IMG/VR virus record: IMGVR_UViG_3300023184_000026
Coordinates: 62,001-126,000 of that record
Length of the DNA stretch: 64,000 nt
Direction: 5' to 3' (one strand)
Part shown: positions 1-64,000 of the stretch, in pieces
Layout of the letters: the number at the start of each line of letters is the position of its first letter
Position numbering within the stretch: position 1 is the stretch's first letter
Translations under genes and position numbers: made by a program
Notes under the pieces: generated by a model
Databases searched by the model: none
Told to the model about the DNA's origin: nothing
Seen by the model: only the letters and a program-made list of their open reading frames with translations

Positions 1-198
1 CCTACGCACACGCCTACCAGGACAATGACGGCAACCCCGACGACAACTTCGACTCAACTAAATCTATACACCGCCACTCCCACTCCAACCGCATTTCCTA
101 CCAGAACTCCGACTCAAACAATTACAAAAACGCCAACAATAACCCCAACCAAATCCATCACGCCAACAGTCACGCCGACAATCACGGGGTCTGTATAA
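1..198 (+). CDS. C-terminal end of Thr/Pro-rich (mucin-like) protein, 5' truncated
   Basis: Frame 1 reads [16 protein letters not shown]...[25 protein letters not shown] at 196-198. Confidence 0.75.
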
Positions 199-209
199 TT
201 TTTAAATAT

Positions 210-974
210 ATGATAAAATGGTTACAACAGATATCTGATGATATATCACATGAAGTTTCTATATTGATTCCAACATATAATAATGTGCAATTTTTGGAAG
301 AGTGCATACATTCAATAGTTTCATCATCAAACAAATGTTGCAAATATGAAATATTACTTGGTATAGACAACTGCTACAAAACTCTTCAGCTAATTGATGC
401 AAACACATTGTTTAAAAATAAGAATATAAAAATATATTATTTTCCAAAGAATGTTGGACCTTATATAATTCGTAATTCTCTTGCCAACAAAGCAAAACAT
501 GATAATCTTCTATTTTTCGATTCTGATGATATCATGATGGCCAATACAATACAAACATTGATGGAAAATTTTGAGGGCAAAGAATTGCTTAAATTCAAAT
601 TTTATAATTTTGAAAATAAGAATGGATATAAAACTCAAGATAAACTATCATTATCCGAGATATATGCCCACGCATCATTCTTGATAAAAAAGAATAAGTT
701 TTACAAAATGAATGGATTTTTTGGATGGAAATGTGGAGCAGATGCCGAGTTTGCAGAAAGATACGAAGGGCAAGGCAATAATATCCAACATATGGATGTT
801 CCACTCTTTTATAGAAGATATCATAATAATAATATTACAAGACTGCCAGAAACAGGACTAAATTCCAAGTTGAGAAGCAGATATGGAAAAATCATAATTG
901 AAAACCGAATAAACCAGAAATGGAAAAACCCAAACAAACCAGAATTATTTGCTTCAAATTTAATAATTGTATGA
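210..974 (+). CDS. GT2 glycosyltransferase
   Basis: VSILIPTYN, GPYIIRN, FFDSDD (DxD) motifs. Confidence 0.85.
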   Translation: MIKWLQQISDDISHEVSILIPTYNNVQFLEECIHSIVSSSNKCCKYEILLGIDNCYKTLQLIDANTLFKNKNIKIYYFPKNVGPYIIRNSLANKAKHDNLLFFDSDDIMMANTIQTLMENFEGKELLKFKFYNFENKNGYKTQDKLSLSEIYAHASFLIKKNKFYKMNGFFGWKCGADAEFAERYEGQGNNIQHMDVPLFYRRYHNNNITRLPETGLNSKLRSRYGKIIIENRINQKWKNPNKPELFASNLIIV

Positions 975-2071
975 ATGATTACGAATTGAATGAAGATATG
1001 CATCAATATCCTATTCGACCAAATTTGGAATTGGATTTGTGCAGTCAAATCTCTGAAGAGGATATCACTGTAATTTTACCAACAATGAACCCACCGACGG
1101 ATAATATTCACAGTTTTAGTAAAGAAAAAGATATGGCGATCATTACATGTTATTTTAATTGGTGTGGATTTATGAATCCAACGAGAAATTTTCACCGATT
1201 TTTGCGAGAAATGAAAAAGAATGATATACCAGTGTTTGGAGTGGAATTGTCAATAACAGACAATTTTGAAACAACCGGAATGTGCGGATGGTCACAACTC
1301 AAAGTTAAGAGAGAGAATGTGTGTTTTCAAAAAGAAGCATGTCTAAATTTGGTTGAAAAGAAAGTACCTGAACAATATACAAAAATTGCTTGGATTGATT
1401 GCGACTTGATATTCTTGAATGACAATTGGTATCACCAAGCATCCAAAAAATTGGATAAACACAAGCTAATACAATTATATACCCATGGATATAATACAGA
1501 CAAGTATGGTAGAACAGTGTTAGAATTTCCAAGTATCATGTATATGCGTGATAGAGTTCCGCACAGCGAGTGGGTAAAACATTCTGGTTATCCCGGTGGT
1601 GCATGGGCAGCAAGAAGAGAGTTGTGGAAACATGGTGGGTTATATCCATACGCTGTTATGGGAGGAGGAGACACTGTGTTTATATACTCAATGTATGATC
1701 ACAGTTTTGAAAAAAGTGCACATGAAAACATCGGAATAAAAAAGAACGCGGAGTCCAGTATCTATACGAGTTGGAAGAAGTCGGTTAATTCTTACGTTGG
1801 GAGAGATATTTCTTACATAGAAAACAAGTTTTTGCACGAATGGCACGGTGACAAGAAAAATCGTAATTATATAGATCGACACACAATTCTAAAGAATATT
1901 GATATAAAAAAGCAAGTTAAACTCAATGCTCGTGGTATAATAGAATTTTATAACATTACCGATTCCACTATTTACGATGAAATTTATAATTATTTTCTGG
2001 AACGAGACGAAGATGGTTTGTCAGATACTTTTAAAGATATGTTAACTATAAAATATAATAAAATTGCATGA
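971..2071 (+). CDS. Putative glycosyltransferase (GT-A-like)
   Basis: FQKEACLN, WIDCD (DxD), HEWHG motifs; ATG 971 overlaps upstream stop. Confidence 0.55.
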   Translation: MNDYELNEDMHQYPIRPNLELDLCSQISEEDITVILPTMNPPTDNIHSFSKEKDMAIITCYFNWCGFMNPTRNFHRFLREMKKNDIPVFGVELSITDNFETTGMCGWSQLKVKRENVCFQKEACLNLVEKKVPEQYTKIAWIDCDLIFLNDNWYHQASKKLDKHKLIQLYTHGYNTDKYGRTVLEFPSIMYMRDRVPHSEWVKHSGYPGGAWAARRELWKHGGLYPYAVMGGGDTVFIYSMYDHSFEKSAHENIGIKKNAESSIYTSWKKSVNSYVGRDISYIENKFLHEWHGDKKNRNYIDRHTILKNIDIKKQVKLNARGIIEFYNITDSTIYDEIYNYFLERDEDGLSDTFKDMLTIKYNKIA

Positions 2072-2769
2072 AACATAAAACTTTGATAATTGGTTATGGT
2101 GAAATTGGACTGGCACTAAAAACGGTGTTGACCAAGGTTTATGATATTCATATAAGAGATATAAAATTAATACCAAAAATCAATTCGGCACATGTTATGC
2201 ACATATGTTTTCCATACAACAATAAGTTTATTCGAGAGGTAAAGAAGTATCAAAAATGGTATAAGCCAAAATACACCATCATTCATAGTACTGTTCCTAT
2301 GGGGACTTCTAATAAATGCGGTGCCTATTATTCTCCGGTAAGAGGCATACATCCACACTTGGAAGAAAGTCTAAAGACCTTTGTAAAATACTTTGCGCCA
2401 AAAAATAGATATCTCAAAAAATATTTTACTGATGCTGGTATACCTATTGAAGAGGTTGATAAACGTGAAACACTTGAGGTTATGAAGCTATATTGCACAA
2501 CGTTGTATGGTTTAAATATCATTGCCGAAAAAGAGATATGGAAATATTGCAAGAAGCACAATTTGGATTTTGATGTGGTATATACCAAGTGTAATCAAAC
2601 TTACAATGAAGGATACAAGAAGTTGGGATTTCCCCAATTTAACAAATATATTCTTGAGCATCGAGACGGTAATATAGGTGGACATTGTATTATACCAAAT
2701 TGCCAATTATTGAACACCGATGTTGCCAAGTTTATTTTGGAGAAAAACAAAAATATTAATATCATATGA
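2068..2769 (+). CDS. UDP-glucose/GDP-mannose dehydrogenase-like protein (short form)
   Basis: Rossmann IIGYGEIG, HSTVP.GT, SPVRG, catalytic GGHCI; lacks the C-terminal domain. Confidence 0.7.
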   Translation: MKHKTLIIGYGEIGLALKTVLTKVYDIHIRDIKLIPKINSAHVMHICFPYNNKFIREVKKYQKWYKPKYTIIHSTVPMGTSNKCGAYYSPVRGIHPHLEESLKTFVKYFAPKNRYLKKYFTDAGIPIEEVDKRETLEVMKLYCTTLYGLNIIAEKEIWKYCKKHNLDFDVVYTKCNQTYNEGYKKLGFPQFNKYILEHRDGNIGGHCIIPNCQLLNTDVAKFILEKNKNINII

Positions 2770-3374
2770 GCTATTTTAAAATGAGTTGGGTTGATGAATA
2801 CATCAAATTTAAAAAAGACAAAATATTTTTTGACGTTGGAAGCTATAATGGAAACGATGGAATCGGGTTCAAAACGGCATACCCAGAATCCAGAGTTGTT
2901 TCCATCGAAGCTGATAAAATATTGTTCAACAAAATGAAAGACAATAAAAAACTTGAAGGTATAGAAGTTATTCACGCGGCGGCGTGTGATATGGACGGAC
3001 GCGTTCAGTTTTATTCTCCGGTTGGGTTTAGAAGAGGAATTGGATCAATAAACAAGCCAACAATTCACATGAATAAAATTCATGGAGCCGAATTTCGGGG
3101 CTCTGTGGAAGTTGATGGAATGAGAATTGATACAATATGCAGTAAATTGGGAATCTCCGACATTTCTGTATTGCACATGGACATTCAAACAGGAGAATAT
3201 CTTGCCCTGTCTGGACTGGGAAAAATGAGGCCGGAGATTATTTTCTTGGAAGACGGTGGACACAGATTGTATGAGAATTCCAAGAATACATCACCTCTTT
3301 TAATTGAAATGGGATATAAAAATATTCCAATAACGGAGATTACACTTGGGGACAAACTTTGGATAAAAATATGA
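2766..3374 (+). CDS. FkbM-family methyltransferase
   Basis: FFDVGSYNG, SIEAD, LHMDIQTGE. Confidence 0.8.
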   Translation: MSYFKMSWVDEYIKFKKDKIFFDVGSYNGNDGIGFKTAYPESRVVSIEADKILFNKMKDNKKLEGIEVIHAAACDMDGRVQFYSPVGFRRGIGSINKPTIHMNKIHGAEFRGSVEVDGMRIDTICSKLGISDISVLHMDIQTGEYLALSGLGKMRPEIIFLEDGGHRLYENSKNTSPLLIEMGYKNIPITEITLGDKLWIKI

Positions 3375-5227
3375 GCACTCCGTTGAAAATCCATGTATCG
3401 GAACGAGCGAATTTAAACATGTCCATGTTTAACCAAAAATATGGAGTGAAATTGGTGAAAAACCCAACAGAAGCAGACTTCATCATTTCTCAATCAACCA
3501 TAAAGTATCCAGACTTGATGCACAAAACGGTGTATATTGCAGCCGAACCTCCTCGCACAAAACACAGACAATGGTGTTATAATAATTTTGACAACATGAT
3601 GTTAGTCGTGGTCTATAATCCAGACCCAACAAAGCCAAATCAAATTTCATTTCAACCAAATGATGAAGCTCAATGGTATCCTACCAGAGCCGATCCATAT
3701 CCATATACGACGAGAACAAATACTAAGATGACTACTCGTGGAGTGTTTTTTGCCGGTACAATAAGTGAAACTAAATCATTGAGAGGAGCGAAGCTGCCGG
3801 ATAACGCAAAAAGCATCACTCATTTGCGCAAAACGATGGGAGAATATTTTCTAAAACATCATGAAGGAAGCGTTGCAATGGGAATTGGTTGGAATAGCCA
3901 GTCGGATAAAGTTTCCGATTGGAGAGCGGAAAAGTGGAAGTTGATAAAAAATCCAAACATAGATTTTGTACTGGCACTTGAAAACACAATACAATCAAAC
4001 TATTTGTCGGAGAAGTTGTGGGATGGAATTGCGTGTGACAAAGTTACATTGTATTTGGGCGATCCGAGAATAGAACATCACATTCCTACAAACTGTTTTA
4101 TAGATTTGCGAGACTACTATAATTCAGAAACTGACGAAATTGATATGGAATCTGTAAGTCACAGACTAAAAACAATATCACAAGCTGAGTACAATATTAT
4201 TATTGCCAATGCAAGAAAGATCAGAAAAATTGCAAGTGGAAAATATCAAGAATATTGTATTCTGATGACGGCGAAAATTTTTGACATTCTGAAAAGTAAA
4301 AAAGCCAAGAGCGAAAGCACTTCGCAAATCACGGATGAATACTTGCGGGGAGTAAGAGACTGTAAGAGAATATATTCTATCATGAGTCCGGTGTTGTTTG
4401 ACATATCTCCGGAAGTAAACAGATTGGTCGTGAAATGCTTAAAGGGTGACGGAGAATTTTATAGCTTGCTTGGACAGCAAGTTCAACATTTGATACGCAT
4501 TCAAAATGCAAGTCATCCGCTTGATCAACTTGATATAAAAATTGACGGTTCTTCCACGTGGTCCTTTTACAAGGATGATGTTTCTGCCGATTTGTACGAA
4601 TTACTGTTTTGTCCAGATTATTCTGTGAAAGTGGAGTTTCCATATACCGGACAAGGAGTGAATAGCAAAGGTTTGGTGTTCAAGCAAGTAAAATTGAACC
4701 CACTCAATTTGATGCTGAATCGGTATTTTTCCATGTCCGATGTTCAAAAGAGGCACTATGATTACATCATAAGCAAATATAGCATTGATGTGAACAATAC
4801 AATAGGCGTGTGCTACACGGGAACAGATAAGTTCAAAGAAGTTATTTTGGCGGAACCAACAAAATACATAGAAGTTGTTCAGAAAATACTCAACGCCAAT
4901 CCAAACATGAAAGTGCTTATCCAAACCGACTGGACTCAAGTAAAACAATTGTTTATTTCGATGTTCAAAGAACGATGCTTTTTCATTTCGGAAATTCCAA
5001 CCACAGAAACAGATGGTGAAATTCATAAAATATTACCAACTGAATGCAGATTAGAGTTTGTCAAGACACTCGATGTATCAGTGAGAATATTGTCGCGGTG
5101 TAAGTATATAGTAAATTGCAGCAGTGATGTTGCGTGGACCATAGCAGGATACAGAGGAAATTCGCATGGAATGTGGCAATTTGATTATGAAGGAACTTTG
5201 TTTGAACCAGACAATTGCAATATATGA
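3371..5227 (+). CDS. Fusion: GT10 fucosyltransferase-like + NodZ/GT23-like domain
   Basis: FVLALENT..NYLSEKLWD (GT10 motif); IGVCYTGTDK resembles NodZ GVHYRGTDK. Confidence 0.6.
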   Translation: MSTPLKIHVSERANLNMSMFNQKYGVKLVKNPTEADFIISQSTIKYPDLMHKTVYIAAEPPRTKHRQWCYNNFDNMMLVVVYNPDPTKPNQISFQPNDEAQWYPTRADPYPYTTRTNTKMTTRGVFFAGTISETKSLRGAKLPDNAKSITHLRKTMGEYFLKHHEGSVAMGIGWNSQSDKVSDWRAEKWKLIKNPNIDFVLALENTIQSNYLSEKLWDGIACDKVTLYLGDPRIEHHIPTNCFIDLRDYYNSETDEIDMESVSHRLKTISQAEYNIIIANARKIRKIASGKYQEYCILMTAKIFDILKSKKAKSESTSQITDEYLRGVRDCKRIYSIMSPVLFDISPEVNRLVVKCLKGDGEFYSLLGQQVQHLIRIQNASHPLDQLDIKIDGSSTWSFYKDDVSADLYELLFCPDYSVKVEFPYTGQGVNSKGLVFKQVKLNPLNLMLNRYFSMSDVQKRHYDYIISKYSIDVNNTIGVCYTGTDKFKEVILAEPTKYIEVVQKILNANPNMKVLIQTDWTQVKQLFISMFKERCFFISEIPTTETDGEIHKILPTECRLEFVKTLDVSVRILSRCKYIVNCSSDVAWTIAGYRGNSHGMWQFDYEGTLFEPDNCNI

Positions 5228-5937
5228 AAACTACCAATTACTTAGCAAAATTCAAGAAAAACAATACATCTCAATGTGGAGAAGATGGTGTTATTGAAGA
5301 GATACTGCGAATGTTGAACATAAACGGTGGAGCGGTTATTGATATTGGAGCATCTGATGGAAAGTGGTATAGTAATACGTTTTCATTATTGCAAAGAGGA
5401 TTTGATGTTTATGCAATAGAGGCGAGCAACAATGCAAAAAAGATGATCGTTTTACAAAAAGAATATCCCAATCTTCATCCGATACAAGCAAGAGTGTGTG
5501 TTGACAAAAATTCTCCAAACCATATCAACAACATACTAAACACGTTGCAGGTTCCAATGGAAGTTGAGTTTATGAGTTTAGATATCGATTCCATCGACCC
5601 GTGGGTGTTGCAAGACATAAACAGAAGTCCGAAGTTTTTTGTGACCGAAATTGAGCCTCGATACTATCCATTGGATGATATATGGCACAATATAGATGGA
5701 AATCGAATAACAAATCCTCCACAAAACTTGACCGGATTTGGACCAATGTACAAAGTGGCAAAAGCCAAAGGATATATTTTGGTCGGTCAAACTTCACAAA
5801 ACTTGTTCTTCTTACGAAATGACCTTATCGAAAAACTAAATTGTCCAGAAATAACTTCTGTACACGAGTTGGCTAATTTCGATCCAAGTTACTTGAAAAA
5901 AGAAGACAAGAAACACTGGGCAGAATATACACCATAA
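5224..5937 (+). CDS. FkbM-like methyltransferase
   Basis: SQCGEDGVI, DIGASDG..SNT, SLDIDS. Confidence 0.75.
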   Translation: MKTTNYLAKFKKNNTSQCGEDGVIEEILRMLNINGGAVIDIGASDGKWYSNTFSLLQRGFDVYAIEASNNAKKMIVLQKEYPNLHPIQARVCVDKNSPNHINNILNTLQVPMEVEFMSLDIDSIDPWVLQDINRSPKFFVTEIEPRYYPLDDIWHNIDGNRITNPPQNLTGFGPMYKVAKAKGYILVGQTSQNLFFLRNDLIEKLNCPEITSVHELANFDPSYLKKEDKKHWAEYTP

Positions 5938-5947
5938 AAACAACTAT

Positions 5948-6982
5948 ATGATCTGGAAACAAAACAAAAATCGAATAACAGTAACATCAGAAGAAGGAAT
6001 CTTCTATTTCAACATGCCAGTATACTTCAAGCTGAATGAAGTACACCCAGACTTGTTTAGATTGGCCGAATTGGTATTGTTCAATCCTTGGTATAAGGAC
6101 TTGAAGCAACATAAATTTACCAGAACAAAAGGAAAAAAGATTGGACTGGCTTTCAGTGGAGGTGCCGATTCAATGGCCGCTCAATGTTTGCTGCCAAAAG
6201 ATGACACAATATTGTTTTATCACAAACGAGTTGGTAATCTTGGAAAACTTGCAACTCAAGATAATCCGTTGTATGTGTTTGATATAAACAAACTAGATGT
6301 AAACATATTTGAATCTAATCACGAACAAATTCGTACACATCATGGAAAGAATATAGGATTTAGTACGGATTTGGCGTTGGCGGCAGCGGGCATATTGATG
6401 GCAGACTATTGGAATCTTGGTTATATTGCAACAGGAACAATGCTTGAGTCCACGTTCTTGTATAGAGGCTATAAATATAGAGATTTTTCTCAAGTAGAAT
6501 TTTGGAGATTCTGGTTCAATACTTTTCAGCAAGCTGGACTAGAATTGTTTTGGCCGGTCATGCCATGTTCAGAATTTTTGACTCAGAAAATTTTGACAGC
6601 AAATGGTAGAACTTCTATTTCGTGTCTAAGAGGTAGACAAGAACCCTGCGGTAAGTGTTATAAATGCTTTCGTAAATTATCAATTGCCGGAATACAACCC
6701 GAACTTCATCCAGAAAGCTATAAAGTTCTGAATGGAAGACCGTTGAAACAAGCCGCCAGCCTTATTTACGCGATGAACAAATACAACTTGAATATACCGC
6801 CGATTGCGGAATATAAGGATATGAACCTAAGTTGGCTAGAAAACTATTATAAACCTGCCATAGATATGATTCCGGTTGAATACAGAGACTATCTAACAGC
6901 CGAGTTGGACAAGTACACAACCCCAATAACGGGAAATGAAATTGAAAAATTCAATATAGAAGGCGTACCTACGGTAAAATAA
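5948..6982 (+). CDS. PP-loop ATP-pyrophosphatase-like protein (QueC-like fold)
   Basis: AFSGGADS PP-loop; SC...CGKCYKC zinc motif. Confidence 0.6.
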   Translation: MIWKQNKNRITVTSEEGIFYFNMPVYFKLNEVHPDLFRLAELVLFNPWYKDLKQHKFTRTKGKKIGLAFSGGADSMAAQCLLPKDDTILFYHKRVGNLGKLATQDNPLYVFDINKLDVNIFESNHEQIRTHHGKNIGFSTDLALAAAGILMADYWNLGYIATGTMLESTFLYRGYKYRDFSQVEFWRFWFNTFQQAGLELFWPVMPCSEFLTQKILTANGRTSISCLRGRQEPCGKCYKCFRKLSIAGIQPELHPESYKVLNGRPLKQAASLIYAMNKYNLNIPPIAEYKDMNLSWLENYYKPAIDMIPVEYRDYLTAELDKYTTPITGNEIEKFNIEGVPTVK

Positions 6983-7021
6983 CTATTGACACAATATAAT
7001 GGTTATAAGAATATTTTTTGT

Positions 7022-7468
7022 ATGAAACCCATCCTCGCAGTCATGGTTGGTATTAGCGGCTCGGGCAAGAGCACATATGCAACTGGCTTAAAAACATCAC
7101 TTAAAGCAGAGTTGGTGGAAACTGATGCAGTTCGTGTGGAACTAACTGGAAACGCCGAAGATCAAAGTCAAAATGGACGAGTATTTGAAGTTGCAAGAAA
7201 GCGTGTAAGTGATTATCTATCACAAGGTAAGAATACTATTATTGATGCCACAAGTCTTAATATCAAAGAACGCAAAGATTGGATTGATATTGGCAAAGCA
7301 AACAATGCTGAAGTGCGAGCATATTTTGTTGATACTCCTGTAAGTGATTGTAAAGCACAGAATAGCAAACGTGAACGCAAAGTACCAGAGTGGGTTATTG
7401 ACAAACAAGCCAGCAAGTTGTTTGGTCCAACAAAGTCAGAAGGTTTTGATAGTGTTGTTACGATTTGA
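7022..7468 (+). CDS. P-loop kinase (AAA_33, polynucleotide-kinase-like)
   Basis: GISGSGKST, IIDAT, R.RKVPE.VI. Confidence 0.8.
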   Translation: MKPILAVMVGISGSGKSTYATGLKTSLKAELVETDAVRVELTGNAEDQSQNGRVFEVARKRVSDYLSQGKNTIIDATSLNIKERKDWIDIGKANNAEVRAYFVDTPVSDCKAQNSKRERKVPEWVIDKQASKLFGPTKSEGFDSVVTI

Positions 7469-7507
7469 TTGTTGACAATATTTGATGGTTCGACCAATAT
7501 AATTGGT

Positions 7508-10018
7508 ATGTATCATGCAATTTATGCAGACCGTAAGACATCAACCATCCATCTATGGGATGACATTCATGGTTATACATCGTTCAAAGATGAACCATAT
7601 GCTTATAGAAAATCTAGGAATGGAAAATATAAATCAATTTTTGGTGATAGTCTTGAAAGAATTACAAAATTTAATTTTCGCGATCCTAGTTTATTTTCGT
7701 CTGATATACCAGTAGATACCAGAGTTCTTATTGATGCATATGCTGATAGTGATGAAGTTAGTATAAATCATCGCAGAGCATATATTGACATCGAAGTTGA
7801 TTCAGTTGGTGGCTATCCAAACATCGAAGACCCAATCAAAGAAGTAACTGCTATTGCTTTGCTTGATGAATCTAAAGACACATATTATTGTTTTATATTG
7901 GACAAAGATGGTGTGGTACAAAACGAAAATAAAGACAACACCATCATTTTGCCATATCTAAATGAAGAAGATTTGCTTGTTGCATTCTTAAAAAAGTGGG
8001 ATGAAGTTAAGCCAACTATTGTAAGTGGCTGGAACATTGATGGATTTGACTTTCCATATCTACATGCTCGTTTGGTTAGAGTATTGGGTGAAGAAGCAGC
8101 AAATGCTTTGAGTCCAATCAATATTTGTTATTTCAATAAATATAAAAACAAGATGACGATTGCTGGTGTTAATGCACTAGATTATCTTGTATTATATAAG
8201 AAATATAGCGGCAAGAATTTAACCAATTATCGACTAGATACAGTTGCTAAAGAAGAACTAAAAATTGGTAAGATTGAATATGAAGGTTCATTGAACGACC
8301 TCATGAAGAGTGATATAAAGAAGTTCATCGAATATAATCTTCATGATATTATTCTGGTCAAGAAAATGAATGACCAACTTCAATTTATTGAGTTGGCAAT
8401 GAGCATATGTCACGTTTGTCATGTGGGCTATGAAGAGTTTGGTATGTCTTCCAAGTTTCTTGAAGGTGCTTTGCTCACATATCTGCGTCGCAAGAAGTTG
8501 ATTGCTCCAAACAAAAAATTGAAATTAGACGTTGTGGATAGAGATGATGATTTGGCTGACGATGTTGGGTTTGAGGGTGCGTATGTAAAAGATCCTGTGC
8601 CTGGTCGTTATGATTGGGTATGTTCGGCTGACATCAACTCTCTGTATCCATCTGTGATCATGAGTCTCAACATTAGTCCAGAAACTAAAGTGGGCATAAT
8701 CAAAGATTGGGATAGTGAAAAGTTGGTCAAAAAATCCAGTGATAAAATCGCATTTGATAATGAAGTTTATACATATGAAGATTTTGGTAAAATCATTGTA
8801 GATAATAATCTATCAGTTAGTGCAAATGGAATTGTATATGACCAAAGTAAACTTGGTTGTATTCCAGACATTCTCAAGACATGGTTTGCCGAGCGTGTAG
8901 AATATAAAACCAAGATGAAAGATGCCAGCACGCGCAAAGACAAAGAACAATATGTTTTTTGGAAGCGTCGTCAACATGTACAAAAGATTTTGCTCAACTC
9001 TTTGTATGGTGTGCTGGGTTTGAGCATATTTCGTTTTTACGACTTGGACAATGCTGCTGCGGTGACATTGACTGGTCAAGAAATCATCAAGACCAGTGCC
9101 AAGTATGTGAATGGTAAGTTCAACAAGCGTTGCAGCACCAAAGATAAAGATTATGTTATTTACATAGACACTGACTCTTTATATTTGGACATAAAGTCCT
9201 TGGCTGATCATGAAAAGATTGAAGATATAAAACCATTTGCAATCAAGATGATTGGAACCGTGTCAGATGAACTTAACGATTTCTATAAAGTTATGATGGT
9301 GCGTATGTTCAACAGCACCGACAATCGCATAAAAATCGCAGCTGATGTTGTAGCACAATCTGCTTTTTGGGTTGTTAAAAAGCGTTATGCTATGCGTAAG
9401 GTATACAACATGGAAGAAAGCAAAGACGTGGATGAAATTGAAATCAAAGGTCTGGATGTTGTTCGTTCATCATATCCAAAGAAGTTTCGTGATTTCATGA
9501 AAGGTATTTTGACAGATATTCTACAAGGTACTCCAAACAAAATAGTCAATGCCAAGATTGTAACTTTCAAAGATACAATGAAAGACTTTGAACTGGAAGA
9601 CATTGCCAAGAACACATCGGTCAAGTTTATATCCAACACAGAAGCCAAAATAAACTTTGATCCAAAAGATCGCCAACCATTCAACTTTGAAGGCGGATCA
9701 ACTGCTCAATGTAAAGCAGCATTGGCATATAATGATATGCTACGCAAATATGAACTAAATGATACAGAACCTATTTTACATGGTGGTAAAATTAAGTGGG
9801 TATATCTCAAAGAAAATCCATTTGGTTTGAGTGGCATAGCATTCAAGGACGATGGCAAAGATCCCAAAGTTATTATGGATTTTATTCATAAATACATTCA
9901 TCGCACCAAGATTTGGGATGCTGAACTTGAAGGCAAACTAACAGATTTTTACACCGCCATGAGATGGGATATGTATAGTGAAAATAATGCAGTGATTGAA
10001 CAGTTTTTTAGTTTCTAA
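7508..10018 (+). CDS. Family B DNA polymerase (T4 gp43-like)
   Basis: DIEVD exo I, GWNIDGFDFPY, DINSLYPS, KILLNSLYG, YIDTDS. Confidence 0.97.
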   Translation: MYHAIYADRKTSTIHLWDDIHGYTSFKDEPYAYRKSRNGKYKSIFGDSLERITKFNFRDPSLFSSDIPVDTRVLIDAYADSDEVSINHRRAYIDIEVDSVGGYPNIEDPIKEVTAIALLDESKDTYYCFILDKDGVVQNENKDNTIILPYLNEEDLLVAFLKKWDEVKPTIVSGWNIDGFDFPYLHARLVRVLGEEAANALSPINICYFNKYKNKMTIAGVNALDYLVLYKKYSGKNLTNYRLDTVAKEELKIGKIEYEGSLNDLMKSDIKKFIEYNLHDIILVKKMNDQLQFIELAMSICHVCHVGYEEFGMSSKFLEGALLTYLRRKKLIAPNKKLKLDVVDRDDDLADDVGFEGAYVKDPVPGRYDWVCSADINSLYPSVIMSLNISPETKVGIIKDWDSEKLVKKSSDKIAFDNEVYTYEDFGKIIVDNNLSVSANGIVYDQSKLGCIPDILKTWFAERVEYKTKMKDASTRKDKEQYVFWKRRQHVQKILLNSLYGVLGLSIFRFYDLDNAAAVTLTGQEIIKTSAKYVNGKFNKRCSTKDKDYVIYIDTDSLYLDIKSLADHEKIEDIKPFAIKMIGTVSDELNDFYKVMMVRMFNSTDNRIKIAADVVAQSAFWVVKKRYAMRKVYNMEESKDVDEIEIKGLDVVRSSYPKKFRDFMKGILTDILQGTPNKIVNAKIVTFKDTMKDFELEDIAKNTSVKFISNTEAKINFDPKDRQPFNFEGGSTAQCKAALAYNDMLRKYELNDTEPILHGGKIKWVYLKENPFGLSGIAFKDDGKDPKVIMDFIHKYIHRTKIWDAELEGKLTDFYTAMRWDMYSENNAVIEQFFSF

Positions 10019-10065
10019 TATGCTATTGACAAATACCAAATAATCGGACAATATAATAACCTACA

Positions 10066-10794
10066 ATGAATAAATCAAATCTAATTAAATTTATCGAGCT
10101 TTATAATCTTAACGGTACAGTTGAGCGCGTAAAGCTTGAAGCAGATGGCAAGAACATCAAAACCAATATTGTTACAGAAGATAAAACATTGGCGGGTAAC
10201 ATATCATTCAATGGCATTGCTTTGGAAAAAGGTGAGTATGGTATTCATGATACTGCTCAATTCAAGAAGATGTTGAGTATCTTGGATGAAGAAGTAGAAA
10301 TGTCAGTGAATAAAGTAGATGATCGTGCGGTTAGTTTGACTGTTGCGGATAAAAATACAGAGTCATTGATTATTCTGGCTAATATGTCAGTTATTCCCAA
10401 GACGCCAACTGTGGCAAATCTTGGTGTATTTGATTTGGAGATTGAGTTGGATGATGCTTTTATTGATCGTTTCATCAAAGCCAAAAATGCTTTGCCAGAA
10501 GTTAATACATTTACATTGGGTCTAAACAAGAAAGGCGACAAAGTTGAGTTGATTGTAGGAGACAGCGACAACAACACCAATCGTATCAAACTAGAAGTAA
10601 AGCCAGTGGCGGGCAAAGACAAGCCAGCCAAAGAAATTAGTTTCAATGCCAACTATTTCAAGGAAATTTTGAGCAGAAACCGCGATGTAACTGGTGTAAT
10701 ATATAAGATAAATACAGCGGGCATTAGTCATATCAACTTCAAGACACCAGAATATGAAGCCAATTATTATCTTCTCAAGACCGCAAAATCCTAA
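10066..10794 (+). CDS. Sliding clamp (gp45-like)
   Basis: 242 aa, between polymerase and clamp loader; YGIHD..QF and C-terminal YYL patterns. Confidence 0.7.
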   Translation: MNKSNLIKFIELYNLNGTVERVKLEADGKNIKTNIVTEDKTLAGNISFNGIALEKGEYGIHDTAQFKKMLSILDEEVEMSVNKVDDRAVSLTVADKNTESLIILANMSVIPKTPTVANLGVFDLEIELDDAFIDRFIKAKNALPEVNTFTLGLNKKGDKVELIVGDSDNNTNRIKLEVKPVAGKDKPAKEISFNANYFKEILSRNRDVTGVIYKINTAGISHINFKTPEYEANYYLLKTAKS

Positions 10795-10806
10795 AAATAA
10801 ACAATT

Positions 10807-11760
10807 ATGAACTTTTTAGAAGAAGAAAAATCCGAACCAGCTGTCAATAATCATAGTATTTGGGCAGAACGATATAGACCCAATAAACTGGAAGATTATG
10901 TTGGTAATGAAACTCTAAAAGCCAAAGTAAAACAATATATTGAAACCAATGATATTCCTCATTTGCTGTTATATGGTAGCGCGGGCACTGGCAAGACGAC
11001 TCTTGCTAAACTTATTACAAACTCCATAAAGTGTGATATGCTTTATATCAATGCGTCGGATGAAAACGGCATTGATACAATTCGTGTCAAAATCAAGAAC
11101 TTTGCTTGTAATATTGGATTCAATCCGCTCAAGGTTATTGTGCTTGATGAAGCCGATTATTTTACACCAGCTGCTCAAGCAGGATTGAGAAATACAATGG
11201 AAACATTCAGTGAGCATACACGGTTCATTTTAACTTGTAATTATCATGAACGCATCATCGAACCCATTCAATCTCGTTGTCAATCATTTGCTATTCATCC
11301 TCCAACCAAGAAAGATGTTGCTGCCAATCTTGTAAATATTCTCAAGAAAGAAAATGTAAAGATGGACAAAGATGGTGTGATATTGCTTGTGAATACACAC
11401 TATCCAGACATTCGTGCTATTATCAATACTGCACAACGCAATGTAGTTGATGGAGTATTGACATTGGCACGTGAAGATGTATTGGAAGGTGATATAAAAG
11501 CCAAGATAGTTGAAATGCTCAAGAATGATGATAAGAAACAAGCATTTGCAGATATTCGTCAACTATTAGCAGACAACAGCATAAAGAGTTTTTCGGATTT
11601 TTATACTATATTGTTTGAGAAGGTAGAAGAATATGCACCCAATAATATAGCAGATGCTATAATTATTATAGCAGATGGTCAGTTTCAAGATGTTTCTGTG
11701 GTAGATAAAGAAATCTGCTTTATGAGTACAATCATCAAACTGCTACGATCAACTAAATAA
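10807..11760 (+). CDS. Clamp loader ATPase subunit (gp44/RFC-like)
   Basis: WAERYRP, GSAGTGKTT, NASDENG, LDEAD, SRC. Confidence 0.93.
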   Translation: MNFLEEEKSEPAVNNHSIWAERYRPNKLEDYVGNETLKAKVKQYIETNDIPHLLLYGSAGTGKTTLAKLITNSIKCDMLYINASDENGIDTIRVKIKNFACNIGFNPLKVIVLDEADYFTPAAQAGLRNTMETFSEHTRFILTCNYHERIIEPIQSRCQSFAIHPPTKKDVAANLVNILKKENVKMDKDGVILLVNTHYPDIRAIINTAQRNVVDGVLTLAREDVLEGDIKAKIVEMLKNDDKKQAFADIRQLLADNSIKSFSDFYTILFEKVEEYAPNNIADAIIIIADGQFQDVSVVDKEICFMSTIIKLLRSTK

Positions 11761-11766
11761 AAACAT

Positions 11767-12165
11767 ATGTATTCCGCAATATTACTGGACGAAAAATCTC
11801 AACTCAAGCTGGAAAAGCTCGCTGAAGATATCAAAGTGAATGGTGTGCGTTTGCCTATACTTGTGAGAGACAATGGATGGAAAATGTATAATCATCATAT
11901 GACAATATCTATGGGTTCATTGCCAGAACATTTGAAACAATATATTGATACTATTCATAAACTGGATGTGACACATATTGGTATCAGTGACAAGGCTGTT
12001 GCTGTTCGCGTTGTTGGATTTGATAGCAAGAATAAAATTCCGCATATCACATTGGCTGTAAATATTAAAGGTGGAGGCAAACCATTTGATAGCAATAAAA
12101 TTGAAAATTGGACAACGATTGATACAATAATAAAGTTGAGCGGAGAAGTAAAAGAATTACAATGA
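11767..12165 (+). CDS. 2H phosphoesterase (cyclic phosphodiesterase-like)
   Basis: Two HxT motifs: HHMTI and PHITL. Confidence 0.75.
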   Translation: MYSAILLDEKSQLKLEKLAEDIKVNGVRLPILVRDNGWKMYNHHMTISMGSLPEHLKQYIDTIHKLDVTHIGISDKAVAVRVVGFDSKNKIPHITLAVNIKGGGKPFDSNKIENWTTIDTIIKLSGEVKELQ

Positions 12166-12380
12166 AAATCACAGACGCTGTATTTTACACAGACAACACA
12201 ACTGTCCGACTTGAAGTTGGTGATGAAAGATATTATCTCACAAATGACAAGAAGTTTTATGATATGCATCCAATCAACATAATGGCAGAAGAAATCAAGG
12301 GTGAAAAATTAAAAGAAATCAAAGCTGCTGCCAAAGCCGGTGGATATAAAAACGATATTGAAGTAAAAAAGTGGTTGTGA
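12162..12380 (+). CDS. Hypothetical protein
   Basis: Coupled to upstream ORF (ATGA overlap). Confidence 0.6.
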   Translation: MKITDAVFYTDNTTVRLEVGDERYYLTNDKKFYDMHPINIMAEEIKGEKLKEIKAAAKAGGYKNDIEVKKWL

Positions 12381-12465
12381 ACTTGACAATAACATATATC
12401 AACTTATAGTTATAAATTGAAGTCCGCATTGTGCGGCTAGTAACTAAATAACAAAAGGTTGAAAT

Positions 12466-13281
12466 ATGAATATGCATAACGTAAGTATGCACGTCCAAGT
12501 AAATGGTCGTGCTTGTAAAGAATATAACCACAATGGTATGAGCTTCATTGAAGCTCGCAGCGGCACCAATTATACCGTGAAGATTAAAAACGATAATCCA
12601 TACAGAATAATGACTGTTGTATCTGTTGATGGATTGGACGTTATATCAGGCAAGGCAGCGGCAGAAAGTGATACTGGATATATCATTGATGCACATGGTA
12701 CTCTTGATGTAAAAGGTTATAGAATAAGCGATAAAGACTGTGCGTCTTTTATCTTCACTAGTAAAGGAACTAGTTATGTTCAACAAACCAAAGGAGACGC
12801 AACAAACTGCGGTGTCATTGGATTACGAGCATTCGGCGAAAAGACAAACCGAATAACATTGCCATATATTTATCCGACATATGCTGCAACTACATTACCA
12901 CTGACATCAACAAATGATTGGTATGTGCCAAATATAGGAAGCACAACAACAGCTACGGGCAATATATCATCATACAACTGTTTTGTAAATCATAATAATA
13001 TACAAAATTTGTCATTATCTTCACACACAACAGCCAAAACAGGTGGCGTGTTGAGATCAACAAATTTTGACACAGGAACTGGTTGGGGCAATAAAGTTGA
13101 ACAATCCGTGGAAAAAGTTAATTTTGAAAAGTCTGAGATGTTAACAGAAATGACATTGTATTATGCCAGCATTGATGCACTTGAAGATATGGGAGTGGAT
13201 ATAAATCCAAAACCAAAGGTTGGATCTATGCCACAAGCATTTGGAAATTATTGCACTCCACCAAAAGGTTGGAATGGATAA
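12466..13281 (+). CDS. Hypothetical protein
   Basis: 271-aa ORF after a TTGACA promoter, followed by a terminator. Confidence 0.75.
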   Translation: MNMHNVSMHVQVNGRACKEYNHNGMSFIEARSGTNYTVKIKNDNPYRIMTVVSVDGLDVISGKAAAESDTGYIIDAHGTLDVKGYRISDKDCASFIFTSKGTSYVQQTKGDATNCGVIGLRAFGEKTNRITLPYIYPTYAATTLPLTSTNDWYVPNIGSTTTATGNISSYNCFVNHNNIQNLSLSSHTTAKTGGVLRSTNFDTGTGWGNKVEQSVEKVNFEKSEMLTEMTLYYASIDALEDMGVDINPKPKVGSMPQAFGNYCTPPKGWNG

Positions 13282-13283
13282 CA

Positions 13284-13313
13284 AAAAACCCACCGAAAGG
13301 TGGGTTTCTTTTT
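13284..13313. terminator. Bidirectional intrinsic terminator
   Basis: AAAAAACCCACC-GAAA-GGTGGGTTT between convergent genes. Confidence 0.85.
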
Positions 13314-13315
13314 TA

Positions 13316-14938
13316 TTATGCAGCTGGAGCAGCTTGGGGAGTTGGATTATAACTCAAAATCCACTTCAATGATTGTGACAATGTAGATTTTCTATCAGTT
13401 CCTTGAACAGTGTGTATTGGTTTTTTCTTTGATACACTCAAGTCGTATATATCTGCGCTAGTATCATCTATCAATGCGACCTTCATTTTTTTGTAGTCTA
13501 CCTTACTTTTTGCTGGTTTCTTTATTTTTGGTGGAAGATAATAAACCTTTTCATATTTAGATGCATTTTCAATTGTGTCCACAACGGTTTGTGGATCTTT
13601 GAACTTGAATCGTGGACCAGAAGACAGAATATTGATGGTGTTCATCACGGAGTTTGTATCTGGATTTATACTCATGATATTTTTTGCCGCATCTTGAGCA
13701 TAATCCATAACGTCCTCAAACTTGGCAAACTTGGCGGCTGGTTCTTTATAACGAATGCGAATATTGACCCAAGCCAATGCTTGTAGTTGATATGATGTCA
13801 ATCCAACCTTTTGTGCTTCTTCGTGTAGAATTTTGACCAAGTTCTGACGTATCACATCGCTGCCAAACAGTTTCATCACGATTATATTTACAATACTGTC
13901 TTGCTTCTTCTTTAGTTGAGCGGCTTTTTTGGCAATAGCAGCTTCTGCGGGAGAAAGTTTTGGTTTCTTTGGTTTTCCAGTGGCTTCGTCGATTTCTTTA
14001 CTTGCATTATCTTCGGAACTCAGATATTCAATCCAATTGGATAAATCTTCTTCTACCAGCTTTTTCAACGGCTTGTCGAAAAACACACGTATCATCCAAC
14101 GATCAACGGTTGCTGGATCAATTTTACCTTCCCATTTTTTACCAGGAAATACAAGATTCAGAAAGAAAGAGTTTATTTTTGTTCCGCCAATTTTCAATAC
14201 TCCACCTTGTAAATCTTTGTATAGTTTATCTTTGTTGATACTTGTACCATTGGCCAGATAATATTTCACAAACAGATTAAAGTTTGGAATTTTTGCATTG
14301 GCAACGGTAATTTCACTAAAAATGTCATCTTGACCTTTGCGAGCACCTTGGGTTACTTTACCACCTTTATAATCTTTCTTTGGAGCCAACAGGTCAGCAT
14401 AGTTTGATCCTTTGTTTTGAAACTTCCTGAGATATTCTAAACTCTTAACATCCATATTATTTTTTACGTTGGATGACAGTTGCTTCAGCATATCAATACC
14501 TTCTGGCGTTTTGGAATCTGCGGACACCGCCGTGTATAACTTGGCAGCTTCTAATATATTTTGGTCCAATGCAGTGTTGGCTGAACAATACGCACACGCC
14601 GCAAGAAATAAACAAGCATCTGTTTCTCCCATGTTTTCAAAAATCAACTTATTAAAATTGTCATACCAATATGCATATGTGTCCAACTTTTGTTTTAGTT
14701 CTGGTGGAGCTTTAATATAGTCCGCCACTTCGTTTTGCAGATTGCTCATTTCCAATGTGACTGGAATTTCAACTTCTATGGATTTGTTGTCAACTTTAAA
14801 AGCAACTTTGACTGGAAATGTGTCTTTGGACTTGAATTTTGGAGATACAAGTTGATTATAAAATTCAGGCCCAGTCATGGTTTCAAGCAACTTGGCAATT
14901 TCAAAGTCACTAAGTTCAAGCATTTCGTTTAGATTCAT
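13316..14938 (-). CDS. Hypothetical protein, possibly HhH-glycosylase-like fold
   Basis: 540-aa ORF; YWYD, KINSFFLNL, TVDRWMIR, QLQALAW motifs; fold is an inference. Confidence 0.6.
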   Translation of the reverse strand: MNLNEMLELSDFEIAKLLETMTGPEFYNQLVSPKFKSKDTFPVKVAFKVDNKSIEVEIPVTLEMSNLQNEVADYIKAPPELKQKLDTYAYWYDNFNKLIFENMGETDACLFLAACAYCSANTALDQNILEAAKLYTAVSADSKTPEGIDMLKQLSSNVKNNMDVKSLEYLRKFQNKGSNYADLLAPKKDYKGGKVTQGARKGQDDIFSEITVANAKIPNFNLFVKYYLANGTSINKDKLYKDLQGGVLKIGGTKINSFFLNLVFPGKKWEGKIDPATVDRWMIRVFFDKPLKKLVEEDLSNWIEYLSSEDNASKEIDEATGKPKKPKLSPAEAAIAKKAAQLKKKQDSIVNIIVMKLFGSDVIRQNLVKILHEEAQKVGLTSYQLQALAWVNIRIRYKEPAAKFAKFEDVMDYAQDAAKNIMSINPDTNSVMNTINILSSGPRFKFKDPQTVVDTIENASKYEKVYYLPPKIKKPAKSKVDYKKMKVALIDDTSADIYDLSVSKKKPIHTVQGTDRKSTLSQSLKWILSYNPTPQAAPAA

Positions 14939-15019
14939 AAGTTTGTGTATAATAAATATATATCAAGAGCCATAAAAAGTCCTTGACTTGTTGCTATTTT
15001 TGTTCATAGTATAGCCATT

Positions 15020-16042
15020 ATGAGTGAACGAAAACTAGCTTCTATACAAACCATACTTTCTTTGAGCCCAATAGTTGGTGCTGATGCAATTTTACTTGCA
15101 AAAGTACTTGGATGGGAACTTGTAGTAAAAAAGACAGAATTTCAAGTCGGGGACCGTTGTGTATATTTTGAAATAGACAGTGTTCTTCCTATCGCACAAT
15201 GGAATGACCATCTAAGAAAAGAGCCAAATAAGCCATTGCGTATAAAAACAATACGTTTGAGAGGCGCATTGAGCCAAGGTTTGGCTATGCCGTTGTCTAT
15301 TATTCCAACTGGGGAATATGAAGTGGGGCAAGATGTAACAACACTTGTTGGTGTCACTAAATACGAACCATTTGTTCCAGCACATCTATCTGGCATGGTC
15401 AAGGGCAATTTTCCCACATTTTTACATAAAACCGATGAACCTCGTTTACAATCTGAACCATACGTTCTTGCTGAAGCCATTGACAAAGGGCTTGTGCTTG
15501 TCGGCACACTCAAAATGGATGGTACAAGCTTTACTGCATACCGACGCGATGATGAGTTTGGTGTTTGTTCTCGCAACCTTGACTTAAAGGAAACAGAAGG
15601 TAATGCTCACTGGAAGATGGCTCGCAAGCTTAAACTTGAAGAAATTCTTCGTAGTGAACCTCGCAATCTTTGCATTCAAGGCGAAATGGTTGGTCCGGGT
15701 ATTCAAGGCAATCGTATGGGATTAAAAGAAGTTGATTTATATCTATTCAACTTATTTGACATTGATACTGGCAAATATGCCGGATACAATGAACTTGTTG
15801 AGTTTGGAAAAAAGCACAATATAAAAGTTGTACCGCTTGTTGCACAGAAAGATTTTGGTTTTGGTGAAACAGCCACCGTAAGTAAAATGCTTGAAGTTGC
15901 TTTGGCTCTAAACTATGACAATGGTACACCCGCCGAAGGCATTGTTTGGCGTTCTGCGTGTGAAACTTACAGCGATGTTCTCAAAGGTAGAATGAGTTTC
16001 AAGACCATCAGCAATCGTTTTCTTGAAAAATATAAAGAATGA
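15020..16042 (+). CDS. RNA ligase, DRB0094/Rnl2-like family
   Basis: RKLASIQ N-terminus, KTDEPR, KMDGTS, QGEMVGPGIQGN, EGIV, SFKTIS. Confidence 0.9.
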   Translation: MSERKLASIQTILSLSPIVGADAILLAKVLGWELVVKKTEFQVGDRCVYFEIDSVLPIAQWNDHLRKEPNKPLRIKTIRLRGALSQGLAMPLSIIPTGEYEVGQDVTTLVGVTKYEPFVPAHLSGMVKGNFPTFLHKTDEPRLQSEPYVLAEAIDKGLVLVGTLKMDGTSFTAYRRDDEFGVCSRNLDLKETEGNAHWKMARKLKLEEILRSEPRNLCIQGEMVGPGIQGNRMGLKEVDLYLFNLFDIDTGKYAGYNELVEFGKKHNIKVVPLVAQKDFGFGETATVSKMLEVALALNYDNGTPAEGIVWRSACETYSDVLKGRMSFKTISNRFLEKYKE

Positions 16043-16124
16043 TCTTCAGATAGTATACAAGGCTGTATATACATATATAAAAAGTTTTTTACGATTTGAG
16101 TTGTATATATAATATGTATTTGCG

Positions 16125-16586
16125 ATGAAACTCGCAACATATATTATATTATTATTGGCACCATTCTGTCATGTTTATGGCAGTGATATGGTGCATAGTT
16201 TCAAGAGTTCTTCTTTCAACGGAGCTAACTTTTCTGCATCTGCGATGACAATTGAAAACTTGGCACGCACTCGTAAACAAACAATAAAAGATATTGCAGC
16301 ATCAAAGGCTGAACAAGCAACAGCACAGGCCCAAAACACACCGTTAAACACGTTTATAAACAATTTGCAGGCAAGAATATACTCACAGCTGGCTTCGCAA
16401 GTTACAGACCAGATATTCAATTCTGGTGGAGCAACATTTGGTATAATAAATCTTCAAGGTGGAGCAACTGTTACATGGCAACGCAATGGCGATTTTGCTA
16501 CACTTTTTATAAACGACCCAGCAAGCGGAAGCACAACTCAAATAACCGTTCCAGTCGGTTCATTGACACCGATACCATCAGGATGA
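16125..16586 (+). CDS. csgF: Curli assembly protein CsgF-like
   Basis: Signal peptide; F.SSSFNG; FINNLQARIYSQL; C-terminal TTQITVP; upstream of csgG. Confidence 0.8.
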   Translation: MKLATYIILLLAPFCHVYGSDMVHSFKSSSFNGANFSASAMTIENLARTRKQTIKDIAASKAEQATAQAQNTPLNTFINNLQARIYSQLASQVTDQIFNSGGATFGIINLQGGATVTWQRNGDFATLFINDPASGSTTQITVPVGSLTPIPSG

Positions 16587-17386
16587 AGAAATATGTTATT
16601 TTTGTTCTTTCATTGTTATTGTTGAGTGGCTGCGGTTCTATTCCTCGCAATCCAGCAATCCTCGACGTTCCAAGAACTCAAACTTCTCCCATGGAGAATG
16701 AATTGTTGTCCATTCCACCCGTTGACGGTCCAAGAATAACCATAGGTGTGTATGGATTTGCAGATAAAACAGGAGCAAGAAAAACCGCAGATAATTATGC
16801 ATCATTTTCTTCCGCCGTGACACAGGGTGCAGAAAGTTGGCTCATTGATGCTTTACGACAATCTGGTCGCGGAGCATGGTTTCAAGTATTAGAACGTGCG
16901 AGTTTGGATAATATAATCAAAGAACGACAACTCATTTCACAAACCAGAGAAACATTCCAAGGAAAAAATTCCGAAAAACTAACACCGATGTTATTTGCAG
17001 GTATTCTTGCCGAAGGTGGAATTATTGGATATGATAGCAACATTTTGACTGGTGGCGCAGGTGCCAGTATATTGGGCATATCAGCAAATACTCAATATCG
17101 CAAAGACGTAGTCACAGTATCATTGCGGTTGGTGAGTGTGCATACGGGAGAAATACTTTTGAGCACTGCCGTAACAAAAACAATTTCCAGTGTAGCAGTG
17201 TCGGGAAACTTATTCAAATTCTATGAACATGGAACATTGTCAATAGAATCTGAATTGGGACTGACCGCAAACGAACCCAATACAATTGCGGTCCGCAGTG
17301 CAATAGAAAAAGCCGTGATAGATATCATTTATCAAGGTGAAAAAATGAACCTCTGGAAGTTCAAGAAACAAAACACAACACCATGA
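16583..17386 (+). CDS. csgG: Curli secretion lipoprotein CsgG-like
   Basis: Lipobox LLSGC; VYGFADKTG, SSAVTQGA, WFQVLER, EGGIIGYD, LRLVSV.TGE. Confidence 0.92.
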   Translation: MKKYVIFVLSLLLLSGCGSIPRNPAILDVPRTQTSPMENELLSIPPVDGPRITIGVYGFADKTGARKTADNYASFSSAVTQGAESWLIDALRQSGRGAWFQVLERASLDNIIKERQLISQTRETFQGKNSEKLTPMLFAGILAEGGIIGYDSNILTGGAGASILGISANTQYRKDVVTVSLRLVSVHTGEILLSTAVTKTISSVAVSGNLFKFYEHGTLSIESELGLTANEPNTIAVRSAIEKAVIDIIYQGEKMNLWKFKKQNTTP

Positions 17387-18243
17387 AAATAATAAACATA
17401 ATAAAGTTTACAATAATCACAGCAGTCTTTGGACTTGCTTCGGCCATATATTCCCAAACGCCAGGTGCTCTTGGTGCAATCGCGGGAAACTCGTCTGGCA
17501 ATCAAATATATGTGAATCAAATCACAACCGGAGGAGACACCACGTTCATACAAAATGGAGCATCCAATAGAATTGGATCTTTTGCTCTTCCAAGCAATAT
17601 TACCGGAGATAACATCTTCATGGAATGGAGACAAATTGGAAACTCAAATAGTACTGATTTCTCTATTACAGGAGCCAACACTACGAAATTGTTGTCTGCC
17701 TTTGCGGGAAACAGCAATGAACAGAGAGTTTATTTCAACGGAGCCAATAACAACATGAATTTCAAATTTGATGGTAACACCAACAGACTTTGGATAAATA
17801 ATGATGTTACTGTGTATCGTGACGGTGGAGAAAATACCGCAACAGACAAAGCAACATTGGCAAGTTCTGATTTACAAATTAAATTTGCAGGCAATAATAA
17901 CTTGTTTGCTTATGCCACAACAAACGGTCTCAATAACTATTTGAAGTATGATGTTACTGGTAATACCAACACTATTAAATCTACACAAATTGGCAGTGCT
18001 GGTACCGGAACTCGTCAATCGGGTCACTATCAAGATGTTACCATTCTCGGCGGAGCAAATGATGTTATGATATATCAACAAGGCACCGTTCAACAATACT
18101 TCCAATACAGTCTTATTGGTAGCAATAACACTGTACGTGTTTCACAAACAGCAACTGCCGCTCCAACATTCACAATCAACAACACCAATCAGCTGGCTCC
18201 TCAAGGTCCGGGCAGCGCAACAACCGTCATAGGCAATCCATAA
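17383..18243 (+). CDS. Curlin-like secreted repeat protein
   Basis: Signal peptide; N/G/Q-rich ~22-24 aa repeats (Q.G..N, F.GN.N). Confidence 0.65.
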   Translation: MKIINIIKFTIITAVFGLASAIYSQTPGALGAIAGNSSGNQIYVNQITTGGDTTFIQNGASNRIGSFALPSNITGDNIFMEWRQIGNSNSTDFSITGANTTKLLSAFAGNSNEQRVYFNGANNNMNFKFDGNTNRLWINNDVTVYRDGGENTATDKATLASSDLQIKFAGNNNLFAYATTNGLNNYLKYDVTGNTNTIKSTQIGSAGTGTRQSGHYQDVTILGGANDVMIYQQGTVQQYFQYSLIGSNNTVRVSQTATAAPTFTINNTNQLAPQGPGSATTVIGNP

Positions 18244-18245
18244 TA

Positions 18246-19433
18246 ATGAACAAAATTGTTACATTATTTTTGATGTTCTTTCTATGGAACAATGTTTATG
18301 GCGTTGTGGGTAAATTGACCGAGGTGACTGGTCCTACACAAGTTAGTAGGGCCAGTACCAAATTGGATGGTAAGATTGATGTGGGTATAGAAATAGATGA
18401 TACCATCGAAACTTTAAAATCGCGTGCTGGTATAACATTTGAAGATGGTACCAGAGTACAATGCACCGAGTTTAGCAAACTGGTTATAGATACGTTTGTG
18501 TATGATCCAAGTAGTGGAAAAGGAAAGCTCGCAATGAAAGCAACAATGGGAACGGTAAGATATGCTTCTGGATTGATTGCTAAAAATAATAAAGAAGAAG
18601 TAAAAGTAAAAACTCCCACGGCATCTATATCAGTACGTGGCACGGATTTTTCAATGACAGTTGATGAATTGGGCAGAAGTTTGGTTATTCTTTTACCATC
18701 CCAGCCACAATTTGGACCTTCCGTTGTTGGTCAGATAACAGTCAGCAATGGACTTGGAACAGTTGTATTGACCAAAGCATATCAGGCTACATTTGTAGCA
18801 TCAAGTTCTGTTGTACCATCTTCTCCAGTACTTTTAAATTTTGACGACGAAAGCAAAGTGAATAATATGTTGTTGATTGATACACCGAAAAATGTCACAC
18901 AAGCTGCAAAAGAAGCAAAGAAAGCATCTGTTGGTTCAGAAAAAGAAGATGATGGTGGTGAAGATAAAAATAAAAAGATGGAAAAGAAAGAAACAAAGTC
19001 CGAGAGTAAATCTGCTGCTACATCAGTCTCACAAGTTGAAGAAATTTCAACCGAATCTGCAACCGAAGCAACAAACTTACCTATCGTCGTGGTTCAAGAA
19101 AACATTGTCACAAAGCTTGATATAACTGCTATAAGTCCAAGCACCAATATTGCTGTTATGGATGCAATTGCAGAAAAACAATCTGTGCAACCAACATCAA
19201 TATCAATTATACCAATAGCACCAATTATATCTATACCAACTTCCACAGTAAATAATGGCTTTACAACGAACGGAACTCATGCTATATTGTATATAACCAA
19301 TGGAAATAATGTGGTTTGGTATACTCTAAAGGCTGATGCCAATGCTATATTCAATATAACTCAAAACACTGAATCAAAGGAATATCCATTGAATTTTGGT
19401 TCCAAACTTAAAGTTAATATAATTCAAAAATGA
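18246..19433 (+). CDS. FecR-domain protein
   Basis: Signal peptide; ITFEDGT, GTVRYASG, KTPTASISVRGTDF. Confidence 0.85.
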   Translation: MNKIVTLFLMFFLWNNVYGVVGKLTEVTGPTQVSRASTKLDGKIDVGIEIDDTIETLKSRAGITFEDGTRVQCTEFSKLVIDTFVYDPSSGKGKLAMKATMGTVRYASGLIAKNNKEEVKVKTPTASISVRGTDFSMTVDELGRSLVILLPSQPQFGPSVVGQITVSNGLGTVVLTKAYQATFVASSSVVPSSPVLLNFDDESKVNNMLLIDTPKNVTQAAKEAKKASVGSEKEDDGGEDKNKKMEKKETKSESKSAATSVSQVEEISTESATEATNLPIVVVQENIVTKLDITAISPSTNIAVMDAIAEKQSVQPTSISIIPIAPIISIPTSTVNNGFTTNGTHAILYITNGNNVVWYTLKADANAIFNITQNTESKEYPLNFGSKLKVNIIQK

Positions 19434-21205
19434 AATCTCATATTATTAAACTATTTGGCGTCGGTTTGCTGATATTAACCGCACTTGTTGTGCTACGCAT
19501 ACAAGATTCATATCCAATAGAAGTAATGCGGCTCAAGGGATTGGACTATTATCAACGCACGCAAGACAAAGTAAAAAGTGAAAATATCATTATTGTTGAA
19601 ATCGACGAAAAAAGTTTAGAAGAAAAAGGACAATGGCCGTGGCCAAGAAATGAACTGGCAGATGGTATAAAGAAGGCGTTTGAAAATGAAGCAGCCACTG
19701 TAGTATTGCCAATTATATTTGCAGAAAAAGATAGAATGGGTGGAGACGCAGTATTTGTGGAAATACTGGGAAAATCGCCTGTAATAACCGCACAATCTGC
19801 GGCGGTAAAGGGCAAAGGCGTGCCAGTACCAAGAGGTATGGCGACGATTGGCGGCAGTGCAGATGGATGGTTATATGATTATCCAAATGCAATCGGACCG
19901 ATAAAAGAAATAGGTGAATCGTCTGCTGGTGTGGGAATGTTATTGACGGCACCTGAACTTGATGGCGTGGTACGTCGCTTGCCGTTGGTTGTACAAGTAA
20001 AAAAAGAAACATATCCAACTTTACCTTTGGAAGTGTTGAGAGTGTTTGGAAATGAACCGAGCTATCAAGCAAAAATCAATGAAGCGGGCGTGCAAGCCAT
20101 AAGAGTAAAAGGCTCGGCCCCAATAAATACAGATGCTAGTGGTAGAGTATGGATAAACTTTAAATACAAGTTTGATAATATTTCATATACAGATAAAGAT
20201 TGGAGCAAAGTAAAGGGCAAGATTGTGGTTATAGCATTAACTGCTGAAGGATTAACAAACACAGTGGCAACTCCCGTAGGAACAGCATATGGACACGAAG
20301 TTAGTATGCAGACACTACAAATGTTGGTTGATGGAAATAGACTGGAACGCAAAGCGGAGTTTGATTTGTATGAGTTGGCAGTTGGAACATTGCTTGGATT
20401 GATTCTTGTAACATCCGCCGCATATCTTGGCTATGTTTATAATGGAATATTGGTAAAAGTGTCTGTGTCTGGGTGTATGTTTTTTGGATTTTATTTGTTC
20501 AAAAAGCATGGCTATTTGATTGATTATACTTGGCCGATTGTGGCAGCATTTTTACCGTGGGTTGGTGCAATATTTATGAGATTTGTGATGGAGTTCAAAT
20601 TGAAGATGCAAATCAAGAAGCAGTTTGGAACATATCTTTCTCCAGCACTGGTTGAAAAACTACAAAAAAATCCGGGCTTGCTCAAACTTGGTGGCGAATC
20701 CAAAGAACTAACTATATTATTTTCCGATATAAGAGGATATACTGCGTTGTCTGAGCATTTTGGGAAAGATGTGCAGGGGCTAACATCTCTCATTAACCGT
20801 TATATGGATGTTATGTTGCCTATAGTAATGAAAAATGAAGGCACTGTTGGAAAACTTATAGGGGACGCTGTAATGGCGTGGTGGTCGGCACCTATTCATG
20901 TAAAAGACCAAGCAACACTTGCAATAAAAGCCGCGCAGGAAATGAATATCGCATTGGTAAAACTCAACGAAGAATCAAAAGCACAAGGAATCCCAACTCT
21001 ATCAATCGGAATCGGAATAAATACAGGAGAAGTTGTTGTGGGAAATATGGGGTCAACGGAGCGATTTAGTTATGATATACTTGGTGACGCAGTGAATCTA
21101 GCGTCTCGCATAGAGGGTCAAACTAAAGAATATGGCGTGTTGATTATTTTGGGAGAAAATACTGTAAAAAAATACAAAAAAGAACAAGAAAATATGAAAA
21201 AATGA
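19430..21205 (+). CDS. CHASE2 + class III adenylate/guanylate cyclase, N-terminal part
   Basis: GQWPWPR, DGVVRR (CHASE2); TM helices; LFSDIRGYT, KLIGDAVM, GINTG, GDAVNLASRIEG. Confidence 0.92.
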   Translation: MKSHIIKLFGVGLLILTALVVLRIQDSYPIEVMRLKGLDYYQRTQDKVKSENIIIVEIDEKSLEEKGQWPWPRNELADGIKKAFENEAATVVLPIIFAEKDRMGGDAVFVEILGKSPVITAQSAAVKGKGVPVPRGMATIGGSADGWLYDYPNAIGPIKEIGESSAGVGMLLTAPELDGVVRRLPLVVQVKKETYPTLPLEVLRVFGNEPSYQAKINEAGVQAIRVKGSAPINTDASGRVWINFKYKFDNISYTDKDWSKVKGKIVVIALTAEGLTNTVATPVGTAYGHEVSMQTLQMLVDGNRLERKAEFDLYELAVGTLLGLILVTSAAYLGYVYNGILVKVSVSGCMFFGFYLFKKHGYLIDYTWPIVAAFLPWVGAIFMRFVMEFKLKMQIKKQFGTYLSPALVEKLQKNPGLLKLGGESKELTILFSDIRGYTALSEHFGKDVQGLTSLINRYMDVMLPIVMKNEGTVGKLIGDAVMAWWSAPIHVKDQATLAIKAAQEMNIALVKLNEESKAQGIPTLSIGIGINTGEVVVGNMGSTERFSYDILGDAVNLASRIEGQTKEYGVLIILGENTVKKYKKEQENMKK

Positions 21206-22005
21206 TAAGCGATATGCTATATATTGGAGATACACAAATAATTTTAAACATGAGAAAAATAACAAACGGTGAAGCCGTGGAAAGAATATCAAAAAAACAT
21301 CCACATTTGGATTGCTCGCAGGTTAAATACAATGGAGCATTTGAAAAAATTGTGGTGAGATGTACTATTCACGATCACACATTTGAAACTCCATACAAAT
21401 ACATTGTTAGTAAGCGAAGCAAGACCGGTTGTATATATTGCCAACGAGACTCTTACAGATTAAATAACGAAACCGTCATTTTCCGTTTCATAAAGACACA
21501 TGGTAAAAAATATGATTACAATAAAGTGCAATATAAAAGTAATTTGAAAAAAGTTGAAATAGTATGTCCAAAACATGGAAGTTTCATGCAGGAACCAGCA
21601 AACCATTGGAACGGACACGGGTGCATGCGATGTGCTGTGGAGAATGGTCGTCACGGAGTTGGTGGATACACCGAAGAAACTCTGAAAGAAAGCAATGAAA
21701 CTGGCGTCGTGTATGTGCTGAAAATAAAAGACTGCAAAATTTACTACAAAATAGGAATATCAAAATTTGGCGGAGACAAAAGAATAAAAGACATATCTTA
21801 TTCCGATAAAGCCGAAGTTTTATATGAGTCAAAAAGAATATTGCTAAAAGACGCATTCAGAATTGAACAAGAAATGCTATCTCAGCATAACCGATATAGG
21901 CATTCCCATAAGAAAATATCCGGATGGACGGAGATAATAGACGAACGACCAAATATCAAATTGTTAGAAAAAAAGATAAACTCCATAAACTATGCAACTA
22001 TTTGA
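21202..22005 (+). mobile_element. Free-standing homing-endonuclease-like gene (Zn-finger repeats + GIY-YIG-like C-terminus) inserted in cyclase gene
   Basis: C.IH...GCIYC and CPKHGSF...H.NGHGC..C repeats; VYVL...YYKIGIS...IEQ; likely start at ATG 21250. Confidence 0.75.
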
Positions 22006-22297
22006 ACTTGATTGTATCGCCGTCAAAGGTAAAAAAGATGGCGCGAGAATTTATACCGTTCTTGAAAATAAATTGAGTGAAAACCAATATAACACAGTTG
22101 TATCTGGTCATTTTGCTTTTCTAAATGATTACAGAATGCAAAGATGGGATGGTGCAATATCTCATGCCAATGAACTCATGACGCAGAATAAAGAAATGAA
22201 GAAGTATTATGAAATGATGATTGAAAGAATATTGGAACTTCGTAACAGCAATCTTGACAAAGATTGGGACGGAGTTTTTAGAGCAACCTCCAAGTAA
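21992..22297 (+). CDS. C-terminal fragment of the CHASE2 cyclase
   Basis: ELDCIAVKGK...IYTV and WDGVFRATSK, the usual C-terminal continuation of CHASE2 cyclases. Confidence 0.85.
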   Translation: MQLFELDCIAVKGKKDGARIYTVLENKLSENQYNTVVSGHFAFLNDYRMQRWDGAISHANELMTQNKEMKKYYEMMIERILELRNSNLDKDWDGVFRATSK

Positions 22298-22319
22298 AAT
22301 TTTATTATAAAACATAATT

Positions 22320-22763
22320 ATGAAATATATGAAAACAAAACTACTATTAGCAATACTTCCGTTGGTGCTATTAACTTCATGTGCCAACTCTCAAGGCGAT
22401 GTGTTTGGACGCAAAGCAGATGCTGGTGCCATTATTGGTGGCATGGCTGGAACCGTGATTGGTGCTTACAACGGCAATGCTATCAAGGGTGCATTGATTG
22501 GTGCTGGCGTTGGGTTGGGTGCTGGTGCCATTGCAGATGCTAATGATGCTCGCCAAACTCAAAATGGACCAATGATATATCGCGAACAGCCTGTTCAACA
22601 AACAGAAGTTGTTGTGGTTCAACAACCAATTGTGATAGAAGAGCGTGTATGGGTCGGTCCAGACCTATGGGTATACTCATATCATGGCTATAGGCACAAT
22701 GGCAGAATATATTATCGTGGACCCCACGTACCATTTCATCGTCGCCCTGCTTTTAGACGCTAA
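22320..22763 (+). CDS. Glycine-zipper lipoprotein
   Basis: Lipobox LLTSC; GAIIGGMAG..IG...GALIGAGVG. Confidence 0.75.
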   Translation: MKYMKTKLLLAILPLVLLTSCANSQGDVFGRKADAGAIIGGMAGTVIGAYNGNAIKGALIGAGVGLGAGAIADANDARQTQNGPMIYREQPVQQTEVVVVQQPIVIEERVWVGPDLWVYSYHGYRHNGRIYYRGPHVPFHRRPAFRR

Positions 22764-22818
22764 AAAGTAGTTATAATAAGATATTTGCAAAAAATATCAC
22801 TTTTTTAGAAAAAAGTGT

Positions 22819-22847
22819 TTGACTTTTCATTTTTTCTTCATCATAGT
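22819..22847 (+). promoter_or_regulatory. Sigma70-like promoter of leader peptide
   Basis: TTGACT-17 bp-CATAGT. Confidence 0.65.
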
Positions 22848-22867
22848 TCTATTTATCAATAACAAAC

Positions 22868-22981
22868 ATGAACTCGTATTCACACAAATCCCAAAACCTC
22901 GCCACTTCGTGGAGTTTGTGCTTTATTACACAACCTACACGTGGAGCCAATAAAGGCGATACAAAGCAGGGTGTGGCATAA
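22868..22981 (+). CDS. Putative attenuator leader peptide (37 aa)
   Basis: MNSYSHKSQNLATSWSLCFITQPTRGANKGDTKQGVA*, between promoter and terminator. Confidence 0.6.
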   Translation: MNSYSHKSQNLATSWSLCFITQPTRGANKGDTKQGVA

Positions 22982-23019
22982 TAGGAGTTAAAGTTTAATA
23001 ACTTTACAAAACCTAAAAA

Positions 23020-23049
23020 GCCCACCCTCCAAAAGAGAGTGGGTTTTTT
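23020..23049 (+). terminator. Attenuator terminator
   Basis: GCCCACCCTC-CAAAA-GAGAGTGGGT followed by T-tract; 5' arm can alternatively pair with 22968-22977. Confidence 0.7.
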
Positions 23050-23086
23050 GTTTTTGGAGTTTTTAGAAAAAGGTTAGAAAAAAAGA

Positions 23087-23150
23087 TTGACAAAATAAAA
23101 AAAGTAAGTAGAGTAAGAAGTATCAAATTTAAGTTAGGTTCTTTTAACAA
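23087..23150 (+). promoter_or_regulatory. Second promoter plus boxA-like site
   Basis: TTGACA-16-TAGAGT; GTTCTTTTAACAA at 23138-23150. Confidence 0.5.
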
Positions 23151-23498
23151 TTCAAATTTTTAGGTTAGGTTAGATGGGTAAAAACGCACCTGTAAGCGCG
23201 ATAAAATAGCCACCGGACCATTTAGGTACCGTTTTGTGGGAATCAATATCATTATGTAGGTTAGAGATAGGTTAGATGAAAACATAATGTGAGGCCGAAG
23301 TATATAATGTTATTTATAAAGTTGAAGAAAGAAGCAACAAGACATGTATTTAGCGTGTTGAGTTTCTTTCTTCATATGTTCTGCGTAATATACAACCTCC
23401 TCGTGGTGCAGAACGGGACAAAATAAAAAAATATTTTGTGCGAATAGTATAGTTAAAAGAGTTTTTATAGATATTTATTACTAACATTCAAAAAAAAT

Positions 23499-23816
23499 AT
23501 GGAAGATAAAGATATACTCGTTGAGTTTTTAAGAGGCGGATGGATTGTTGCTCTAATTGGAGCACTGGGTATGTTGGCAAGAACTTTCATGGATGGTGTA
23601 AAACGGTCTTGCACAGAACAAATCAAACGAATCATAGCAGCAGCAATATGTTCAACAATAGCATGGTTTATTTTAGAACAAGTAGAAGTAAGTAGCTTAA
23701 CAAAAGCAATCAGTTATGGCATAACTGGTGTGATAAGTCCGGAAATTCTTCAAGGTATAACAGTATTATCAAAGAAGTTTGCTAAAAAACCAGAAGATTT
23801 CTTAAAGAAAAAATAA
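23499..23816 (+). CDS. Small membrane protein (holin-like)
   Basis: 105 aa, three hydrophobic segments, basic C-terminus. Confidence 0.55.
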   Translation: MEDKDILVEFLRGGWIVALIGALGMLARTFMDGVKRSCTEQIKRIIAAAICSTIAWFILEQVEVSSLTKAISYGITGVISPEILQGITVLSKKFAKKPEDFLKKK

Positions 23817-23821
23817 TTTTT

Positions 23822-23897
23822 GCGGTAGTATCTCAGTTGGTAGAGAACGAGTTTTCCAAACTTGATGTCGCAGGTTCGATCCCTGTCTGCCGCTCCA
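23822..23897 (+). tRNA. tRNA-Gly(TCC)
   Basis: Cloverleaf, loop TTTCCAA, encoded CCA. Confidence 0.93.
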
Positions 23898-23954
23898 TTT
23901 GCAAACGCCACGTCATTGGCGAAATTGAGGTTGACTCAAATGACAATTTTAAAT

Positions 23955-24041
23955 GGGCAAGCGCCAAAGTTGGAGAGTTGGAGCAGACTGTAAATCTGTT
24001 GCCGTAAGGCTGAGTTGGTTCGAATCCGACCTTGCCCACCA
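23955..24041 (+). tRNA. tRNA-Tyr(GTA)
   Basis: Loop CTGTAAA, long variable arm, CCA. Confidence 0.93.
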
Positions 24042-24052
24042 TTTTAGAATAC

Positions 24053-24140
24053 GGAAAATTGGCAGAGTGGTCTAACGCAGGACTTTGCTAAAGTCCCGAT
24101 CCGAAAGGGTCCATAGGTTCGAATCCTATATTTTCCGCCA
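24053..24140 (+). tRNA. tRNA-Ser(GCT)
   Basis: Loop TTGCTAA, long variable arm, G73, CCA. Confidence 0.93.
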
Positions 24141-24151
24141 AATTTATATAC

Positions 24152-24226
24152 GCCGAATAAACATAAATGGTAATGTGCTAGTCTTGTAAATTAGATAAGC
24201 GGGTTCGATTCCCGCATTTGGCTCCA
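24152..24226 (+). tRNA. tRNA-Thr(TGT)
   Basis: Loop CTTGTAA, CCA. Confidence 0.88.
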
Positions 24227-24234
24227 CTTTATAT

Positions 24235-24310
24235 GCAGTAGTAGTTCAATGGTAGAATGCTTCGTTGCCAACGAAGAGGTCTGCGGGTTCAAGTCCCGCC
24301 TACTGCACCA
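24235..24310 (+). tRNA. tRNA-Gly(GCC)
   Basis: Loop TTGCCAA, CCA. Confidence 0.9.
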
Positions 24311-24320
24311 ATTTTTAAAT

Positions 24321-24396
24321 GCCGCGTGACATAGCTGGTTGTGATGACCCCTCTGCAAAAGGGAGGAGATTGGTTCGATTCCAATACGCGGTTCCA
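24321..24396 (+). tRNA. tRNA-Cys(GCA)
   Basis: Loop CTGCAAA, U73, CCA. Confidence 0.88.
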
Positions 24397-24399
24397 TTT

Positions 24400-24503
24400 T
24401 GTTGTGTAGCTCAGAGGTAGACCACTGACGGGATATGATGGTAAAAGACACCGAAAAAGTTCCCTATAAGCAGATGCCGATGGTTCGAATCCATCCATAA
24501 CAA
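24400..24503 (+). ncRNA. tRNA-like RNA with expanded anticodon arm
   Basis: Acceptor TGTTGTG/CATAACA, D arm, T arm GATGG-TTCGAAT-CCATC; extended insert replaces anticodon loop; no CCA. Confidence 0.6.
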
Positions 24504-24513
24504 ATAATTTTAT

Positions 24514-24591
24514 GGGCGTGTGACGTAACTGGATAACCGTGTTTCATTCAAAATGAAAATTCTGTGGGTTCGAGTCCCATCATGCCCACCA
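24514..24591 (+). tRNA. tRNA-Leu(CAA), short variable loop
   Basis: Stem TTTCA/TGAAA, loop TTCAAAA, 5-nt variable loop, A73, CCA. Confidence 0.75.
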
Positions 24592-24723
24592 ATTTTGATA
24601 GTGTATGTGTTTTCGTCTCTAAAATCTTACGGCACATGGAAGACGTGTAACGGGTTCAAAGTCCGACCACTTTGCATTGAGTAGAGTGAGTAAGCCAACC
24701 ATATACATTATCAAAATATTTTT

Positions 24724-24797
24724 GGACGATTGGTGAAAAAGTATCACTGCTGACTGAAGATCAATAATTCCGGTTGCAAGATCCGGGTCGTCCACCA
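24724..24797 (+). tRNA. tRNA-Phe(GAA), atypical T arm
   Basis: Loop CTGAAGA, acceptor GGACGAT/GTCGTCC, CCA. Confidence 0.75.
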
Positions 24798-24798
24798 T

Positions 24799-25128
24799 TT
24801 ATTTAAAATCAAATTCTTTTTTATATTCTAACACTGATGTTATATATGGGACGCTACCATCATCCTCGAATTGTCTGTATGTAAAATCTATTATAAAGTT
24901 TCCAACTTGAACAACTGTGTGTGGTAGTTTGTAAACTATATGTTTAACATCTACGGTCTTTGCTTGTGGAAATCCATTATTATTTAAGAAATCTGCCAGT
25001 GAATCTGATATTTCACAACACATTCCTTTTGACCACGTTGGTGCATGAATAATATTATAATAATCCTCCCCATCGGACTGTAACCAAGAAGTGCAAAGTT
25101 CATTTAAAAGTATTTCTGTTAGTTTCAT
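24799..25128 (-). CDS. Hypothetical protein
   Basis: 109-aa ORF, N-terminus MKLTEILLNE; GMC...H...D motif order suggests a papain/transglutaminase-like fold (inference). Confidence 0.6.
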   Translation of the reverse strand: MKLTEILLNELCTSWLQSDGEDYYNIIHAPTWSKGMCCEISDSLADFLNNNGFPQAKTVDVKHIVYKLPHTVVQVGNFIIDFTYRQFEDDGSVPYITSVLEYKKEFDFK

Positions 25129-25223
25129 AACATATACATATCCTAAATGTTATTTAATATCAAAAAGAAATATTTGAAAGTATCGGCGGCAATACATTTA
25201 AACTACCCGAAACACCATTTTAT

Positions 25224-25297
25224 TGAGATATATTGTAGTGGCAGCAAAAGAGTCTCTGAAACTCATAGCATTGGTTCGATTCCAATTATCTCATCCA
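25224..25297 (+). tRNA. tRNA-Gln(CTG)
   Basis: U1-A72, loop CTCTGAA, CCA. Confidence 0.85.
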
Positions 25298-25462
25298 TTT
25301 TATTATACAACAACTGCGGAGATAGTAATTCCAAAAAAGTTGTTACTGTATGAGTAGAAGATATCGTGAGTTAATTACTATGTCACGTGAAGCGAAAAAT
25401 ATAGGATAATATAAAGGTGAAGCCTCATCTTGAATGGGTTAAATTCCCAAAGGCATTTTTAC

Positions 25463-25538
25463 TGTCCCATAGCTCAGTTGGCAGAGCAAGAAACTGTTAA
25501 TTTCAAGGTCGCACGTTCGAGCCGTGCTGGGACAGCCA
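25463..25538 (+). tRNA. tRNA-Asn(GTT)
   Basis: Loop CTGTTAA, G73, CCA. Confidence 0.92.
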
Positions 25539-25544
25539 ATTTAT

Positions 25545-25617
25545 TGTGATGTAGTGTCAAAGTAGCACGGGCTCTGTTAAAGCTCTTGTCGTGGTGCGAG
25601 TCCACGCTTCACAGCCA
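25545..25617 (+). tRNA. tRNA-Asn(GTT), divergent second copy
   Basis: Loop CTGTTAA, T loop TGCGAGT, G73, CCA. Confidence 0.8.
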
Positions 25618-25623
25618 TTTTAC

Positions 25624-25698
25624 GGATCGCAAGCATATAAAGTGATGCTCTAGGCTCTTAACCTTGAGAACACGGGGCAGTACCGTGGCGGTCCACCA
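25624..25698 (+). tRNA. tRNA-Lys(CTT)
   Basis: Loop CTCTTAA, atypical T loop GGCAGTA, CCA. Confidence 0.8.
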
Positions 25699-25791
25699 AT
25701 TTCAAGCAAGAAGAGGCTGTTAAAGTCAGCATGGACATTACAAGATGCTAAATGGTGATAAGTGAATTCACATCTTACTTGAAAAATTTAT

Positions 25792-25870
25792 GGAACTAAA
25801 GCCACAGTGGACGGGCAGCGGTCTTTTAAACCGTTAATTCGTGTGGGTTCAACTCCCACTGGTTCCACCA
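25792..25870 (+). tRNA. tRNA-Lys(TTT)
   Basis: Loop CTTTTAA, CCA. Confidence 0.88.
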
Positions 25871-25876
25871 TTTTAT

Positions 25877-25959
25877 AGCAGAGACAAGCCAAGGGACGCT
25901 AACTGCGCTCATAACGCAGCCGAAAGGTATGATGTGTTCGATTCACATCTCTGCTTCCA
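25877..25959 (+). tRNA. tRNA with CAT anticodon and long variable arm
   Basis: CTGCG-CTCATAA-CGCAG; variable arm CCGAAAGG; acceptor AGCAGAG/CTCTGCT; CCA. Confidence 0.7.
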
Positions 25960-25966
25960 TTTTTAT

Positions 25967-26042
25967 CAGTGTGTGGTGCCAAAGGTTGGCGATTCCGCTT
26001 GGAACGGAAATTATGTAGGTTCGAGTCCTATCACACTGACCA
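25967..26042 (+). tRNA. tRNA-Pro(TGG)
   Basis: C1-G72, loop CTTGGAA, CCA. Confidence 0.87.
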
Positions 26043-26047
26043 TTTAT

Positions 26048-26124
26048 GCTTGTGTAGCTCAACTGGATAGAGCAACAGATTACGAATCTGTAGGTTGAAG
26101 GCTCGAATCCTTCCACATGCACCA
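26048..26124 (+). tRNA. tRNA-Arg(ACG)
   Basis: Loop TTACGAA, CCA. Confidence 0.9.
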
Positions 26125-26127
26125 TTT

Positions 26128-26224
26128 TGAACAGAAGCCTAGTTGTTCGTAAAACAGGAGTCGGTGTAATCATATTGATGTTTTTCAACAGGTAACCGTG
26201 CGCGGAATAATCGGGTGCTGTTCA
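26128..26224 (+). ncRNA. 97-nt structured element, copy 1
   Basis: Closed by TGAACAG/CTGTTCA; 3 differences from copy at 27079. Confidence 0.65.
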
Positions 26225-26230
26225 TTTTTT

Positions 26231-26305
26231 GGCCCTATAGAATAGAAGTTAGTTCGCCTGACTTTCAATCAGGAGATGTGGGAGCGTTACCCACTGGGGC
26301 TACCA
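26231..26305 (+). tRNA. tRNA-Glu(TTC)
   Basis: Loop CTTTCAA, atypical T loop AGCGTTA, CCA. Confidence 0.85.
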
Positions 26306-26308
26306 TTT

Positions 26309-26464
26309 TTGAGCGGCAGCGTGGAAGGACATGCAGCCTTGAGAAGTTCTATTACGCGCAGTATAGTGTACATAAAGCTGTGCCTCTGAAACGAAGCGAT
26401 GACTACCTAATAGATCGGGTCAGATTCAATGTCATCAATAGGTATCAATTCCTATCCGACTCAA
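26309..26464 (+). ncRNA. tRNA-like RNA with large central insert
   Basis: TTGAGCGG/CCGACTCAA ends, D-like GCGTGGAAGGACATGC, T-like ATAGG-TATCAATT-CCTAT. Confidence 0.5.
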
Positions 26465-26731
26465 ATTAATTTTGAATAGCAGCTCGGAGTGTAGGAAAGT
26501 TTTTTCCTTTCCGGTACGAGCATGGGGTCTAACCATCAGCGGAAAAATAAGCAACGAAAAGCCTCTGGGTTCATAACAATATGTTAAATGGAAAAATAAT
26601 AACATGTTGGAATTTATGCGTAAATAAGAAACTCGCTATAGTGTAGCTATATAAAGCAAAACTACACCTATTCAATTAATTTTATGAGTTATAATAAAGT
26701 TTTGATATAATATATATAGTATATATTATAT

Positions 26732-26974
26732 ATGAACATATCACCAATACAATCATCGGCTGAAACAAATAGTTCACCAGTAAACATTCAAGCTGCGGCT
26801 AAAATATATAGTAAAAATAGTCCAGTATCACTTAGTACAAATGCATCTGGATTTTTTGCAAATGCTGAAGCTGATGTTGTGCATGATCTTAAAAAAGCTT
26901 TGATGGCTGCAATAAATTGTGGAGATTTTGACAAAGCTATACATATTTTAAAATGTTTAAAAGAACTGGGATAA
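26732..26974 (+). CDS. Hypothetical protein
   Basis: 80-aa ATG ORF in tRNA array. Confidence 0.55.
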   Translation: MNISPIQSSAETNSSPVNIQAAAKIYSKNSPVSLSTNASGFFANAEADVVHDLKKALMAAINCGDFDKAIHILKCLKELG

Positions 26975-27078
26975 TAATATATAAACAATTTACAGAGAGT
27001 TAAGGGCACTGCTACCAGAATATCGTGGTAGGTTCACGTAGCGTAATAACCACACATGGCTAAACACTCTCTAATATT

Positions 27079-27175
27079 TGAACAGAAGTCTAGTTGTTTG
27101 TAAAACAGGAGTCGGTGTAATCATATTGATGTTTTTCAACAGGCAACCGTGCGCGGAATAATCGGGTGCTGTTCA
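27079..27175 (+). ncRNA. 97-nt structured element, copy 2
   Basis: Near-identical direct repeat of 26128-26224. Confidence 0.65.
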
Positions 27176-27179
27176 TTTT

Positions 27180-27253
27180 TGGGATATGGTGTAATGGTAA
27201 CACAGACGACTTTGACTCGTCTATTCATGGTTCGAGTCCATGTATCCCAGCCA
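27180..27253 (+). tRNA. tRNA-Gln(TTG)
   Basis: U1-A72, loop CTTTGAC, G73, CCA. Confidence 0.92.
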
Positions 27254-27314
27254 TTATATAGTTGATGGGTTATATATACTCTTCATTTTTGTGTATTAGT
27301 ATATTTATAAAAGT

Positions 27315-27515
27315 ATGAGCGACATGACATCAAATAATTTGATTATACGCAGAATGATTGATAAGAAAACATCTTATACAGCAATCTTTTTGAAAGGAGA
27401 ACGACCAAGAATTTTTCCTACAGATGATTATGAACATGCTCGTATTTTACAAATATACAAGCAAGATAGAAAATATGAAGGTATAATAAACGATTTTAAT
27501 GATTTTGATTTGTAA
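27315..27515 (+). CDS. Hypothetical protein
   Basis: 66-aa ORF preceded by TATTTATA motif. Confidence 0.55.
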   Translation: MSDMTSNNLIIRRMIDKKTSYTAIFLKGERPRIFPTDDYEHARILQIYKQDRKYEGIINDFNDFDL

Positions 27516-27518
27516 TAT

Positions 27519-27596
27519 GGTAGAGAAGCACAAGTAGTTATATGCTCTCGTTTGATAGACGAAGGATAGTGAGTGCAAGTCTCACCTCTACCACCA
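27519..27596 (+). tRNA. tRNA-Ile(GAT)
   Basis: Loop TTGATAG, T loop TGCAAGT, CCA. Confidence 0.8.
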
Positions 27597-27811
27597 TATA
27601 GCCCGAATCATCCCTCTCTTATGTAAAAATAATGATGGACTCAATCTGAAACTACAGATGATGACACATGACGATGTGTCTAGGGCAATCTTTTATATAT
27701 GCGAATTTTAATTACGGCGAATCTGCCATAATTAAACAAAGGAAAAAAAGAATCAATAACACTTGACATTTTGTTAGAAAATATTAGAGTTTTGATAGAT
27801 AGATATTTTAT

Positions 27812-27887
27812 GGGCTAGTATCTCAGTTGGTAGAGAAGCTGCTTTGCAAGCAGAAGGTCGCAGGTTCGATCCCTGTCTGGTCCACCA
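27812..27887 (+). tRNA. tRNA-Ala(TGC)
   Basis: G3:U70, loop TTTGCAA, CCA. Confidence 0.93.
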
Positions 27888-27893
27888 TTTTAT

Positions 27894-27969
27894 ACCGAGT
27901 TAGCACAGTGGCTAATGCACTTCGTTTACATCGAAGCTATCAGGGGTTCGAGTCCCTTACTCGGTACCA
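27894..27969 (+). tRNA. tRNA-Val(TAC)
   Basis: Loop TTTACAT, CCA. Confidence 0.9.
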
Positions 27970-27997
27970 TTTCAATTGTTCTATATACTTATAGTAT

Positions 27998-28390
27998 ATG
28001 ATTAAATTAAAAGATTTATTGCCAGAATCACCATTTGCAGTGTTTGTTTTAGCCAAAGCAAATGATGGATATGCAGCCACAACTCGTGCAGCAGACCGAA
28101 ATGAACAAGGAAAAATTGGATTGCCCGGCGGAAAAGTTGATATTGGTGAATCACCAGTTCAAGCAGCAACAAGAGAATCTAATGAAGAAGGATGGCAAGT
28201 TGATATAACAAATACAACACCTATTCATAAACAATTAGTTGATGGAAAAATGGTATATTGGTATGCAGGAGAAAATGCAGTAAAGTTAAATAATTTTAAA
28301 GAAAAAGGTAGAATAACTCCCATAGTTGCAACTATTGAACAAATTTTATCTTCTGGTTACGGAAATGAAAATCTAAAACACTTAGTATAA
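27998..28390 (+). CDS. NUDIX hydrolase
   Basis: Nudix box LPGGKVDIGESPVQAATRESNEEG. Confidence 0.9.
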   Translation: MIKLKDLLPESPFAVFVLAKANDGYAATTRAADRNEQGKIGLPGGKVDIGESPVQAATRESNEEGWQVDITNTTPIHKQLVDGKMVYWYAGENAVKLNNFKEKGRITPIVATIEQILSSGYGNENLKHLV

Positions 28391-28634
28391 CAAGTGCTTG
28401 AAACGTGTTCGTTCATATGCTTTCGTGAAAGTATATCAACAGAAGCAGTGTATTGGTTCAATCGTTAGTTCTTTTGCGTAAAAAGACATTTTTAGCATAC
28501 GGAGGGTAGCCCCTTGGTGGTGACGATATACCTTATCACGTCAATTATTTATATGCTTGACACATAACAAATATTGTTCATTATGACGTGAGAAATGAGA
28601 TGCAATAATGCAAATCATTTCATACACACACAAA

Positions 28635-28859
28635 ATGAAAGATACAAATACACAAAAGACGGGTAAAAATGGTTATGAAATTAGATTGGAAATTCTTGGA
28701 CTAGCAATGGGACAAGCAGACTCAGCTTATTTCAACCAACTTGAGCGACTTCGCCATGTTGCGGGTGATAAAGGAACATGGGAATTGCCAAAAGATAATC
28801 GTGTAGATGAAGCAATGCAAATTGCTGAAAAACTCTACAAGTTTGTTGAGAATAAGTAA
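28635..28859 (+). CDS. Hypothetical protein
   Basis: NGYEIRLEIL...AEKLYKFV small ORF. Confidence 0.6.
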   Translation: MKDTNTQKTGKNGYEIRLEILGLAMGQADSAYFNQLERLRHVAGDKGTWELPKDNRVDEAMQIAEKLYKFVENK

Positions 28860-28913
28860 CAGTTATATCTTGGTGTAACAGATATAAACTAGTGTATTTG
28901 ATTACACCATTAT

Positions 28914-28991
28914 ACAGGTGTAGCGTAACTTGGTTATCGCGTCTGGTTTGGGACCAGAAGACTGTGGGCTCAAATCCCACCACCTGTACCA
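28914..28991 (+). tRNA. tRNA-Pro(TGG), second copy
   Basis: TCTGG-TTTGGGA-CCAGA, CCA. Confidence 0.88.
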
Positions 28992-28999
28992 ATTTTTAT

Positions 29000-29075
29000 G
29001 GCGTTTATAGTGTAGTGGTTCGCACACAAGTTTGTGAAACTTGAAGGACGATTTAGAATATCGTTAGACGCCCCA
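29000..29075 (+). tRNA. tRNA-His(GTG)
   Basis: G-1:C73, loop TTGTGAA, CCA. Confidence 0.85.
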
Positions 29076-29086
29076 ATTTTATTTAT

Positions 29087-29163
29087 AGGTGGGTCGCATA
29101 ATTGGTATTGCAGCAGTCTCCAAAACTGCCACCATGTGGGTTCGAGTCCCACCCCACCTGCCA
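29087..29163 (+). tRNA. tRNA-Trp(CCA)
   Basis: Loop CTCCAAA, G73, CCA. Confidence 0.92.
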
Positions 29164-29464
29164 TTTATTTCAATATAGTATAAAGAATATACAATAATTT
29201 ATTAACATAATAATCGCAATGATGTGTATATATTTAAAGATATGTCAAAGAAAAAAACATCTAAGAAAATTAAACGAGTATCAATGAAAGAAATTGTTGA
29301 TGCATTTTATTCAGGAATTTCGCCAACTAAAATAGGTAAAATGGCAAAACAACTTGTAAAACAACAAGATGCCAGAAATTATTGATGTTAGTTTTTATAA
29401 CAACAAAAACAAAGTTTTAGAAGATAGTTATGTTGTGTATATACAACAACCAAAATAAAATCAT

Positions 29465-30535
29465 ATGAGCAAAATCACTATTCAAAATCTAGCCGAAAGA
29501 TTGTCGGCAGTTGAAACAAAATTAGCCACGCTTTCTGGCCTACAAGCCAGCGGCGTTGATGCATCAAGCATCCAAGAACTGGATATTCGTTTGTCCATCG
29601 TTGAACGTACCGTAGATGAACTGATATCAAAACCTGCCGCCGACGCAGTTGCTGCATTGGTGGCTGCATCGGCAGACGAAGCACCAACAGCTGTAGCAAG
29701 TGTTGTGGCATTGAGCCCATCAGCCACAGTTCCAGACGCCGCTGCAATTGTATCTGAAGTTATAGCAGCACAAGCTGCTGTTGACGCGCCAGAATCGCAA
29801 GAAGTTAATGATGTTGTTGTCGCTGCAATTACTGCAATTCTCACCGCTCCCGCTGATGTTGTAACAGACACAGAAGCTCTGATTGAAGCCATCACCGAAG
29901 CTGTTGCCGAAGTTGCAACAATTGATGATGCAACAGTAGCACAAGCTGCTGCTGACGCAGTTGCTCAAATCATTGAAACCGCAACAGGTGAAGCACCAAC
30001 AGCAGATGTGATTGAACAAATCACAGATGCTGTAGCATCTTGCCCAGTTGAAGCCGCTGTATCCGAAGTTATTACATCCGAAGCAGCACCAGATGCCGTG
30101 GTGGATACGCTCATTGAAAATATTGTTGCTGACAGCCCAAGTGCTGATGTATCAGCCGCCGCCGAAATCGTGGGTTTGGTCGTTGAATCCGTTGTCACCG
30201 CCGATGCTGAAACACAACCAGACGTTGTTGCCGCAGTTGCCGCAGCCGTCGCCGCAGTTGTTAATGCTGAACCAGAAGTGGTACAAGATGCAGAAGCCAT
30301 CACAGAAGCAATCACAGCAGCCGTTGCTGAATTATCAGCACCAGAATCAGAGGATGTGCAAGCTGACGTAGCAGATGCAGTTGCTCAAATTATTGCTACT
30401 GCAACCAACGTAGAAGAAGTCACAGATGCAGTTCAAATTCAAATTGAAGAAGCTGTTGCTGCTGACCCAGAACTAGAAGTCATCAATAGCCGTTTGACGG
30501 AAGTTGAAGCGAAAGTTGGTCTGCTGGGAAAATAG
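29465..30535 (+). CDS. Acidic Ala/Val-rich repeat protein (predicted -1 frameshift extension to 30609)
   Basis: 356 aa, coiled-coil-like ends, ~130-aa internal duplication, no F/W/Y/H. Confidence 0.85.
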   Translation: MSKITIQNLAERLSAVETKLATLSGLQASGVDASSIQELDIRLSIVERTVDELISKPAADAVAALVAASADEAPTAVASVVALSPSATVPDAAAIVSEVIAAQAAVDAPESQEVNDVVVAAITAILTAPADVVTDTEALIEAITEAVAEVATIDDATVAQAAADAVAQIIETATGEAPTADVIEQITDAVASCPVEAAVSEVITSEAAPDAVVDTLIENIVADSPSADVSAAAEIVGLVVESVVTADAETQPDVVAAVAAAVAAVVNAEPEVVQDAEAITEAITAAVAELSAPESEDVQADVADAVAQIIATATNVEEVTDAVQIQIEEAVAADPELEVINSRLTEVEAKVGLLGK

Positions 30536-30588
30536 GTTCCAGCGTAGGACACGTGACAGAGAATATAATGTCCACTGTCAAACGCTGG
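30526..30588 (+). promoter_or_regulatory. Predicted -1 programmed ribosomal frameshift signal
   Basis: In-frame G GGA AAA, 6-nt spacer, stems CCAGCGT/ACGCTGG, GGACA/TGTCC, TGACAG/CTGTCA. Confidence 0.7.
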
Positions 30589-30619
30589 TTTAAAAACTGG
30601 TCAGTGTAATCAAAACTCA

Positions 30620-30645
30620 AAGGCTCCAGAAATGGAGCCTTTTTT
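30620..30645 (+). terminator. Intrinsic terminator
   Basis: AAAGGCTCCA-GAAA-TGGAGCCTTTTTT. Confidence 0.85.
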
Positions 30646-30674
30646 ATTTATTATATGTATATTTATTAATTTAC

Positions 30675-30766
30675 GGAAAAATGGCTGAGTCCGGTCTAAG
30701 GCGTCCGACTTGAAATCGGAAGTAGGCGCAAGTCTACCGTGGGTTCGAATCCTACTTTTTCCGCCA
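30675..30766 (+). tRNA. tRNA-Ser(TGA)
   Basis: Loop CTTGAAA, long variable arm, CCA. Confidence 0.93.
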
Positions 30767-30772
30767 ATTTTT

Positions 30773-30847
30773 GCAGCATAAACATAAATGGTGATGTGCA
30801 AGTTTCGTAAACTTGAAAACCGAGTTCGATTCTCGGACGCTGCTCCA
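30773..30847 (+). tRNA. tRNA-Thr(CGT)
   Basis: Loop TTCGTAA, CCA. Confidence 0.88.
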
Positions 30848-30893
30848 TAATCTTCATATTATAAGTTCATATATAATATACTTATTGGTAGCT

Positions 30894-31568
30894 ATGGCTA
30901 CTAATAATATAACACTAAACGGTCAGACATTTAATAAGTCTGACTCATTCAATCCAAACACAGAAAATCTACAAACAGATGGTCTTTCTGTGCTTTGTTT
31001 CAGTCAAAATGATGATTCTAAAGTAAATGACTGTATCATAGATGGTCAAGATGCACGTTGGGGAGGCAAAGCCTCATTAACATTTGGTCTTGAATATAAT
31101 AGATGCACATTCAAGAATGGCACTGCACGAGCATTTGATATGGTGCGTGGTGGTAATGTTACATTTACTGAATGTATATTTGAAAATACTGTACGCAAGC
31201 CTGTAGTATCTCAGTTTACAGTTGCTGAACAATGCGACATTGGTATAAAAGGTGGTGTACATGATGTAACATTTCATAGTTGCATATTCAATGATATTTT
31301 AATAGGTGATTATAGCATATATGATCAACAAGATCGTCCAAAAGCTCGCCGCTTTACTTTCATCAATTGTAAAAACAAAGATGGTGGACCAATCATTATT
31401 CGTGGCAAATATGTTGATAAAGATTCTATCAATCTTGTTGGTACACATGCAAAAATGTGGGTTTGGCCGTCATTTTTAACCAAATTATATTGGATGTTTA
31501 ATCGCAAGTTTGGCGACACTCGCAAACCAGATGGTTGGAATGTATATGATCATAGAGAATTGGATTAA
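30894..31568 (+). CDS. Right-handed beta-helix-like protein
   Basis: Repeated xxFxxCxF motifs (YNRCTF, VTFTECIF, VTFHSCIF). Confidence 0.55.
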   Translation: MATNNITLNGQTFNKSDSFNPNTENLQTDGLSVLCFSQNDDSKVNDCIIDGQDARWGGKASLTFGLEYNRCTFKNGTARAFDMVRGGNVTFTECIFENTVRKPVVSQFTVAEQCDIGIKGGVHDVTFHSCIFNDILIGDYSIYDQQDRPKARRFTFINCKNKDGGPIIIRGKYVDKDSINLVGTHAKMWVWPSFLTKLYWMFNRKFGDTRKPDGWNVYDHRELD

Positions 31569-31678
31569 AAATACAAAAACATCGTAGTTTTTATATAAAA
31601 ATTTATCTTGCCAAATTGGTAAACGTGTATCATATTTATCGGTTCAAACGTCTAAAGACGAAAACTAAATAATAATAT

Positions 31679-33652
31679 ATGAAATATAATAACACACAAA
31701 ATAACTCGCTGCTTGTGAAGCTCTTTGCTTCTATGATGCTGTTTGTGGTCGCTGTGACCAGTGTATTTGCCATTCCCGGCATTACATCCACAAACCTACA
31801 AACAACTGCGGGTGTAACAGTTACAGATGCAGGTACTACTCTTAGTATCGTCGCCCCAAACAAGTCTGTGCTTACATGGCAGAACTTTGGAAGTGGCACG
31901 GATACTATTGCTATTGGAGACGCACTAAACTATACACTTCCTTCCAATAATGCATCTGTATTAAACATTGTTGCTGGTGGAGCATCCTCAACCATCAACG
32001 GTACACTTTCATCTAACGGCAATGTATATGTCCTCAATCCAAACGGCATCTTGGTCGGTGGCAGTGCTCGAATTGATGTCAATCGTTTGGGCTTGAGCAC
32101 ATCCGACAATCCATCATTTGCTAGTTTTTATTTCCAGCAAAATGGATTTCTTCCGTCTCAAGACGGGTTGGCTCCTGTCGCTGGTAATACAACCATCAAT
32201 AATGGTTCAATCATTGCAGTAAGCGAAAACATTACTCTTGTTTCCAAGAATATCACAATCAACGGTGTATTGTCTCAAGGAAATCTTGTGCTCAATGCTG
32301 ATGGTAATGTTACTGTGGGTTCTGCTGGTATGGCTTATATCGCTGGCAATTTGACTATCAACAATCCAACAGGAACAACTACAATTGGTTCTGCTGGCAA
32401 CAACACAATTATCACCAATAACCTAGTGGTCAATGGAAATTCTACAAGCGCGTTTTCTTCGGTTGCCACTGGTACAATACAAGCCAAGACGTTAAATGTA
32501 ACAGCTGGAACAATTCTGGCCGATCGTATCAGCACAAACAGCACAACTGTCAATGGCACAAATGTCACTGTTAATGTTGGTTCTGGTGCTGGCACGCCTT
32601 CTGTTACCGCAGTTGGCAATGGCACAGTACAAATATCCGCACCTGCGTCTCTTACTGTTAATGTCAGCAACTCTGGTGCTGGTGCAACCACCGTATCTGC
32701 TGGTGGTAATTTGACACTGGGTAAGGTACAAGTAGAAGGTTTGGCTGGTGCTTCATTTACTGGTGCATCTGTGACTGACACTTCGTCCAGAATATTTGTT
32801 TATGGCGGTGCTGCGTTCACTGCAACTGCTGGGAATGTTACTATCGACAAAGGACAACACAGTTTTGGTCCAGTTAGCGTATCTGCTACTGGCGAAGCCT
32901 TGATTGTTGAAGACGCAGCCACACAGTTGAACGTTGTCAACACACCAAAGTTGACATTGCGTTCTGTTGATTATATTTTTCAAACTCCAACAACTGGTGT
33001 AGTTAATAGTGCATTGGTTTCTGTTGTGGGTTCTGGAAATATAACACTTGGTGCAGTCACAAACTCCGCTGGAAATTACACAATCACCGGAAACGATGTT
33101 GTGTTTGCCAACAACGGTGCATTGTCTATATCCACGACCGCAACTGGCAACGCTTCTGTTATATCAACGGGCGCAGTGACTCTCGGCTCAATAGCCACGG
33201 GTGGCACACTAACAGTTACTTCTGCTGGAGCAATCACTCAAGCAGTTGATACCAAAGTCAGTTCGTTTGGATCTGTTCGTTTTGTTGGAACTGGATTGAC
33301 ACTATCAAATGCTGGCAACGGCTTTGGTGGCATCACAGTTGATGTTGGTACTGCCGGTACTGCCACACTCACAGAAGAAACAACTCTAAACCTCGTTTCT
33401 CTTCGCGCTGCGAATGCAACATTGAAAAGTACATTCGATGTTATTACAACTGGTGCATTGCCGGTAGTCGCTGATACATTCAATGTTGTTGTTGGTGGGG
33501 ATTTTGTTCCTGCTGCAAACTTCCGCGCCGTCAATGGTATTACAGTATTGTCTGGTGGAAATGTTGACTTGAGCAATTTGAGTTTGATCACAAACTTGAA
33601 TAACAAGAGCCCAAGCATCATTGCCAAAGGATACAAGGCTCCACAGCCATAA
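31679..33652 (+). CDS. Filamentous-haemagglutinin-like (TPS domain) secreted protein
   Basis: Signal peptide; VLTWQNF, STINGTLSSNGNVYVLNPNGIL; T/G/N/V-rich beta-helical repeats. Confidence 0.85.
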   Translation: MKYNNTQNNSLLVKLFASMMLFVVAVTSVFAIPGITSTNLQTTAGVTVTDAGTTLSIVAPNKSVLTWQNFGSGTDTIAIGDALNYTLPSNNASVLNIVAGGASSTINGTLSSNGNVYVLNPNGILVGGSARIDVNRLGLSTSDNPSFASFYFQQNGFLPSQDGLAPVAGNTTINNGSIIAVSENITLVSKNITINGVLSQGNLVLNADGNVTVGSAGMAYIAGNLTINNPTGTTTIGSAGNNTIITNNLVVNGNSTSAFSSVATGTIQAKTLNVTAGTILADRISTNSTTVNGTNVTVNVGSGAGTPSVTAVGNGTVQISAPASLTVNVSNSGAGATTVSAGGNLTLGKVQVEGLAGASFTGASVTDTSSRIFVYGGAAFTATAGNVTIDKGQHSFGPVSVSATGEALIVEDAATQLNVVNTPKLTLRSVDYIFQTPTTGVVNSALVSVVGSGNITLGAVTNSAGNYTITGNDVVFANNGALSISTTATGNASVISTGAVTLGSIATGGTLTVTSAGAITQAVDTKVSSFGSVRFVGTGLTLSNAGNGFGGITVDVGTAGTATLTEETTLNLVSLRAANATLKSTFDVITTGALPVVADTFNVVVGGDFVPAANFRAVNGITVLSGGNVDLSNLSLITNLNNKSPSIIAKGYKAPQP

Positions 33653-33676
33653 TAGATATTATAAAGTGTATACTTC

Positions 33677-33708
33677 AAAAAACCCAACCATTTACGGTTG
33701 GGTTTTTT
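33677..33708 (+). terminator. Intrinsic terminator
   Basis: AAAAAACCCAACC-ATTTAC-GGTTGGGTTTTTT. Confidence 0.85.
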
Positions 33709-33737
33709 GTTATGTTCATATATATTTATAATAACTT

Positions 33738-33989
33738 ATGAAGAAATCTGAACTCAAAAATCTTATCAAAGAAGTAATGGATGAAATAGTTGAACTTAAT
33801 CCAGAAAAGCAAGAACAAATGACAACCACACAGTTGAATGGGTTGAATCAAAAATCTGAAAAAATGCTAGAAATAATGAAATCAAGTGATGTTAAGTTGG
33901 AACCTTGGATGATTGATCTTATCAGCCAAGCATATCATAATATTGATGCTGTTGCCAACAAACTGATGTTTGGTGATAAAAAAGATTAA
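33738..33989 (+). CDS. Hypothetical protein
   Basis: MKKSELKNLIKE N-terminus; TATTTATA upstream. Confidence 0.65.
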   Translation: MKKSELKNLIKEVMDEIVELNPEKQEQMTTTQLNGLNQKSEKMLEIMKSSDVKLEPWMIDLISQAYHNIDAVANKLMFGDKKD

Positions 33990-34131
33990 GAAAGTTGTTG
34001 ACTTTAGATAAAATTCTGCCACTGTCTTAATCAAGAAAAGGGTGTGATGAATTGATCACACGGAGGTAACGGGTAGGCTTTCCTCCGAAGGACACGAACC
34101 GCAATATGTGCCTTCCTCGTTCTTTATATTT

Positions 34132-34208
34132 CCTCTTATAGCTCAATTGGTTAGAGCGGGTGCTTTATAGGCGCAGGGTTGTGGGTTCAAATCCTACTAG
34201 GAGGACCA
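34132..34208 (+). tRNA. tRNA-Ile(TAT)
   Basis: Loop TTTATAG, A73, CCA. Confidence 0.85.
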
Positions 34209-34296
34209 ATTTTAGCAAAGAGTAACTAGTATAATATTCAACTTGATTCCAACCCAAGCCAAAATATTGTGTGAACTAGTTTACTCGGCTATTTAT

Positions 34297-34372
34297 GGTA
34301 GTGAGGTCGATTGGTTAAGGCAGCGGTTTCATAAGCCGTTCTATGTGGGTTCAATTCCCACCACTACTTCCA
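34297..34372 (+). tRNA. tRNA-Met(CAT)
   Basis: GCGGT-TTCATAA-GCCGT, CCA. Confidence 0.85.
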
Positions 34373-34380
34373 TTTTTAAT

Positions 34381-34456
34381 GCCGCCGAAGTTTATATGGG
34401 TGAACAATTCATTATTAATGAATAAGAAGTTGGTCCGATTCCAACCGGTGGCTCCA
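34381..34456 (+). tRNA. tRNA with ATT anticodon (nominal Asn), Thr-like acceptor
   Basis: ATTCA-TTATTAA-TGAAT; acceptor GCCGCCG/CGGTGGC, U73, CCA. Confidence 0.7.
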
Positions 34457-34511
34457 TTTATTGTATATTGACAAATATGTATTATTGAGTAATATAATAA
34501 CAATATTAAAA

Positions 34512-34676
34512 ATGAGTGAACTAGGTCTATTAAGAATTCTTCCAAAAGAACAATTTACAGAATATAAAGGAAAATGTATACAGGTTCGTGACTTAATAAA
34601 GATACTTGAAAAACAAAATAAAAAAAATACTAATAATGGGCCTGCCCGGCGCAGGAAAAACAACACTGGCAACTGA
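34512..34676 (+). CDS. Hypothetical protein
   Basis: Short ATG ORF after TTGACA promoter. Confidence 0.4.
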   Translation: MSELGLLRILPKEQFTEYKGKCIQVRDLIKILEKQNKKNTNNGPARRRKNNTGN

Positions 34677-35043
34677 ATTAGCCAAGATGTTGAATGCAGT
34701 TCATTTTAACGCTGACGAAATTCGTAAAGAAATCAATAAAGATTTGACGTTTAGTATACAAGATAGAATAGAACAAGCACGTCGTATGAAAGTGTTATGT
34801 GATATAGTTGTTAGGTCTGGAAATTATGCTATAGCAGATTTTGTATGTCCAACAAAACAGGCACAAGATGTATTTATAACAGAAGATACATATGTTGTTT
34901 GGGTTGACAGAACAAAGGTTGGTAGATATGAAGACACCAACAAACTGTTTTATCCTCCAGAGAATTTTGATATGATAGTCAATGAATATGGATCTCCAAA
35001 ATTTTGGTCGCTATTGATTGTTGACGAACTGCAAGCACACTAA
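34606..35043 (+). CDS. Adenylylsulfate-kinase-like P-loop protein
   Basis: GLPGAGKTT, NADEIRK, DLTFS..DR..QA.R, ADFVCP; start codon uncertain. Confidence 0.75.
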   Translation: MKNKIKKILIMGLPGAGKTTLATELAKMLNAVHFNADEIRKEINKDLTFSIQDRIEQARRMKVLCDIVVRSGNYAIADFVCPTKQAQDVFITEDTYVVWVDRTKVGRYEDTNKLFYPPENFDMIVNEYGSPKFWSLLIVDELQAH

Positions 35044-35096
35044 TTGATATATTATATCTTTTGGTCATATATATTATATATATTTCTATATAATAT

Positions 35097-35753
35097 ATGG
35101 CAAAAAAGAGCAAAGTTAAACCAACTGATATAATAAATAGTCCTTTGTTTGCTGGAGTGCCGCCAAAATTTGTAAAAAAAGCGGCTACTTTTTGTGAAGT
35201 AAAAGAGTATAGTGCTGGTTCATTTATAATAAATGAAGGTGAAAAAGGAGACTTTATGTTTATTATACTTGATGGTCAAGTGGATGTATTAAAAGGACCA
35301 AAGAAGATGAAATTAGCCACACTTGGCAAAGGTGTATTTTTGGGAGAAGGTGCATTGGTTAGTAGATCACCAAGAAATGCAAGTATTGTCGCAAAGAGTA
35401 GTGTTAAACTTGCTGTATTTGATCAAAATGGATTTGATAAATTATCTGTTATGCATCCATGTATTCCTGTAACAATGATGAATATACACAACGAAAGATG
35501 CAAAGATACAGTGCGTAAACTCAATATATTAAAATCAAAAGAATTTATATTGATGGCAGCAGTTGGATTGGTGTTGCTTGTAAAAAATTCACATAGTATA
35601 CTTCCAATGAATTTACATGATATTGCAGATCAAATTGCAAGCTATATTCCAGATCAAGTTATGGCATTGGGTGGCCCAGCAGCAGCAGCAATTGGATTGA
35701 AATTAAAACAAATGGAAATGGGTGATATAGTTTCTAAATTAGACAAGATTTGA
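35097..35753 (+). CDS. Cyclic-nucleotide-binding protein with C-terminal hydrophobic segments
   Basis: EGEKGD.MFIILDGQV, FLGEGALV..PRNASIVA phosphate-binding cassette. Confidence 0.85.
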   Translation: MAKKSKVKPTDIINSPLFAGVPPKFVKKAATFCEVKEYSAGSFIINEGEKGDFMFIILDGQVDVLKGPKKMKLATLGKGVFLGEGALVSRSPRNASIVAKSSVKLAVFDQNGFDKLSVMHPCIPVTMMNIHNERCKDTVRKLNILKSKEFILMAAVGLVLLVKNSHSILPMNLHDIADQIASYIPDQVMALGGPAAAAIGLKLKQMEMGDIVSKLDKI

Positions 35754-35810
35754 TAGTTTGTAGTTGACCAGAACAATATAATGTGTATAGTTATGTTTGT
35801 TCTTTGATAC

Positions 35811-35901
35811 GGCTGTGTGGCGGAATTGGCTATACGCACTTCGCTTAGAACGAAGCACCTATAAAAAAGGTATATGGGTTCGACTCCCTTCGCAGCCACC
35901 A
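35811..35901 (+). tRNA. tRNA-Leu(TAG)
   Basis: Loop CTTAGAA, long variable arm, CCA. Confidence 0.9.
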
Positions 35902-36226
35902 ATTTAAATACTTTTTTCTGGTAGTAAATTCTTTGAGGTTCGTCGCCTCATTTACTGGCTGATATACAATGACAAAATCGTGGTTATTATTGATTGAAAT
36001 GAAACGACTTCCGACACGCGGGTCTGATATAATAGTTAGATTAGAGTCCTTGAGGTAATAACTTGATTGTATATCGAAGGAGAGCATAACTGCGGTGCCA
36101 TAACTTGGGATGACCAACCCAACGCGCAGTCAGAAAAAAAATAAGTGCTGACATTGGGGATGACTCACCTGCTGATGAACCAATGGCGCGGAGACGCAGG
36201 TCACTACCGCCAGCACTTCACTTTAT

Positions 36227-36312
36227 GGCAGCGTAGAAGAATTGGCATATTCAGGGGTCTCAAACACCCCCGCCGCAAGGCACTGTGGGTTCAAGTCCCT
36301 CCGCTGCTACCA
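36227..36312 (+). tRNA. tRNA-Leu(CAA)
   Basis: GGGGT-CTCAAAC-ACCCC, long variable arm, CCA. Confidence 0.9.
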
Positions 36313-36316
36313 ATTT

Positions 36317-36502
36317 ATGGATATTATGGATACTCAAACTATTACAACAAACTATGATGCTGGAAAAATTGCAAAGCGAGAAGCAATGCGTAAAGAATTA
36401 AAGCGCATGAAGATGCAACATATGCTTGAACTAAATCAAACTATCAGTGAAAACGCTGATGTTGTTGCAAAAAGATGGATTGCTGAGTTGAAACAAAAAT
36501 AA
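36317..36502 (+). CDS. Hypothetical protein
   Basis: ATG ORF between tRNAs. Confidence 0.5.
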   Translation: MDIMDTQTITTNYDAGKIAKREAMRKELKRMKMQHMLELNQTISENADVVAKRWIAELKQK

Positions 36503-36508
36503 TTTTAT

Positions 36509-36596
36509 GGCCGTATGATGGAACTGGATATACATTTTGGACTTAAAATCCAACGCCCGTAAGGGATTGAGGGTTCAAATCCCTCTGCGGCTACCA
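36509..36596 (+). tRNA. tRNA-Leu(TAA)
   Basis: Loop CTTAAAA, long variable arm, CCA. Confidence 0.92.
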
Positions 36597-36605
36597 ATTT
36601 ATAAT

Positions 36606-36770
36606 ATGAAAACATTATGGAGAATATGGGCAAAAGCCCTTGGAGAAAAAGCAAGTGAAAATGACTGCGAAGCAGATCGTGTTGCATTTATTCGCACACT
36701 TATTGTGCTTTGTTATGTTGTAACAAACATATTCATTGTTGCGGGAGTAATAAAGCATTGGCATGACTAA
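36606..36770 (+). CDS. Small membrane protein
   Basis: WRIWAKALGEK...EADRVAFIRT plus TM segment. Confidence 0.65.
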   Translation: MKTLWRIWAKALGEKASENDCEADRVAFIRTLIVLCYVVTNIFIVAGVIKHWHD

Positions 36771-37215
36771 AGAGCTTTATATTGAAAGCGGCAATCATTG
36801 GATAAATGCTCCATATCCATTGAAACCAAATGATACTGAAGTAAAAATGTATCAACAACATCTATTGACTGGAACTACATTGCTACTTGGTTCTACAGTT
36901 CCTTTATTACCTTTGTGTGATGAAGCAATTGACTTGACTCCAAGAATACAAGATCCAAAAATAATCAAGGGAGATTGGAATAACATAGAAAAATTTTATG
37001 ATAATATTATTGGAGACGGAGTTCTAAATTTAGAAGGAGAAAAGATAATTGAAAATCTTCGTCCCAAGTGCCATAGATTCATAAGCAGAGTATTTTCCAG
37101 AAAATTCTCGTATATGAAATACGCTACATTTTTTTATAAAGATTTTCATAACGCAATCAAAGTGGCAGAAATAAATGAATCATGTCCGATTTTCATCTGG
37201 AAGTTTACAAGTTAG
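36763..37215 (+). CDS. Hypothetical protein (degenerate methyltransferase-like)
   Basis: TLLLGST, GDW, DNIIGDG patterns. Confidence 0.5.
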   Translation: MTKELYIESGNHWINAPYPLKPNDTEVKMYQQHLLTGTTLLLGSTVPLLPLCDEAIDLTPRIQDPKIIKGDWNNIEKFYDNIIGDGVLNLEGEKIIENLRPKCHRFISRVFSRKFSYMKYATFFYKDFHNAIKVAEINESCPIFIWKFTS

Positions 37216-38201
37216 TAACTGCATTGGAAGAAAACCAATACAAAGAGCGTGATGTATCGTTATTGATACCAAAACTTAATATATTGACAAGAGAAGAGTT
37301 GCAGAAAATACCTATAGACCAATCCAAACCATTTTCATCCACCAGTGGAGCAACCGGTCAACCAGTATTTGTTCAAAAGTATATGGCACAGCATATATGG
37401 TATTGGGCAACCAATATGCGTGAACTAATTTGGAGAAAATGGGATACATCATTAAATTTGGCTGTAATCAATGCGACTGTAACAGAAGAAAAGATTACAC
37501 CTTGGCCGACAAATCCATATCTATTTACAAAAGGAGTTGGAAAGTGTTATATGCATCCAACGCGCGGAGACTTGCAAGGTTGGCTATATAGAATACAGCC
37601 AGATTATTTGCATACATATCCATCTATTATAGCCACACTTGATACATCTAAACTAAAAGATGTAAAATCAACAAGTGAAAGAGGCGGAACCAATTATAGT
37701 TCAGAAGAAGTTGGTACAATTGGATTAGAATGCCCAGACAATCCGGATGTATATCATATCATGGAGAACATTGTTATAGAAATCGTAGATGACAATGATA
37801 TCCTCGTCACAGACCTCACACATCCATATATAAAGAGATACAAAATTGGAGATAAAGGAGAGTTTGCTACTTGCAGTTGTGGAAGAAAATTACAAACCAT
37901 AAATCGTAATGTTATTGGTAGAATTCGTAATATGATAAAGTATCAAGATGGCACAACTGCGTGGCCATTGTTTGGCAGCAATACCATAAGAAATGCATGT
38001 GATACAATAAAAAGATTTCAATGTGTGCAAGAGTCATACACAGACATCACACTGAAGATTCAAGGAAATGTACCAGAAGATAAAATTGAAGATATAAAGA
38101 AATTGGTATTGAAAAGACTCAATCATCCATTCAATTTAAAAATAGAATTTGTAGAATCTTTTCCAGAAGGAAAATTTGAAGAGTTTGTTTGTAAGATATA
38201 A
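37182..38201 (+). CDS. Phenylacetate-CoA ligase/CapK-like adenylate-forming enzyme
   Basis: STSGATGQP, YSSEEVG, RYKIGD, CSCGR, IGR. Confidence 0.8.
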   Translation: MSDFHLEVYKLVTALEENQYKERDVSLLIPKLNILTREELQKIPIDQSKPFSSTSGATGQPVFVQKYMAQHIWYWATNMRELIWRKWDTSLNLAVINATVTEEKITPWPTNPYLFTKGVGKCYMHPTRGDLQGWLYRIQPDYLHTYPSIIATLDTSKLKDVKSTSERGGTNYSSEEVGTIGLECPDNPDVYHIMENIVIEIVDDNDILVTDLTHPYIKRYKIGDKGEFATCSCGRKLQTINRNVIGRIRNMIKYQDGTTAWPLFGSNTIRNACDTIKRFQCVQESYTDITLKIQGNVPEDKIEDIKKLVLKRLNHPFNLKIEFVESFPEGKFEEFVCKI

Positions 38202-38203
38202 AT

Positions 38204-38280
38204 GCATCTGTCGGCAATTGGATAGTCAACGTGGTTTCTACCCACATTTAGTGTCAGTTCAAATCTGACCAGATGCACCA
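38204..38280 (+). tRNA. tRNA-Arg(TCT)
   Basis: Loop TTTCTAC, CCA. Confidence 0.82.
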
Positions 38281-38428
38281 TTCTTCAACTTTATAAAACA
38301 TTATATAATAAGTATTTACTAACAACCACTTGACTTTTTATAAAAACTGGTTCATAGTTATGGTTGTTGGGGTTAGAATAGTCATATAACCTACGGGTCT
38401 GTGACTTTTATATGAAAGGATACATACT

Positions 38429-38503
38429 ATGCTCATTGCTATAGCATGTTACGCTGTTCTTGGCTTGATTGTCATTGCGGACGGCGATTATAACAGAAAA
38501 TAA
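38429..38503 (+). CDS. 24-aa hydrophobic peptide
   Basis: MLIAIACYAVLGLIVIADGDYNRK*; AAAGGA upstream; own promoter and terminator. Confidence 0.4.
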   Translation: MLIAIACYAVLGLIVIADGDYNRK

Positions 38504-38516
38504 ACAGAAAATCATA

Positions 38517-38548
38517 AGAGGGTGGACGAAAAATCCACCCTCTTTTTT
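38517..38548 (+). terminator. Intrinsic terminator
   Basis: AGAGGGTGGA...TCCACCCTCTTTTTT. Confidence 0.85.
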
Positions 38549-38570
38549 GTGCTTGTATATATTTATAAGC

Positions 38571-39425
38571 ATGATAAAATTGAAAGACATATTGGCAGAA
38601 GCCAAACTATACTCTTATTCTATAAAAGAAGTATTAGAGAAGTTTCTACAGTTTGATGGAAAAACAATGATACTGTTTGATACAGAAACAGTTGGTTTGG
38701 AGCCAAACACTTCATATATTCAACTCACACATATTGCTGCAATTGCATATGAAGGTTCTTCACTAAAAGAAATTGGAGAGTTTTCCAAAAAGGTAAATAT
38801 TGGTTCTGCTTTGAACAATGCATTGAATGATCCAAATAGTACAGAAGCAAAGCAGTTGAATAAAGAAATGAATAGAAGATTGAAAAAATATGGCAAGCCA
38901 GACTTGCATCCAAGAGATGCATTAAAAATGACTGGTTATGAAAATCCAAACGCAGAAAAGTTGGATGAAAAAGAAGCATTGATTCAATTTGAAAAATTCT
39001 TGAGTCAATTTGATAATGTTGTGATACTTGCTCACAATGCTACATTTGATATGAAATTCATTGAGGCTCGTAGAAAATTAAATGGATTGCCGCCAACAAA
39101 AAGATATCCAGTATTAGACACAGTAAACATATCACGATTTTTCTTTATACCAGCAATGCAAGCACTTGAAACAATACCAGAAGTTAAAACTATATTGGAT
39201 GGTTTGCTTGCCAAGACAAAATATAAAAGTTATAGTTCAAGTCTTGGAAAACTTGGTGCGGTGTTGGGAGTTAAAGTTGATGGTTGGCATGATGCTAAAG
39301 AAGATGTAAAAATGCTTATGCAAGTGCTTCAAAAAATGATTGAATTTCTGAAAGCAAACTCAACAACAGATATAAAAAAATATATAGCACCAGCAGCAAA
39401 AAGATTTCGGCAATCAAAATTCTAA
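38571..39425 (+). CDS. DEDDh 3'-5' exonuclease (DnaQ-like)
   Basis: FDTETVG, AHNATFD, LDT, HDAKED. Confidence 0.88.
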   Translation: MIKLKDILAEAKLYSYSIKEVLEKFLQFDGKTMILFDTETVGLEPNTSYIQLTHIAAIAYEGSSLKEIGEFSKKVNIGSALNNALNDPNSTEAKQLNKEMNRRLKKYGKPDLHPRDALKMTGYENPNAEKLDEKEALIQFEKFLSQFDNVVILAHNATFDMKFIEARRKLNGLPPTKRYPVLDTVNISRFFFIPAMQALETIPEVKTILDGLLAKTKYKSYSSSLGKLGAVLGVKVDGWHDAKEDVKMLMQVLQKMIEFLKANSTTDIKKYIAPAAKRFRQSKF

Positions 39426-39442
39426 ATATAAATATAAATATT

Positions 39443-39782
39443 ATGGCTAATAACAATACATACACATGGCAGTTTCCAGCATTGGAAGTAACAAAACAAC
39501 AAGGCGATTATACAGACGTAGTTTATACTATTCACTGGCGTCTAAACGGGGGCAGATCAAACATCATCACATTCTATAGAATTATATGGCGCGCAATCTG
39601 TTGCACCATATAGTCCAGATAGTGGTTCTTTCATACCATATGACCAACTAACCAAAGAAACCGTGACAGAATGGACGATTAGTTCTATGGGAGAAAGATA
39701 TGGACAACTAACATCCAGTATTGATACATCAATATATGCAATGATAAATCCAACGACACAACAACTAGCTCCACCTTGGTAA
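39443..39782 (+). pseudogene. Conserved-looking phage protein with +1 frameshift in a G5 run
   Basis: MANNNTYTWQF...DVVYTIHWRLNG continues as ADQ...FIPYDQLTKETVTEW...NPTTQQLAPPW* only if one G at 39548-39552 is removed. Confidence 0.7.
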
Positions 39783-39804
39783 TAACAACCAATTGATTTC
39801 AATA

Positions 39805-39836
39805 AAAAACCCACCGAAAGGTGGGTTTTGTTTTTT
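39805..39836. terminator. Bidirectional terminator
   Basis: AAAAACCCACC-GAAA-GGTGGGTTT, same core as 13284. Confidence 0.85.
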
Positions 39837-40548
39837 ACATTAGATACGGCAGATATGCTCTGCGAAGAACATCATTTGCATATTTATGATCAAATTCATA
39901 TTTGAATTTACGATCTTCATATGCTTTCTTCAATTCTATTTCATAATTGTCGGCAAGAAAGTTTAGCTGTTCCGCTGTGTATGTTTCTGGTTGAGTTTTT
40001 ACCATCATAAGAAAAGCATGAACATTTGTGTCATATTGCTTTATATTGACAGGAAAATAACCTTTTTCAAACAATGCTTTGCCGCAGCTGGCTAGTCTAA
40101 AAAGCTGTGTGAAGTTCTTTGGACTAAAACCATACTTATCAAGGTGAGCCTTGCGTTTGCTGCCAAGTTGACCTGTGCGTTCACCGTTGGCAAGACGCCG
40201 TTCACCCTGCATATAACCAAGCAGGCATCTAAACATCTTGTCTGTGTCAACAAACTTTAACTTGTTTGTTTGTATTTCTTCAAATATATCACTTGTTTCA
40301 AGCAAGTTGTCGGAGAAAAGTATTTCAAGTGCACCTGTATTACCATTACGAAGAAGCTCAAAAAACTTACGAACTTCATAATAAACTATGTCATCTGTTT
40401 CTTGCTTTTGTATATGATCCATACGCTCCAAACCAAGTATTTTGGATGGATCTGTATTTATGAACACACCTCTATAATCAAGATCAGACTCAGGAGTGTT
40501 GAGTCCATATGCTGTGCTGCCTCCCAAAGCTTTTACTAGCATTTTCAT
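39835..40548 (-). CDS. Pol-beta-superfamily nucleotidyltransferase (RNA-repair associated type)
   Basis: GSTAYGLNTPESDLDYRGVF motif. Confidence 0.85.
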   Translation of the reverse strand: MKMLVKALGGSTAYGLNTPESDLDYRGVFINTDPSKILGLERMDHIQKQETDDIVYYEVRKFFELLRNGNTGALEILFSDNLLETSDIFEEIQTNKLKFVDTDKMFRCLLGYMQGERRLANGERTGQLGSKRKAHLDKYGFSPKNFTQLFRLASCGKALFEKGYFPVNIKQYDTNVHAFLMMVKTQPETYTAEQLNFLADNYEIELKKAYEDRKFKYEFDHKYANDVLRRAYLPYLM

Positions 40549-40624
40549 AATTATATATTTAACAAAAAGTAGTGTTTTGTCAATATTATTCTATATTTAT
40601 AAATGAACTTATTATATAAAAATT

Positions 40625-41308
40625 ATGGCAACAACAACATTCTATAAATCTGGAACATTTTCTGTTACAGGATCAACATCAATCGGTGTTTCTTGCTGGG
40701 GAGCCGGTGGAAATGGAAATTCAAACGGCAAAGGGGGGTCTGGTGGAGCATATGCAGCAAAGACCCTTACAATTCAATCTGGATCATATATAGTAAATGT
40801 TGGGCAAGTAAATACCGATATATTTGGCAACGGTGGAGCATCGAGCTTCACATCCGCAAGCGTAATCGTGGTCAGGGCTGGAGGCGGAAGATCCGACGGA
40901 ACAATAACGGGGCAATCATCATTAAATACCGGTAGCACGAAATATACCGGTGGTATTGGTGGAACATTTGCTGAAAATTATGGAAACTACGGCGGTGCCG
41001 GTGGTGGTTCTGCCGCAGGTGGAATTGGTAATGGAGCTGCCGGTGCAAATGGATCTGATACAGGAGCTTCTTTTCCGCAATTCGGCCATTCATTAACGGG
41101 ATCTCTCGGTGCGTCCGGCGCAGCATCGGGTGGAGGAAATGGTGGAAATGCCGCATATTATTACGCAGGCACCGATTCTAGACTTATTAACGCAACCGAT
41201 GGAGATGTTCCAGGCGGCGGCGGTGGTGGTGGGTATTCTGGAGAAACCAGCGTGTCTGTTAAAACCGAAGGTTTTGGTGGATCAGGCATGGTCACAGTTT
41301 CTTGGTGA
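40625..41308 (+). CDS. Glycine-rich protein (virion/tail-associated type)
   Basis: WGAGG, GGSGGAY, PGGGGGG, GGSGMV.VSW. Confidence 0.7.
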   Translation: MATTTFYKSGTFSVTGSTSIGVSCWGAGGNGNSNGKGGSGGAYAAKTLTIQSGSYIVNVGQVNTDIFGNGGASSFTSASVIVVRAGGGRSDGTITGQSSLNTGSTKYTGGIGGTFAENYGNYGGAGGGSAAGGIGNGAAGANGSDTGASFPQFGHSLTGSLGASGAASGGGNGGNAAYYYAGTDSRLINATDGDVPGGGGGGGYSGETSVSVKTEGFGGSGMVTVSW

Positions 41309-41335
41309 TAATAAAATTATATAACTGTATAAACA

Positions 41336-41362
41336 AAAAACCCCGCAAATCGCGGGGTTTTT
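41336..41362 (+). terminator. Intrinsic terminator
   Basis: AAAAACCCCGC-AAATC-GCGGGGTTTTT. Confidence 0.8.
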
Positions 41363-41406
41363 TATTATAAATATAGTTATAAATTGAACCAAAGATTATA
41401 TACATT

Positions 41407-42897
41407 ATGAAACAATCAAGAAGAAGCTTTCTAGGCTTAGGAGCAATGGGATTACTTGGATTGAATATGCAAGGGGCTGAAAAAAAGCCTCTTGAATTTT
41501 GCAATCCAAATGACGTGCCACAATTTGTGTTTGGCAATGAACCAATGAGAACTCGCAAGAGTTTTTATGATCTAACCGATGAAGAACTACAGACATTATG
41601 CAAGGCTGTAGATTATATGCGTAACAAGCTTCCACGTGAAGCGCCAACAAGTTGGGAGACATATACTCGCATACACTACAAACACTGCACTGCGTTTGAT
41701 GCTGACCATCCACAAGTTCATTGGGGTGATCATTTTCTTCCTTGGCACCGTGGTTATTTATTTTTCCTCGAACGCTTGTTGGGAAATTCTTTGAATCAAC
41801 TGGGTCTTGATGGTAACAAGTTTGCTTTTCCATATTGGGATTGGATCAACCACAAAGAAATGCCAAATACAAAATTCCGTGAGTTGAAGGGGCTAGGGAG
41901 TCCATTGTTTGGTTATGACCTAATACAACAAAATATGGTGGCTGGCGACAATCTTGGTTTTGATAATCTTGCGTTATACGATGGAAACCGTGGTCCTACA
42001 CTTGAAAAGAGTAAAATAGACCCCGCCAACGAAACGCAGCAAGATTCTAAAGATCACGTCGCCGAATGCCTTGGTTATATGAGCAAAGAGTATGTTGACT
42101 TGATGCTGACTACTCCTTGGGAGCAATTTGGAGGAAAGCCCGGTATTGATCGTAAGACTGGTCAAGGATTGGTTGAAGCCGGTGCCCACAATGACGGTCA
42201 CGACTGGGTTGGAACAAGATATGGATGCAACAGAACAATGGGTACGCTGCGCTATGCCGCAGACGATCCTATTTTCTTTATGCACCACTGCAACTTGGAT
42301 AGAATATTCTCGTTGTATAAGAATCCAATCCCAGATATCAATGGACCATGGGGCCAACAAAGATATGTGTTCCCTGATTTGAATGGTTCGCCCGTAAGCG
42401 TATCGGTCAAAGATATTATGCTATGGACTCAAACGGTATCATATCAAGCACCGCAAACAAGCAAAGCGAAGCTAGGTGCATCTAAAGCATTAAAGAATGC
42501 TGCGTCTGTTACGATTCCTGTAAACAAATCGACGGTATCTAAAGCAGGGTTGAGTGTTTCAATTGAGCCTTCTGTAAGCCTGAAAAACTTGATCAATAAA
42601 GGTCTTGAGTCTGGTACATCAATTCTTGAAATTGAAACCGGACCAATATCTCATGCTGGCCGCGCCACGATCAAAGTTTATATTGGTAAAAAATATATAG
42701 GAAGAATCAAGATAATGGACGGAGATCCAAGCACAACAAATCCAGACGCTTCGCATACATTTGTGATGACACTTGGACAATTGGGTAAGATTTCCGAGGC
42801 AATTCCAGTTGCGTATAAATTCGATGTGAATTTTTATGCGTATGGCATAAGCCAAGATGTGCTAATAAGAAACTTAAAGTTCAGTGTAATGAAATAA
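41407..42897 (+). CDS. Tat-exported tyrosinase/polyphenol oxidase
   Basis: SRRSFLG twin-arginine; CuA H..HC...QVHW..HFLPWHRGYL; CuB HNDGH...DPIFFMHHCNLDR. Confidence 0.9.
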   Translation: MKQSRRSFLGLGAMGLLGLNMQGAEKKPLEFCNPNDVPQFVFGNEPMRTRKSFYDLTDEELQTLCKAVDYMRNKLPREAPTSWETYTRIHYKHCTAFDADHPQVHWGDHFLPWHRGYLFFLERLLGNSLNQLGLDGNKFAFPYWDWINHKEMPNTKFRELKGLGSPLFGYDLIQQNMVAGDNLGFDNLALYDGNRGPTLEKSKIDPANETQQDSKDHVAECLGYMSKEYVDLMLTTPWEQFGGKPGIDRKTGQGLVEAGAHNDGHDWVGTRYGCNRTMGTLRYAADDPIFFMHHCNLDRIFSLYKNPIPDINGPWGQQRYVFPDLNGSPVSVSVKDIMLWTQTVSYQAPQTSKAKLGASKALKNAASVTIPVNKSTVSKAGLSVSIEPSVSLKNLINKGLESGTSILEIETGPISHAGRATIKVYIGKKYIGRIKIMDGDPSTTNPDASHTFVMTLGQLGKISEAIPVAYKFDVNFYAYGISQDVLIRNLKFSVMK

Positions 42898-42900
42898 AAC

Positions 42901-42931
42901 AAAAAACCCCGCGAATAGCGGGGTTTCTTTT
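42901..42931. terminator. Bidirectional terminator
   Basis: AAAAAACCCCGC-GAATA-GCGGGGTTT. Confidence 0.8.
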
Positions 42932-43431
42932 TAGTTGGCATCGAGGCGATATACTATTACATCGTTTGGATAGTCATCAAACGCCACTTCAATAAGCCGA
43001 GAAACAATGTCCCAATTTCCACCTCCGCGAAAACTACCCATTTTATAAGGAAATCCAACAGATGGAACGGGCAGGTCCATATCATTTTCTGTCAAATCAT
43101 CCGCCATACCCTCAAGTGCAGAATACAAAGCATCATAATTGGTTTGTCTTGTACCTTTACCATAAAGATTTTGACCATACAAGTTATAGATACGAGAAAT
43201 AGAACTTATATCGTTATTGACCGGAATATAACCTACGGAAAATCTACCCAAAGTGTTTACATTCGCCCTCGCGGCACTGCAATCTGCTTCGTATGCAACT
43301 GGATACATTTCACGAATAGCGCGAGCAATGCCACTGCCAAAAGTATTTTGACAATTGGCTTGATGGGCACAACACCCTATTTCACGCGATGTTAGTAAAT
43401 TACCCTCTCTATAAATTAGATTTTTCATCAC
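42931..43431 (-). CDS. Macro-domain protein (ADP-ribose processing)
   Basis: HQANC...FGSGIA, NLYGQ, FPYKMGS..GGGNW. Confidence 0.85.
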   Translation of the reverse strand: MMKNLIYREGNLLTSREIGCCAHQANCQNTFGSGIARAIREMYPVAYEADCSAARANVNTLGRFSVGYIPVNNDISSISRIYNLYGQNLYGKGTRQTNYDALYSALEGMADDLTENDMDLPVPSVGFPYKMGSFRGGGNWDIVSRLIEVAFDDYPNDVIVYRLDAN

Positions 43432-43504
43432 AATATTCTTGCTAAAAAAATAAAAAAGTCAAGACTTATTTTATATCACTTTTGTTAGATTTTATAATAT
43501 TTAT

Positions 43505-43957
43505 ATGTATATGACAATGATACCCGGCCCAAACAATGAAATGATAACAGCATCAATTGCACCTGCTTATGGCAGCACTGCAAACTATTATCAAGGTACA
43601 CAAGGTAAAAAAACAATAGCTACCGGAGGCACATTTCCAAAGACTGTTGTAAGTGGTAGCATTACCACATACGGCAATCCTGTATTGATTATGTGCTCTG
43701 GTGATGCAAATCCATCCGCCGGTGGCACTTATGGTGTTATTCAATTATATAGAGGATCAACAGCATTATGCCAAACGATTCAATATGAAAGCTCTGATGC
43801 AAATGAGAATGTTCCATATAACATCAGTTGCATAGATCCTGTTTCAGCGGGTACATATACATATTATATGAAAGTAAATGAAATGGCTGGCGGAAACACC
43901 GATTTCGGAGAATCTTCTAGCCCAAACTTTATCTTGACTGAACTAAGTCGAGTATAA
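43505..43957 (+). CDS. Hypothetical beta-rich protein
   Basis: DPVSAGTYTY motif typical of fibre-tip-like domains (inference). Confidence 0.6.
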   Translation: MYMTMIPGPNNEMITASIAPAYGSTANYYQGTQGKKTIATGGTFPKTVVSGSITTYGNPVLIMCSGDANPSAGGTYGVIQLYRGSTALCQTIQYESSDANENVPYNISCIDPVSAGTYTYYMKVNEMAGGNTDFGESSSPNFILTELSRV

Positions 43958-43958
43958 C

Positions 43959-43989
43959 AAAAAACCCCACTTTTCGGTGGGGTTTTTCT
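43959..43989. terminator. Bidirectional terminator
   Basis: AAAAAACCCCAC-TTTTCG-GTGGGGTTTTT. Confidence 0.8.
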
Positions 43990-43990
43990 T

Positions 43991-44638
43991 TTACATATCT
44001 GGACTATGATGGTCTGGCGATTTTGTTTTGCGAGGATTTAGTTCGCGCACAATCTCATTCCATTCCACTGGACGTTTCATCCATTCCCAACCTACATCTA
44101 TTCTATAAAGACTAGTATCTTCTTTTAGATTACGGTGACAATGACCGTGGATATGATAGGCGTCTTTAGATAAATGATTCCAAGATGCGATGGGATAATG
44201 ATCCAAGATAACAGCCCTGCCATCAATAAAGATTTCAGCTCTGTGACCAAGGAATGTAAATGGACTGTTTGGATAATTCAATGGATATATTTCTATATCA
44301 TCAGCAAGCAAACCAACTTCGCCGCGACATTCATCATACATTTGTTGAATACCTGCGTTATGATTACCCCAAATAAAATATTGATGCTTGCAAGGTAGAT
44401 ATACAATTCGTTTAGCATATTCCAATGAGTTTGGTCCGGCACCAATAACAACATCGCCAAGATTGAACACAATATCATTTGGTCCAATCATCTTGAGCAT
44501 TTCATGAGTATGAGAGTATGCTTCATTGACATTTTGATAATTTCGTGGACCAAGAATAAATGGTTTGTCGTGACCCAGATGCAAGTCACTCACAAACCAA
44601 ATCTTTTGGTCAATTGATTTTAGACTAATTTTCTTCAT
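43991..44638 (-). CDS. Calcineurin-like metallophosphoesterase
   Basis: SDLHLGH, LGD, GNH, HYP, HGHCH, DVG. Confidence 0.9.
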   Translation of the reverse strand: MKKISLKSIDQKIWFVSDLHLGHDKPFILGPRNYQNVNEAYSHTHEMLKMIGPNDIVFNLGDVVIGAGPNSLEYAKRIVYLPCKHQYFIWGNHNAGIQQMYDECRGEVGLLADDIEIYPLNYPNSPFTFLGHRAEIFIDGRAVILDHYPIASWNHLSKDAYHIHGHCHRNLKEDTSLYRIDVGWEWMKRPVEWNEIVRELNPRKTKSPDHHSPDM

Positions 44639-44997
44639 TTTCTGCTTTTCTTGTATGATTCAATATAACTACGAATGTTCTCTCTGCCAATAGGATTCAT
44701 ACTGTGAACTTGATAATCAGGAAATTCCAGATTATTGTTCATACAATATTCAACAATCCATTTGCAGCAATCATAGCCAGTTTTTTCTTTGTATTTATCA
44801 TAATTTGGAACACCAACAATATAATGTTCAAGTCCCAAATCGTGATCAAATGAAACAAACGATGGCAAACCATTTTGCATGATATATTTTACAAAATCAT
44901 CATAATTTCTCGCTATAATCCAAGGACCAAGCGGCATTTTTACCCAACTAACATTTTTTGGCAGACGTTCATCGTCAAGAAATAATTTATACATCAT
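44635..44997 (-). CDS. Cyclic-phosphate-processing receiver-domain protein
   Basis: LFLDDER, SFDHDLG, TGYD, HSMNP.G. Confidence 0.8.
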   Translation of the reverse strand: MMYKLFLDDERLPKNVSWVKMPLGPWIIARNYDDFVKYIMQNGLPSFVSFDHDLGLEHYIVGVPNYDKYKEKTGYDCCKWIVEYCMNNNLEFPDYQVHSMNPIGRENIRSYIESYKKSRK

Positions 44998-45199
44998 TTC
45001 ATGATATCTAAATTATATACAATGTCAAGAGTTTATATGATTGCATTGTTGTAACTATCCAAGTATTTGTCTATCATCAGATTTGCTACTCTTGTACCAG
45101 CTTTATTATTGGTCTTCTCAAAGTGCTCTTTCTTTTTACTCCAATATTCCAAATCTTTTTTGATTTGTTCTTTGGTATAAGATATAGTGTTATCTGTTT

Positions 45200-45478
45200 T
45201 CATTGCAATCTTCCTCCACCAACCAATACATTTCTAAGTGTGCTAGACTGTCCTTTACGACTAGTCTTGGCTTTAAAATCGGCAAATGTGTCTGGCAACA
45301 TAACTTGCAGAAATCCAGCCGTTTTGTGCTCATATACTTGAGCACCCATATATTTTGATTGTGATACACCACGCTTTGCACAACATAGGCAAACACGCAA
45401 ACCAAGTTCGGCTCGTGCGTCTTCAATATACTCAGAGCAGCAACTGCAAGGATTTTTATATAGAGTAAAACCATTCAT
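45200..45478 (-). CDS. C4 zinc-finger protein (DksA/TraR-like finger)
   Basis: CSCC..I...R...G..VCLCC. Confidence 0.6.
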   Translation of the reverse strand: MNGFTLYKNPCSCCSEYIEDARAELGLRVCLCCAKRGVSQSKYMGAQVYEHKTAGFLQVMLPDTFADFKAKTSRKGQSSTLRNVLVGGGRLQ

Positions 45479-45613
45479 ATACCGAAAATATTAGAGTAAG
45501 TATATAAAAAGTCAAGTGAAAAAGACATTTTTTAAAAATTGTTTAAAATAAAAAACATTGACAGCGGCATATAATGTGATACTTATAGTAGCAGTTCTTT
45601 GATATCAATTTTG

Positions 45614-45785
45614 AAACATGTAGGGTAGTTTAAAGGACCGCTGTTTAGGAAACTCGCGGTCATTCTTCCAAGACAACATAGTAGGCATCAAGTTTCTTGT
45701 TTAAAAGCCGAAGTCGTGAAGATAGGACGAATTCCCCAAATGGAACTCCGGTATCAGATGCCCGAACTCTGGTCCCTACATGTTT
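45614..45785 (+). ncRNA. Unknown structured RNA upstream of tmRNA
   Basis: 12-bp closing stem AAACATGTAGGG/CCCTACATGTTT; internal GACCGC/GCGGTC. Confidence 0.5.
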
Positions 45786-45794
45786 TCTTTTCAT

Positions 45795-46185
45795 GGGCGT
45801 GTTATGGATTCTACTTTATAATGTAGGTTTAAGCCGCAAGCACAGAGTCTAATGTCTCTGTATAATACCCGTTGGAAAACATAAATGCTAAGAGAAATCT
45901 TGCAAAGGTGTCTTTTCTTTCTGTTCGCAAGAACAGCGGAGCCGAGACACTTGTCGCAGCCTAATAAAATAGGCTGTCCGTTGTCCTTGTGACACAGATA
46001 ACAAGTCAACAACGTTCATCATCTGGCCGTTTGTGCAAGATAGAAGATGGTAGCACAAATCAAATACTAAACTTCAACTTCAATGTGGTGCTCTACCAAA
46101 CATTGATGTATTATAAGAGATAAGCTTGTATATGTTTAGATGTATGTTATATAGCACGCGGATTCGACTTCCGCCACGTCCACCA
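45795..46185 (+). ncRNA. ssrA: tmRNA
   Basis: 5' GGGCGTG..GGATTCTAC; G3:U70 acceptor, T arm and ACCA end; tag ORF 45887-45964 (A)AKRNLAKVSFLSVRKNSGAETLVAA*. Confidence 0.92.
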
Positions 46186-46294
46186 TTTTATTATATATAT
46201 ATGTAGAAAATTTTCTTGACTGAAAGGTTTTCTGGTATATAGTTATTCATACTTTACAAACTGTGAAGTATTAAAACAATAATATATAATATAT

Positions 46295-47008
46295 ATGACA
46301 AAGAAAATACTATTAATGATTACGGCAGCATGTGCCGCACTCACACTAACTGCATCGCCTGTGACCGTCACAGCAGACGCAACATACTACACCAAGTTTT
46401 TGGACCGTGGTGTTGTTGCATATAATGACGTTGCAGTCGTTGGTGCAAATGTTGAGGTTGCAGGTTTTGTATTGGGTGCAAGCACCTTCAATACTATTCA
46501 AGCAAATGCTGTGGGAAAGAACGTAGTAAGTTCTGGACTACTAAAGCGAATTGATACAACCGTTGGTTATAAGTTTACTGCTCCGCTGGCAAACTTGACC
46601 TTGGGTTCTGTCTATTCCTCTTATAGCAAGAGCATTTCCAACATTGCCAGCACAAACGAACCATTCGTTAAGCTGGATGGCAAGTTATGGAAGAATAGTG
46701 TGTGGGATATCACAGGTCGTTCTGATCTGAAGCTACACACCAATAATGTAGAAACAAATGTTAAACTTCCTTTTGGTTTTCAACACCTAAAGATCGTTCC
46801 TTCCGTTGGATACGGATTCAATGATCCCGGTGCCGCCACAATTGCCGCATTGAAGAATGCAAAGCAATATGCATTGGTTGGAGTTGGTATTGGATATTAC
46901 ACAAAATATGCCACATTGAATGTTGGTATATATCAATCCCGTGACACGCTATTTACTGCTGGAAATACCAGCAGCGGCGTTTCTGGTGGATTGGCCGTAA
47001 AGTTCTAA
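46295..47008 (+). CDS. Outer-membrane beta-barrel-like protein
   Basis: Signal peptide, alternating beta-strand pattern, C-terminal Phe. Confidence 0.65.
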   Translation: MTKKILLMITAACAALTLTASPVTVTADATYYTKFLDRGVVAYNDVAVVGANVEVAGFVLGASTFNTIQANAVGKNVVSSGLLKRIDTTVGYKFTAPLANLTLGSVYSSYSKSISNIASTNEPFVKLDGKLWKNSVWDITGRSDLKLHTNNVETNVKLPFGFQHLKIVPSVGYGFNDPGAATIAALKNAKQYALVGVGIGYYTKYATLNVGIYQSRDTLFTAGNTSSGVSGGLAVKF

Positions 47009-47103
47009 TAATAAGTTAGTTTCAACAAAAAAGGACACCGTAAATGGTGTCCTTTTTTTATTGTATTGTTGACAAACATCAACATATGTGTAATATCACT
47101 ATT

Positions 47104-48057
47104 ATGATTCTATCACATAATATAGTTCCTTCACTTTGTTGCATTCACAATGGTCTAAAAGACCAAGGTGTTAAATTCAACACCATGACTTATGCTCAAT
47201 ACAAGAAGTTGGGCAAGGACACAGCAATGAAGGTTCTAGCAGACCGCTCGTTCAATAATATCAAGACCATTCACTCTATTATAAAAGAGTGTGCCAAAAA
47301 CAAATGGAATTATAGAATTGGCAGCAATGTGTTTCCATTGATGACACATCCCGATTTGAAATTTGGCATAGATGATTTTTATAATTTCTCAGATATTATA
47401 TCAGAGTTTAGCGCATGTGCTACTACTATTAAACAAAACAAAGTGCGTTGCAGTATGCACCCAGACCAGTTTGTGGTTCCTGCAAGTCCAAAAAATGGTG
47501 TTGCTGAAAACTCTATTCGCGACCTTGAACAACATGCTATGATTATGGATTTACTTCAACTACCACAATCATATGAAGCACCAATCAATATTCATATGAA
47601 TTGTTATAATGACGGCAATTTTAGTGAAGTTATTGATAGATTGGAAAAAGTTATCAAACGCATGTCAAAATCTGTAACAAGTAGGCTTGTTTTCGAGAAC
47701 GAAGATAAACTAAAAAGTTGGACTGTATATAATCTACACGAACATCTTTATAAACGCACAGGTATTCCAATCACATACGACAATCTTCATAACAAATGTA
47801 ATCCATCCACACTTCTCGATGAACAACAAACATTTGATTTATCTGTATCCACTTGGCCGAATGGTATTATTCCATTGTTTCATTTCAGCGAATCACTTGC
47901 TGGTAAAAATCCACGTGCTCATGCCGACTTTCCTACATTTGTACCTATGGTATATTCTACATATAAAAAAGATTTGCATCTTGATTTTGAGTTCAAGCAT
48001 AAAGAATCTGCTATAAATAAGATTTCTCGCCAAAACTTATTGACATTTGATAAATAA
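47104..48057 (+). CDS. uvsE: UV-damage endonuclease
   Basis: YRIGS..FP, SMHPDQF, INIH, ENED, D.LH, HFSE, AHAD, E.K.KE. Confidence 0.9.
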   Translation: MILSHNIVPSLCCIHNGLKDQGVKFNTMTYAQYKKLGKDTAMKVLADRSFNNIKTIHSIIKECAKNKWNYRIGSNVFPLMTHPDLKFGIDDFYNFSDIISEFSACATTIKQNKVRCSMHPDQFVVPASPKNGVAENSIRDLEQHAMIMDLLQLPQSYEAPINIHMNCYNDGNFSEVIDRLEKVIKRMSKSVTSRLVFENEDKLKSWTVYNLHEHLYKRTGIPITYDNLHNKCNPSTLLDEQQTFDLSVSTWPNGIIPLFHFSESLAGKNPRAHADFPTFVPMVYSTYKKDLHLDFEFKHKESAINKISRQNLLTFDK

Positions 48058-48118
48058 TTGGCATACTAACTTTGTAATCAACATTACATCAAAAAAATAA
48101 TAACTAAATCATACTAAT

Positions 48119-48334
48119 ATGACTAAAACAAATAAAACAAACAATGGCCGCAAGGTCTCCACACTCGTCAAGGGTTCTACTTATGAACTTTCTTTTTCTC
48201 GCCCTGTCAAGGGTGTCAAGAGCGAAAGCACTCATCTAAATGTTACGGGATTCAATCCTACCACTGGTGAAGTCAACAAGGTTCGCCTTGATGGACGCGC
48301 TGTTGCTGCATTGCGCCGAGTTATTGCCAAGTAA
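48119..48334 (+). CDS. Hypothetical basic protein
   Basis: ATG ORF with own promoter and terminator. Confidence 0.65.
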   Translation: MTKTNKTNNGRKVSTLVKGSTYELSFSRPVKGVKSESTHLNVTGFNPTTGEVNKVRLDGRAVAALRRVIAK

Positions 48335-48395
48335 TATTGGCAATCAAAGGTTATAAATCAAAATCCCACGGCAAACACCGTGGGATTTTTTCTAT

Positions 48396-48599
48396 ATGAA
48401 AAATAAACCTCTTACAAAAAAACAACGCAAAGATTTGATTTCTGCTTGGGCCGGAATGAATTGTTTATGTGCATATCTAAAAGATTATAAGACTATGCCT
48501 AAAAATTTTAAAGACAAATTTGATGCACACTCTTACGCCAGAGACATACACAAACTACTGGATTCGGTTATAAACAATGTTGACGACTCTGATTTGTGA
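48396..48599 (+). CDS. Hypothetical protein
   Basis: ATG ORF. Confidence 0.5.
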   Translation: MKNKPLTKKQRKDLISAWAGMNCLCAYLKDYKTMPKNFKDKFDAHSYARDIHKLLDSVINNVDDSDL

Positions 48600-48640
48600 A
48601 TAATCCTTGACACTATATAAAAAAGTGTCATAGTAAAGTA

Positions 48641-49756
48641 GTGAAAATTGACTTACAATCCATAAACCCCGAATCATTCATGGTTCATCAGCACTTTGTT
48701 GGTGGGCATGAATGTTTTTTGGTTCAGCCCAAAAATATTGGTGCAACTTGGAATAAAGAGAACTTGATTTATCGCTCTTCATTGTGGGATAAAGAAGGAA
48801 ATCCCGTTTCACTTTCGTTCAAAAAGTTCTTCAATTATGATGAAAAGCCCGACATCTTTCCTGCACCTTCTGATCTAAAAAATGCAAAGTTGATGGAAAA
48901 GTTGGACGGTTCTACTTTAATCTTTTCTCGCTACAAGGGTCACACTGTTATTCGCACACGCGGAACTGTTGATGCTCATAAGCAAGCAAATGGACATGAG
49001 ATAGACTATTTGTGTGAAAAGTACAAGAAGTTCATTGCATATCTTGAAATGCTAGAAACTAGCAATGAGTCTTTTGTACTGGAATGGTTGAGTCCAACCA
49101 ATCGCATTGTATTGAACTATGGCGACGAACCTGACATGGTTTTGACTGCTGTAATCAATCACAATGATTATTCCTTGATGTGCCAATCTCAATTGGACTA
49201 TTTTGCATCTGATATTGGGCTGCGCCGTCCCCGCACTTTCTCCTACAACTCCGTTGAAGAAATGAAGTCGGCAGTTGAAGTGTTGAAAGACCAAGAAGGC
49301 TTGTGTGTGTATTATAACAACGAACAACAAATTCGTAAAGTAAAAGCTGCATCATATCTTTTTTTACATCGTGCAAAAAGTGAAATTTCTAGCATAGAAA
49401 AAGTCATTGATGTATATATTGATTGGTTTATGGATCGGCACAATCTTTCTCATGAACCAACTGGTTATGTAGAATTCTTTGAATATCTAACCGAGAAGTT
49501 TGACTTTGAAATTGCTACAATGGCAACTGGACACGCTTCGCGTATCTGTGATGCTATGAAAGAAGTTCACAAGATTATGAATGCATTGTTTGAGTTTGCA
49601 TCTGCTCGTATGAACATTGCTCGTAATATTGCCGCCAAAGAAATCTTACAAGCATACGGCAGCACGGGCAGAAGTGCAATTATATTCAAGATGCTAGATC
49701 GCAAGACCATCGGCACTGATGATTATAAAAAATTGCTATATCAAGTATTGAAGTAA
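48641..49756 (+). CDS. RNA ligase, T4 Rnl1-like
   Basis: FKKFFNYDE, EKLDGS, RTRG, EWLSP.NRIV, EG, KVK. Confidence 0.85.
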   Translation: MKIDLQSINPESFMVHQHFVGGHECFLVQPKNIGATWNKENLIYRSSLWDKEGNPVSLSFKKFFNYDEKPDIFPAPSDLKNAKLMEKLDGSTLIFSRYKGHTVIRTRGTVDAHKQANGHEIDYLCEKYKKFIAYLEMLETSNESFVLEWLSPTNRIVLNYGDEPDMVLTAVINHNDYSLMCQSQLDYFASDIGLRRPRTFSYNSVEEMKSAVEVLKDQEGLCVYYNNEQQIRKVKAASYLFLHRAKSEISSIEKVIDVYIDWFMDRHNLSHEPTGYVEFFEYLTEKFDFEIATMATGHASRICDAMKEVHKIMNALFEFASARMNIARNIAAKEILQAYGSTGRSAIIFKMLDRKTIGTDDYKKLLYQVLK

Positions 49757-49826
49757 AAACATAGGGCTTGACTTTATATAGTTCAAGCCCTATACTATTG
49801 CATATTAGAAATATACTTATTAATAT

Positions 49827-50336
49827 ATGATTAAACTACTAAGAGAGAAATATGAATTGCTAAGAGAAAGTAAATTGTTTTCTGAATTGAAGGCAGTGGC
49901 TTCACATAAGACAGATCTTCTTACATCCAAAATGTGGATTTTACCAGATGGTAAGCCTGTGTCTTTGGATCAATGGCATTACAGATGGTTGCAAAATAAT
50001 CCAAAAATTGCATTGAAGTATGGATTGGATGTTAAAACTTTGCCAGATGAAGAACAGCCTGTTCGTGTTGCTGCATTGAAGAAGGGATTTTTTCGCGTCA
50101 ATTATGAATACAATAGTGGGACTATTACAATTGAAGGATTGTCCTCAAAGTTTCATAAAAAAATCAAAGATGCTATATTTGTGATTGCGATTGACAATAT
50201 TAGATCAATTGATCGCATGAAATTGACACTAATGAATGAAACACTAACAAAAATTACCAGAGCGGAAGAAGCCATATTGTTCACATACAGAAGTGAAGAA
50301 GAAAAACTCGCCGCAGTTGAAGATATTATCAAATAA
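49827..50336 (+). CDS. Hypothetical protein
   Basis: MIKLLRE N-terminus, TACTTAT upstream. Confidence 0.65.
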   Translation: MIKLLREKYELLRESKLFSELKAVASHKTDLLTSKMWILPDGKPVSLDQWHYRWLQNNPKIALKYGLDVKTLPDEEQPVRVAALKKGFFRVNYEYNSGTITIEGLSSKFHKKIKDAIFVIAIDNIRSIDRMKLTLMNETLTKITRAEEAILFTYRSEEEKLAAVEDIIK

Positions 50337-50343
50337 ACAATAT

Positions 50344-50535
50344 ATGACAAAAACAAAAAATTACATTGAAAAAGCGGCAAAGCGTTTGGTGGTTGGTGAC
50401 AAAGTGTTGAGTGCGTCGGGAAAAACACTAACAGTGTCATTGATTATAAATAAAGAAAATAAAACTATTATTCTATTTGACGGCGACATGGAAGTTGATG
50501 TTGATCCACATCTTCAACTCAAAGTTTTACAATGA
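50344..50535 (+). CDS. Hypothetical protein
   Basis: ATG ORF in operon. Confidence 0.55.
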   Translation: MTKTKNYIEKAAKRLVVGDKVLSASGKTLTVSLIINKENKTIILFDGDMEVDVDPHLQLKVLQ

Positions 50536-50726
50536 CACTGCAAAATGTTATAGATAATCTAAACAATACTATATTGGGCAAACAAGAATTGCTTGATATA
50601 TTGACTAATCATCCAAATAACGCATCTGGTTCTGTTATTACAGAAGTTCTTAGAATCAATGTTGGTGAGTTGAGATGTATCCGAGAAGATTTACTAAAAG
50701 TAAAAATACCACAACAAACATCTTGA
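50532..50726 (+). CDS. Hypothetical protein
   Basis: Coupled ORF. Confidence 0.5.
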   Translation: MTLQNVIDNLNNTILGKQELLDILTNHPNNASGSVITEVLRINVGELRCIREDLLKVKIPQQTS

Positions 50727-50765
50727 CTTTTTATAAAAATCCTGTCATAGTTATGCGTATATAAA

Positions 50766-51422
50766 ATGAATGTTATAAATCAACCGGTTTTGTGTTTAAA
50801 TGGCGTTTGGCAAGCTTTGGGCACCAAAACAGTCAAAGAAGCTCTCATTGCCATGCTAGGAGGCGAAAAGGGAAATTCTCCTGCTGCTATGGCTATTGAC
50901 ATGGTATTTCCAATTGATGCCGACGGCAATGTTGATTGGAACAACCCCGAATATACCCAACCTGTTGGCTGGGACGAATGGCGAAATCTGCCAGTTCGTG
51001 AATATGACTTGGCTATTCACACCTCCAACATGGAGATTCGTGCTCCACGAGTCATTATTCAACCCAACTATAGCAAAATGCCAACTGTACAGCCTCGTCC
51101 AACTAAGGAAGCAATCAGAAAGCGTGATGGTGGTATTTGTCAATATACTGGCGAAGTTCTAACTTGGAAAGACGGCAACATTGATCATGTTACTCCACGT
51201 TCTCAAGGCGGCAGAAACACGTTTGAAAACATGGTATGGTGTCATAAAGATATCAACAGCAAAAAAGCCGACAAGACGCCAAAGCAAGCAGGTTTGACAC
51301 TTATTCGCAAGCCATTTGCTCCCAAATCATTGCCCATCAGTTCCACAATCAATGTGGCACATCATCCAAGTTGGGTTCATTTCTTAGACCATGTTACGCA
51401 TGTGAAAGAAGTTGTAGCATAA
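50766..51422 (+). CDS. HNH endonuclease
   Basis: RDGGICQYTG, IDHVTPRSQGG, N.V.C...N..K.DKTP. Confidence 0.9.
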   Translation: MNVINQPVLCLNGVWQALGTKTVKEALIAMLGGEKGNSPAAMAIDMVFPIDADGNVDWNNPEYTQPVGWDEWRNLPVREYDLAIHTSNMEIRAPRVIIQPNYSKMPTVQPRPTKEAIRKRDGGICQYTGEVLTWKDGNIDHVTPRSQGGRNTFENMVWCHKDINSKKADKTPKQAGLTLIRKPFAPKSLPISSTINVAHHPSWVHFLDHVTHVKEVVA

Positions 51423-51477
51423 AAAAATATTGACAAACATACGGATGTATCATAATCTGATACATCCTTTTTTATTC

Positions 51478-51810
51478 ATGGAATATTTCACACTAACATT
51501 ATGCGTTTTACTGCTTGCATATTCTACTCGTTCTTATTATCAAATAAAGAAACTGAATAAGCAACTGCTTGAACAAAATGAAAGTCATAAAAGAGCACTT
51601 GCAACAGCAGGAAATGCAATCGCAGATACACTAAAAGTTGCATTTGAGCAACTAAAGAAAAATAACTCAGACCACAGTAAAATAAACGGTAAATTGACGG
51701 AATATAACTCAAGAATACATCGTTTAGAGCAAAATATGAACCGATCTGTGAAAGACGGTTTAAAACAAAAGATAAATTTACAATCTACGGAAGAAAATGA
51801 AAACAAATAA
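51478..51810 (+). CDS. Membrane-anchored coiled-coil protein
   Basis: N-terminal TM then heptad pattern. Confidence 0.55.
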   Translation: MEYFTLTLCVLLLAYSTRSYYQIKKLNKQLLEQNESHKRALATAGNAIADTLKVAFEQLKKNNSDHSKINGKLTEYNSRIHRLEQNMNRSVKDGLKQKINLQSTEENENK

Positions 51811-52012
51811 TGAAGGACCGCGCATGGTAGAATTTGGCAAGTTGGAACTTGGAAACAAGTTTTTTCTTGGAAACCCAGATATACTAACTGAAAACGCTGC
51901 ATACACAAAAATAGTCAGCCAAAAGAACAATGAAGGTAAATGGTCAAATGCAAAGAACGCATTTGGTCTTGTTACATTTGTACAATACGACAAAAGGGTA
52001 TGGAAGAAATAA
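51797..52012 (+). CDS. Hypothetical protein
   Basis: ATG ORF in operon. Confidence 0.55.
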   Translation: MKTNNEGPRMVEFGKLELGNKFFLGNPDILTENAAYTKIVSQKNNEGKWSNAKNAFGLVTFVQYDKRVWKK

Positions 52013-52013
52013 A

Positions 52014-52313
52014 ATGAAAAAGTTTGTGTTGAAGCGTGAATATATTTCTGATGTGACAGACACCAAATACATGACATTGAATATGTATGATGGTTCTACC
52101 ATATCTGGAATGTCACATGGTACAATTGATCACCCAGAGTTCACAAAGTTGCGTGATATGTTGGAACAACAAGACTATATTAGCACAGAAAGAAGTTGGG
52201 TCAATGGCGACAGAGTGCTCAAACCATTTAGCTTAAATGCATTTAAGTTCAAAATTGGGGAACAATTTCCTTGTGCTTCTGCATTGAATGTTCGCTTATC
52301 TATAAAAAAATGA
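52014..52313 (+). CDS. Hypothetical protein
   Basis: ATG ORF in operon. Confidence 0.6.
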   Translation: MKKFVLKREYISDVTDTKYMTLNMYDGSTISGMSHGTIDHPEFTKLRDMLEQQDYISTERSWVNGDRVLKPFSLNAFKFKIGEQFPCASALNVRLSIKK

Positions 52314-52585
52314 AAATTATAATCAATACTTGTTATGGTGGCTTTGGGCTTTCTAAAGAAGCTCTTGCTCTGTTTAATGAACGATCTGGTACAATTATTA
52401 TCTATGAGCATGACATCGAGCGCAACAATCCTATTCTAGTAGAAATTGTAGAGCAATTGGGAGAAGCTGCCGATGGTGGTCATGCTGAACTTAAAGTTGT
52501 AGAGATTCCTGATGATGTTAAATGGCAGATTGAAGAGTATGATGGTAATGAATGGGTGGCCGAAAAACATCGCACTTGGAACTAA
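52310..52585 (+). CDS. Conserved phage hypothetical protein
   Basis: IIINTCYGGFGLS...LKVVEIPD...IEEYDG.E. Confidence 0.7.
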   Translation: MKIIINTCYGGFGLSKEALALFNERSGTIIIYEHDIERNNPILVEIVEQLGEAADGGHAELKVVEIPDDVKWQIEEYDGNEWVAEKHRTWN

Positions 52586-52586
52586 T

Positions 52587-52817
52587 ATGAGCACTACTCA
52601 CAGAAAGACCTATACTATTCAGTATCTAATGAAACAACCCATTAATCGAGAAAACTGGGTTACAATGACTGGCTTTGCATATATGCAAAAGAGCTTTGCC
52701 GAGGGTGCATTCTGTATGCTCAGATCCTTCTATGGTGGCGAAAAACGATACCGTTTAATTGATAGTGAAGGTAAGGTTATTGCCGAATGGAATACTGGTG
52801 CAATTCAGGTGAATTAA
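52587..52817 (+). CDS. Hypothetical protein
   Basis: ATG ORF in operon. Confidence 0.55.
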   Translation: MSTTHRKTYTIQYLMKQPINRENWVTMTGFAYMQKSFAEGAFCMLRSFYGGEKRYRLIDSEGKVIAEWNTGAIQVN

Positions 52818-52837
52818 AATCTTAACTAATATAATTT

Positions 52838-53044
52838 ATGAACCAAATAGGTGTAACGCAACTTGATTTAGACAAAGCAACATTTGAGGAAGCACAACAA
52901 GCATATGATCATCATATGATTATGGAATATGCTTCAACTGCTACTGTGGAAGATTACTTGAAAATTAAAGAAGAAGCTTTAGAAAAAGCCGCCAACATTA
53001 TTTTAAAAAATCGTATAAACGACGGGTTTACTAAAATTGTGTGA
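52838..53044 (+). CDS. Hypothetical protein
   Basis: ATG ORF. Confidence 0.55.
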   Translation: MNQIGVTQLDLDKATFEEAQQAYDHHMIMEYASTATVEDYLKIKEEALEKAANIILKNRINDGFTKIV

Positions 53045-53088
53045 TGTTGTTGACATATATCTGCACTATTGTATAGTTGGTAAATAAT

Positions 53089-53562
53089 ATGGCAAAAATA
53101 AAAAACGAAGTTGATAAAAAGCCAAAGAATAAAAGTTTATTTGATCACATCAATGAAGTGCGTGTGGGAAAAAATCCTAAATACTTTGATACATTGTCTG
53201 ATGCGGATAAAAAGACTTGGAGTAATTATATGGTATGCAGATTCTTGAGCATGCAGATGGACTTTGTTGACAGCATCAATGATTTACAATATTATCAAGA
53301 CAAACTAACTCCAGAGCAGTTCTATAGAGTTTGTATTGACATTGTACCAAAAGCAAAAGTATTTGTGCCATATATAAAAAATAGCGGAGAGAAATATAAT
53401 AAAACTTTATTGACTTTGTTGTGTATGCATTTTAAAGACAGTGAACGCAATGTTGTTGAATATATGAGTATCATGACCAACGATGACATTCGCAGTATTG
53501 TGCAAAATTATGGATATGACACAGAGCAAATTGAAGAGTTATTGGAAAAGAGTAAACGATAA
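53089..53562 (+). CDS. Clamp loader small subunit (gp62-like)
   Basis: SLFDHIN...K, YMV.RFLSM, F.PYIK patterns. Confidence 0.6.
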   Translation: MAKIKNEVDKKPKNKSLFDHINEVRVGKNPKYFDTLSDADKKTWSNYMVCRFLSMQMDFVDSINDLQYYQDKLTPEQFYRVCIDIVPKAKVFVPYIKNSGEKYNKTLLTLLCMHFKDSERNVVEYMSIMTNDDIRSIVQNYGYDTEQIEELLEKSKR

Positions 53563-53565
53563 AAT

Positions 53566-54195
53566 ATGCAAACATCAAATAAAAAAGTATTCGGTATTGG
53601 CGGTTGCGCTCGTAGTGGTAAAGATACATTCGCTTCCATTCTTGCATATAAACTTCAACAGGCGGGTAAATCTGTAAAAAGAATTGCACTGGCCGACCCA
53701 CTAAAGTCGGATGTGAATGATTTCTTGATGAAGAATCTTGGCATTTCTGCATTCACAACTATTCCAGAAGAAAAATCACTCATTCGTCCCATGCTTGTGT
53801 GGTATGGTGATGCTCAACGCAAGCGCACAGATGGTAGATATTGGATTGATTTGGCCAAGAAGACCATTGATGAAACCAATTATGATTATTATATCATAAC
53901 AGATGTTCGTTATGATGCATATGAAAAAGACGAGCTATACTTTCTAAAAAATGAAGTAAATGGAGTATTGTGTCATATCAGCAAATATACTTGGGATATT
54001 CAATGGGGACACAAAGTATTTGTTAAACCCGCTAATGATCATGAACAAGAAAATGATCCAAAGATTGAAGCTGCTGCACATCATTCCATTAAATGGGAAC
54101 ATGTAGAATACAAACTACCAGAAGATTTATTGCTTGACACTCAACTAAATGCTCACGTAGACAAGTTTATGAATATTTGGGTTCAGAAGATCTGA
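53566..54195 (+). CDS. Deoxynucleoside monophosphate kinase
   Basis: GIGG.ARSGKDT, ALADPLK, R..L...G, ITDVRY. Confidence 0.85.
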   Translation: MQTSNKKVFGIGGCARSGKDTFASILAYKLQQAGKSVKRIALADPLKSDVNDFLMKNLGISAFTTIPEEKSLIRPMLVWYGDAQRKRTDGRYWIDLAKKTIDETNYDYYIITDVRYDAYEKDELYFLKNEVNGVLCHISKYTWDIQWGHKVFVKPANDHEQENDPKIEAAAHHSIKWEHVEYKLPEDLLLDTQLNAHVDKFMNIWVQKI

Positions 54196-54644
54196 CTTTC
54201 TTCGTCATCATCTTCGTCATCATCTTCGTCATCATCATCCTGAATCTGACTTTCAAGCTCTTCTTTTAGTTTAACAAAATCTTCTTGTGTCAAACCAAGA
54301 TCGTTTATGATTGCTGATACCAAGAATGCAAGTTCTCGCTTGCTAAATTTTTGAGTTTTTATTCCTTTGCAAAATTTTTTAGTAATGGCAACCAATAATT
54401 TTTTTATGTCATTTTCTGGCGTGGGATAAATGATGCCAGGTATTGGGTTGCGTTTATTGTGCATGTCGGAGATTTTAGACATTTCTTCCTTTAACATTTT
54501 TTTATATTCATTTTCATCCGAAGCCACACTTTTTACCAATGCTTTTAGTTCGTCAATGTCTCGCTTTTTGACTATTTTTGCAACTGTGAATGTTTTTAGC
54601 ACACCCGTTTTTTGTAATATGTGCGTGAAAGATTTATTTTCCAT
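54183..54644 (-). CDS. Hypothetical protein with acidic tail
   Basis: ORF with TATTTAT motif upstream; D/E-rich end. Confidence 0.6.
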   Translation of the reverse strand: MENKSFTHILQKTGVLKTFTVAKIVKKRDIDELKALVKSVASDENEYKKMLKEEMSKISDMHNKRNPIPGIIYPTPENDIKKLLVAITKKFCKGIKTQKFSKRELAFLVSAIINDLGLTQEDFVKLKEELESQIQDDDDEDDDEDDDEESQIF

Positions 54645-54709
54645 CGTTCTTAATAAATATACAGTCATTAGCATTGACAGATGATTTTATTGAGATATAG
54701 TATCAGTAT

Positions 54710-55717
54710 ATGTCTAATCAATTTCTTGTAGAAACTCCCGATCCTGTGCCGGTTGTAACCGAACCCACCCAGCCAGTAAAAAAACTCAAGAATGTGAGTT
54801 TCAGTCAATATAGCAAATGGCTAAAATGTCCAATGGATTGGAAACTTTCATATATTGACAAGTTGGCTCCATATGAAGCAAGCATTCATACCACATTTGG
54901 TACAGCTATTCATGCTGCATTACAAGAATATCTTCGTTTGTTATATACAGTAGGAACTGCTGAAGCAGATGCTTTGGATGCATTTGGCTTGTTCAAGAGA
55001 GAATATGAAGAAGGCTTAAAAGACCTCAAGATTGCAACCGAAGAACAATCCAAGTTGACCGAAGATGAAAGAGATATATTGGGCTTGATTACTCAAGATA
55101 CAGTCAAAGAGTTTGAGAACGATGGTAAAGTTATTCTGGATCATACATTAGCATATGCTCAACGCAGCAAGCATTTTCCAAGTAAAAAATATGAACTTGT
55201 TGGTATTGAACTGCCATTGGAAATTCCATTAAAAGGTGGCACAATATTATACAAAGGCTTTCTTGACATTGTGTTAAAAGACAAAATAACCAAGAAGGTG
55301 CTTATTTTAGATTTCAAGACATCAACCAATGGTTGGAATAAATATCAGAAGGCAGACAGAACCAAGACTGATCAACTGTTGTTGTATAAGCGGTTTTACA
55401 ATCAAATGTTCAAGGTTCCGATGACTGACATCGAAATTGAATTCTTTGTTGTAAAACGCAAACTATACGAGGATGTAGCTTTTCCACAACAACGCATTCA
55501 ACGTATTTCTCCACCCGATGGTAAAATTAGCATGAAACAGGTTGAAACTTCATTCTTGGAGTTTATCAATGCTGGATTTGATGCCGCAGGTGAATATAAT
55601 AAAGACGGTGTGTTTCCCAAGCAACCCGGCAAAGCCAAGAAGAATTGCAAATATTGTATCTTTAAAGAGCTGAAGAACGCCGATGGAAAGTTGTATTGTG
55701 ACGGAAAAGAAAATTGA
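54710..55717 (+). CDS. PD-(D/E)XK nuclease (RecB/Cas4-like)
   Basis: SFSQ...CP, FGTAIH, GFLD, LDFKT, QL.LY, C.YC. Confidence 0.88.
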   Translation: MSNQFLVETPDPVPVVTEPTQPVKKLKNVSFSQYSKWLKCPMDWKLSYIDKLAPYEASIHTTFGTAIHAALQEYLRLLYTVGTAEADALDAFGLFKREYEEGLKDLKIATEEQSKLTEDERDILGLITQDTVKEFENDGKVILDHTLAYAQRSKHFPSKKYELVGIELPLEIPLKGGTILYKGFLDIVLKDKITKKVLILDFKTSTNGWNKYQKADRTKTDQLLLYKRFYNQMFKVPMTDIEIEFFVVKRKLYEDVAFPQQRIQRISPPDGKISMKQVETSFLEFINAGFDAAGEYNKDGVFPKQPGKAKKNCKYCIFKELKNADGKLYCDGKEN

Positions 55718-55802
55718 TAAGTAGTTTTTATATATTAATTTGATTTCTTATATATACGGAATGTTATTTTCATATATATGTATATAGGAAAAACAACAAC
55801 AT

Positions 55803-56012
55803 ATGAAACTAAAATCAAATCACGAAACATCTTTTACCAGTATTCACATTTTTAAAGACAAATATACTTCATTCAAAGAAGCTGGTGTAAGTAGCGGCAT
55901 GACACTGCAAAAGTTAGTCAATCGTTGTGTATATCTATACACCAATGATCCAGACTTCAAAAAGAAAATTGACGACACAAATGCTTTACAAATTAGCGGC
56001 AGTGCATTTTAA
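55803..56012 (+). CDS. Hypothetical protein (small DNA-binding-like)
   Basis: TS...F...TLQKLVNR pattern. Confidence 0.6.
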   Translation: MKLKSNHETSFTSIHIFKDKYTSFKEAGVSSGMTLQKLVNRCVYLYTNDPDFKKKIDDTNALQISGSAF

Positions 56013-56055
56013 TAATTTGACAATAATCAAATTTAAAACATACTGAATTTTATAT

Positions 56056-57531
56056 ATGAATAATGGTTATATTCCTCAAAAGGACAGAAAGAAAATTATA
56101 CTACTTTGCGATGACTTGAGAATGCATTCTGGTATTGCCACTATGGCAAGAGAGTTTGTAACTGGACTTGCTGGCAAGTATAATTGGGTTCAAATCGCTG
56201 GCTCTGTTCAACATCCTGAAAAGGGAAAGATAATGAATTTGGACAGTGCAGTAAATATCGGCGCGGGTATCAGCGATGCATATGTTCGTTTATATCCAGT
56301 TGATGGCTATGGCAATCCGGAAATTCTAAATGAAATCATCAAGCTTGAAAAGCCGGACGCTTTGATGCATTTCACCGATCCTCGTTTTTGGGGTTGGTTA
56401 TATCAGATGGAACGTGAACTTCGTCAAAAGATGCCAATTGGTTATTATAGTATTTGGGATGATTTACCGTATCCAATGTATAATCGTGCGTTTTATGAAA
56501 GCTGCGATTGGATTGGTTGCATCAGCAAACAAACCAAGAATATTGTTGACGGGGTCTTGGGTTCTGTATTAAACAAGCCAACCACGGTGTCTTATGTGCC
56601 ACATGGCATCAACACCAAGACATTTAGACCATTGACAAGTGAGTCTGAACTAAAAGAACTGAATGTGGTAAAAAAGCAATTATTCAAGAAAGATTATAAC
56701 TATGTTATTTTTTATAACAATCGTAACATTCGTCGCAAGCAAACCAGCACAATCATGCTTGCTTATAGAAACTTCTGTGATAATTTAACCAAAGAAGAAG
56801 CATCCAAATGTGTATTGTTTATGCATACTCCTCCACTGGATGATGCGGGTACCGACTTGTTGGCATGTAAGACCGCTTTCTGTCCCGATTATGATGTCGT
56901 TTTCAGTACTGACAAGATCATGCCAGATCGTCTAAATCAGTACTATAATATTTCCGATGTTACAATCAATCTTTCTGATAATGAGGGATTTGGACTTGGA
57001 ACGGCGGAAAGTATCGCCGCTGGCACACCCATTATCGTAACAGTAACCGGTGGTTTGCAAGATCAATGTGGATTTACAGATGAAAATGGTAATCCTGTGG
57101 GGTTTGATACAAACTGGGGAACCAATGCGGATGGTAGATACAAGAATCACGGTACTTGGGTTACACCAATATTTCCCGGTGCAAGAATGGTACAGGGAAG
57201 TATTCCTACACCATATATTCTCGCAGATTATGCTCGCTGGGAAGATGCTGCTGTAGCAATGATGCACTGGTATGAAGTTGGTCGCGACAATCGCAAAGAT
57301 CGCGGATCAAAGGGACGTGAATGGCTCATGAGTTCAGAAGGATTGAGTTCCGAGAGAATGTGTGAAACTATGGCAGTTGGAATTGACAACATGTTATCAA
57401 ATTGGAAGGGCAGAGAACGCTTCAACATTCATCGTCATGATGAATATGTTGGGCACAACATGCCAAACAAAAGCCTTGGTTTCATTATACCAAAGATTGA
57501 CAGAGCAGAAGCAAAAAACAAATTCAACTAA
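56056..57531 (+). CDS. GT4 (GT-B) glycosyltransferase
   Basis: VPHGI, NRNIRRK, EGFGLGTAE, GG..DQ. Confidence 0.88.
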   Translation: MNNGYIPQKDRKKIILLCDDLRMHSGIATMAREFVTGLAGKYNWVQIAGSVQHPEKGKIMNLDSAVNIGAGISDAYVRLYPVDGYGNPEILNEIIKLEKPDALMHFTDPRFWGWLYQMERELRQKMPIGYYSIWDDLPYPMYNRAFYESCDWIGCISKQTKNIVDGVLGSVLNKPTTVSYVPHGINTKTFRPLTSESELKELNVVKKQLFKKDYNYVIFYNNRNIRRKQTSTIMLAYRNFCDNLTKEEASKCVLFMHTPPLDDAGTDLLACKTAFCPDYDVVFSTDKIMPDRLNQYYNISDVTINLSDNEGFGLGTAESIAAGTPIIVTVTGGLQDQCGFTDENGNPVGFDTNWGTNADGRYKNHGTWVTPIFPGARMVQGSIPTPYILADYARWEDAAVAMMHWYEVGRDNRKDRGSKGREWLMSSEGLSSERMCETMAVGIDNMLSNWKGRERFNIHRHDEYVGHNMPNKSLGFIIPKIDRAEAKNKFN

Positions 57532-57544
57532 ACTAAAAAATATT

Positions 57545-57736
57545 ATGGCAAAAGCACTAACAAAAGACGAAGCAAAGACAAAAGTTTACGAGCTAACAAA
57601 ACAGCTCGCTGAAATCCGCAAGGAGAAAAAATCGGCAAATGTTGATTTTAAGGATCGCATCAATGACGTGGAAAATGAAATTGAAGCAATCATTGATGAA
57701 CAAGAAGCCCAGAATACGGCTGGAACAACTCCGTAA
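57545..57736 (+). CDS. Small coiled-coil protein
   Basis: ATG ORF in operon. Confidence 0.55.
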   Translation: MAKALTKDEAKTKVYELTKQLAEIRKEKKSANVDFKDRINDVENEIEAIIDEQEAQNTAGTTP

Positions 57737-57762
57737 TAATAAAATAAAGGTTATATAAAACT

Positions 57763-59070
57763 ATGAGTAATGAAATAAAACCTGTGTGTGTAATCCAAGG
57801 ACCGGTGGCATCTCGTAGTGGTTACGGAGATCACTGTTTTGCAATTGTGTCCGACATCATCAAGTGGGACAAGTTTGATGTCAAAATTGTACCTATGCGT
57901 TGGGGGGTTTGTCCAAACACAATGCTTGATGACGAAACTCGACCGATGGTTAAAGAAATTAAAAGTAAAATACTCACTACCAACCTTACATCGCAACCGG
58001 AATTATTTATTCAGGTATCAATACCCAACGAATTTCAGCCTCGGGGAAAATATAACATCGGAATTACAGCCGGAATAGAATCGACCGCACCAAGAGCGGA
58101 ATGGATTGAGGGATTAAATAGAATGAATCTTAACATCGTTCCTTCTGTTTTTTCTAAAGAGGTTTTCATTAAAACAATATATGATCGACGAGATGATAAA
58201 ACAGGTATGAACGACAAGCTTCAGTTGAACAAACCAATTGAAGTTGTATTTGAAGGAGTGGATACCAATATTTACAAAAAAACATCAGAGCCATCTAAAG
58301 ATATTGATTTGGCACTTGAGTCAATACCTGAGACATTTTGTTATTTGTTCGTCGGACATTGGTTGCAAGGTGATATTGGCGCGGATAGAAAAGATATTGG
58401 GATGCTTATAAAGATATTTAGCGAGGTGTTTAAAAATAAAAATAATCCACCCGCATTGATACTCAAAACAAGTGGAGCAACATTCTCAAAGGTAGATAAG
58501 ACCGAAATATTAAAGAAAATAAATGATATTAGATCTACATTGTCTGGAAATCTACCAAACATATATTTGATCCATGGTGATCTTACACCGGTCGAATTGA
58601 ATAGACTATATAATCATCCAAAAATAAAAGCGCACGCCAGTCTTACCCATGGTGAAGGATTTGGGCGTCCGTTGTTGGAAGCAACTTTGAGTGGCAAGCC
58701 GCTTCTCACTACAAATTGGAGTGGACACATAGATTTCTTGCCCGAAAATTTGGCAAATCTTCTACCTGGTACACTAGTCAATATTCCTCCAAGTGCATGC
58801 AATGATTGGTTAATCAAAGAATCCCAATGGTTCAACGCCAATTACAGCATTGCTGCTCAAAAGCTGGAAGATATATACGAAAATTATATAAACTATATTC
58901 CAAAGTCAGAAAAGCTGCGTATTCAAAATAATGAGAGATTTAATCTCGAAGAAGCCGGTAAGAAATTGATTGAAGTATTGGAAAAGAATTTGCCAGTGTT
59001 TGAAAAGAAAGTCGCAATCACTCTACCAAAGTTCAAGAAAATAACAGCACCAACACCAGTCGCTGGATGA
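57763..59070 (+). CDS. GT4 (GT-B) glycosyltransferase
   Basis: SGYG, RKD, GEGFGRPLLEA, WSGHIDF. Confidence 0.88.
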   Translation: MSNEIKPVCVIQGPVASRSGYGDHCFAIVSDIIKWDKFDVKIVPMRWGVCPNTMLDDETRPMVKEIKSKILTTNLTSQPELFIQVSIPNEFQPRGKYNIGITAGIESTAPRAEWIEGLNRMNLNIVPSVFSKEVFIKTIYDRRDDKTGMNDKLQLNKPIEVVFEGVDTNIYKKTSEPSKDIDLALESIPETFCYLFVGHWLQGDIGADRKDIGMLIKIFSEVFKNKNNPPALILKTSGATFSKVDKTEILKKINDIRSTLSGNLPNIYLIHGDLTPVELNRLYNHPKIKAHASLTHGEGFGRPLLEATLSGKPLLTTNWSGHIDFLPENLANLLPGTLVNIPPSACNDWLIKESQWFNANYSIAAQKLEDIYENYINYIPKSEKLRIQNNERFNLEEAGKKLIEVLEKNLPVFEKKVAITLPKFKKITAPTPVAG

Positions 59071-59747
59071 AAATAAGTTATTTAGTAACTTGCAAGAATG
59101 AGACACTTGAGCTTCTGCAACTGATTGAGAAGCTCAAGACTCATATAGACTTTGTTGCCCCAAACGATGAAGTTGTTATACTGGATGATTTTTCGGATAA
59201 CGAAGATACAAAGAAAATTCTTGCCAAAGCAAAAAGTTATGGGTTCACTGTTGTTCAACATGCACTAAACAAAAATTTTGCTGAACATAAAAATTATGGT
59301 AGTAAGCGTTGTGTGGGCGACTTCGTGTGTCAAATCGACGCCGATGAATATTTGTTTCCAAATCTGTTGAATAATATGCACGAAATCATTGATTCAAATC
59401 CAACGGTTGAATTGTATAGAGTTCCGCGCGTCAATATTGTACGAGGTGCCACAGACAGTGATGCCAGAAACTGGGGATGGCGTGTATCAAAATTATTGGA
59501 GTTTGGTGACTTGCCTATTATAAATTGGGGCAATGGAGATTATCAATCTCGTATTTATAAAAATAGTTTAAGAATACAATGGCACAAGCCATTGCACGAA
59601 ACAATTACGGGAGCATCTATTGTGGCAGATCTTCCAAAAGAAATTGATTATGCTATTATTCATTACAAGACAATAGATAGACAAAGATCACAAAACGAAT
59701 TTTACAATAAGAACTGGTCAGTAAAAGCCAACATGGGACAAGGATAA
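59067..59747 (+). CDS. GT2 glycosyltransferase
   Basis: NFAEHKN, QIDADE, DYQSRI, LHE. Confidence 0.85.
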   Translation: MKISYLVTCKNETLELLQLIEKLKTHIDFVAPNDEVVILDDFSDNEDTKKILAKAKSYGFTVVQHALNKNFAEHKNYGSKRCVGDFVCQIDADEYLFPNLLNNMHEIIDSNPTVELYRVPRVNIVRGATDSDARNWGWRVSKLLEFGDLPIINWGNGDYQSRIYKNSLRIQWHKPLHETITGASIVADLPKEIDYAIIHYKTIDRQRSQNEFYNKNWSVKANMGQG

Positions 59748-60688
59748 TGAAAATTGGACTGCACGCACCAGCAATAGATGACCGTGGAAATGGTACTGTA
59801 ATGTATGATTATGCTCATGCACTGAGAAATGTGTTGGGGTACGAACCGGTGATAATAAGTTCGGCGGCAAAATCCACACACGTAGAATCTAGATTTTCCG
59901 AATTTAAATGTTGTCTATATGAAAATATGTCGGAGGAAATACCGAACATAGTAGACAAAGAAAATATTGATGTACTTTACATGACTCGTGCCGGTGGAAA
60001 TGAATTTTTTCCCACTAACTGTAAAACCGCAATACATTGTGTGTTTAGTATGCAGGAACCGCATGGAACAGTGTATGCAGGAGTGAGCGAATGGTTGGCT
60101 AAATATTTCAAAAAGGAACTGTGGGTTCCTCATATCATAAATCTACCAAAAACAAATGAAACTCTACATGATGATTTAGGTGTACCTAAAAGTGCCTTTG
60201 TGATTGGTAGAGTGGGTGGTTATAATCAATTCGACATAAAAGATGCACAGGTGGCGGTTCAGCAAGCACTCGTCTCCAGAAATGATTTGTGGGCAATTTT
60301 CTTAAATACCAAGCCATTTGTGGAACATCCACGCGCATTATTCATACCATTCAATCCAAGTAATTTATACAAAAGCAAGTTTATCAACACGTGCGATGCT
60401 ATGATACACGCACGTTCGGACGGAGAAACTTTTGGATTGGCGATTGGAGAATTTTCATCATTCAACAAGCCTGTATTCACATATGACGCACCATATTGGT
60501 GGTATATGCGAGCACACATTGATATGCTTGGTGACAAGGCTTTGAAATATAAAAATAAAGAAGAACTACTTTCTTATTTATTACAAATTGACAAACCGTA
60601 TGTAAAGGATGTAGAATGGGATTGTTATTCAATCAAATTCTCACCAAAAAACGTAATAGAACGATTCAACAAAATATTCATCACATGA
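59747..60688 (+). CDS. GT-B glycosyltransferase-like
   Basis: RG...YDYA, DAMIHARSDGETFGLAIGE. Confidence 0.75.
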   Translation: MKIGLHAPAIDDRGNGTVMYDYAHALRNVLGYEPVIISSAAKSTHVESRFSEFKCCLYENMSEEIPNIVDKENIDVLYMTRAGGNEFFPTNCKTAIHCVFSMQEPHGTVYAGVSEWLAKYFKKELWVPHIINLPKTNETLHDDLGVPKSAFVIGRVGGYNQFDIKDAQVAVQQALVSRNDLWAIFLNTKPFVEHPRALFIPFNPSNLYKSKFINTCDAMIHARSDGETFGLAIGEFSSFNKPVFTYDAPYWWYMRAHIDMLGDKALKYKNKEELLSYLLQIDKPYVKDVEWDCYSIKFSPKNVIERFNKIFIT

Positions 60689-61260
60689 CAAATCACTTTT
60701 TAGACATAGGGGCAAATTCAGGAAACACCTTCGACTTGTTTCTGAATCAACACGAAGAATATTACGGATGGAATGTGTGGTGCTTCGAGCCGTCGCCAAA
60801 ACACATGAACTCATTGTTAGATAAGGCCAGACAAGTTTCTGGCAGATTTAACGTTGTGGTGTGTCCATTCGGTTTATCGGGAACAACGACGGTCGTTCCG
60901 TTCTATGAAATGGTAAATAACACGGTGTCGGATTCGTTTATTAAAACCGGATTATATGCTACATTAGACCCCGCGCCAAAGTATAATGTTATAGGTTCGT
61001 GCGTGTCGATAGTAGAATTTATGGACATTTACACGTTCGACGGAGATTCAGTAGTTCTAAAAGTCGATTGCGAAGGTTCGGAATATGATTTGTATGAAAA
61101 TTTACTAACGCGACCGGACCTTTTATCAAGAATAAAATTGATATACAATGAGTGGCATCCGGCGTGGAATGATATGGATGTGGGGAGAAGAATTAGAGCT
61201 GAGAAAATTATCAATCGTTTCAATGCATATCCGATAAAATTTACAGATTGGGCTTTTTAA
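60685..61260 (+). CDS. FkbM-family methyltransferase
   Basis: FLDIGANSG, FEP, LKVDCEGSEY, EWH. Confidence 0.85.
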   Translation: MTNHFLDIGANSGNTFDLFLNQHEEYYGWNVWCFEPSPKHMNSLLDKARQVSGRFNVVVCPFGLSGTTTVVPFYEMVNNTVSDSFIKTGLYATLDPAPKYNVIGSCVSIVEFMDIYTFDGDSVVLKVDCEGSEYDLYENLLTRPDLLSRIKLIYNEWHPAWNDMDVGRRIRAEKIINRFNAYPIKFTDWAF

Positions 61261-61262
61261 TT

Positions 61263-61907
61263 ATGAACAAACAAAATTTATTATTGATAACATCGCACAG
61301 ACAAATGGAAGAATTGGATCTTTTAGGAAAATTCTTGAATAGAACATCTGTGATTAAAAATTTCGATTTGATACTCCACGTAAATAAATCTGATGTGGAT
61401 TTGGGGTATATACAAAGATGTTTTATTAAATATCCAAATGTACATAAACATCTTATTTTTACCACCAAAAATGCCGGATACGCTTTGGGCACTCATGAGA
61501 CCATTGCTAATTTATATCATCATTTTTCTAAATATGAAAATGTGTTGCATGTCCACCCCGACGTTTTCATATTGGATGAAAATAAGTTATTGAATATTAT
61601 CAATAATGATACGGAATATGCATTGATATTGTCTCAGTGTAATTTACCAAAACTTCAAATGCTTAGCACGGATATGTTTATTATACGTCCAAAGTTATTA
61701 CCGTTTAATATATTCTCAAATTTTGTCTTGGAAGAGTATAAAAACGTAATCTGCGAAACGTTTCTGGAAATGGAAATCAATAAGCACAATATTTCTCATA
61801 AGTTTGTCAAAAGATATGACAACGATTATTGGCAACTAAGGCGTCCGTGCCTGTGGGGTGGTTGGCATGAACATAATTTACAACCTATAAGAGAATTTTT
61901 AAGATGA
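61263..61907 (+). CDS. Putative glycosyltransferase-like protein
   Basis: NAGY, HVHPDV; in glycosylation cluster. Confidence 0.5.
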   Translation: MNKQNLLLITSHRQMEELDLLGKFLNRTSVIKNFDLILHVNKSDVDLGYIQRCFIKYPNVHKHLIFTTKNAGYALGTHETIANLYHHFSKYENVLHVHPDVFILDENKLLNIINNDTEYALILSQCNLPKLQMLSTDMFIIRPKLLPFNIFSNFVLEEYKNVICETFLEMEINKHNISHKFVKRYDNDYWQLRRPCLWGGWHEHNLQPIREFLR

Positions 61908-61954
61908 ATATTGGAATGCACATCCGAGATTATTCAATTTAAATTCGAGAGAAA

Positions 61955-62713
61955 ATGAAAATTACTACTATCATAAACTATTGCACAAATGACTATATGT
62001 TTCTTAAGCCATGCATTGATGCTGCGTTGAAAGTTTCACACAAATTAATTGTACCATTTTGCACACATTTTCACGATGGAACTGAACAAGATCAAGAGTT
62101 ATTAATGAAGTCCGCTAGTGAAAATCCAAAAGCCGAGTTTGTTGAATTTGAATATAATAAAAATGAATCATCCAGATGGCATTGCAATATTTCAAGAAAG
62201 ATTGGCACAATGCTTGCACCAGAAGAGACCGATTATTTTATGTTCTTGGATACTGATGAAATCATCGTTCCGGAAATTTTTAATGAATGGTGGAAAGAAC
62301 AACAAATCAATCCATTGGTGAGCTATAAGCTGTCAAATTACTTTTATTTCAGGGATTTCAAATATCAATGCAATGAATGGCAGGATTCAATTGCGCTAGT
62401 ACAAAAAGGAACATTCACTGAAGACCAATTCATAATGCATCCACACGAACGTTCTGGTGTGTTTGATTATGTGCCATCCCATCTTCGTGCCAGAAATGTT
62501 ACATATAACGGTAAGCCATTCATACATCATTATTCTTGGGTTCGTTCCAAAGAAGCTATGTTGAAGAAAGTAAGCTGCTGGAGTCACAACAAGGATCAGG
62601 ATTGGTCTTCACTGGTTGAAAAAGAGTTTAGTGAACCATTTCGTGGCAAGGATATGATATTTAAATTTGAATACAAAACCGTATATCCATATTTGAATAT
62701 TAAAATAGAATGA
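61955..62713 (+). CDS. GT-A-like glycosyltransferase
   Basis: FLDTDE, HHYSWVR motifs. Confidence 0.65.
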   Translation: MKITTIINYCTNDYMFLKPCIDAALKVSHKLIVPFCTHFHDGTEQDQELLMKSASENPKAEFVEFEYNKNESSRWHCNISRKIGTMLAPEETDYFMFLDTDEIIVPEIFNEWWKEQQINPLVSYKLSNYFYFRDFKYQCNEWQDSIALVQKGTFTEDQFIMHPHERSGVFDYVPSHLRARNVTYNGKPFIHHYSWVRSKEAMLKKVSCWSHNKDQDWSSLVEKEFSEPFRGKDMIFKFEYKTVYPYLNIKIE

Positions 62714-63438
62714 AAATTAAGATATTCGCAAGACACTGTAAGTTTTCCAGCAATTCGGCCAATAAACCGAGACCATCATTTTTTACCAGAGAAGGATGTT
62801 TCAACAGTTTCCTCAATACAATGGATGAAGACTGTGAACTCACGGTGTGTTTTGATGGCATTGTATCCGGTAGCGGACATTTCTTAGAAAACCAAAAGTA
62901 TAATGGTAAGTTCAAGCTCGCAGAAAAAGATGGTGGCAACGATGGCAAGAGTTTTCTTAATTTACTAAAAACCGCAACAGAATCAAACTTTGCTGATGAT
63001 GACATAATATATTTTGTTGAAGATGACTATCTTCATAACATCGGATGGGCAAAAATCTTAAAAGAGGGATTTAAATTTATTGACGTAGACTATATAACGC
63101 TATATGATCACAATGATAAATATTTTTTTCCCATGTACGAGGAACTATTAGCCAAAGTTGGGGTTACGCCAAGCGTTCACTGGAAGACAATTCCTAACAC
63201 AACGAACACATATGCTTGTCTTGGCAAGACGCTGCGACGAGATTATTCGACTCACGTTAAATACTGCGATGTTGTGGGTGGACTCACAAGAGACTTCGAT
63301 AAATTCGCTAAATTTGCGACTGAAGGTAGAACACTGATAAATCCTTTGCCTGGTTATTCTACACACTGCGAGCCTCAATATATGAGTCCGGTGATAAATT
63401 GGGAAGAAATATTCAATAAAACCTGCAATTACAATTAA
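62710..63438 (+). CDS. GT-A-like glycosyltransferase
   Basis: YFVEDDYLH, LYDH.DKY, STH motifs. Confidence 0.65.
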   Translation: MKIKIFARHCKFSSNSANKPRPSFFTREGCFNSFLNTMDEDCELTVCFDGIVSGSGHFLENQKYNGKFKLAEKDGGNDGKSFLNLLKTATESNFADDDIIYFVEDDYLHNIGWAKILKEGFKFIDVDYITLYDHNDKYFFPMYEELLAKVGVTPSVHWKTIPNTTNTYACLGKTLRRDYSTHVKYCDVVGGLTRDFDKFAKFATEGRTLINPLPGYSTHCEPQYMSPVINWEEIFNKTCNYN

Positions 63439-63440
63439 TT

Positions 63441-64000
63441 ATGGACAATGATCAACGCATAGAAATATCTAAATTCGTGGAGGAAATGGCAAAAAAGCAT
63501 GGCCATATTCCAAAGTTCGCACACAACCTTGCAGCCAAGGATAAGAAAAAAGTGTATTATTCCGGACCTTACTTTGATAATACCGAAATAGTCGCGGCAA
63601 TTCACACCTTGCTATTTGGTAAATGGTCTTCTTCAGGAGAAGTATGCGCCCGTTTTGAAAGAGAATTTGGAAAACATATCAATAATAAGTTTTCCTTCTT
63701 TTGTAACAGCGGATCAAGTGCCAATCTTTTGCTGATAGCAGCTTGTAGAGAATATTTTGGATGGCAGGATGGGGACGAAATTATTGTATCATCGGTCGGA
63801 TTTCCAACCACAGTATCCGCAATCGTACATAATGACTTAAAACCTTCATTCGTTGATATTGAGTGGTCAACATTGAACTTTGATCTATCAAAAATTGAAG
63901 AAAAAATAACAGATAAAACTAAAGCTATATTCCTCAGTCCCGTTCTTGGCAATCCTCCAAATATGGATGAATTGATTACAATCACAAAGAAACATAATAT
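63441..64000 (+). CDS. DegT/DnrJ/EryC1/StrS PLP enzyme (RfbH-like), 3' truncated
   Basis: YYSGPYFD, FEREF, NSGSSANLL, GFPTTV, PVLGNPPNMD. Confidence 0.88.
   Translation, partial: MDNDQRIEISKFVEEMAKKHGHIPKFAHNLAAKDKKKVYYSGPYFDNTEIVAAIHTLLFGKWSSSGEVCARFEREFGKHINNKFSFFCNSGSSANLLLIAACREYFGWQDGDEIIVSSVGFPTTVSAIVHNDLKPSFVDIEWSTLNFDLSKIEEKITDKTKAIFLSPVLGNPPNMDELITITKKHN

What the first reader, a model, noticed from the sequence alone, without database searches (positions are those of the whole stretch)
29465..30645. -1 programmed frameshift with complex pseudoknot adds an amphipathic tail to an acidic repeat protein
Seen: the ORF ends ...CTG GGA AAA TAG, an in-frame X XXY YYZ heptamer (GGGAAAA, 30526-32). 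Six nt later is a structure with outer stem CCAGCGT/ACGCTGG enclosing crossed stems GGACA/TGTCC and TGACAG/CTGTCA. The -1 frame gives IGSSVGHVTENIMSTVKRWFKNWSV* (stop 30607-09), and the terminator comes only after this stop. The 356-aa protein has no F/W/Y/H, while the extension is basic and aromatic. Established: similar heptamers drive the lambda G/GT frameshift. Inference: two isoforms, soluble and membrane-anchored, of a scaffold-like protein, outside the usual tail-chaperone context.
Basis: partly seen in the sequence, partly recalled or inferred. Interest (0 to 1): 0.8.

Follow-up and report, generated by a model that had tools for sequence, protein, structure and literature searches.

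The report
Conserved frameshift adds amphipathic tail
A family of acidic helical proteins found so far only in lake-water giant-phage contigs almost certainly uses a programmed -1 ribosomal frameshift at its last two codons to give some copies a short basic, amphipathic C-terminal helix (probably a membrane or docking anchor), a recoding event that no gene caller has annotated.

Summary
On its own the window is not significant: a heptamer abutting a stop is expected about 0.5 times among its 83 ORFs. Comparison settles it.

- **Slip site.** Of 47 distinct homologous 3' ends from phage contigs, 42 keep G_GGA_AAR (or G_GGG_AAG, G_GGA_AAC) in register, directly followed by the stop codon.
- **Tail ORF.** In all 38 distinct short forms the -1 frame has no stop in the next 13 codons. 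It has no start codon of its own. It encodes a conserved peptide, GK(V/I)Ixx(V/I)(K/R)xW(F/I)xx(L/I)F.
- **Co-loss.** Loci that lost the heptamer also lost the tail ORF.
- **Hairpin.** A hairpin 4-9 nt downstream recurs with different stem sequences, and it is more stable than synonymous recodings allow.

The "complex pseudoknot" is not supported. The window's structure is the family hairpin with about 36 nt inserted into its loop. It folds as a nested bipartite hairpin (-21.4 kcal/mol), and the orthologues have no crossing stems.

Membrane anchoring by the tail is plausible but untested. It fits the tail's MinD-like amphipathic character and the frequent neighbouring LpxH-like phosphoesterase and glycosyltransferase genes. 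This is a new, well-supported case of a known mechanism.

The parts
29465..30535 (+). Zero-frame ORF, 356 aa. It is an acidic, Ala/Val/Glu-rich, all-helical protein with heptad-like N- and C-terminal segments, and it is the long form of a family seen only in phage contigs.
   Evidence: ORF list. Composition. AF2 model all-helical, pLDDT 77. Homologues P0001-P0056 and 57 viral loci. Metatranscriptome contigs cover 29457-30606.
30526..30532 (+). Slippery heptamer G_GGA_AAA in zero-frame register (Leu-Gly-Lys: CTG GGA AAA).
   Evidence: Kept in 42 of 47 distinct homologous 3' ends. Its synonymous sites are constrained: the expected frequency of NNG GGA AAR given the peptide LGK is 0.07, and 34 of 44 have it.
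30533..30535 (+). Zero-frame stop TAG directly abutting the heptamer. It is probably part of the signal, as an A-site stop after the slippery codons.
   Evidence: The stop abuts the heptamer in all 42 loci that keep it, as TAA, TAG or TGA. The stimulatory role is inferred from the 'shifty stop' literature cited in PMC5009743.
30532..30609 (+). -1 frame extension: 25 codons (IGSSVGHVTENIMSTVKRWFKNWSV) plus TAA at 30607-09. The C-terminal part (NIMSTVKRWFKNW) is a cationic amphipathic helix.
   Evidence: Homologous tails are conserved at the amino-acid level, with mean pairwise BLOSUM62 of 2.12 against about 0 in the other frames, and 0 stops in 38 of 38. Hydrophobic moment 0.73, reached by 0.1% of shuffles. 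No start codon in the -1 frame upstream.
30539..30588 (+). 3' stimulatory structure: a bipartite nested hairpin. The outer stem pairs 30539-45 with 30582-88. The inner interrupted helix pairs 30548-58 with 30569-79, around a 10-nt apical loop.
   Evidence: MFE -21.4 kcal/mol. More stable than all 300 synonymous recodings, -22.1 against a mean of -11.8. The outer stem is homologous to the short-form hairpin. Orthologues L068 and L064 are nested too.
30619..30642 (+). Rho-independent terminator, placed after the -1 frame stop.
   Evidence: RNA contig coverage falls off between 30606 and 30625.

Best explanation
The gene makes two proteins from one mRNA.

Most ribosomes stop at TAG 30533 and release the 356-aa acidic helical protein. 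A fraction slip back one base on G_GGA_AAA (30526-32). Two things help the slip: the stop codon that enters the A site straight after the slippery codons, and a stable hairpin that starts 6 nt downstream. These ribosomes read 25 more codons in the -1 frame and add a basic, Trp/Phe-containing amphipathic helix, giving a 381-aa isoform.

Shown by comparison: the slip site, the abutting stop, the open -1 frame, the tail peptide and a downstream hairpin are conserved or co-lost across the family.

Inferred: the tail acts as a weak in-plane membrane anchor, like the C-terminal membrane-targeting helix of MinD, or as a docking peptide. Frameshift efficiency would then set how many subunits of a presumably oligomeric, coiled-coil-ended protein carry an anchor. 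In most relatives the gene sits next to an LpxH/PlcP-like phosphoesterase and a glycosyltransferase, which points to the cell envelope.
For: Heptamer and abutting stop:
- Present in 42 of 47 distinct 3' ends.
- Synonymous positions are fixed well beyond local codon usage: 0.07 expected, 34 of 44 observed, plus 7 with G_GGG_AAG.

Tail ORF:
- 0 stops in the -1 frame over 13 codons in 38 of 38 distinct short forms, against 55-67 stops in the other frames. Mean pairwise BLOSUM62 is 2.12 against 0.09 and -0.10.
- The alignment is gapless, with conserved T at second codon positions of the hydrophobic residues.
- No ATG, GTG or TTG lies in the -1 frame between the upstream stop and the slip site in any locus that keeps the heptamer.
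- The three LGK loci without a heptamer (L040, L060, L061) are exactly those whose tail ORF is broken or diverged.

Hairpin:
- Native RNA is more stable than at least 95% of synonymous recodings in 23 of 42.
- There are two registers with different stem sequences. Pairing is 62-69%, against 26-57% when the partners are slid.

Other:
- RNA contigs from 4 lake metatranscriptomes span the gene. One (X16) runs through the slip site and tail to 30606 without indels.
- The tails are cationic (+2 to +6) and amphipathic.
- G_GGA_AAG is highly shift-prone in E. coli and G_GGA_AAC is used by archaeal viruses (PMC5009743).
- MinD's C-terminal amphipathic helix binds membrane weakly and needs two or more copies (PMC6803595).
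- Synteny with an LpxH-like phosphoesterase and GT2 or GT4 genes holds in 37 of 58 loci examined.
Against: - No direct detection of the trans-frame protein, and the efficiency is unknown.
- Seven distinct sequences carry G_GGG_AAG. There the A-site Lys tRNA cannot re-pair, so only the G_GGG tetramer remains.
- About six lineages have little or no hairpin (L022, L027, L038, L041, L052, L023).
- Five lineages lost the cassette, including P0003/P0004 through a 1-nt deletion, so the tail is dispensable in some phages.
- In the window the gene lies in a tRNA array, not beside the phosphoesterase and glycosyltransferase genes.
- In L064 its neighbours look like fibre or virion proteins, which favours a virion-docking reading.
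- Membrane binding is inferred from peptide chemistry alone.
Confidence: 0.8

Rival explanations
1. There is no recoding. The region after the stop is only a structured 3' UTR (a stability or termination element) and the open -1 frame is incidental.
For: The hairpin is strong and is followed by a terminator. Related phages do carry a structured 3'-UTR element that is not specific to this gene. Within the window alone, the heptamer at the stop and a 25-codon open frame are not significant.
Against: This reading cannot explain several results:
- Amino-acid-level conservation in one frame only, and zero stops in 38 of 38.
- Preserved hydrophobic periodicity while the nucleotides diverge.
- Fixation of synonymous sites in the heptamer.
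- Co-loss of the heptamer and the tail ORF.
Confidence: 0.05
2. The tail is made as a separate micro-peptide by termination-reinitiation at a near-cognate codon (AUA, AUU or GUA) overlapping the stop. It is not fused to the protein.
For: The stop and the first tail codons overlap (..AAG UAA UA..). Codons 3-4 of the -1 frame are GUA/AUA then AUA/AUU, and AUU is a rare bacterial start (my knowledge). Short amphipathic peptides can act alone.
Against: No canonical start codon was found in any locus that keeps the heptamer. No Shine-Dalgarno-like sequence was seen by eye, and this was not scanned systematically. Reinitiation would not need the G_GGA_AAR heptamer, whose synonymous sites are nevertheless fixed. 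GUA and AUA are forced by the overlapping TAA, so they are not evidence for a start.
Confidence: 0.05
3. Frameshifting occurs as proposed, but the tail is a protein-protein docking peptide rather than a membrane anchor. One example would be attaching a fraction of subunits to the capsid, a tail fibre or an enzyme, as in the frameshift-extended capsid proteins of T7/T3, A2 and A118.
For: Long-form loci have fibre-like neighbours: a 1779-aa Peptidase_S74 protein and PKD proteins in L064, and beta-helix and TPS-domain proteins in the window. RNA contigs cover this gene far more than its flanks, as for abundant virion proteins. Frameshift-extended structural proteins are a known phage theme (PMC5009743).
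Against: The tail has the chemistry of lipid-binding helices: short, cationic, with a Trp/Phe face and no acidic patch. In 37 of 58 loci examined the neighbours are an LpxH-like phosphoesterase and glycosyltransferases, often with DUF4337, PBP5-like and PstS genes, rather than virion genes. No structural-protein family or fold match was found.
Confidence: 0.25
4. The two frames are joined by something other than ribosomal slippage: an assembly or sequencing indel, transcriptional slippage on the A run, or a reassigned or suppressed TAG.
For: Homopolymer runs are error-prone. The phage carries 30 tRNAs.
Against: - The same frame arrangement is found in more than 45 independently assembled contigs and in RNA contigs without indels.
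- The A run is only 2-4 nt, which is short for polymerase slippage (my knowledge).
- There is no suppressor tRNA.
- Homologues use TAA, TAG and TGA.
- The zero frame hits another TAG 4 codons on.
Confidence: 0.02

Closest known systems
Phage lambda G/GT and the conserved tail-assembly-chaperone frameshift of dsDNA phages
   Same: Same class of signal: -1 slip on G_GGA_AAG-type heptamers near the 3' end of a phage gene. It gives a fixed ratio of a short product and a C-terminally extended one that share the N-terminal body (PMC5009743).
   Different: - Not a tail chaperone. There is no tail or tape-measure synteny and no match in Pfam, PHROGs or NCBIfam.
- The extension is 13-25 aa, not a domain of about 100 aa or more.
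- The zero-frame stop directly abuts the heptamer.
- A conserved downstream hairpin is present.
Frameshift-extended phage structural proteins (T7/T3 gene 10A/10B, Lactobacillus phage A2, Listeria phages A118/A500/PSA)
   Same: Recoding near the end of an abundant phage protein's ORF gives a minor isoform with a C-terminal add-on. In PSA a stop codon or a pseudoknot serves as stimulator (PMC5009743).
   Different: Those extensions are Ig-like or other folded domains displayed on virions. Here the add-on is a short cationic amphipathic helix on an acidic helical protein that has no detectable capsid or tail homology.
[quoted passage not shown]
   Same: The architecture is a slippery heptamer ending in a Lys codon, an immediately following zero-frame stop and a 3' stem-loop. 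The longer product comes from the shift (PMC5009743).
   Different: It is a cellular replication gene with a large extension (the tau domains), an A_AAA_AAG heptamer, and in E. coli an upstream Shine-Dalgarno stimulator. None was seen by eye here.
C-terminal membrane-targeting amphipathic helices of MinD, FtsA and FlhG
   Same: About 10-15 residues at the extreme C-terminus with a basic face and a hydrophobic, aromatic face. Single-copy affinity is weak, so the number of copies per oligomer controls binding (PMC6803595). The tail consensus ..(V/I)(K/R)xW(F/I)xx(L/I)F.. fits this chemistry.
   Different: Those helices are encoded in frame and are present on every subunit, and binding is switched by nucleotide-dependent dimerisation. 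Here the presence of the helix would be set at translation. There is no sequence homology, and membrane binding was not tested.

Membership tests
Canonical -1 programmed ribosomal frameshift cassette | X_XXY_YYZ heptamer in the zero-frame register | tested here: met
   G_GGA_AAA at 30526-32. 35 of 47 distinct homologous 3' ends have G_GGA_AAR/C, and 7 have G_GGG_AAG, where only the tetramer remains.
Canonical -1 programmed ribosomal frameshift cassette | The -1 ORF is open past the site, under protein-coding selection, and lacks its own initiation codon | tested here: met
   0 stops in 38 of 38. BLOSUM62 is 2.12 against about 0 in the other frames. No start codons in any locus that keeps the heptamer.
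Canonical -1 programmed ribosomal frameshift cassette | A stimulatory RNA structure about 5-9 nt 3' of the heptamer | tested here: met
   In the window, a 6-nt spacer and a hairpin of -21.4 kcal/mol. In the family, spacers are mostly 4-9 nt, and 23 of 42 are more stable than at least 95% of synonymous recodings. About 6 lineages lack a clear hairpin.
Canonical -1 programmed ribosomal frameshift cassette | The trans-frame protein is actually produced | not testable with these tools
   Only RNA contigs were available. There are no proteomic or reporter data.
H-type pseudoknot frameshift stimulator | Two crossing helices, with loops long enough to span the grooves, conserved or covarying among relatives | tested here: not met
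   Crossing complementarity is present only in the window lineage. The connecting loops are 2 nt and 1 nt, and 1-nt linkers join it to the enclosing stem. Orthologues L068 and L064 have only nested helices. The L003/L004 change CG>GA is compatible with the nested fold and strengthens it, -23.3 kcal/mol. No pseudoknot energy model was run, and the steric argument rests on general knowledge.
Phage tail assembly chaperone (G/GT-like) | The gene pair lies between the major tail protein and tape measure genes, and the T extension is a folded domain | tested here: not met
   Neighbours are tRNAs, NUDIX and beta-helix/TPS proteins in the window, or phosphoesterase and glycosyltransferase genes in relatives. 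The extension is 13-25 aa. No PHROG or Pfam chaperone hit.
MinD/FtsA-type C-terminal membrane-targeting sequence (analogy only) | A short C-terminal amphipathic helix with a cationic face and a hydrophobic, aromatic face | tested here: met
   Maximum hydrophobic moment 0.43-0.87, net charge +2 to +6, and 18 of 31 tails exceed 95% of their own shuffles.
MinD/FtsA-type C-terminal membrane-targeting sequence (analogy only) | Direct, reversible binding to lipid bilayers | not testable with these tools
   This needs localisation or liposome assays.
PlcP-Agt-type lipid-remodelling operon (for the neighbours in related loci) | A phospholipase-C-type metallophosphoesterase immediately next to a diacylglycerol glycosyltransferase | tested here: inconclusive
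   Cluster c1 is a calcineurin-like phosphoesterase. Its closest named relative is LpxH, below the family cut-offs. Cluster c3 is a GT4 with sub-threshold similarity to glycolipid synthases. The gene order resembles plcP-agt operons (PMC4796936). No direct comparison with a characterised PlcP was made.

The most novel reading that the evidence does not exclude
Frameshift efficiency acts as a translational 'valency dial'. It would set the number of weak membrane-binding helices per oligomer of an abundant acidic phage protein. That protein would recruit or organise phage-encoded envelope and lipid-remodelling enzymes (an LpxH/PlcP-like phosphoesterase and glycosyltransferases) at the host inner membrane. 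To my knowledge, and in the library searches made here, this would be the first case of a membrane-targeting sequence that is appended only by ribosomal frameshifting, in a protein family restricted to uncultured freshwater T4-superfamily jumbo phages.
Probability: 0.3. Interest if true: 0.75.

Novelty: new member of a known kind. Interest (0 to 1): 0.6.

Why it matters
- **Annotation.** This adds a clean, deeply conserved and so far unannotated -1 frameshift outside the tail-chaperone and capsid paradigms. Every gene call in the databases ends at ...LLGK.
- **Mechanism.** The family offers natural variation to study. It has one heptamer type with A/G/C at position 7 and a recurrent G_GGA to G_GGG polymorphism. 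The stop always abuts the heptamer. Hairpins occur in two registers, with an expanded version in the window. Several lineages have lost the whole cassette.
- **Biology.** If the tail is a membrane anchor, translation itself would decide what fraction of a phage protein is membrane-bound. That may link to phage-driven envelope or lipid remodelling in lake bacteria.
- **Method.** A single-sequence observation that was statistically weak became decisive once about 50 homologous loci were compared.

Tried and rejected
- **Rfam** at the site gave only tRNAs and sub-threshold noise.
- **Family and fold searches for the protein.** Pfam, PHROGs and NCBIfam gave nothing. PDB sequence search, PDB fold search and BFVD fold search gave nothing significant. 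The ESM Atlas returned only viral hypothetical clusters.
- **Cellular or cultured relatives.** None were found in 185,579 bacterial and archaeal genomes, though that scan is pattern-based. None were found in deposited phage genomes by blastn or tblastn, with the low-complexity filter on.
- **Full-family alignment A2** was too divergent for locus search. I used the short-form alignment A3 instead.
- **MAFFT alignment of long and short 3' regions (A4)** was misaligned and discarded.
- **TAG reassignment or suppressor** was rejected.
- **The window's only other ORF with a heptamer abutting its stop** (A_AAA_AAA at 52304-10, ORF 51930-52313) was examined and rejected as recoding. The next gene starts at ATG 52310 in an ATGA overlap and has its own PHROG family.
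- **Read-through of the tail stop** in relatives gives no conserved frame, judged by eye.
- **The pseudoknot** was rejected in favour of a nested hairpin.
- **Structure prediction of the fused isoform** was not attempted. The tools do not accept a protein read through a stop, and the tail alone is under 30 aa.
- **The inserted domain of about 100 aa** in P0011/P0012 has no family match.
Full report
**What is in the window**

ORF 29465-30535 (356 aa) ends CTG GGA AAA TAG, so GGGAAAA (30526-32) is an in-register X_XXY_YYZ heptamer followed directly by the stop. In the -1 frame, GGG AAA is followed by 25 codons (IGSSVGHVTENIMSTVKRWFKNWSV) and TAA at 30607-09. A rho-independent terminator lies at 30619-42.

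The protein has no F, W, Y or H, has 65 acidic against 9 basic residues and a pI near 4. The tail has a pI near 10. Six nt after the heptamer, CCAGCGT (30539-45) pairs with ACGCTGG (30582-88) around a 36-nt insert. The region folds far better than shuffles (z = -4.66). All stated coordinates are correct.

The window comes from a 297-kb viral contig from lake water. It encodes a T4-type PolB, whose best match among cultured phages is 42% identical (Microcystis phage Mel-JY01). It also carries 30 tRNAs and a tmRNA.

**Is it more than chance?**

Not from the window alone. In-register heptamers abutting a stop are expected 0.52 times among the 83 ORFs of 100 aa or more, and two are seen. The other one (52304-10) is an ordinary ATGA start/stop overlap with an independent gene. 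The decision therefore had to come from relatives.

**The family**

A protein search found 19 relatives and a profile search found 39 representatives among 1.84 billion. There are long forms (about 356 aa) and short forms (about 214 aa). Nearly all end in (L/S)LGK at the stop, and none has the tail fused in frame.

The family appears only in viral or metagenomic contigs:
- no hit in a pattern-based scan of 185,579 bacterial and archaeal genomes;
- none in deposited phage genomes;
- ESM Atlas clusters that are 100% viral.

I fetched 57 short-form loci and 4 additional long-form loci.

**Evidence for recoding**

Among 47 distinct heptamer-plus-70-nt sequences:
- 22 have GGGAAAG, 11 GGGAAAA, 2 GGGAAAC and 7 GGGGAAG;
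- 5 lack a heptamer;
- in the 42 that keep a heptamer the stop codon always abuts it, and TAA is the commonest stop (39 of all 47).

Given the peptide Leu-Gly-Lys and local codon usage, NNG GGA AAR is expected 7% of the time. It is found in 34 of 44, plus the 7 with GGGGAAG.

In the 13 codons after GGG AAA, the -1 frame has no stop in 38 of 38 distinct short forms. The other two frames have 55 and 67 stops. For pairs with at most 80% nucleotide identity, mean pairwise BLOSUM62 per residue is 2.12 in the -1 frame, against 0.09 and -0.10.

The tails align without gaps as GK(V/I)(I/V)xx(V/I/F)(K/R/Q)x(W/F)(F/I)xx(L/I/F)(F/I). The least variable nucleotides are the second-position T's of the hydrophobic codons. 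The window's STVKRWFKNW matches the family core (SGVKRWFSKLF in L025).

No locus that keeps the heptamer has ATG, GTG or TTG in the -1 frame between the upstream stop and the slip site.

The three LGK-ending loci without a heptamer are exactly those whose tail ORF is gone, interrupted or diverged: L040, L061 and L060. In the P0003/P0004 lineage a 1-nt deletion moves GGGAAAA out of register, and a terminator replaces the tail. Slip site and tail are therefore kept and lost together.

Contigs from four lake metatranscriptomes cover the gene from about 29457. The longest (X16) reaches 30606, through the slip site and the tail, without indels. The flanks are barely covered. Contigs cannot exclude rare slippage products.

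**The RNA structure**

Most relatives have a hairpin starting 4-9 nt after the heptamer. The stems fall into two main registers and have unrelated sequences, for example:
- CTGGCGT/ACGCTGG
- AAAATCCAA/TTGGATTTT
- GCTTCCGAA/TTTGGAAGC
- AACGTCCGA/TCGGACGTT
- CCAACGT/ACGTTGG

Pairing reaches 69% and 62% of cells, against 26-57% when the partners are slid. Covariation scores exceed the shuffles, with 2 of 500 and 0 of 500 shuffles reaching the observed value.

Recoding the tail with synonymous codons shows the structure is selected beyond the peptide. The native RNA beats at least 95% of recodings in 23 of 42 sequences. For the window it is -22.1 against a mean of -11.8 kcal/mol, with 0 of 300 recodings as stable. 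About six lineages lack a convincing hairpin.

The window's outer stem is the family's CCAGCG/CGCTGG hairpin with about 36 nt inserted into its loop. The insert is translated as GHVTENIMST.

**Pseudoknot or not**

The insert contains tandem GACA..GACA and UGUC..UGUC repeats, so two registers exist:
- a nested one (30548-58 with 30569-79).

The nested fold is the MFE at -21.4 kcal/mol. Each crossed stem alone is worth only -4.5 or -5.4 kcal/mol. The crossed model would need loops of 2 nt and 1 nt and 1-nt linkers to the enclosing stem. From general knowledge of H-type pseudoknot geometry this is very strained, and I know of no precedent.

The orthologues argue the same way:
- L068 (69% identical protein) has an insert of the same size with one nested inner helix (AUGUAA/UUACAU);
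- L064 has a simple 12-bp hairpin;
- neither can form crossing stems.

The only variation in close relatives (CG>GA at 30552-53 in L003/L004) lies between the crossed stems, but it also adds a pair to the nested fold, -23.3 kcal/mol. I conclude that the structure is an expanded bipartite hairpin. A pseudoknot is not excluded by computation but is unsupported.

**Mechanism**

Established knowledge covers three points:
- G_GGA_AAG is highly shift-prone in E. coli, and G_GGA_AAC is used by archaeal viruses (PMC5009743).
- Motifs can be heptamers or Z_ZZN tetramers (PMC4066793 abstract).
- Stem-loops 3' of the site stimulate -1 shifts, and some dnaX genes have the zero-frame stop directly after the shift site (PMC5009743).

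My inferences are these. tRNA-Gly and tRNA-Lys slip in tandem. Alternatively, Lys-tRNA slips from AAG/AAA to AAA while the stop sits in the A site. Both routes give ...G-K-(V/I)-I.... The G_GGG_AAG variants recur as polymorphisms between near-identical pairs (L018/L019 and L039/L043). They would rely on a P-site G_GGG slip and give G-E-V-I, perhaps at lower efficiency.

**What the two isoforms may do**

The body of the protein is predicted to be all-helical (pLDDT 77), with no PDB or BFVD fold match. The tails are cationic (+2 to +6) and amphipathic. The window's maximum hydrophobic moment is 0.73, reached by 0.1% of shuffles. This is the chemistry of the C-terminal membrane-targeting helix of MinD, which binds weakly and needs two or more copies (PMC6803595).

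In 37 of 58 loci examined the gene is adjacent to a calcineurin-like phosphoesterase whose nearest named relative is LpxH, together with a GT2 or GT4 glycosyltransferase. DUF4337, PBP5-like carboxypeptidase and PstS genes are often nearby. The order resembles bacterial plcP-glycosyltransferase lipid-remodelling operons (PMC4796936), but I did not test membership in that family.

I therefore favour a membrane anchor whose copy number per oligomer is set by frameshift efficiency (confidence about 0.5). A docking peptide for a virion or enzyme partner is the main alternative. It is favoured by the fibre-like neighbours of the long forms. The window itself has no phosphoesterase or GT2 neighbour.

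**Verdict**

The -1 frameshift and the amphipathic tail are strongly supported by comparative evidence. The pseudoknot is not supported. Membrane anchoring is plausible but untested. This is a new, unannotated member of the known class of phage -1 frameshift cassettes, in a new protein family and with an unusually small functional add-on.

Noticed in passing
L018-L061 (for example L021:3678-3732, L037:3681-3736); also L052:6014-6067, L039:6453-6507 (-) and L045:6494-6548 (-): A conserved RNA element of about 50 nt lies just upstream of terminators in related phages. It has two adjacent hairpins with 4 covarying pairs. By eye from the alignment, a loop-loop pair also covaries perfectly (A-U, C-G or G-C; alignment column 22 with 37/38). 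In about 16 loci the tail ORF runs into the element, so its last codons (..KSGTR*) and its stop codon lie inside it. It also follows unrelated genes. It is not in Rfam and is absent from the window.
   Followed up: partly
window 23822-23897 and 25792-25870: The phage encodes tRNA-Gly(UCC) and tRNA-Lys(UUU), the decoders of the two slippery codons GGA and AAA. With 30 tRNAs on board this may be coincidence.
   Followed up: no
window 29444-29465: Metatranscriptome contigs from four runs start at 29444-29463, which is 2-21 nt upstream of the ATG, and no Shine-Dalgarno sequence is evident. This may be a short-leader mRNA or a processing site next to the tRNA array. Contig ends are imprecise.
   Followed up: no
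window 34132-34208 and 34381-34456: ARAGORN calls tRNA-Ile with anticodon TAT and tRNA-Asn with anticodon ATT, which are unusual anticodons. The array also has duplicate Asn(GTT), Pro(TGG), Leu(CAA) and Met genes.
   Followed up: no
window 18246-21205, 41407-42897 and 31679-33652: The phage carries unusual cargo: a FecR-like protein with a CHASE2-adenylate/guanylate cyclase, a tyrosinase-domain protein, and a protein with a TPS (two-partner secretion) domain and DUF5649 repeats just downstream of the finding.
   Followed up: partly
L069:4030-4130 (P0003; also P0004): This long-form lineage lost the cassette. A 1-nt deletion about 25 nt upstream puts GGGAAAA in another frame, so the protein ends ..MLNHWENN. 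The tail is replaced by a strong terminator hairpin followed by what looks like a tRNA gene (by eye). Two independent assemblies agree.
   Followed up: partly
L061:3640-3700 (524-kb contig): The heptamer has degraded to AGGAAAA, and a TGA interrupts an otherwise recognisable tail (..ASI*CWFSTFFKSGTR). This is either recent decay or TGA read as sense in this very large phage.
   Followed up: no
L018:3750-4023, L021:4416-4753 and window 45795-46185: Related short-form phages carry tmRNA of the betaproteobacterial or permuted type close to the gene, which hints at betaproteobacterial hosts. The window's tmRNA is of the standard one-piece type.
   Followed up: partly
P0011, P0012; L057, L060: Some family members carry a non-repetitive, aromatic-containing insert of about 100 aa in the middle of the helical repeats. 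It matches no Pfam family.
   Followed up: partly
window 52304-52313: A_AAA_AAA abuts the stop of ORF 51930-52313. This is explained by an ATGA overlap with the next gene (PHROG 16527) and is not recoding.
   Followed up: yes
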